Of a stretch of 35,846 bases of DNA, positions 1-35,846 are shown piece after piece (position 1 is the first letter of the stretch; each line of letters opens with the position of its first letter). The stretch comes from Dimorphilus gyrociliatus (taxonomy: Eukaryota > Animalia > Annelida). Both the position numbers and the translations under genes were made by a program. The stretch is from NCBI GenBank assembly GCA_904063045.1, contig CAJFCJ010000117.1, forward strand, positions 12,809-48,654, written 5' to 3'. Under the pieces are notes generated by a model. That model made no database searches. It had not been told where the DNA came from and saw only the letters and a list, made by a program, of their open reading frames with translations.

Positions 1-57
1 AGAAATTCGAATAATTTTAATAATAATTCTCTTTTAATATTTTGAAAAAAAAAGCAG

Positions 58-848
58 TTGCTATGGTGAATTTACAAATAATGTTTTGGGGAAGGTGAAT
101 CCGAAATTTAAACCAGATGTTGAAGGTTTAAAAGTTGCTTTTTCTCTTTCTCTCGTCAATATTGCATGGGAAGATAAAGGAGTATTTAGCTTTGTTGCTT
201 GGCCAAAAATGGTATGTTTTTCTAATACAAAATAGACTATAAATATCTATTATAAATATTTTAATAATACAGAATTGGACTGATCCCAGATTAACATGGA
301 AATCTGAGAAATTTCAAGAAATTCACCTACCAATTGATGATATTTGGATGCCAGATGTCATTGCCTATAATCTGTATGTTGAACATTCATTATTATTATT
401 TAATTAATTCAATCGATAAAAATGAAATAAAGCTTGTTTATCTCAGATTGGAGGCTGAAGATTATTTAATCAAACCTTTGGCAGTTGTATATTCCAATGG
501 TTTTGTTCTTGTTATCCCATCCAAGAAATATGTTGTAAGTTGACACTGACAACTTCTTATTATATAGTAACACTAATACATTTTCCCATTCCTTTCTCTA
601 TTCAGGTTCGTTGCACAGAGGATAAAGATCATTTGTACACGTGCACTATAACTTTCGGCTCTTGGACTTACAGCAATAAAGACATAGATCTTGTGTTGAG
701 CAGCGATCAACTGGATCTGGATCTTTACGAAAATAAAGATTTTGAAATTGTCGATAGTGATGTTGTTCGTACAGAGAAAAAGTATTCGTGCTGTCCAGAA
801 TTGTATATTAGTTTAAAGTATACTATTCAACTTAGACGAAAAGTGTAA
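58..848 (+). CDS. Acetylcholine-binding-protein-like (soluble Cys-loop ligand-binding domain); 5' exon(s) lie outside the window
   Basis: Exons 58-211, 273-373, 447-534 and 606-848 join in frame across GT-AG introns. The product has loop D W (AWPKM), WTDPRLTW, loop A WMPDVIAYN, loop B FGSWTY and loop C YSCCPELY with vicinal cysteines. It stops at RRKV*, where TM1 would begin. Confidence 0.88.
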
Positions 849-1033
849 TTCTTATTTGAAATGCTCTACTTTTAATTCTCCTTTTTTAATAAACAATCAA
901 TACAAGTATAAGAGAAAAATATTTGGTTTGTTATTCGTTGATTCCAACAAAAAGTAGGTCATACAATTAAAAAATCATTTATCATTACTAAATTGTAGGT
1001 TTACCGACTAGAATCAATACTCTTGTAATACAG

Positions 1034-1046
1034 TAGTGACATCTCC
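1034..1046 (-). promoter_or_regulatory. CTCF-like motif candidate (GGAGATGTCACTA on - strand)
   Basis: Resembles the invertebrate CTCF core (T/C)AG(A/G)TG(G/T)C(G/A)C and lies intergenic, 3' of the AChBP-like gene. Motif match only. Confidence 0.25.
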
Positions 1047-1238
1047 ATTTTCATTTGAATATAGGCAGAAATATCCGTACGGATTGTTCAAGAGTTGTTA
1101 ACAGATGTTTTTATTATTTTATTTCATAAATTTAGTATCTTATGAAATATGAAAAATGAAATTATAGATTAATATAATAAAAAGGAAAACTTTTTAGAAG
1201 TAAACGAGATTAATGATATGAAAAAATTTTAATCATGC

Positions 1239-1469
1239 TCAATTGAGCATATAGTCATATATTTTCTTATCCATTGCTTTCCAATCAAAGACCTTCCACT
1301 TTGAAAGTGGACAACGGGTTTTAGGATAAACGTTTCTTCCAAAACCATAATGATCTTCATGATCTAAAACGATGATATTCTTATCTTTAATCATCTTTTT
1401 CAGATTTTCCTTTTGCTGTTCAGAAGTGGTGATACAGATGTAATTTTTGAATTTTCCTTCATCAGCCAT
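1239..1469 (-). CDS. Small hypothetical protein (76 aa)
   Basis: True ATG in a good context (acaATGg) and a hydrophilic, protein-like composition. No recognisable domain. Confidence 0.3.
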   Translation of the reverse strand: MADEGKFKNYICITTSEQQKENLKKMIKDKNIIVLDHEDHYGFGRNVYPKTRCPLSKWKVFDWKAMDKKIYDYMLN

Positions 1470-1615
1470 TGTGTCTTTTGAGAGTTTCTATTGCAGAATG
1501 AATATTTAAATACAATGGATTAACCATACAACTATGGATTTAATGACGTAAGTAGTGGATATTTAGTTTTAACCATTTGAATTAATTACTGTGTAAAATA
1601 TAAGTAAAATATAGT

Positions 1616-2545
1616 TTACTGGACAGTAGTGACACCTACATTTCTATAAACAATCCTCTTCAAAATATTTTTGTAAAATATCTTTGTTTGAATTCTTATG
1701 GAGGATTTAGTATAACCATGAACTAGCGGATTTACTGTTGAATTTGAAGCCATAATTGCTGTAAATACGTCAACTAGTAATATAAACTTGGAATCGGAAA
1801 GAATATAATTCAATCTGTGTCTATTGTAATGAACAATAACCAATACGACTGATAAACTCCAAAAGAAACAATTCATTATTAAAAGACAAGTTAAAACTGG
1901 TATACTACTGCCTGTAGATTCTATATTAACGGCGTTCGTTCTATCGGAAATTATCTTTCTGTGTCTTTTTATCGCTCGAAGAATGGGAATGTAGAGTAAT
2001 AGACTAGCAATAGAACTCGGTAAAACTGTACTAAATGACCAAAAATGAAGATAAGAAAATGAGAAAACTTTTAAAATATTACATTGAAATGTATCATTCC
2101 TATTCAAACTTAATTCGTAACGATTCCAACCCATAACCGGAAGTGAACAAATAAAAACGTTAACGAACCATACGCAAGAAAATAGGAGAAAAGCCCTTCT
2201 AGTTGTCCATAGTTTGGTAAAGGTTAACGGTTTAACAACTGCCATAAACTTTTCAAATGTAATTAGGGTCAATGTCGAACAGGAGATTGAAACTACTAAG
2301 AAAATAACCTGAAATCCGCAAAGACAACTGTAATAACTTATATCATAGTTATGCAGAATTATGAATATAAGTAACGTCATTGAATATAAGACATCAGTAA
2401 ATGTCAATGCAGTCATTCCAAAGTTATGTAATTTCCATAAATCTTTATTAACCATATGAATTATTATTAAATTACTGTTTAAAAGTAGGTCAACAATTTG
2501 AGTACAACCAGAAAATAGCGATATATAAACGCTTACGTACACCAT
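1616..2545 (-). CDS. Orphan class A (rhodopsin-like) GPCR; N-terminus possibly incomplete
   Basis: Seven hydrophobic segments, with TM2 LTFTD, TM3 cysteine and TFEKF (DRY equivalent), TM4 W then LPVMGWNRY, an ECL2 cysteine, and TM7 NSTVNPLVH. The ORF starts directly at TM1. Confidence 0.85.
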   Translation of the reverse strand: MVYVSVYISLFSGCTQIVDLLLNSNLIIIHMVNKDLWKLHNFGMTALTFTDVLYSMTLLIFIILHNYDISYYSCLCGFQVIFLVVSISCSTLTLITFEKFMAVVKPLTFTKLWTTRRAFLLFSCVWFVNVFICSLPVMGWNRYELSLNRNDTFQCNILKVFSFSYLHFWSFSTVLPSSIASLLLYIPILRAIKRHRKIISDRTNAVNIESTGSSIPVLTCLLIMNCFFWSLSVVLVIVHYNRHRLNYILSDSKFILLVDVFTAIMASNSTVNPLVHGYTKSSIRIQTKIFYKNILKRIVYRNVGVTTVQ

Positions 2546-2630
2546 GTTTATTACTCTACAACTTTTTCATATAAAAAGAGGGATGAAACTAAGCAAAACT
2601 GCATTATAAGAACGATTATGAATATGAATA

Positions 2631-2654
2631 ATATATATATATATATATATATAT
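2631..2654. repeat. (AT)n microsatellite
   Basis: About 12 perfect AT units. Confidence 0.95.
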
Positions 2655-2890
2655 ACATTTAACCCTGATTGGCTGATTAACAAAACATCTAAATTCTACA
2701 ATATTTTACAATTATTGTCTGCGTCAGAGTAGAGAATCTTTAACCTTCGTCTTTAGATTACTAATTGGGTGAAAGCTTTCAGAGACAGGGAAGATTAGAT
2801 TATGGATTGATAAAAATGGCTGAGAGGAATAAGATACCTATTCCAGGGGTAGTCCATTTAAAGGCGTTTTTCATGACATTCTATCTCTTA

Positions 2891-2950
2891 TGAGAGAGGG
2901 GGGAGAGAGAGGGAGAGGGAGAAAGAAAGAGACATAGAAAGAGAGAAAGA
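2891..2950 (+). repeat. GA-rich low-complexity tract
   Basis: Imperfect (GA)n/(GAAA)n purine tract. Confidence 0.8.
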
Positions 2951-3563
2951 GTATTTATCTTTATCGAATTATTTTTTTAATAGTATCTCTCTACTATCAA
3001 AACGTATAGACCGAGGGAACGAGGAGAAGCAGGGGGAGGAGAAAAAGATTCCTTACTATTAAAGGAAAATTTCGTACCTGAAATACGTAATTGGGAATAT
3101 AAGAATTCCAATAAAATCTTTCGCAAGACTCGTTCATTGCAGTTTCAAAGTTTTATACTGGAAATATAGCGTTATCTCTTGCAATACTTTGATAAATTAT
3201 ACTGGATTAATAACTGCAGTAAAATCTTTAAAATGTCTATTTGCTTTTGCATAAACTGTATTAAAAACAAGAATTAAATCTCTCAATATACCTATCCTTG
3301 TGAGAATTGAACTATTCAATTTATGTTATCTCTACATTTCATTCTTCTTTACACTGTATAAAATTAAAAATGTTTGAACTGTTACTATTTCCAGAATGGA
3401 TCGATTAATCCCATTGATTGAGTTCTGTTGAAATAGCGTGCAGCTTCTAATCTAAAAATAGATTTGAATAAAAAGAATCAGAAGGATTACTCATGAACTT
3501 GTTAAGGACACTTTTTTTGTTGCTATTTTCATTTAGTACCATCAATCACACCATTCGTCTAGG

Positions 3564-4419
3564 ATGCTCTACAAATATCTTATTATTCTTATTATCATTC
3601 TAAAACGGAATATTCTTTGCAGTAGGCCTATTAGTTCATTTTAAACAATATTTGTTTTTTACACCCATTCAATTCCCCCCTTTTAGAATACGAATATGAG
3701 AAATATGACGGAAAATTTCTGCTTGGATACGATATTGTACCGTTGGAAGATTCTCTCTTAAATCATACTATTTCCTTGGAGTATTGTTTAGAAATATGTA
3801 ACAGATATTTAAATTGCAGGTAAGTATATCTATGCATTTTGTATTATATCTTTATCAATTATCCCTCAACTGCAATAACAGAGCAGTAAATTATGATAAT
3901 ACAATTAAAACTTGCAATTGGAAAAGTAGCGGAAGTGTTATTGAATTAGTTGGAAATAGTTATTCTAGTTTTGATTATTATTTGAAAAAAAATGATTCAA
4001 GTCCATGCAAATATAATGTCTTGAATCGGAAATTTGTGAAGAATTCTATTGTTTATATTAATAATGAAAAATTGGAAAAACTTCACACAGATTTTATAGA
4101 TGATTGCAAAAATGTTTGTAATAAATATATTGAATGCAAGTTTGTCTTTTTTTTCTTTTATTTTTTTAATAATAAATTCTCCCTATTTTTTGAAAATTTT
4201 CCAATTTTTAGAGGATTCGATTACAATTTTGCCAAGAAAGAATGTTGGTTTAATAATATCACACACACCAATCCTAATAGTGATGTTATAACTAAGAACA
4301 AACTTCATCTATTTGAGAAGATAAATTCAAATTGTACTTCGTCAAGTATGTCAATATTATTAATATTTTTTATTATTTGCATTGAAATCTCCATTAAGAA
4401 GAAAATTTCACTTCAATAA
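3564..4419 (+). CDS. Secreted or membrane-anchored protein with two PAN/apple domains
   Basis: Signal-peptide exon 3564-3621 (MLYKYLIILIIILKRNILC) and phase-consistent introns 3622-3686, 3820-3881 and 4140-4211. Two PAN cysteine patterns: CLEICNRYLNCRAVNY..C and CKNVCNKYIECKGFDY..C. The 3' end is ambiguous (read-through to 4419, or splicing to a stop at 4466). Confidence 0.8.
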
Positions 4420-4558
4420 TGTAATATAAAAACTTAAATAGCGAATATTTAGGTTTAGAACCCTAACCCTCTTATTCAAACAAGTAGGCATCTGGTGTTT
4501 ATTTAACGTTCAGAATGCAATATTAGTTTTACTCAAAGGTAATTAGACCTACAAACGG

Positions 4559-4580
4559 TATATATATATATATACACACA
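4559..4580. repeat. (TA)n(CA)n microsatellite
   Basis: TATATATATATATATACACACA. Confidence 0.85.
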
Positions 4581-5074
4581 GAGACTCAATAGACAACCTG
4601 GAAGTAATTTTGTTCATAATTTGCAAAAATAAATACGAGATTGATTATAGTTTCCACCAACAAATTCGCATCCGAAATGTTGGATGCCATTGAAAACTGG
4701 TGCAATTTATAAATCTAATAGAATGTATACAATAACACCCAAATATTCTGATATTCCTTTTTTAAAAATAAATACAATTCTGTAGGCTTTCATCTTTAAT
4801 CAATATGTGAAAATGTTAGAATTTTGAAGCAACAGACGACCAAAGTATTCTTAAATTAAGATTTGCTTTGGTGTGAATTCCAATAAAAGTGTTAGAATAG
4901 ACTATTTTAATATATTAGATACAATCGCAATACTGCACTGTATACTGTCATTCGATTCTGTCAAGCCAATACAAATTTATTTTGGTATAAGCCAAACTGC
5001 AAATTAGGAGATCTACATGTTCTGATCAATGAGAAATTATCCCATTTTTAGTGCATGAGAAGGCCTCTTCAATG

Positions 5075-5975
5075 AATAGTTTGCACACTGTTAAAAAGCT
5101 ATTTTGGGAATGAAACTCTCAGTTAAGGTTAGGTAAGAGGGTGGGAATCCAACATAAAAATGGAAGAAAAACTTTGAAGACTTGCTAAGAACTGGTCACC
5201 CAAAGACATCTGCAATAGATCAAAATAGAGAAACAATTGACAGGCTTATCAGGAGAGATCAGACTGCATCTCAAAGAGAAATAAGCAAAAAATTAAATAT
5301 TTATTAAGAGGCTGTTGGGAAGATGATCAAGGAGTTGGGGTATAGAAAAATTTATGCAAGATGGATTCCATAAGATCTTAATGAGGACCAAATGGACGTA
5401 AAGGTACTTGGCGGTGAGCAGGTGAAACCGTACATAGATTAAACTGTACCCATAAGTGAAATGAAAAAACATCCATGTATTGTTGTGTTTAGAATAAGGC
5501 AATCTCAAAGTCCAAAGATGACTTTTTCATGCTCTGACATGTTAATCATATTCTTAATTGGCTACCGAAAAATTTTCTAAAAGTTAACTTAAAAAGTTTA
5601 TTGATCTATGCTTAAAATAATAGTTTCATATAATAAAAAATTCATATATTAAGGAAAATCTTTGTTTAAAAATGTACCCTCACATTCCTCATTACTTAGC
5701 TACTCCAAGGGTGAAAAAGAAGACTTTTTGAAAGAAATAGTTACTGGAGATGAAGGTTGCGTACATCTTTATGATCCAGAATCTAAGAGGCTTTTTTGAC
5801 CTATATGAAGACCCAGAAGAGGTTATGAAGAGATTATATAGAATAAAGTCTGGAAAAGAGATCATATTGCAACATGATAATGCCAGACCTCATACCAAAA
5901 ATTTCATAGAAATCTAGAATGGTCTATATATTCATACCCACCATTTGATTATTATCTGTTTGGATCACTAAAATA
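5075..5975 (+). mobile_element. Degenerate mariner-type DDD transposase remnant
   Basis: Conceptual translation gives ARWIP (WVP motif, 5356-5370), IVTGDE (5737-5754), YDPESKR (5770-5790), HDNARPH (5873-5893) and DYYLFGSLK, with stops and deletions. Confidence 0.9.
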
Positions 5976-6987
5976 TCACCAAAAATACAAAGTGATTGAA
6001 ATATTCCGATCATACCTAATCATTCATGATTTCTTTAGTTTTTTATAAACTGTTCAAGTTTTCTCTTTTAAAATGACTGCCTTTCTTTTCTCTAATTTGA
6101 ATTAAATGACTTACGATAAAATGTGTTTTCTCTTTAATACAATCATTTGACAAATGATATTGAATTGTGCTTGATTGTTTATTCCTTTTCCTCTTTTGCA
6201 TTTCGAATTAGGTTGTGAATTTTTGATTAATTTACTTATAAGAGATAATTTTAACATTGTCTATGATGAACAAAGAACAAGATTATTCCTTTTTACTTTT
6301 CTCATTTATCTTTATTAATTATTCAATTTTTAATTTAGCTAGTTCCAAGTCACATAGTTTGTAGATGGAATCCTTCATAAGTACAGGTGAGAATATATAG
6401 GTCATTATCTAGTCCTAATAAATAAATGGACGAGTTTATTTATAATTAAACAGTAAGAAGAAAAACTAATAGATTTTGACATATTGGGATTTGAATCTAG
6501 TTTTATAACCTTCTCTTTCCTTTATTTATTCAAGAGGAACACCAATTGACTTCAAGAACTGTCTATCAATTTGCTTGCCTTTTCCAAAAAAATTTTGTAT
6601 GGAATTATAAATCCTCACAAAAATATGTAAATAATTTGTAAACTAGGAGAGGTAGAGGTATCTGAAAACTACTCAAAACTAGACAAAATTTCCTACATTT
6701 TAGTCAAATTTTTTTTAAAACAAGGACATTGATTACCCTTCAAAATAGCCCCTACAAAAACATAATCCATCGAATGAAAAATTTCTTTCACCACTTTACA
6801 TTTATTGACTTTTTAGTAGTTGTTTTCAAAGGTTAAAAAGTTGTATAAGACTTGACAAGGTTTGTAAAGTCTAAAGTCTAAAGTCAAGTATTCAATAAAA
6901 AACATAATATTAGATTTGTCATGCTTCAAACACATGAACGATGATAAGAGTTCAATTGCATTATACTGTATATATATAAGAATAATC

Positions 6988-7197
6988 GGGGATCAACAGA
7001 AAACGGCCCCAAGAAGGATATTTGAAGGCAGCATTTTGGGTTAAGAAATGGGTTAGGAGGAAAAAAGCATTTATTGATTTGTAGTTAAGGGGTCCCATCT
7101 AAGGGTTAGGAGTAATGAAAAAGGGTTACGGATACATTAGGGATGGTTTAGGCTTAGGGTAAAACTATGCTTTTGGGGCCGTTTTCTGTCGCATCCT
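6988..7197. mobile_element. MITE copy 1 (210 bp) with TIRs and telomere-like internal motifs
   Basis: A perfect 17-bp inverted core ACAGAAAACGGCCCCAA / TTGGGGCCGTTTTCTGT. The 7-bp flanks are AATAATC / AAGAATC (6/7 match, TSD-like). Internal GGGTTAGG and TTAGGG motifs. Homologous to 34806-35014. Confidence 0.85.
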
Positions 7198-7364
7198 AAG
7201 AATCGCCTATAACTTAGCACTAACAATGATATATTCCACAATATGATATTTTTTAATATTAAAGAATTTAATGTTCAATTCTTACCTAGTTCTCTTTTGA
7301 ATATGCAACTCGGTTTTATACAATGCTACACGTTACTGATGAATCAAATTCTAGAATATTTAGC

Positions 7365-8453
7365 TTACTTTAATTGTACATAGACAGTATTTGCATAACT
7401 CCGAAATCCTCTAAGGGGTAGTTTCATATTAATTTGAATACTTTTGCAATGTTTCTTTGTAAGTAAAGGAGTTACAGTGCTTCTGAACAATTTATATGTA
7501 CTCTTCTTTTGAGCATCAAATGGATAAAGTAAAATATCGCAAAGATATGGTGGTTCGTAGATAACTGATAGTAATTTGTCAAGGTTACTGCCAACTTTTT
7601 GTCGAAATTTTGAATTCAATTCGAATGATTTATTATAAGCACCAAAATTATCAATGTATCGTTTTGTATAGAATTGGGATGAGACTTTAACTAGACATCC
7701 AGCCGCGTCGCAAGCCTGTCTTACGGAAAGATTATTACTTAGGCCACTGGTCGAACCTGCAAGATAGTTATCATCAAAAATGATATGCTTGAATCCGTGT
7801 TTAGCAGCTTGAACAATTCTTTTATAAACTGATTGATGATCGTCGAAATAGACGATTGTCTTTTCACGTTTAATCTTCTCTTTCGACCAATCAATTCTGT
7901 TGAAATCCAAAAATTTCTTACTCGTAAAATATTTCGTTGAGTTTCTTTTATCTAAATATTGGTTTGGTGTTGTTGGACTAATCACTGTAATTCTTGCTTT
8001 GGGTAGAGCTTTGCGGATAAGCCATGTTCCATAACCTTTGTTGGCACCACTTTCAATCACGTGCTCAGGTTGCATTATCCTCAAGAATGACCATAAAGCA
8101 AATCTGTTGTTTATAGATCCATCTGTAGTGAAATTATGTAATCTTTTTGAAAATATTTGTAGAAAAGGACCAATAAATTGAAAGAATTTGTCTTCCTTGA
8201 AGAATGGAACCAAATGATGATTTCTTCCACATCTATAAATAGACTTTAAATCACTTTTACTTGTGAAACAATCAGTTATTTCATAAGCCAAATTCTTAGG
8301 TTTATTCGAATTTGTACTTGAACTATTATATTTATTAATAGCAGCTCCCTTCTTCTGAATTTCAACTCTGGAATAGACTGTAAATATTAAGATAACTACA
8401 GTAATTACAATTAATAGAATCCAATTGCATCCATTTCTCGAATACACCATCAT
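7365..8453 (-). CDS. Type II membrane protein with class I SAM-dependent methyltransferase-like domain (paralog A), intronless
   Basis: N-terminal TM (WILLIVITVVILIFTVY), motif I-like VIESGANKGYGTW, YFDDHQ and IIFDDNY. The ORF-track start at 8462 is GTG; the first ATG is at 8453. Confidence 0.85.
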   Translation of the reverse strand: MMVYSRNGCNWILLIVITVVILIFTVYSRVEIQKKGAAINKYNSSSTNSNKPKNLAYEITDCFTSKSDLKSIYRCGRNHHLVPFFKEDKFFQFIGPFLQIFSKRLHNFTTDGSINNRFALWSFLRIMQPEHVIESGANKGYGTWLIRKALPKARITVISPTTPNQYLDKRNSTKYFTSKKFLDFNRIDWSKEKIKREKTIVYFDDHQSVYKRIVQAAKHGFKHIIFDDNYLAGSTSGLSNNLSVRQACDAAGCLVKVSSQFYTKRYIDNFGAYNKSFELNSKFRQKVGSNLDKLLSVIYEPPYLCDILLYPFDAQKKSTYKLFRSTVTPLLTKKHCKSIQINMKLPLRGFRSYANTVYVQLK

Positions 8454-9233
8454 TAGTAACACTAAATTCTTTAGTTTACGCCCAAATTAAGAAAAAAATT
8501 TATAAGTCGGACTGCTTTAAAGGGCTGGGTTGGGAATGACTGTTTCGTCTATTGAATTCTCTTTTAAATAGTCCTATTTCTTTCAGGGTTTGGACAAAAA
8601 AATGTTTACTTTTGAATAGAAAATGTGATGAATGGACAACATAGAAAAGCGTACACATACATTCGTCAGCTATACCCTACAATAGAGAAGCAGTATTCAC
8701 CTAGCTTCGCGTAGGCCATTCACATTGTGCGGCAATAAAACCTATTAAATTATATACAGAATATTGCTATTTGCAACCTAGCATTAATATTAAAATTTAT
8801 TAATCTATAAATTTATGATTTTGAACTAAAACTAGTTGAATTAAATATGAATTATGCTTAAATTCTAAGTTTAGATTATATTCACTATCTACTTAACATG
8901 CATTAATTAGATATATTTCCTCCTTATATGCTGATGCTAAAATTACTAACTCAATCAATTGAATATCATTGTTAAAGTAGAATATAAAAAGGGTCAAATA
9001 TACAATCCACATGTTTTCTTGATTGTTGGACTTGTCCTATTCAAATTGTTACATCTTATGCAACTCTCCAACCTGAGAAATTCAACTATTATTTAGAAGA
9101 GGAAAACAATAAAAACATGACCATATTTACAACTTTTCTTTGTCTTCAAATGTTACTTTTGTTTTTGTCAACATTGAGATTTGTGAAGTATCAACCCTTA
9201 AAAGAGTATATAAAGCCTACGAAATTAACAGTT

Positions 9234-9501
9234 GACAGTTCAGTTTTCTAACCGTCAGCTAGTTGTTTAAACTAGCTTGTTTAGAACTAGAAGCTCATTT
9301 TACTCAATACATATTCTTTGCACGAAATACTTGTGTTTTGTTGATTAATTTCTACCGAAATTACATTTGTTAGACTATTTGTGGACGAACTTTAAAGGTT
9401 CTATTTGTGTGAGTACTTTGGCAAGTTGGCAAATGATTGGAAAGGACGATTACAATTGTGACGAACCAGAAATTCATGCAATTACAATACAACAAAGTAC
9501 A
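9234..9501 (+). repeat. Dispersed repeat shared with 29047-29122
   Basis: Segments 9234-9271 (CAGTTCAGTTTT..GTTGTTTAAA) and 9467-9501 (CAGAAATTC..CAATTACAATACAACAAAGTACA) both recur at 29047-29083 and 29088-29122 in the same orientation. Confidence 0.75.
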
Positions 9502-9753
9502 AAAAGCATGAGAATTTTTTATTTTTTTCGAAAATGTCCCTAAAAAAAAATATTTTCCGCCTCAAACTTCGTAGAATATTCTCTACTAGACATATTCCAT
9601 ATTTCCCTTTTGATATCACTGCTATCTTATCATATATAGCTACAGGAACTTTTAAAATTGGGGACTTTTTTTCGCCAAATTTGGCTAGTCAATAATAGTA
9701 TAAATTTGTGACAGGTGCTACGGTATAATTCTCAAACTAATTCTCTGTACTAA

Positions 9754-9766
9754 TAGCGACATCTAT
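9754..9766 (-). promoter_or_regulatory. CTCF-like motif candidate (ATAGATGTCGCTA on - strand)
   Basis: Motif match between divergently transcribed genes. Confidence 0.3.
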
Positions 9767-10728
9767 TTTAGTTACTCCCCCTAGTTGTTTAAAAAATTTT
9801 TAAGAGTATCAAGTCGATAATGCAAGAGGATTTGCGATTAATGACGTGAAACTGGAAATGGTTTAATCCGTTAATCCATAAATTTGGTAATAGCACTTCC
9901 CACGCTATTACAATAATATAGATATTTTTATGTTATTCAATACTTTAAAGATTACTTAAAAGAATTCTTCTCTTCCATTTTCTTTGTTGGTTTATCAATG
10001 AATATAGGCTTATTTATGCAAAATCGCCATTGGCGTCATTGTCATACATAGTCTTGTATATTTTTAAATTTATATGTCAATTTTACAACAGAGTCGCAGG
10101 TGTAAAATTTTGAAAGCCATTTCCAAGTATATTTATTATCAATACCAGTTAAGTTTATGAATTTTTAATGCAATTACCTTTTCTACAAGAATAATTACTG
10201 AGAATTATATAGGTCATAATCTAGACCTTATGGAAAAATAGGAATAATTCTCTCTCCTTTTCGTTTGTTGACGAGGGAAGACACCAATCGATTAAACTAA
10301 AACTGTAATAGTATGATGATTTATAATTATGAAAAATTAATAAAATATTCATAACCTACTTTTCATAGTAAGTTAATAATAGCAAAATATATAACGTAGC
10401 TTATTGTTTAAGTATTAAATATGGCTATATAATTTGAATTTGTGCCTGATAGAAACTGGTAAACAAGTAACACTTTCTTTTTTTCTTTTATGATAAATTT
10501 CGTTAAAAAAATTCTTTACCCATTATAATTGTATGGTTAATTATAAAATTTGAATTATTTCTCGATTAGTCACGTGATAATAGCAAGAAGAAATCTTTTA
10601 TTAAAGTAAATTTAGTTGGATAATTATATATTATATTTTAAATTAAAGCAATTATACATTACGTATAGAAAATAGTCTATATAAGTTCGTTGATTTTCAA
10701 CCAAATTCCTGACAATTGGCGTGACAAA

Positions 10729-12895
10729 ATGAGACAAACTCTCCATCAAATTTTGTTCCTTTTTTCAATCTTTTACGGTTTGTTGTTTTATCAGAAAAAT
10801 ACAACACTGAAATATATTCTTATAGATAGAATTCCTCAAGTGAAATTATTGAATTTAGCGAGAGGAAAGGCAGCTTTTCAAAGTTCTACGTATGGAACTT
10901 ATTCCAATCCCAGAAAACCTCAATTTGCCAATGATGCTAACATTGAAATTTCTCTTCAAAATGTAAATATATTTGTATTTGTATGCATTTCTCTGAAAAA
11001 TCGTCATTATTTCTTGAACAGTACGAATACTGTTCAAGAACAGACAAAGATCCGGAAAGTCACTCTTGGTGGTCCGTTGATTTGGAAGACGTCTATGAAA
11101 TTACGAAAGTGTGTCTTTTAAATATAAACGATGACATTTGTAAGTAAAAAAATTCAAAAATAAATTCAAAAAAATATTCAAAACAATTTAGATACAAATC
11201 TACAACAATTTTACATTTTTGTTGGAAATTCGCCAAAAGACCATTTTTGTCTTTGCTCTTTTGTAACTGATCCAATAAAAAGACCAAGTACAATAGATCC
11301 TTTTCAGTACGATTGCTATTCTTGCCCGCCTACTTGTATTGGATCCTTTGTATCAATTCAATTGTCTGCATCATTTGTAGAATTGATAATATGCGATGTA
11401 GACGTTCGTGGAAGTCTAATTAACAAAAGAGGTAGATGATTGGTTGATTGATTGAGATAATATAAATTTAAACATAACTCATTTTTGTTTGATAAAGATT
11501 CTCATTTATTAAATTTAACAAATACGAAAATAACAACTGGAGGTCACTACCTAAACCATTCGAAAGAATTTGCCATAGACAATGACTATAAGACCTGGTT
11601 TCGTTCAAAATCCGGTTCCTATGGTTCATTTACAAAACCGTATTTCTTGATTGATTGTTTAAAAACGTTAAAAGTTCATGGCATGTTTATTATTTCATTA
11701 GATAAAGATTGTTTGTAAACGATGTTTACTTTTATCTTTTTTAAAATAATATAAAACGTCAATATTTTCATTTTCCAGATATTCTTAAAAGATTTAAACA
11801 AGTATTTATTTCGGTTAAGCAACTACCGGAAACGGATTTCAATTCTAATAGTCAATTTTGCGTTGAACAACTTTCTGGATTGTTTAGAACGGGCCATGAA
11901 CTTTTAATTGTTTGGTGTCATCCTATACTTACGGGAAGATATATTCTTATTAGTATGAAAGACAGTATCAATAGCGATAAAATTTTAGAATTAACGGAAA
12001 TATATGCCTACATTTCTGAGTTTGACAAACACGAGGCGATTGGTTTGTATATCTTTTATTACATCATAAATTATTGAATTTATTGAACGATAGAAACTGG
12101 AAATTCACTTAAATCATACTTAATGGACGTGACCTTGAATAACGTTTCATTATCAAATAATCACTTTGATTTATTAATCGATAACGTTTACTATATTAAT
12201 GATATTAATGGGAGAATACCATTGAATAACTCCGATATCTTAACTCTAAGAATACGGCTTATTCATATTAATTCAATATGTCTGACAGGTTATTTATTGT
12301 TTTAATTGTTTTTTATTTTCCTTACTATCAACACTTTAATTCAATCGTTAATCCTTTTTTTTTCTTTTTTTAAGTCTTTCATACAACGAACTTTACAGCT
12401 GCAATTCAAATTAATATACGTCATTTTCTTAACAATTCAATCCTTTCTTTAACGATTTCTACGTTTTTTAAATATTCCCACACCGTGTGCGTTAAATTCA
12501 ATTCTATTTTAACTAAAAATATTATAATTCAATCGCAAAATGCTGAAGAACTGGCAGAAATTGATCTTATTGCAGTTTCAACTGTATTTGCAGTTGGTGG
12601 AAAATGTTTAGACAATATTCATAAATGGACATATTCAACTTCTCTTCTTCCTAATAATTCTAATCCATTTTACAACATTTTACTAGAAGGTGTAAATACT
12701 GCAAACGATATTGCAGTTTATAAATTAAAAACTGCAACGAATGAATTAACGCATTTATGTGAAAATTTTGATATTTTTGACGAAGATTGGAATTCAAGAA
12801 ATGGTTTACTTTTTCAATGCAAAAAATTCAATGGACTCATTGAAATTAATTCTTATCTTTTAAAGCAATCTCTCACTTTTGTCCATATATTTTAA
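10729..12895 (+). CDS. Secreted multi-domain F-type-lectin (FTP)/F5-8-type-C-like protein; 3' end uncertain
   Basis: Hydrophobic N-terminus and phase-consistent introns 10963-11021, 11140-11191, 11432-11497, 11711-11778, 12043-12093 and 12289-12398. Domain 1 reads NLARGKAAFQSSTY...WWSVDLEDVYEITKV...IICDVDVRG. Domain 2 ends CHPILTGRYILI...LELTEIYAY. Further divergent beta-rich segments follow. Confidence 0.75.
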
Positions 12896-14008
12896 ATCAC
12901 AATAAAACGTTGTACAAAGTGATTGGGAAACAATACAAATTATACGGCCGATATTATAATATTCTTTCGTTTGACTTACTTGTAGTATAGACTCTAATCT
13001 ACGGGGGACGGTTGAGTGGGTTGGTAATTGTAATTTTAACAACAAAATGAATTCTTAGAATCGCAATTCTCTTTAAATTTGCCTTTTAGTTAACGTCCCC
13101 CGCAAGGACTTATAATTACTGATATAATCAATTAATCTATCAGTTAATCAGATATTCGTTTGGTTGATGACAGATGTGGTTATGAACAGCTGCAATTTCA
13201 CCTAAACAACACGATATTATAACCATAAAATTCATTTAAAAATAATATTTATAAATAAGTATAAATAATACATTTATTCTGTATATAGGCCTATTCTTAA
13301 TAATTTTTTATGACTGCTACAAATTTTATTGCTGTATGCGAAATATGTAGATACGAAAATAAAAGAGAAACTAAAAAGCATAGAAAACATCGATGAATAT
13401 CTGGTCAATGACAAAAAAAGAAACATAAAGAATACTCTTCTTGTCCCATATAGCATTCGTAGACTTGTTAAAGTTGCTGTTTAATATTTTGTATCCATAC
13501 TTTCAATTGAATTACTTGTTTCTGTGTCTAGTTAAGGTTCTTTAATAATTCAATTATCTGAGAGGCACTGAATGTTTGAAATGTTTATGTGTCAATCACT
13601 AATTTGATGGGGTTTATGATATTTATTGTTCTCTTGTTTGTTTTTTATATTACTTTTCAAAGTTTCACCTTTTTCTACATTATAACGGAAAGTAACAGAT
13701 AGAAATTTTATTAAAAATTCATTAGCTTGCAACAATAAACAACCTGACTTAATAATCTGTAAAAGATATGCTTTGATTTACATAAATATTTCTAAGCTTT
13801 AACCTTCCTTCATTCATAGTCAATTATGTCACATTTAAACTTTATTCAAAACATTGGGGCTATTTTTTCCTCTTACAGCTGTTATTTCAATGAAAGATTT
13901 TATAGTAGAAGAAATTTTGAATAGTCTGTTTAAGACATGTGTAATCAAACAATAAAAAATCGACCAAACATTTATTACAATAATTTGTTGTTCAACCATC
14001 AAAAACTT

Positions 14009-15073
14009 TTATTTTAATTGAACATACACTGTGTTTGCGTAGCTTGCAAATCCTCTAGACAGTAATCTTATATTTCTTCGAATATTAATGCAGTGTTTCG
14101 TTGACAACAAAGGATTTACAGTGTTTCTAAATAGTTCATAAGTAATCTTCTGCTGCGGATTCGATGGGTAATTTAACACATCGCATAGATATGGTGGTTC
14201 GTAGATAACTGATAGTAATTTGTCAAGATCACTGCCAACTTTTTGTCGAAATTCTGAATTCAATTCGAATGATTTATTAATAGATCCAAAATTATCAATG
14301 TATCGTTTTGTATAGAATTGGGATGAGACTTTAACTAGACATCCAGCCGCGTCGCAAGCCTGTCTTACGGAAAGATTATTACTTAGGCCACTGGTCGAAC
14401 CTGCAAGATAGTTATCATCAAAAATGATATGCTTGAATCCGTGTTTAGCAGCTTGAACAATTCTTTTATAAACTGATTGATGATCGTCGAAATAGACGAT
14501 TGTCTTTTCACGATTAATCTTCTCTTTCGACCAATCAATTCTGTTGAAATCCAAAAATTTCTTACTCGTAAAATATTTCGTTGAGTTTCTTTTATCTAAA
14601 TATTGGTTTGGTGTTGTTGGACTAATCACTGTAATTCTTGCTTTGGGTAGAGCTTTGCGGATAAGCCATGTTCCATAACCTTTGTTGGCACCACTTTCAA
14701 TCACGTGCTCAGGTTGCATTATCCTCAAGAATGACCATAAAGCAAATCTGTTGTTTATAGATCCATCTGTAGTGAAATTATGTAATCTTTTTGAAAATAT
14801 TTGTAGAAAAGGACCAATAAATTGAAAGAAATTGTCTTCCTTGAAGAATGGAACCAAATGATGATTTCTTCCACATCTATAAATAGATTTTATCATGCTT
14901 TTGTTTGTAAAACAATCCGCTAATTTAAATTCTAAATCTGTAAAGATATCTGTACTGAAATTACTTTTATCATTTTGTTGCATAAAGTTTTTGTTAGGAG
15001 TTAAAAAAAATCCAACTATAACCATAAGGCTTATAGCAAAACTACAGAAATAGATTCCTTTTGACTGTCTCAT
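14009..15073 (-). CDS. Type II membrane methyltransferase-like protein (paralog B), intronless
   Basis: N-terminal TM (IYFCSFAISLMVIVGFFL). The catalytic core is almost identical to paralog A (7365-8453). Confidence 0.85.
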   Translation of the reverse strand: MRQSKGIYFCSFAISLMVIVGFFLTPNKNFMQQNDKSNFSTDIFTDLEFKLADCFTNKSMIKSIYRCGRNHHLVPFFKEDNFFQFIGPFLQIFSKRLHNFTTDGSINNRFALWSFLRIMQPEHVIESGANKGYGTWLIRKALPKARITVISPTTPNQYLDKRNSTKYFTSKKFLDFNRIDWSKEKINREKTIVYFDDHQSVYKRIVQAAKHGFKHIIFDDNYLAGSTSGLSNNLSVRQACDAAGCLVKVSSQFYTKRYIDNFGSINKSFELNSEFRQKVGSDLDKLLSVIYEPPYLCDVLNYPSNPQQKITYELFRNTVNPLLSTKHCINIRRNIRLLSRGFASYANTVYVQLK

Positions 15074-15189
15074 ATCTTGAAAGAAATTTGACCAGATCTA
15101 TCTAAGTGCCTAAGTGCTTATGAAACTATGAGATCTGTTTTGTTAATTTTGGTTATATGCAAATTTCTATAGCTACTTTATTGATTTAG

Positions 15190-15204
15190 TTGCGACACCT
15201 AGCG
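15190..15204 (-). promoter_or_regulatory. CTCF-like motif candidate (CGCTAGGTGTCGCAA on - strand)
   Basis: The best match in the window, in the short divergent promoter region between paralog B and the large GPCR gene. Confidence 0.35.
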
Positions 15205-15703
15205 AGTAGTTTAAATTCTAATTTCAAAAGCTCTTACTTTTGAGACAGTAAGAGCCATCGAATAATAATAGTGAAAAATTAAGAAAGTATAACAAGAGTC
15301 ACGTGATTATGAACGTGAATGTTACACTAATTAATGGTAATAAGTTATAGGCTACATATTTCTTTTGAGTTATAAAGGAACTGTTGAATATCTTACATTG
15401 AAAAACAAAGTCTAACCTCAATTTCCAATTGGTTATATATATCTCTAAAAAGAATTTCAAAGTAAAACATACGCCTAAAAACATCAGTTGAATTAGTGTA
15501 ATTGAATATTGTTTACAATGGTTAATATTGACAGTATTATGACAGGAATACTGCAAAAAAAACAAAGAAAATAGAACATTTGTCTAAAATTTCATAAGAA
15601 AATTATTTAATTAACCAAATTTTAACCAGTTTTTAAATATTTAAAATATTTAAGATCTGTCATATTTGTTTCTTCTTGTCAAATATAGATAGTTATATAT
15701 AAC

Positions 15704-18700
15704 ATGTTTTCAATCATTCTATTCATAATCAGTTTTACCATAGTTATAATTGACTGTTTTCTAATTGGAGAATATAAGTACAACTTTATCAAATTTTTAA
15801 ATAATAAACAGGATACGGAAATTGATTTTAATGTTACAAATCCACATTTTACACTTGAAAAGATTGACGAAAGTAATATAAGGATTTATGGAAAATTATA
15901 TATTGAATTATTTGAAAATGGTACAAAGTATCCAATATTTCCTACTAGTTTTGCTCAAAAAAATGTTGGTAGCATCTGCACTCGAATGGATTACGATTCA
16001 ACATTCAGCCAACACCATACCTGCCTTAGTAAGGCTTAATTAAGACATTTTGCTTGTTGGATATTTTTTCCATCCTCTACACTAGGGCCATTTCTTTGTA
16101 AGAATAAAATTCTTTTCAATTTTCTTTCAGGAAATTATTCCGAAGTTATGACGTCATTTCAAATATTTTTTGAATTTAATAAACAAGAAAATATTTACAG
16201 AATGTGGTTTTTTTTTGATATATTTTTTAAATATAATTCGTAAAGTTTTTAAAAATTCAACAGGAACGTTGCGAAGATGAGTAGTTTTAAATTTCAACTT
16301 TGTTTAAAGTGTTACAAGAAAAATTCAACATGTAATAAAAAAACAAAAACTTGAAATTATCTACAAATATATAAACAATTTAATTTCATATAATATAGAT
16401 TTGTATAGTATTCAAATTGGCAAAATATATCTACCAGTTTTCAAACGACAAAATACGTCTTGTGTTATTGTCGTTGATAACGATAAACATAGAAAAGATA
16501 TTTGTAAAGCAACTGAATTTTTTATTTGGAAATATGACAATAAAACTGAATATGAATTGTGTTTTTTCAATGGTATGGAGTTTAAAATTTTAATGTCTAC
16601 TGATAATAGAACGGAAATTGAATGTTCATTATCCGAAGTTCAAGGTTAGTTTGTATTAAAATTTGCCAAAAGACCACTATCTATCCACCAAATTGAAATA
16701 GATATTAGTATTGTACCAATGGAAGATGATTTTTTAAAATTTTCCGAATTATCAAAGGTCAAGGATAAATCATTTAAAAGTTTAATGATCCATTCAAAAA
16801 CGTTTGGCAAATTACCACTAACGTTTGCCTTAACTGAACATGAGATAAATTTTTCAATGTGGACCTGCACAAAACTGTCATCATTGTTTATATATCAAAG
16901 AATAAACTTTTATACAAATGACTGGAGTAGGGTAAGTCATTTTACAGTTGGTTTTTTCTTTGCAGTAGAAATATTCGACACTTTTTTTTCTTGCTTTACA
17001 GGAGAAATATTCTTATAGTCAATACGTTAAAGACGTCAACGAAGTACCAATGCTAATCGATTGCAAATGGGATAATTCCTATCTTCAAGGTTGTTCATTG
17101 GCAATTTTAAGACAAACTTACTATACAGTAATGGTGAAATGTTCGAAAATCCTTTCAATTCCGTCTATAAATAGTAAATAAATAAAAAATCTACTGGAAA
17201 ACTGCAAAAGTAGATGTTTTTTTTGTAAAAATAGACTCGAACCTATTAATGACATTTCCAACATCAGGAATGAATAAGAGTAGGAACTCAATGAAAATGG
17301 AAGGAATACCACTTCTATTAATAAATGAACATTATTTCCATATTGAACCTAGAAGACTATTCGCAAAGGAAGCGAAGATTATTTGTCAAAGTTTCGGTTA
17401 TTTGTACGGCACGATTATTACTAAAATAATTAGATTATCTTATATAATCCTGCCAAAATTCCACATAATCTGTCCAGAGTCTAATCAAACAATTTCCGAT
17501 TGCATATTACATAATCTATCCAAGAAAAATTCAGTTTCTATATCAGATTATTATACAATAGCCTTTAAAAAGTACAATTCTTTAGGTTATCTATCATTGA
17601 TGGATATAAGTTATGCATTTATCAAATGTTTGAATAGAACTGTTCCAGGTAATATTTCTTTGAGTAGTTTTGAAACAATATCAACAATTTCTTTTTTGTT
17701 ATTAAGATTATTGCAGTGTAAGATATTCTCAAAATGTCTTTGATACTTGCTATAAATTCTTTAAAGAAAAATATCCAGCGGTTAACAAACCAAACATTGT
17801 TTGTCAACGGAGAAATATGACTGTTGTTGATCTAGCATTTTTTCTAATGAACTCTTTAAATAAAATTGTTGGTAGTGTTAAAAAGAATAAAAATGTTCGG
17901 CCATATCCCAGCTGTTTGTTGATTTTCAATTCTTTTTTTGGCATATATAGTAGATTTTTTACCAATAGATTTTGGTAAAATAAAAACTGGTAATCGTTTA
18001 ACAATAACGACTTCCAGTTCAATGAATTATCCACTTGAATTTCTATGGCTTAATAAAAGGAATAAACTCTCTGATTGTTTTTTTGAAAAGAAAATCATTA
18101 TTGAAAAGTACTCACAGACACCTTGCATTGAATACAAATATGGCTACTTTTCTCATGGATGTGATAATTGTTTAAATGAATATAAACAGATATTATGCGA
18201 AAGATATTTAGGTTCAAAAAATATACATATAGTCTATAGGCTTAAAGTGTTTCGTTAGTGATATTCTATCCAATTGCAGACGTTGGTGGGAGAAGAGAGA
18301 ACGGAATTATCATTAACAAATTTGAATCTGAACAATTGTTCTTCTGTTCTATTGAAAAAGTTTACATTAATGTTATTTATGTTTGCGACGGAAAAATTGA
18401 TTGTCGTACTTCCGGTGAAGATGAATTCAGTTGTGAAACAATAGACTGGTTTCATTGTTCTGAAAATGAAAAAATTCCATTTCAATTAGTTTGCAATCAT
18501 AGAAATGAATGTTCAAATAATCTGGATGAATTGAATTGCGGTATGGAAAGATAAATAATGTGATCTGTCTTATCTTATCTTATCTTCATTTTTTTAATAA
18601 GAATATCAAATTTGCGACAAGTTTTCGTTCAGATGTAAAAATAATATCTGCATTGGTTGGGAAAAACGATGCGATAGGGTAATTAATTGTCAAGACATGT

Positions 18701-21158
18701 CGGATGAATTTTGCCAAAAAGGTTCGAAATAGGCCTAGTTTGTTCTTTATCAATTTCTCCCCTTTTTTCCAGACGATTGCGGAACTGATTCATTCTTATG
18801 TTCAGATCGGATTACTTGCGTAAGGAAATCGTTCGTATGCGATCTCAAGTACGATTGTAAAGATGGATCCGATGAGACAAAAGGATGTCTTGGATTTAGT
18901 GATTCGAATCATCACATGTTGAAAAATTTAAGTAAGATAATTGATTTGATATTATTGAAATACTATTTAAATATCGCTCACGCCTATCTCTTCATCTTCC
19001 AGCCTATTGTCATCAAATGGCTGCGAAACAGGACAAATGTAAATTGTACCAATCTGTAGATGGAAGATATTCATTAACAGTTCAACCTCCTGTAAATGGT
19101 CTATTAAATTGCCAATCAACTAAATGTTCCTTTGGAGAGTATCAATGCAACGAAGATGGCTATTGTATATCAATATCGTTAGTTTGTGATGGAATCTCTC
19201 ATTGCAGAAAAAGAGACGACGAAGATAATTGCGGTAGGAAGAAGAAAAATCAAAAAGTCTACCAGTTTTTTTTCCTTTCTCTGTTACAGATAATTTTGAA
19301 CCCGAAAATGCATTTAAATGCAAAGAAACGAGACTATTCACAACACCGGAAAATGTTTGCAATGGTATAATTGATTGTCACGACGGAAGCGACGAAACTA
19401 GTTGTCAAACTGCTACTGCAAAACAGCAATTATACTGCAATATATCAAATTATATTTTAACTTGTAAACCAAACAGTTTATCTAGTAATATTTTGAATTT
19501 TCAAATGAAAATTCAAGAGAATCCTTTAGCTAAGAGAATTATCCTTCAATATATAACAATTAAGAATAACATCATTAACGAAACGCTTCCGCACGTCACT
19601 TCACTTTTCATGATAAAATCATCCTCTCAACTGCAATTACTGAATATTTTCCCCAACCTTGTTAATCTGGAATTGTTGGATATGAAAATGAATTTTTCTT
19701 ATCATTTTCCAACAAAAGTTGTTAATTTATTACAATTTCTAAAACTGGAGAAAATTTTTAGTAAAGATATTAATAAATTTGAATTTTCGGATTTGAAGAA
19801 CCTTTTAAAATTGGTTTTAAACGATATAAAATCCTTTACGATCCTATCTAAAACTCGTTTTCAAAATATGAAAAACTTAAAAAGTCTAACAATAACGAAA
19901 TGTTTAATAAAAGAAATTCAAAAAGACTCTTTAAAATCATTAATAATGTTAAAATATATAAATTTAAAATTAACAACAATACCGGAAGCGGAGATGGTAT
20001 TTATAGTAAAAAATTTAAAAATGAACCAATTAGAAGAATTGTATAGCGATTATTTTAAATTATGTTGTTTCGCCTGGAAATATCAAAGGATGATGAAAAG
20101 ATGTAAACCAAATAGAGCTTTATTCTCATCATGTTTGGATTTATTAGTATCAAATTATCTTAGAGCTTTTATATGGCCAGTTGCAATTATTGGTTCATTC
20201 TCCAACATTTTGGCTATTGTCTTTAGAATGAAAACATTTTCAAGACCTTCCCATCTATTTTACGTTTCGTTAGCAACTTCCGATTGCATTATGTGTCTTT
20301 GTTTCCTTATTCTAGCTTTTAAGGATCTACTCTATAAAGGGGTTTATATTGATTACGATCTATATTGGAGGAGAAGCGTCCTTTGCCGTCTAATTGGTTG
20401 TTTTATCAATTTTACAATCCTACAATCGTCGTTCTCCCTTTTAATTTTAACATTTGAAAGATATCTTGTTGTTAATTATCCAATTGTCGGCTTTTTCTGT
20501 AAGAGATCTATTGTTATCATTATATTATTGGTAACGACGCTTTTCTCCACATTTGCAACCATTTTTCCCTTATATAAATTTCAGGTAAATTCTTTTTTAA
20601 TTATTTTTTAAGCAAAAGTATACCAGTCTATTTTCTTTCTCTCTGTAGGACTACTATCAAAGAATGTCAATATGTTGTAATATTCAAATAGGAAATCAAA
20701 AGGCAATTGGTTGGTTTTGGTCATTTTTTATCTATAGTATTTGGCTGTTATTAATTAATGCTATTACTGTAACACTTTACTTATTAATAATATTGAAATT
20801 GTTAAAGAGAAAATTGGAAATTAATATTAATAATTCTGAAAAATTGAATAAAAAAGTTCAAGCAACGGCGCTGATGATTGTACTCACAAATTTACTTTCT
20901 TGGTTTCCAATATCAATTTTAGGTTTAAATTATTTTAAATATTGTTTGTTTGATAGTTTTTTTACTTTCCCTCTTCATCTCCTTTTTTTAGGCCAATTAT
21001 CGGTAATTTCAAATTTAACAATCAATAACGAAATATACACATGGATAATAATTATTTTTCTACCATTAAATTCCGTATTGAATCCGATTATTTACAATTA
21101 TTCAGAATTATATAGAAAACAATTGGAAAGGAATAGAAATAGGAAACAATTGCAGTAA
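15704..21158 (+). CDS. GRL101/LGR-type-C-like GPCR with extended ectodomain: SP, degenerate SRCR-like, C-type-lectin-like, 6xLDLa, LRR, 7TM (~1485 aa, 16 exons)
   Basis: Fifteen GT-AG introns (16029-16130, 16204-16263, 16332-16398, 16645-16701, 16932-17001, 17174-17234, 17649-17706, 17872-17953, 18212-18279, 18541-18601, 18722-18772, 18932-19002, 19234-19289, 20585-20648, 20923-20991) give a stop-free 4458-nt CDS. It contains LDLa motifs (e.g. CDLKYDCKDGSDE), LRRs, an LGR hinge (CCFAW..C....FSSCLDLL), ERY in TM3 and NSVLNPIIY in TM7. Confidence 0.85.
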
Positions 21159-21814
21159 GAGAGAGAGAGATATTAAATAGAATAGGCCTATAATTTTTTT
21201 AATAAAAATTACAAACTTTATCAGACAAACAACAATTATTAATTTAAGGAAATCGTTGAAAAATGAAAGTAAAGATTTTTCAATTATTTTAATAATTTAA
21301 TTCATTAATTAATCAATTTTTTGTTAATTTTATTTATAAAGGCATTGAATTCATTTTAAATATGAAAGAAAATTGTATTTTGTCAAATTCATCATATATT
21401 CCAGTATTAAAATTTAAAATGCATGTTAAAAATTTAACAAGAACCAGTTTATTAATGAAATGTATTCTGAAAGCTTTGTTATATGCAAATAAGTTTTCGT
21501 ATTCATTTCGTATAAAAATTTTAAATGAAAGAAAAATTTTTGTTCAAGTAAGAAAGTATTTTTTTTTGAAAATTTTGTTTTTTTTTGCTCTTTTTAGAAG
21601 AAATTTTACATGTCAATTAATGATTTTACATATGTTGAATTTAGTGAAAGAGATAATAGCAAAGATGTTCAACTTATAGGGGATTTTTTAAGAATACTGT
21701 TACAAAAAGAAGCATTTTATAGACTTTCAAAATAATGAAATGTATACAAAGAGTACTCACAGAAAAAATGGCTGTTTTGTAAAATTGTATCTTGTAAACT
21801 TCACTTAGAATCCA

Positions 21815-21827
21815 ATAGATGGCACTA
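21815..21827 (+). promoter_or_regulatory. CTCF-like motif candidate (ATAGATGGCACTA)
   Basis: Motif match between convergent genes, just beyond the stop of the LRR gene. Confidence 0.25.
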
Positions 21828-21832
21828 GTAAC

Positions 21833-22876
21833 TTAAATTAATGAAACTCTCCTTCCAAAACATTCCAATAAATTCCAATTTTTTGACCAAGAATGATCAT
21901 TATAAATTTCCATATGTAAATTTGAATTTCCTGTTAAAAATTCTTTGAAAAAATCAATAAAAATATATTTAAATTGTATCTTTAATTTAATTTTTTTCAA
22001 ATTAGAAAAACACGTCCATCTTTGATTTTCATTGTTTAAAATTTCATTTAAGAATCTATTTTCAAAATCTAAAATTAAATTAGGATTTATAATTTCTAAA
22101 TGTTGTAAATTTTTACAACTTTTTAAAAATTTCCCACAATTCACACCAATTTTTCCATTTAGTGAACAATTTTCAAATTTTAATATCTTTATCATTGAAG
22201 ATGATGAAATCAGACCATCAAAAATATATAAAATTCCATTGCCAGGATTAGATTTTGGTGAGAAAATAAATATTTTAATGTTGAGTAGTTTCTTAAGAAA
22301 TTGTCCAAAATATTTATAATTTAAATTTGAATTATTTAATAATACAATTGAATTTAAATTTTTACTCCAACTATTTAAAATTGTTCCATTTAAAAATTGT
22401 TTACAAAACATTGATAATCCTCCATTAGAGCATGTAAAATATTTCAAATTTTCACATCTATTAAAGAATTGTCTAACAAATTTTTTTGATGAAATATTTT
22501 CACATGAATTGAATTTTATAAAAATTAAAAATTTACTATCAATTTTTGGTAATAACTTTTTCATTTTGGAAATATTTGAAACATCTAAATATTTGATTGG
22601 ATGTCCTCTAAGAAAATTAAAATTTACCAGTTTTTCAATAGTAAATAATCTTAATGTTATACTGGTAAATGTTGTAATATCTGAGGAGAAGAATGATAAT
22701 TCTCTCGATGATAATGGTGGTTTTCTATTAAATCTTTTTTCAATTATTTGTCTAACAATTGAAATTGGAATTGAAATTTTATTCTTCCTAATTAAATCGC
22801 TCATATCGCCTAAATGATAAATGATATAGTTCATCGATAAATTGTATAATGATTCAGGAATCATAGTTGTCTTCAT
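21833..22876 (-). CDS. BC-box/Cul2-box (VHL-box)-like protein with RNI-like leucine-rich repeats
   Basis: N-terminal PESLYNLSMNYI (BC-box-like) and IPISIVRQII (Cul2-box-like), followed by LRRs such as IKYLDVSN, LKYFTCSN, IKILKFENCSL and LQHLEIIN. Single long ORF. Confidence 0.72.
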   Translation of the reverse strand: MKTTMIPESLYNLSMNYIIYHLGDMSDLIRKNKISIPISIVRQIIEKRFNRKPPLSSRELSFFSSDITTFTSITLRLFTIEKLVNFNFLRGHPIKYLDVSNISKMKKLLPKIDSKFLIFIKFNSCENISSKKFVRQFFNRCENLKYFTCSNGGLSMFCKQFLNGTILNSWSKNLNSIVLLNNSNLNYKYFGQFLKKLLNIKIFIFSPKSNPGNGILYIFDGLISSSSMIKILKFENCSLNGKIGVNCGKFLKSCKNLQHLEIINPNLILDFENRFLNEILNNENQRWTCFSNLKKIKLKIQFKYIFIDFFKEFLTGNSNLHMEIYNDHSWSKNWNLLECFGRRVSLI

Positions 22877-23375
22877 TTTTTTTCCAGTTTAAAACAATCC
22901 ATCTGTTTTTGTCATTGAAATTGTCTCTTTCTTTTTAAATGCCAATAATATTTAAAATATTACCTAATTTCCTTATTGGATAGGAGTAATGGTGTCTTTT
23001 TAGGGCTGAAAAATCTCTCATGTTGTTAATGTTGTTATTGTGTATTTATAACAGAGAAAATTGAAAACAATTCCAAATTGGTTTGGCATATTTTTTCAGT
23101 GTCCTTATTGACCAAAAAAAACCAATAAGATTGATTAATTAATTAGCTTTTGTTCTTTATATTTTCATTGGTATAACCATAAAACCACAGTCTCTACAGT
23201 AACTTTTTGTTACAAAATACCTGTTTATTACTACATATCAAACCGTATTAGATTTATTGTTAAACACTCATTGTGCACACTCCGTCTAAATGAATGCTTA
23301 ATATTTTTTAGAAAAGGTCAAGGGCATTTATTAATAACTAAGAAAACAGGATAAATCTAATTGGCAAACAAAATA

Positions 23376-25871
23376 TTAAATAATTAATGATACTCTGGAA
23401 TATTTTTGCTGTAGATATGCTCTTATTCTTTCGGTAATTCTGCATTCGTTTAAATATAATTCCTTTAAAGTTAATGATGAACTTTGAAGAGCTTCGATAA
23501 TCTTCTCTAATCCTTCTCCCATTTCAGTATTTCCGGTTAGAGATAAATACTGAATTTGAGATAATTTTCTCAATTCAACTGCAATTTTACGGCAAATTTG
23601 TGAATTTAAATTACATTTAGATAAATTAATATCTTTCAAAAATGGTGAACATTTTCCAATCTGTTTTAAAATATCAATTAATCCATTTTTCATATCTGGA
23701 TTTCCGGTTAATTGTAATCTTACAATACTTTTAAATTTCTTCAATTCAACTGTTAAACTTTCGCATAGCTCAACATTTAAATTACAATCACTTATTTCAA
23801 TTGATGTTAGAGTATTACACGAATCTCTGTAGACGCTTTTCAATCCTTTTCCTATCATTTGATTCTGACTTAGATTAAGAATCTCGATTCGGCAACATTT
23901 TGTCAAAAGTTGAGAAAGATAATTGCAATGTTCTTCATTCAAATTGCAATTTTTCAAGATAAGAAGTTTTAAAGTTTTAGAAGAGTTTTCCAGTCCTTTA
24001 CAAAAATCTTTAAATACATTTCCAGTTGATAAATTTCTATTTCCGGTTAGATAAATCTCTTCCAGTCTCTTACATAATTTTATTAATTCTGCCAAACTTT
24101 TACAAGTAATCTCATCTAAATTACAATCCGTCAGAGAAATAAATGTTAAAGTGCTACTGGAATTTTGCAGTTGATTGCAGATATTTGATGAATCATAGTT
24201 CATATTTAGATTTCGTTCCAAATTAATAAATTTAATGGAATAACATTTCGTTAACAGATTACCAATACAAGCCGCCATTTTCTTGGTTATACCACCATCA
24301 TGAAAACTAATCTTTTCTAAACTGTTAGATGATTCTTCTAACCCTTTACATAACTCAGAAAATCCATTAGTATCATTCTTATCCATTCCTAAATTATTTC
24401 CAAAATCAATTATCCTAATTCTAGGACAATTGATAAGTAATTTTCCAAGATGTCTACAAGCTTTATAGTCTAAATCACAATTATAAAGGTCAATGGAGGT
24501 TAATGAATTATGAATAATTTCAATGCAATTGAATATTTCATAGCCAATTATTTGATTTTTTGATAGATTTAATTGTTGAATTTTTGAACAATTTTTCAAT
24601 AATTTTCCAATTTGCTTCAATGAATCTGTGTCTAAATTACATTTTTCAAAATTAATATTTCGCAATGTCTTGGAAGATTTTTCAAAAAGAGCTTGACAAA
24701 TTCTTAATAATTTATCACCAATATTTAAATTATTTGATAAATTTAAATATTCAAAATTACAACATTTCAATAATAATGACGTTATTGATTCGCACTGTTT
24801 TGCATTTAAATTACAATTACTTAATTCTAATGATTTTAGAGTAAATGTTGATTTTTTTATATTTTCACAGATTATCATTAATCCATTTCCCATATTTAAA
24901 TTTTGTGATAAATTTAAATGTTCAATTACGTTACAATAATTTAAAATCCATTTTCCAATAGTCTCGCACATATTTTCAATTAACATACAATTTTGTATTA
25001 TTAGAACTTTTAATGTTCTAACTGAATTGTTTAGGTTTAAACAGATTTGTGATAGGTTGTTACTAATGAATAGATTATGAGATAAGTTAATCTCTTCTAT
25101 ATCTGAATTTGTTTGTAAAATATTTAATACTTTTTTCATATCACTTTTGAAAAAACATTTTTTTGAAAAATCAAATTTTTTTCCTAATTTTCTTCCAAAT
25201 TTTCTTTCAATTTGTTTATTGTCGATTTTATAATGAATTTTCACGTCATTTTCAATAGAAAACGTTACGTTTTCGTTTACGAATGTTTTTAAAATTTCTA
25301 CATCAGGTAATTGATTACCTTTCGAAGGGATAATTGAATTTATCATTTCCAATCTCTGATCGCTAATTTCGTTAATTTCATTATAAATGTTATCCAATTG
25401 TTTGTCAATACTTATTTTCAATTGTTGCTTAATTTCGTCAATTTTTTGTTTATATTGTCGCTTTTTCAACAGTTCTTTCTCTCTGTATTGCTCAATGGTT
25501 TTTTCGTGTATTACCATTGTTGTAATATTACATAATTTGTGGTTTTCTCTAACGCATATGTCACATAAATATGGTATGTTGTGATCTATACAGAATATTG
25601 AAGTCTCTTTTTTATGATTTTCACACCAATTCCTTGTTGGCGTTATTATACTCTCTGGTAAATCAATAATTCCATTAGTAGGTATTTTACAAGCTTCTTT
25701 GCAAGTGAAACAAATAATTTCTCCGTTCTTAACTTTTGATTCTTCTTGTAAACATTGCAAACAAAACGTATGATGGCACGGTAATGTTTTTGGATTCCTC
25801 TTTAACCATAATTTTGAACAGATAGCACAAGTGACTAAGTTCTCTTTAATCGAATATTCGACGGTAGCCAT
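23376..25871 (-). CDS. TRIM-like RING-B-box-coiled-coil protein with ~20 RNI-like LRRs
   Basis: RING CAIC..LPCHHTFCLQC..CFTC; B-box-like CENH..FCIDH..LCDIC..NHKLC; a charged coiled coil; then ten ~56-aa A/B LRR pairs (LNLSxN / LxxLxLxNC). The likely start is MATVEY at 25871; the ORF is open to 25958. Confidence 0.88.
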   Translation of the reverse strand: MATVEYSIKENLVTCAICSKLWLKRNPKTLPCHHTFCLQCLQEESKVKNGEIICFTCKEACKIPTNGIIDLPESIITPTRNWCENHKKETSIFCIDHNIPYLCDICVRENHKLCNITTMVIHEKTIEQYREKELLKKRQYKQKIDEIKQQLKISIDKQLDNIYNEINEISDQRLEMINSIIPSKGNQLPDVEILKTFVNENVTFSIENDVKIHYKIDNKQIERKFGRKLGKKFDFSKKCFFKSDMKKVLNILQTNSDIEEINLSHNLFISNNLSQICLNLNNSVRTLKVLIIQNCMLIENMCETIGKWILNYCNVIEHLNLSQNLNMGNGLMIICENIKKSTFTLKSLELSNCNLNAKQCESITSLLLKCCNFEYLNLSNNLNIGDKLLRICQALFEKSSKTLRNINFEKCNLDTDSLKQIGKLLKNCSKIQQLNLSKNQIIGYEIFNCIEIIHNSLTSIDLYNCDLDYKACRHLGKLLINCPRIRIIDFGNNLGMDKNDTNGFSELCKGLEESSNSLEKISFHDGGITKKMAACIGNLLTKCYSIKFINLERNLNMNYDSSNICNQLQNSSSTLTFISLTDCNLDEITCKSLAELIKLCKRLEEIYLTGNRNLSTGNVFKDFCKGLENSSKTLKLLILKNCNLNEEHCNYLSQLLTKCCRIEILNLSQNQMIGKGLKSVYRDSCNTLTSIEISDCNLNVELCESLTVELKKFKSIVRLQLTGNPDMKNGLIDILKQIGKCSPFLKDINLSKCNLNSQICRKIAVELRKLSQIQYLSLTGNTEMGEGLEKIIEALQSSSLTLKELYLNECRITERIRAYLQQKYSRVSLII

Positions 25872-26103
25872 TTTTTTCTTTGGTCTAATTCTCTTCCCTC
25901 TACAGACAATGATTCTTTTACTATGTGTATTATGACTATTTATGACTAATTCATTCAAAAATATCGATCAGTCTAACGGAAGGGGGAAATGATTTAGCTA
26001 TATGGTTTTTTTGAATCGAATATCACATTTATTATGATTATAAAGTAGAAATTTTAACAATCAAAAATTGAACGCATACGATATTGTGAAATACAAAAAA
26101 AAT

Positions 26104-26642
26104 TTATGAACATATTTCAAGACTATCAAAAGCATCAATACATTCATTAATGAGGATCAGGGCTTTTGGAACACTTTCCAAGTGCGTAAAATCTTTTATT
26201 TGGATTTCTCTATCCAAATACTTCGAATTTTCTTTTTCAATTCGGTAGTATAGATGTTCCGCTTTCACAAGGAAAGCATCGAAAATTTTCTTCTGTCCAT
26301 CCTTCAAAAAGTCTTTACTATTTAACATTACGTCCCAAAATTCTTTTAGAATAGTCCCTACAATACGAAATCTTTTAACTTTCTTTCTAGATAGCTTGTA
26401 AAGAATTAAGGCTGGAGTGATGATACGATGATTTTTCCATCTCTTTTTCTGTAAATGATACTTTCAATATTAATAATAAAAAAAGAAAATTTCCTACTCA
26501 CATTATTCAAGATATTTCTGTAAACTAAGATTTCCAATCTGTCCTTCTGTAATTTGAAACATGGATTCTGTTTTACTAGTGGTTCAGAAACATGTGACAA
26601 AGTCATAGTGCATACAAAAAGAAACCAGAAAGAGCGTTTCAT
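26104..26642 (-). CDS. Small secreted orphan protein (161 aa, two exons)
   Basis: Signal peptide MKRSFWFLFVCTMTLSHVS. A phase-0 intron at 26449-26501 (GTGAGT..TTTACAG) joins the two track ORFs into one stop-free CDS. Confidence 0.7.
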
Positions 26643-27247
26643 CCTGATGATCTCTAGCTTAACAAGATCAATCTGACGCTTACAGGGATAGGGAGGCTAG
26701 TTTTTAACTGTAAAATATTGCATAATCGTTTCTTTTAAGGCATAAAAAGAGACTTATTTAAATAAAATTCCATGTGTATTCCTCTCTCTAATGAATAATC
26801 ATAGTTTTGCTTCCAATTGACCTACTTCAAACAGGGTTTTTGACTGGTTTATTTGATTTACCCATTTTGCTTCTTCATTTAAAAATTACCAAAATCAGTT
26901 ACTCTTTCTTTACACTTAATGATTATAGATTTAGATATGAAAATTTATTATAGGCCTATATTTGTAAACTATTTTAAACTCATAACCTCTATTAAGTATT
27001 CAACCATTTACTATTCAATATACAGGTAAAAGCACAATTGAAATGATCAAAGGGTTTTTTTAAGCATAATGAGAATCATATATTTATAGACCGGAACTTC
27101 TAAATTATTTGCTCAGGAAACTTTTTTAAAAATTTCCCATGAATCTCTGATTGCTTTTACAGAAATTCTTTGAAAGTCAGCTGGTTTCTTGCATCATACT
27201 ACATTCTGTTTGAAGAAATAGTTCAAACATCTAGTGAAACAACCTGT

Positions 27248-27439
27248 GTTATTGTTGAAAACGCCCACTCTTATGGTTTTACCCTAACCGTAACCCAGCC
27301 CTGGACGCTATTTTAAGTGTTTATTGTTTGGTCCCACCTAATTAAGTGAAAGTTAAAGTGACACCGACGCAATTCCAGCCAATAATCAGAACATTAGTTA
27401 TAAAAAGTTTAAAACCACTAGTGGACGTTTTCAATAACC
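27248..27439. mobile_element. MITE-like element related to 6988-7197 and 34806-35014, in opposite orientation
   Basis: Inverted ends GTTATT(GTT)GAAAACGCCCACT / AGTGGACGTTTTCAATAAC. The subterminal TTTTACCCTAACCGTAACCCAGCCCT is the reverse complement of the AGGGCTGGGTTA..TTAGGGTAAAA block in the other copies. Confidence 0.65.
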
Positions 27440-28278
27440 ACCAATTTTTTGTGCTACTGTACAACTCTGGTTATATTTAACATGAAAATTTAACAAGAAA
27501 ATGCCATAACATTGGCCCAACAATGGTTTGATTAGTCAGCTTGAAGGCTCATCTTTAATTACGAATAAAGGTTTGGCCAAGTTATAATTTAATTAACTTG
27601 CCTAGGGTGTGGCCAAGTTATAATTCAATTAACCTTCCTAAATGTTCAACCTTGTAACATCCTCTTACTAAACATAAATATGAACTACACATTTCGGCAA
27701 CTGTAAAGTGATGATTGGATGTCAGAGGCAAACCTCAAAGTATATAAATCATTACTATTCTCATTCTGCATGCAGCTTCCATCTGGACCCAAGGACCTGG
27801 GAAGATAAGCTGGAAACAACCTCCACTGGAACCATGCATCTACTCCTCAACATTGGAAGACAGTTTGGTAATTTGTCAACCTGCTATTACAAACTATCTA
27901 CTCTGCTATTGAACTCTCATATTGTTACTTGCTTAAGTATTATTATTGCAAATAAACCATTTTAATTTTAAACACTTGTTTAAAAGGTTCGAGTAGAACC
28001 AGTATTGTTATAACTTGCAAGAGCAGTACAGTGTCACCTTTTAAAGGAACAGATTATATTAAATCACCACATGACATAGATTCATCTCTCTTTGTTTTAC
28101 AAAATATCATTTTCAGTTTTTCAACAGAATGCCAGTATTTCTCAGATAAGATATGTGAAAATCACTCTTGACCAGTCCAGATTTTCAGCAATTGTTTTGA
28201 GGCAGTATTCTTTTCTTCTTGCTCAATCCTTAGGTGTAAGATTAACTCTTTGTCTTATCCTTTTATATTTATAATTTT

Positions 28279-28507
28279 GAATTCAAATAAGCCAAATGGT
28301 GTAATGAAAGCAGGTTTCTCCTTATTTTCCTCCTTATTGGGAACATTTGTGAAATGCACTTGTTAGATCCAATATTGAAAAGTGTCTATGACCTCCTCCA
28401 AGTTTGTCAAATAGATCTTCCTGATATGGGATTGTGTAGCAATTTCCCTTTGATTGCTAGCTGAGTTTCTTATAATCAACACACATTCTTAATGCTCCTT
28501 CTTTCTT
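28279..28507 (-). mobile_element. Ty3/Gypsy reverse transcriptase remnant (pseudogenised)
   Basis: Translates as KKEGALRMCVDYKKLS*..YTIPYQEDLFDKLGG..FSILDLTSAFH, then after a frameshift EENKEKPAFITPFGLFEF. These are canonical N-terminal Gypsy RT motifs. The ORF at 28541-28783 may be upstream pol linker. Confidence 0.9.
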
Positions 28508-28832
28508 TCATGATACCTTCATGGCTCTTGATCATTTCTTTTAATTCTTCTCTGCTCTCGTTGATATTATTTTGGACACATGTAAATAATTGTCAGTTTC
28601 TAATGTATTTAAATTAATAATGTTTACATTTTGATTAGGCAAACATTCAAACTCAATGCTTTCCTGATGTAATTGTTCTAACTCGGGAAAAGTTGGAATT
28701 ATCTCTGGTTTCTTTTCAATTTTGATGGTTATTCCATCTTCCAATTCAATGTATTGTAGCTTTATTTCAATTGTTGAATTCAATTTTTCAGGTGTGATTT
28801 CAGTCTCTTCTTCAGAGGAATTTATAAGAATT

Positions 28833-28925
28833 GTGCACTTTGGTATAATGATATATTAATATTCAGACTTTAGATATAAAGGTACATTAGAAAGACTTTC
28901 TATTTCATAGCAATTAGAATGGTGG
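28833..28925 (-). repeat. Dispersed repeat, inverted copy of 35512-35604
   Basis: The reverse complement CACCATTCTAATTGCTATGAAATAGAAAGTCTTTCTAATGT..ATATCTAAAGTCT..AAGTGCACA aligns to 35512-35604. Confidence 0.75.
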
Positions 28926-29046
28926 AAGTTGTGTTCGATATAACAGTCTTTCATATTTTTGTTACATGAGAATTATGAGACCATCAGATTGCAACTTTGT
29001 AATCTTTTAACCAATTGAACCCAAGCTTTGGCCAATGTACCAGCTT

Positions 29047-29122
29047 GTCAGTTCAGTTTTTTAACTGTAACTGGTTGTTTAAAGGAGCAGAAATTCCTAC
29101 AATTACAATACAACAAAGTACA
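29047..29122 (+). repeat. Shorter copy of the 9234-9501 repeat
   Basis: Shares both conserved segments but lacks the ~195-bp middle. Confidence 0.7.
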
Positions 29123-29313
29123 GGTATAGCGGAAGTTATGTTTGTTTCAATTAATTCTTTATGGGTATACTATTATTGTTATATTTAAATATACTTTGTG
29201 AATAAACTTGTAATTATTTTATCACATTATTAGTTGTTTCTTATAGATTCAGATATACAAAACTAGGTCATCATCCATTGATCGGAAGAGTTTTGACTTA
29301 AAAAAATCTTTTA

Positions 29314-29570
29314 CATATGTCCCATATTGGCTTCAATAATGTTGAAGTCTGGGCAGTTGGGTGGCCATGGATGCAATGTTTCAACTTTCTTTTTCTTTAT
29401 TTTGCTCTGGCTGCTGTATCCCTCTATAATAATTTGCAACAACATACTTGCTCAATATCTTGTTATAGTCTGATGCTGTCATGTGATTAGATGCTAAAGC
29501 CAACTCTATCTCAAAATTTAATATAGCCAAAAATCATGATACTCCCTCCTCCAAAATTTCACTGTTTTTT
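29314..29570 (-). mobile_element. Tc1-like transposase remnant
   Basis: KTVKF-GGGSIMIFG (the TVKHGGGSVMVWG motif), MTASDYNKIL and WPPNCPDFNIIE (the WPPxSPDLNPIE motif), with frameshifts and stops. Confidence 0.85.
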
Positions 29571-29997
29571 GTTACTCACCTCCTCAATGGTCGCGGCTGT
29601 AGTCAGTTTAAGTTTTTAGGGAGCGACAGGTGAGATTTTCCTCACAATCTCATTTTGTTCAAAAATTATTCATTGATTTTCAGTTTTAGCCACGTAGTAA
29701 AAGGAGAAAACTAGTTTTTTCTTTATTTTTTCATTAATAAACACTCATTGTTGTCAAAATAATACTGAGAGTCGTTTAAATTGATAAAATCGTCATATTA
29801 CTTTTTAATGATTAGCAGTTTGTCTACAGTTCTCATGCTTTGTAGTTAATAATTAAAATATAATTAACTACTAATCAGCGACTATATTGATATATCATTA
29901 TTTTAAAATTTGTATTCATTGAGATCAATACACGATCTTCTTGTATAAAAAAGAAGAAAGAATTAAATCAAACTTGTTTTAAAAAATTGTTTTAATC

Positions 29998-30013
29998 CTC
30001 TCTCTCTCTCTCT
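29998..30013 (+). repeat. (CT)n microsatellite directly upstream of an ATG
   Basis: About 8 CT units ending a few bp before the start codon at 30021. Confidence 0.85.
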
Positions 30014-30020
30014 GGAAAGT

Positions 30021-33000
30021 ATGATAAATTTAACAAATCTAACAATTATCACAGCTATAAGCGTTTTATTTAGCCAAGGAAACGCAGGTTTCTTGAAGAA
30101 TTTCTTTTTTTATTAAATTAATTCTATTCAATAAATTTATAAAATTTTTCTTTCAGAAAATCAACATTGTTTAAGTAATGAAAATTGTTTACAGTTTGAA
30201 ATCTGTGCATTTGGCAAATGCATTTGTAATTTACAATATGGACAAGATTTCTGCGATATTAGTAAGATTAAAATATTTTTGCTTGGAGAAAATATGGATT
30301 TTAAAGGTATTCCTAAGATCAGGGAAAGTAGGGTTAAAAGCTAAAATTTTTTGTCCACATTTTCTCCAACATTCAAACATTTTTTAACAAAAAAAAAAAA
30401 TCTGAAAAATCTTTGTATTTAATAAAAAGGTAAGAATTTAATTTTAAAAAGAATGAAATTTGTAAATAAAGTTAGTAATACTACTATTTCTGTTAAATCA
30501 ATTGACGAATGCTACAAAATCTGTTTAAACACTACTCAATACGACTGTGTTGGAATTTCTTATACGAAAGGAAATAATACAAATGTTAATTTTCAATGTC
30601 AAATATTTAGTGAAATTTCTTTTCCATTAATTGAAAGTGAAAATTCTTCATTAATTATTCGAAAAGGTAAAAACCAAAATCAGTAAAAGAAGACAAGGAG
30701 GGACAACGCTGTCCTTCTTTGTTATTGTGAATAGCGATTTTATTTGAAAAACAATGATCTATACAGACAAACAACTAGGTGTTTGCGGCTCTAATTCTAG
30801 TATAGTACCACCAATGGAAGAATGCTATTCATATTTATGGATTGAAAGTGGTTGCTTTACAGAAGAATTTAGGCCTACTGAACTGGAAGAATCGATGACT
30901 ATTTCTCAGTTTAGCATTTACGCTAAAGATGTTTTTAAATTATCTATGAAAAAACACCAAATAAATTCAAATACGAAGAATTATAGATTAATCTGCTACA
31001 AGAATCTTTATGATAGAACGAACATAGCTTTTAATAGAAAAGTTACGTATTCTGGAAAATTGGATAGTCCATTACTAGATCCAATCCACATTGTGGATGG
31101 TTTATATCACAACGACATTTCTTTAGGATCTTGTTCAATATTGACAATGTTTAATTCAACTAAACCAAAACTATCAATTGAATTGAGTGAATATCACGAA
31201 GAGATAAAAATTGTTTTGTGGCCGACAAACGAAGAAAGTAAACTAAAAACAAAAACAAAAAAATTATCTTTTTCCTTATTAATTCCTTTTTGTTTTTCGT
31301 TTAGTAAATCAAACATTTATTGTTTATATATCCGAACCGAATAATTTATGCTCCAATAACGTCGAATTAGAAATGAATTCAACAGCCAAAGTCTTTTGTA
31401 GTAATTTAAAAGAAAACGGAAGTGAAATAATAATTGAAGTAAAATTTAACGATAACCTTCACCTTTGCGAAGTGGAAATATTTTCAGGTGAATAAATTAA
31501 ATATAATTTATATAAATATTAAAAATTCAATTAAATCTACTTTTTTTTTTACAGTAAATTTAGCTTTTAAAAAACCAGTTTTATCCAAATTAGCAAAAAA
31601 GAATCTATATAATTTAACAAATGGCCTAATTAGTAATTACGTATTATTTCACCTTGGAATTGATTATTGGCTAGCAATTAATCTTTTAGCTTACTTTAAA
31701 GTTTTTGGTTTAGACGTTAAACCCAGTTTAACTTTTTTAAATTCATTTAAAAATTTTTACATTGAATTAACCAATGAAAATCCTGCTTTGGCCTATGACG
31801 TAATCAATTATCAATTTTGCGGAAGAAAGAATAATAGTCTATTAACTACTGATGAATATTATACAATTTTATGCTCTAAAGGTGGTGTAGAAGGTCAATT
31901 TGTCGTCTTTCGTAGTAATCGTAGTAATTACGCAAGTATTACATTTAAAGAAATTGAAATATTTGGATATTTTTTAAGATTTCCCTATCAACAAATACGA
32001 ATATCCTCTTAAATAAACCGGTATGGTCCTCTTCCATCTTTAAACACAAACACGCAGGTTCCAGACTAACGAATGGAAATTTCAATGATTTATTCCATAG
32101 CAAAGGAGAAATATATCCTTGGATCAGAGTAGATTTACTTGGAATGTATGTAATTCAAAAAATGTCTGTTACAAACAGAAATGGATATTGTAAGTGTTGA
32201 ATTTTGTTTTTTCAATATGATAAATGAAATATGTTTAAGAAATATTCTCTTTCATAGACGCATTTAGAGCGAGAAACGTAACGGGAATCGTATCGAATTA
32301 TTCAGAATTTTCAATTGAAAATCAACATTTATTTTCTCAAATTTGCTTTAGTAATAATGGATTATTTGATCAAGGAGAATATAAAATGTGGATATGTCAA
32401 CAACCATTTCCTATTGGTAGATTTGCTATACTATATCTTTACGATAATGATAATCCTATACATTTGCATATTATTGAATTTGAAGCCTATGGCGAAGAAA
32501 TAGTTAATCATAATTTTACACTTTTATCACTAGTTAAAAGTGACAGAAATGTTAATATTACCAATATTTTTGACAGCAGCAATGGTGGAAAAGATGAATT
32601 TCCTTTAAAAATTATTGACAATTTAGCTTCAAATATTATTTTAGAAAGTGAATTTTTGTCTTGTAGCGGAACTTTAACGAATGGAAATTTTGAGGGAAGA
32701 ATCAGTATTTATTTGAATAATTTTCATATGATTCATCAAATTGCTCTTCTTTTTCCACTTTTATCCGATGAAGGTATTGAAAATATTGTCCAGTATATAC
32801 TATATATATATTTCTATATTTCTTTATTTATTCATTTCAAAAAGATGAAAACCAAAAAAATTCTCAAAATATACAAACTACAGTTGAAATACTTTCAACT
32901 GAAATACAAAGACAAATTTGTAATTTAACAAACAAGCCAAGTTTTGAATATTCTTTTATAACTGTAAATTTATTGGTAATAGAATATCATTTTATAAAAT

Positions 33001-33845
33001 TGACGAAAATAAAAATCCTATTCAAATTTGTCAAGTTTATATTTTTGGTGAAAAAATATCTTCTAACTTAGAAAGTTTGTCATTTTCTTTTTATTAATAA
33101 ATTATTTTTCAATTCTTTTATTTATTAATAAAAGATTCAGGTAGAATTTTGAATGGAACAATTGGTTATTCGACGAAATATTTACAGATTTACCATAACT
33201 CTTTTTGCGGTTATACTACTCAAGATTATTATGTACAATTACCAGTTTATAATCAATTCAACGCAATTGGATTTTCTTTAAGAAAAACAGCAAATTTTTC
33301 ATTAGGTTTACAAATTTTTGGAGTAAAATATAGCGAAGAAATACTTTGTACAAAATTGTATAAAATTCTTAAAGTTATTCAACCAACATTCTTTACATTT
33401 CCTTGTAATGAAGAAATTATTGCAAAATATTTGAGAATTTATTCATCGAATCAAGAATACGAAATTTGTAATTATTACGTAATCAGTAAAATAGAAATAA
33501 ACACCAATTTGACAGGTAAAAAAACTTTTAATTTGGTAATAATTGATTGAGTTTGAAAAATATTTCCATTTCAAAGTTTATAATATGTTGAAAAATGAAA
33601 ATACATCCATCAAACCAGAATATACCTACGCCGTAAAGGAAACAGTTGACTTTTTATCTTGTTATTTATCTTGCCTAAATGAAAATGAATGCGAAAGTAT
33701 AAACTACTCAACAATTGATAAAAGTTGTAAATTTAGTAAATTTGCAATTCTATCAAATTTACGAGGTTATTTGTTAGAAAATACTTGCAAAAAGTCTTGT
33801 GTTACACTATATAAAGTGGATAATTGTGAATTTGAACTTTGTTGA
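30021..33845 (+). CDS. Secreted mosaic lectin: SP, EGF-like, PAN, 5x F-type-lectin/F5-8C-like, PAN; two -1 frameshifts in this sequence (pseudogene or assembly error)
   Basis: Signal peptide MINLTNLTIITAISVLFSQGNA and phase-consistent introns 30088-30156, 30262-30429, 30667-30766, 31238-31304, 31488-31554, 32190-32257, 32774-32844, 33075-33140 and 33516-33576. The FTP domains end in LCEVEIFS, FKEIEIFG, IIEFEAYG, ICQVYIFG and ICNYYVIS. The frame breaks at T runs 31970-31975 and 32954-32957. Confidence 0.78.
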
Positions 33846-34805
33846 ATAAAGGGCGGTGACGATGTAAAATGTTTGAAATCATCAACGTCAATCCGAAGAT
33901 TTGTGTTCCGTAAACCTCAAATTCTTTGTCGCGAAATGTAATCTACTTTTAACTAGATATTTATTAACAAAATTACGTAATAAATGTATGGATTTTCGCA
34001 ATTTTTCCAATCGTTACACATTACAGTTAGTTGTGCAAGACTTACTGTTTTCTTATCGTTGCTATAGCTACGCCTCAATAATAATTCATAAACTATTTAA
34101 AAGCAGACTGAACAAAAGTACAAGATAGTTATTGCAATGTTAGTTTTGTATTACTGAATTATTTTTTCAGGTTGAATTGAAATGGTTTGGAGCGAAAGCG
34201 AACCAAGTTGCTTTAAGTATTTTATTGTAAAATTCTTTATTGCAGAAATTCACTTTGCACTTAGCAACTGCAAAACTATGTATAAATGACTGGTTTCGCT
34301 AGTATGTTCAGTGAGAGAAATTGTCAAGACACTGACTGTCTGCGTTAATTGGCAGATGTCGTCAATATGGTGGATTGGAAATGGATCACTGGTTTAAACA
34401 AAGACTAACAGTTATCAGATTGATTGCTTACTTCTTTTTACTGCATGTTTTAATCATGGAGTAAAACTGGGTTTATTTCTTTTTCAAAATTCACATCTTT
34501 TCAATTTGTTTTTAAACTCGGTTGATGAATTGTTCTACTTCGAAGCAGCTCTGCAATCGAGCTATAAAGCACGACAAAAGGGCAGAATTAGAATTTTTCA
34601 GAGACCACATCATTTTGCGATTTAACTCTACTGTGACTTGGCAATTAGTAGTTTTAAACAGCATATGATTGCAGTCTATGAATCTTATCTTCTAATTCAT
34701 TGCGAAGTATGCAAAAAGTCTGTCTATAACTTCAATTTGTTTGAATCATGGCTATACTTCTGGTCTACCAGTTTCATTGAGAGAACTTGCATTAAATCAA
34801 TTTGG

Positions 34806-35014
34806 GGGAGTTGACAGAAAATGTCCACAAATGAAAAATTTCAAGACAAAAATTTGGATTGAGAAATGGTTAGGCAAAAGAAAACAGCAACTGATTTGTA
34901 TTTAGGAGGGTCTCCTTTAAGGGTTAAGGGTAATGGAAAAGGTTAGCTACAGCTAAGGGCTGGGTTAGGCTTAGGGTAAAAGTACTGATTTGTGGATGTT
35001 TTCTGTCGCATCCC
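34806..35014. mobile_element. MITE copy 2 (209 bp)
   Basis: TIRs GGGAGTTGACAGAAAATGTCCACAAAT / ATTTGTGGATGTTTTCTGTCGCATCCC, and 7-bp flanks AATTTGG / AATTTGA. Colinear with 6988-7197. Confidence 0.85.
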
Positions 35015-35470
35015 AATTTGAGCTATATTGTAAATATGAAAATTACAGGCTACAAATAGAATTTATTTATGAATGCGTAATTTCTAGTATAGATTAAAAA
35101 TAAACAGGTTGTGTATAATGGAGTATATTAATACAGCAAATGTTAATTGGTGTACTGGTATGATGGAACAACAAAAAATTCATAATAATAATAAAGGTTA
35201 TTTGATGCGATAGAAAAAGGCTCCTGTTATATCACACATACTGTATAAAATATAATCATTAGATTAGGGCCACATGCCAAACATGTGCACTGCAAACAGG
35301 CTGCTCATCAGCATCTGGTATTTGATATGCATCTTTTCCATGTTCTTTGTTCCTTTGTTAATTCCAAGTAGACAATGTCTCTTACAGTTAAAGAGTCTAT
35401 TTCTTACGAAATAGAGTTCTTTCTAAAGTACTGAAAGCTAACAATATGAATTAAAAGTTTTTCTAAAGTT

Positions 35471-35554
35471 CACTATTATAATTGCTATGAAATAGAAGTA
35501 TTTCTATAGTTGCACCATTGTAATTCCTATAAAATAGAAGTCTTTCTAATGTTG
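35471..35554 (+). repeat. Degenerate 42-bp tandem repeat (2 clear units, weaker units upstream from ~35395)
   Basis: CACTATTATAATTGCTATGAAATAGAAGTATTTCTATAGTTG followed by CACCATTGTAATTCCTATAAAATAGAAGTCTTTCTAATGTTG. Confidence 0.75.
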
Positions 35555-35627
35555 CCTTATATCTAAAGTCTAAGTATTCGTTCACTCATTATTTCTAAGT
35601 GCACAGTGAAAAAATTTTAGTGTAACA

Positions 35628-35846
35628 AAAAATATGGGAAGAGGTGGAGTAATGGTTTGGGGACCAATAACTCAGATGGGGTGTTTGAGGTTTGGAGGAT
35701 TAGTCAAAATTGGCAGCCCAAACATATAGCTGATTTGTTGTGGAAATGTTCTTCCTGTCACTGAAGAGATATCACTCAAAATGGGCCGGAATTATGCTTC
35801 CAACAAGACAACTCAGGCTGCACACTGCAAGAGCTAATAGGAGGGC
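35628..35846 (+). mobile_element. Tc1-like transposase remnant running off the window end
   Basis: MGRGGVMVWG..., then after a stop and frameshift FQQDNS..HTAR. Confidence 0.85.

Follow-up and report, generated by a model that had tools for sequence, protein, structure and literature searches.

Two tandem intronless genes in the annelid Dimorphilus gyrociliatus encode candidate Golgi glycan O-methyltransferases

Two tandem single-exon paralogues of Dimorphilus gyrociliatus, here termed genes A and B, encode predicted type II membrane proteins whose luminal domain is probably a divalent-cation- and SAM-dependent O-methyltransferase of the Golgi or secretory pathway, with a hydroxyl group on a glycan or sugar donor as its most likely acceptor. 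We put the probability of this reading at a little over one half (roughly 0.55). The genes lie in a window of 35,846 nucleotides (contig CAJFCJ010000117.1, positions 12,809 to 48,654), which is the whole stretch of DNA analysed and to which all coordinates refer.

Glycans with O-methylated sugars are widespread among nematodes, molluscs, flatworms, annelids, algae and non-seed plants; innate-immune lectins recognise these sugars. A sequence-only reading that preceded this analysis held that the enzymes of O-methylation are largely unidentified. The literature agrees for the N-glycan methyltransferases of C. elegans (as of 2023; PMC7614267), for the Chlorella N-glycan O-methyltransferase (as of a 2020 review; PMC7773692) and for the enzyme forming plant rhamnose methyl ethers (as of 2025; PMC12209756).

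Gene structure and genomic setting

The proteins encoded by genes A and B are 88% identical over their last 309 amino acids. The open reading frame of gene A was listed as 7365-8462 from a GTG codon, but the first ATG is at 8453, and the 362-residue product from this ATG is the form found in the protein database. An AATAAA sequence lies about 30 nt 3' of the gene B stop codon. The pair of reading frames proposed in the sequence-only reading, each with a transmembrane segment, a stem and a motif-bearing domain, was confirmed on the minus strand, with both frames intact (Table 1).

Table 1. Features of the gene pair and its neighbours in the window
Feature	Position	Strand	Details	Basis
Gene A, single-exon CDS from first ATG	7365..8453	-	362 aa (P0002); gene B paralogue	ORF list; database protein
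Gene B, single-exon CDS, ATG start	14009..15073	-	354 aa (P0001); type II membrane methyltransferase-like	ORF list; identical protein in database
Gene A signal-anchor (predicted)	8373..8423	-	WILLIVITVVILIFTVY	Hydrophobicity, translation
Gene B signal-anchor (predicted)	15002..15058	-	GIYFCSFAISLMVIVGFFL, preceded by basic tail MRQSK	Hydrophobicity, modelled helix 5-24, translation
Gene A predicted catalytic domain	7368..8198	-	aa 86-362; same motifs as gene B	88% identity to gene B
Gene B predicted catalytic domain	14012..14842	-	aa 78-354; class I SAM-methyltransferase fold, inserts in C-terminal half	AF2 model
Motif I, glycine-rich SAM loop	Gene A 8028-8063; gene B 14672..14707	-	HVIESGANKGYG	130-row conservation
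DDHQ after strand beta-4	Gene A 7833-7844; gene B 14477..14488	-	D196, D197, H198	Invariant or nearly so
DDN(Y) after strand beta-5	Gene A 7767-7775; gene B 14411..14419	-	D220, N221	Nearly invariant
Gene-conversion tract, gene A (partner)	7665..8204	-		99.6% identical to gene B tract
Gene-conversion tract, gene B	14309..14848	-	540 nt	99.6% identical to gene A tract
7tm_1 GPCR	1616-2545		Single ORF	
LDLa-LRR GPCR gene	15704-21158		Split into many ORF pieces	
RING protein	23376-25958		860 aa, single ORF	

The two genes had been described as intronless among intron-rich neighbours. Both do lack introns, and the LDLa-LRR GPCR gene and the gene lying between A and B are each split into many ORF pieces, but two other neighbours, the 7tm_1 GPCR and the RING protein, are single reading frames. 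The host genome is a small, AT-rich animal genome.

At 28.5% GC, stop codons occur at a frequency of 0.082 per codon, which puts the expected number of 354-codon open frames in the window at about 5e-9; since relatives of both proteins are also found in the protein database at E values down to 1e-124, chance reading frames are excluded. Whether the genes might be unexpressed relics, or products of misassembly or contamination, was also considered. A search of RNA runs found none with the locus, and read depth over the core is about five times that of the flank, which differs from the three near-identical cores assembled. Against this, DNA runs from two independent studies carry the locus, contigs join the pair to animal flanks, the same contig holds animal genes (7tm_1 GPCRs, the LDLa gene and the RING protein), both frames are intact at the stop frequency given above, and selection is purifying. 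An artefact or relic is thus hardly credible.

Membrane anchor and topology

Both proteins begin with a short basic tail, followed by one hydrophobic segment (Kyte-Doolittle 19-residue maximum 2.27 for gene B and 2.62 for gene A), although the two anchor sequences are unrelated to each other. In gene B the segment is modelled as a helix spanning residues 5-24. It is followed by a stem that appears disordered in the AF2 model (pLDDT under 50-60) and then by the domain of about 275 residues common to both proteins. The predicted luminal part contains six cysteines and five to six N-x-S/T sequons. Two of the cysteines are a feature of one part of the family, C67 being present in 86% and C240 in 83% of the rows that do not come from viral or bacterial loci, and both in none of the ten that do. 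This distribution, together with the sequons, is what would be expected of type II proteins with their domain in the lumen. On hydrophobicity and modelling, the proteins are therefore predicted to belong to the topological class of Golgi type II proteins, with a short tail, a single N-terminal anchor, a stem and a catalytic domain, as the sequence-only reading had suggested.

Fold and active-site motifs

The AF2 model of the gene B domain has a pLDDT of 84.8, exceeding 95 in the core. The model was compared with 48,161 PDB representatives, without the use of Foldseek. COMT is the closest structure (Z 12.3, rmsd 3.0, 168 aa aligned), followed by PFOMT, CCoAOMT and TrmR at about 10-11 and CmcI at 10.7, with the sugar O-methyltransferases SpnH (9.3), MeT1 and SpnK (9.0) at Z of about 9. 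All of the top 50 chains are SAM-dependent methyltransferases or designs on one, and nearly all are plainly class I, which bears out the expectation of a Rossmann-type class I fold. By this modelled fold and by a conserved E-x-G-x-x-x-G, the domain is a member of the class I SAM-dependent methyltransferase superfamily. Because the substrates of the nearest solved structures are catechols, CoA esters or tRNA and not sugars, and Z declines only shallowly, from 12.3 to 8.7, structure leaves the subfamily and the acceptor unfixed.

The motifs VIESGANKG, DDHQ and DDNY, picked out in the sequence-only reading, are all present at the expected places in both proteins. Their conservation was assessed over a 130-row family alignment that includes viral and bacterial loci. 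E126, G128 and G132 of motif I are nearly invariant, and these three, along with D175, D196, D197, H198, R204, D220 and N221, are invariant or more than 90% conserved; both window proteins retain all ten. D196/D197 and D220/N221 follow modelled strands at residues 191-195 and 215-218. By reference to COMT-type enzymes, DDHQ may supply a metal ligand and possibly a catalytic base, whilst DDN may form the second half of the metal site.

Divergence and gene conversion between the paralogues

Similarity between the genes at the DNA level (92%) is limited to 7365-8281 and 14009-14925, a region bounded by the stop codon and the stem; the tails, anchors and flanks are unrelated. Within this region the last 100 codons are only 71-83% identical, in contrast to the 99.6% identity of the conversion tract. 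Over the unconverted C-terminal third, dN/dS is 0.29 with a dS of 0.48. The pair is a gene-conversion mosaic under purifying selection. Since the core has been homogenised while the tail, anchor, stem and C-terminal third have diverged, the paralogues may have separate locations, expression patterns or acceptors.

The genome contains two more copies, both degenerate. These decaying copies raise the question of whether genes A and B might themselves be catalytically dead, as pseudoenzymes or as glycan- or SAM-binding scaffolds that have kept the fold. Two substitutions point the same way. At the end of beta-2, the acidic residue that usually binds ribose is Ser/Thr in the window clade (position 151; Ser in the window proteins), and D232, about 90% conserved in the family, is Asn in the window proteins, beside a 6-residue insertion. 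Position 151 is, however, variable family-wide, with D/E in 79 of 130 rows and S/T in 50, and the other positions are fully conserved in rows with S/T. Retention of the ten most conserved residues and the low dN/dS likewise argue against loss of activity, which we regard as very improbable.

Sequence relatives and origin

Searches of Pfam, NCBIfam and PDB profiles gave no significant match to any characterised methyltransferase, and thus the assignment as a methyltransferase relies on predicted structure and on context. Methyltransf_3 (PF01596) was not matched by the window proteins at E up to 1 or by 59 family members at E up to 0.01; one Chlamydiae relative scored a sub-threshold 20.7 bits. 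It had been proposed that the proteins resemble Methyltransf_24 and TylF, but this was not upheld. Neither PF13578 nor PF05711 was matched by the window proteins or by any of the 59 sampled family members, RMNT_CmcI (PF04989) gave no significant match (best E 0.058, in one bacterial relative), and the nearest structures are of COMT type. A Phycisphaerae fusion protein is the only member to pass PF13578 (27.6 bits, threshold 26.3). Alignment by hhalign to one genuine Methyltransf_24 domain gave a probability of 1.6%, and the family profile matched CmcI in the PDB at E 0.94. In the ESM Atlas, the nearest proteins by language model and by shape are assigned to Pfam families of the CmcI, Methyltransf_24 or TylF type, or bear the name 'cephalosporin hydroxylase family'.

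An exhaustive profile search collected 1,127 cluster representatives at E up to 1e-3. Members with taxon labels come from the annelid Owenia (three paralogues), Selaginella, Prunus, Zizania, a foraminifer and a marine protist. The window proteins score 286 and 284 bits over their full length against the 130-row profile and have all three motifs as well as the family's C-terminal Y..Y..LK end. As judged from sequence, genes A and B belong to an uncurated 'IESG...DDHQ...DDNY' family spread over plants, protists, Owenia, viruses and some bacteria. The plant family proposed in the sequence-only reading does exist: its Zizania and Prunus members read MIESGAFKGHSTWVLRQAM, VFFDDHQ and KR..QA..GF.HL.FEDNY, and these and a Selaginella member are annotated only as 'hypothetical' or 'uncharacterized'.

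This distribution bears on the origin of the genes, a matter independent of their function. Rather than being old animal genes, the window clade could have been acquired horizontally from a virus, a bacterium or another eukaryote. Both genes are intronless, Owenia is the only animal among the taxon-labelled matches, and no animal-dominated cluster of at least 50 members is seen in the ESM Atlas. The clade also sits on a long stem (1.44 substitutions per site), and the tree does not fix its placement. In AU tests, grouping with viral and bacterial rows was not rejected (p 0.589), but neither was grouping with the three Owenia paralogues, which was the more likely of the two, at +15.2 lnL relative to the free tree as compared with +3.9 for the viral and bacterial grouping. 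Moreover, C67, C240, S151, S200, D219 and the N-terminal anchor are present in the window proteins and absent or rare in the sampled viral and bacterial proteins, GC content is as in the surrounding animal genes, and in a second AT-rich genome a relative again adjoins an LDLa gene, which hints weakly at shared synteny. Given the tree, the data are compatible with viral or bacterial transfer but do not require it; horizontal acquisition, one of the options raised in the sequence-only reading, is in our view unlikely.

Glycan-related gene contexts

In support of the proposed link to glycans, relatives are repeatedly fused to, or located next to, glycosyltransferase and sugar-nucleotide genes, all such cases being distant, non-animal relatives (25-35% identity). 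A viral protein of 822 aa (L019) joins GT47, the family domain and GT2, and viral cassettes with a family gene contain GDP-mannose 4,6-dehydratase, GT47, a DXD glycosyltransferase and DegT. In Phycisphaerae and Okeania, proteins upwards of about 1,900 aa combine GT11, the family domain and GT1/GT4, and other long multidomain proteins join the family domain to Nucleotid_trans (GT77-like), GT17, GT61, GT2 and FkbM. The Mycolicibacterium copy is flanked by GT87 and GT2-DegT genes, and a Chlamydiae copy adjoins GT2.

These contexts weigh on whether the proteins are active SAM-dependent methyltransferases with a different kind of acceptor, located in the lumen or at the cell surface, for example a catechol or phenolic compound, a lipid or the side chain of a protein. 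The best structural matches, COMT, PFOMT and CCoAOMT, are catechol or phenylpropanoid O-methyltransferases, and the DD...DDN arrangement resembles the metal site with which COMT activates catechol hydroxyls. However, no phenylpropanoid or catecholamine genes were seen beside or fused to family members, and H198, R204, D232, E292 and C-terminal inserts of roughly 100 aa are specific to the family and absent from COMT-type profiles, with no Pfam match. A non-carbohydrate acceptor is therefore rather unlikely, and would in any case add to the COMT-like enzymes a new branch that works in the lumen.

Proposed function

In the reading that we favour, glycan O-methylation, the N-terminus would face the cytosol and the C-terminal catalytic domain the Golgi or secretory lumen. 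E126, G128, G132 and D175, with D196-D197 and D220-N221, would contact SAM and the metal, and H198 may act as the catalytic base. Methylation would take place at a hydroxyl group of a sugar, either in a glycan or in a sugar donor, so that glycoproteins, glycolipids or mucus would come to carry methyl-ether sugars. Of the original interpretation as Golgi glycan O-methyltransferases, the fold, the plant family, the topology and the glycan context have stood, whereas the Methyltransf_24/TylF affiliation has not, and horizontal acquisition is unlikely.

More tentatively, and with somewhat less than even odds, an ancient family of Golgi sugar O-methyltransferases may be responsible for the methyl-ether sugars of annelids and, by way of its plant and protist members, perhaps for some of those in plants and algae that await assignment to an enzyme, with soluble versions in the glycan cassettes of phages or large viruses and of some bacteria; animal glycan O-methylation would then be accessible at the level of genes for the first time. 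Methylated sugars have been reported from the annelid Alvinella, as cited in PMC4776704.

The family offers a concrete and cheaply testable glycan-methyltransferase candidate, being compact, intronless and predicted to be secretory, with conserved active-site-like residues and independent glycosyltransferase contexts. If confirmed, the function would open the way to knockouts and glycoengineering, for example to rid algal or invertebrate expression hosts of immunogenic methyl groups. It would also annotate more than 1,000 clusters of 'hypothetical' proteins and justify a new Pfam family.

Relation to known systems

COMT, CCoAOMT/PFOMT and TrmR (Methyltransf_3) are the best structural matches (Z 12.3-10.4) and appear to share the order of motifs: a glycine-rich E-x-G-x-x-x-G loop, then two acidic residues following beta-4 and D-N following beta-5. 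Unlike them, the window family has no profile match to this group (identity is about 11%), and it adds N-terminal helices with a motif of their own in addition to the inserts of its C-terminal half. The known COMT-type members are cytosolic, whereas the window proteins are predicted to reside in the secretory lumen; membrane-bound COMT is anchored by an N-terminal helix. CmcI and the Methyltransf_24/TylF-type enzymes (MycF, SpnH, SpnK) have the class I fold, and sugar hydroxyls are acceptors of the known enzymes, but these are soluble bacterial proteins of antibiotic or glycolipid pathways whose profiles the window proteins do not match.

Domain 3 of A064R and A061L from chlorovirus PBCV-1 are proven class I rhamnose 2-O- and 3-O-methyltransferases, and one of the PBCV-1 enzymes, which requires divalent cations, follows two glycosyltransferase domains in a fusion protein (PMC9614988). 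The GT-methyltransferase-GT architecture of the viral relative L019 is similar. The PBCV-1 enzymes differ from the window proteins in being viral, cytoplasmic and without an anchor.

Type II Golgi sugar O-methylation as proposed here has a precedent in the plant DUF579 proteins GXM and AGM1/2, which O-methylate GlcA (PMC12209756), although they form an unrelated sequence family with no detected similarity. In C. elegans, fucose or mannose on N- and O-glycans is proposed to be methylated in the lumen in a manner dependent on samt-1, an MFS_5 SAM transporter (PMC7614267); the reaction and compartment are those proposed for the window proteins, and the existence of the C. elegans enzymes is deduced from genetics. 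SAM for the plant DUF579 enzymes is imported by GoSAMTs, and MFS_5 is the proposed family of Golgi SAM transporters (bioRxiv 10.1101/2021.07.06.451061). A transporter of this SAMT-1/GoSAMT type would supply SAM to the products of genes A and B, and the D. gyrociliatus genome contains two MFS_5 genes, scoring 240 and 205+128 bits.

A membrane-anchored pair in animal DNA

Genes A and B lie in AT-rich DNA of animal type (28.5% GC across the window), on the same contig as rhodopsin-type GPCR ORFs, an LDLa/LRR receptor gene and a RING protein. Their open frames are listed in the table. A chance origin of these frames was rejected, as a stop frequency of 0.082 per codon leaves only ~5e-9 such frames expected per window. 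That the contig is a contaminant from a bacterium or virus was likewise rejected, the pair being flanked by animal genes and bridged to them by DNA contigs.

Both proteins begin with a short basic tail, followed by a single strongly hydrophobic segment. After this anchor comes a stem of ~45 residues, which is unstructured in the AlphaFold model, and beyond the stem a domain of ~275 residues carrying HVIESGANKGYG, DDHQ and DDNY. The sequence-only reading had described a short tail, one transmembrane segment, a stem and a domain; this layout is seen in both translated ORFs, in their hydrophobicity and in the AlphaFold model, and the three motifs were found in both proteins at the positions it had indicated.

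Between genes A and B, on the opposite strand, is a multi-exon gene, one exon of which has a sub-threshold match to the discoidin/galactose-binding-like domain PF22633 (E 1.5e-4). Nearby ORF pieces resemble F-type-lectin sequence by eye. The nesting of this putative sugar-binding gene inside the methyltransferase-like pair may be a coincidence.

Positions of the features discussed (G000 is the assembly of this animal)
Feature	Sequence	Position	Strand	Remarks
Gene A (protein P0002)	Window	7365-8462	(-)	Open frame from GTG; first ATG at 8453, giving 362 aa
Gene B (protein P0001)	Window	14009-15073	(-)	Open frame from ATG; 354 aa
Near-identical core of gene A	Window	7665-8204		540 nt
Near-identical core of gene B	Window	14309-14848		540 nt
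Multi-exon gene between A and B	Window	10850-12900	(+)
Exon with PF22633 match	Window	10983-11147	(+)
Region of raised word depth	Window	13997-14885		Conserved core
LDLa module, window	Window	18628-18882
LDLa module, related genome	L035 (Logan SRR23372229)	2809-3216
Repeat shared with L003	Window	27436-27736		95%
Third copy (L003)	G000:C128	91270-95124
Fourth copy (L005)	G000:C28	1010257-1013231
MFS_5 gene (L032-L034)	G000:C13	1252909-1253883
MFS_5 gene (L032-L034)	G000:C19	3426141-3427366

A methyltransferase fold outside the curated families

Sequence comparison gave little guidance as to the fold. Pfam and NCBIfam scans of the two window proteins and of 59 relatives returned no usable match on the domain, and none of the 59 sampled family members (0/59) has a Pfam domain on this region. 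When the protein and two family profiles were searched against PDB sequences, all matches were insignificant, and the best of them were either spurious (Tako8, aldolase) or weak methyltransferases (E 0.04-0.9). Alignment by hhalign to a single genuine Methyltransf_24 domain yielded a probability of 1.6%.

Structure prediction was more informative. An AlphaFold2 model built from a 130-row family alignment has a pLDDT of 84.8 (core >95) and a pTM of 0.81. When it was compared with 48,161 PDB representatives, in a search independent of Foldseek, the best 50 chains were all SAM-dependent methyltransferases or designs based on one. The closest was rat COMT (Z 12.3, rmsd 3.0 over 168 residues), with PFOMT, CCoAOMT, TrmR and PaMTH1 at Z ~10.5-11, CmcI at Z 10.7, and the sugar O-methyltransferases SpnH, MeT1 and SpnK at Z ~9. 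The structural comparison that had been proposed as a check therefore returned the class I SAM-methyltransferase fold, with COMT as nearest neighbour. Because the gradient of Z scores is shallow, membership of this superfamily, as judged from the model, is regarded as certain, whereas assignment to the COMT-like subgroup is only probable. Neighbours in the ESM Atlas, whether ranked by features or by shape, agree with this: clusters that are commonest in Streptophyta, and are either unnamed or called 'methyltransferase', come first, and below them are 'cephalosporin hydroxylase family', Methyltransf_3/24 and RMNT_CmcI clusters of viral and bacterial origin.

The size of the family emerged only from exhaustive searching. 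A word-index protein search found four relatives, and one using the 59-row alignment found 7 proteins and added nothing; an exhaustive profile search recovered 1,127 cluster representatives at E ≤1e-3 and 176 at 1e-30. Few members carry names. In the annelid Owenia fusiformis there are three paralogues, each on its own chromosome-scale contig (37-62 Mb); the other named members are proteins of Selaginella, Prunus and Zizania, a transcript of the foraminifer Bolivina and an MMETSP transcript. Look-ups of 30 clusters gave names for six sources, and beyond these a search with an Owenia protein was the sole one to add named members. The plant proteins, annotated only as hypothetical, have the motif order MIESGAFKGHSTWVLRQAM ... 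VFFDDHQ ... KR..QA..GF.HL.FEDNY, and the plant signature given in the sequence-only reading was correct.

Across the 130 rows G128, D175, D197 and R204 (gene B numbering) are invariant, and E126, G132, D196, H198, D220, N221, E292 and P294 are conserved in 90% of rows or more; both window proteins retain all of these residues. Among the 109 full-length members whose N terminus is extended, 73 have a strongly hydrophobic segment there; the stand-alone viral and bacterial proteins (~250-290 aa) lack the extension. Two cysteines, C67 and C240, occur in 86% and 83%, respectively, of the 120 rows that were drawn from unnamed protein collections, whereas all 10 viral or bacterial rows lack them, a distribution which fits a luminal disulfide. 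The clade of the window proteins has Ser/Thr at the end of beta-2, a position occupied by Asp/Glu in 79 of the 130 rows and by Ser/Thr in 50, and Asn in place of the ~90% conserved D232, adjoining a six-residue insertion. As far as sequence profiles can define such groups, the family falls outside Methyltransf_3, Methyltransf_24, TylF and CmcI, and it is best classed as an uncurated group of the COMT-like, cation-dependent O-methyltransferase kind. A literature search found no publication describing it.

Glycan biosynthesis and a candidate reaction

The surroundings of relatives offer a clue to the acceptor. On a 120-kb IMG/VR contig, an 822-aa viral protein consists of GT47, the family domain and GT2. 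On other viral contigs a stand-alone gene of ~250 aa lies in a co-directional cassette; the two cassettes examined jointly encode a GDP-mannose 4,6-dehydratase, GT47, a DXD glycosyltransferase, a DegT aminotransferase and a second methyltransferase. The fusion and cassettes are found on three contigs of 120-210 kb (L006, L014 and L019). In a Phycisphaerae MAG (L023) and in Okeania sp. KiyG1 (L024), the domain is embedded in giant proteins, at least about 1,900 aa long, in the order GT11 (a fucosyltransferase family), family domain, Glyco_trans_1_2, TPR and GT1/GT4, with FkbM ahead of GT11 in the Okeania protein only. Each looks like a glycan assembly line on one polypeptide. Inside the family domain of the Phycisphaerae protein is a match barely above the Methyltransf_24 threshold. 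The Mycolicibacterium sphagni relative sits between GT87 and GT2-DegT genes, that of a Chlamydiae MAG adjoins GT2, and in long proteins found in collections of metagenomes and assemblies the domain is fused to Nucleotid_trans, GT17, GT61, GT2 or FkbM.

These fusions mirror the arrangement of PBCV-1 A064R, in which two glycosyltransferase domains accompany a proven rhamnose O-methyltransferase domain (PMC9614988). Since the informative neighbours and fusions of relatives, at 25-35% identity, always belong to glycan biosynthesis, a sugar is the best guess for the acceptor.

The methyltransferases of C. elegans N-glycans (PMC7614267), the O-methyltransferase of Chlorella N-glycans (PMC7773692) and the plant enzyme for rhamnose methyl ethers (PMC12209756) have each been described as unidentified, and methylated sugars have been reported in the annelid Alvinella, according to work cited in PMC4776704. 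Land-plant members of the family, angiosperms included, share motifs with the window proteins, and those of Selaginella (P0054), Prunus (P0083) and Zizania (P0182) are candidate enzymes for those sugar methyl ethers of plant walls or glycans that are still unassigned.

The genome also contains two MFS_5 genes (SAMT-1/GoSAMT/MFSD5 family), one apparently intronless and the other split into pieces. In C. elegans and Arabidopsis this family is the proposed importer of SAM into the Golgi (bioRxiv 10.1101/2021.07.06.451061); the presence of these genes counts as permissive evidence only.

Taking the anchor, the fold, the conserved residues and the selection as established, a mechanism can be proposed in which the roles of individual residues are borrowed from COMT-type enzymes. 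SAM would be held by E126, G128 and G132 together with D175. D196 and D197, which follow beta-4, and D220 and N221, which follow beta-5, would hold Mg2+ or Mn2+ and so position the acceptor hydroxyl, whose deprotonation might be aided by H198 or by the nearby R204. The acceptor site would be formed by C-terminal inserts (residues ~223-345), the region in which the paralogues differ. As their tails and anchors are unrelated, the two enzymes could differ in the cisternae or cell types in which they act.

Descent of the window clade

Three proteins from AT-rich Logan assemblies join the window proteins in a clade with strong support. Two of the three derive from one set of runs, and one has an LDLa ORF as its neighbour, as gene B does. 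A long stem leads to this clade, and its placement was not settled by quick trees made with FastTree and IQ-TREE. Constraining it to group with Owenia improved the likelihood by 15.2 lnL over the free quick search (p-AU 0.856), and constraining it to group with viral and bacterial rows did so by 3.9 lnL (p-AU 0.589). As neither constraint is rejected, no claim is made as to donor or direction. The family had been suggested to be either patchily retained or horizontally acquired; the tree supports neither a donor nor a direction, and it is the character states that slightly favour retention. C67, C240, S151, S200 and D219, together with the anchor, make the anchored, cysteine-bearing branch a likelier origin than the sampled viral and bacterial proteins, such that patchy retention fits slightly better than horizontal acquisition.

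In one related AT-rich genome (L035), an orthologue-like gene is divergent from an adjoining LDLa-domain ORF; gene B likewise adjoins an LDLa-LRR GPCR. The two LDLa sequences share 34% identity over one LDLa module only, and the apparent synteny is therefore weak.

Duplication, gene conversion and additional copies

The products of genes A and B are 88% identical across their last 309 residues. Similarity at the DNA level starts exactly at the stop codon and stops within the stem; the tails, anchors and flanks show no relatedness. Within this region a 540-nt core has two differing positions only, as against 71-83% identity over the last 100 codons, where dS is 0.48 and dN/dS 0.29. This disparity indicates that the pair is an older duplication, the catalytic core of which has recently been homogenised by gene conversion, and that both copies are under purifying selection.

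A search of the whole genome (77.9 Mb, 349 contigs) revealed two additional copies, on contigs C128 and C28. More divergent paralogues were sought and rejected, as a profile search returned the same four loci only. Both additional copies look degenerate. The first (L003) is a 1.8-kb copy of gene B and its upstream region (98.9% identity) bearing a 17-nt deletion and a TGA; public DNA reads contain the deletion variant as well. This copy adjoins a repeat that is also found in the window. The second (L005), at 63% identity, is without residues ~97-134, including motif I (the SAM loop), its two halves are in different frames, and it is probably a pseudogene.

The locus was found in three public DNA runs (X1-X3) from two studies and in no RNA run. 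In these DNA runs, word depth is ~480-570 over the conserved core, compared with ~91 in single-copy flanks. This is about five copies' worth, whereas three near-identical cores are assembled, which suggests that the genome holds more copies than the assembly.
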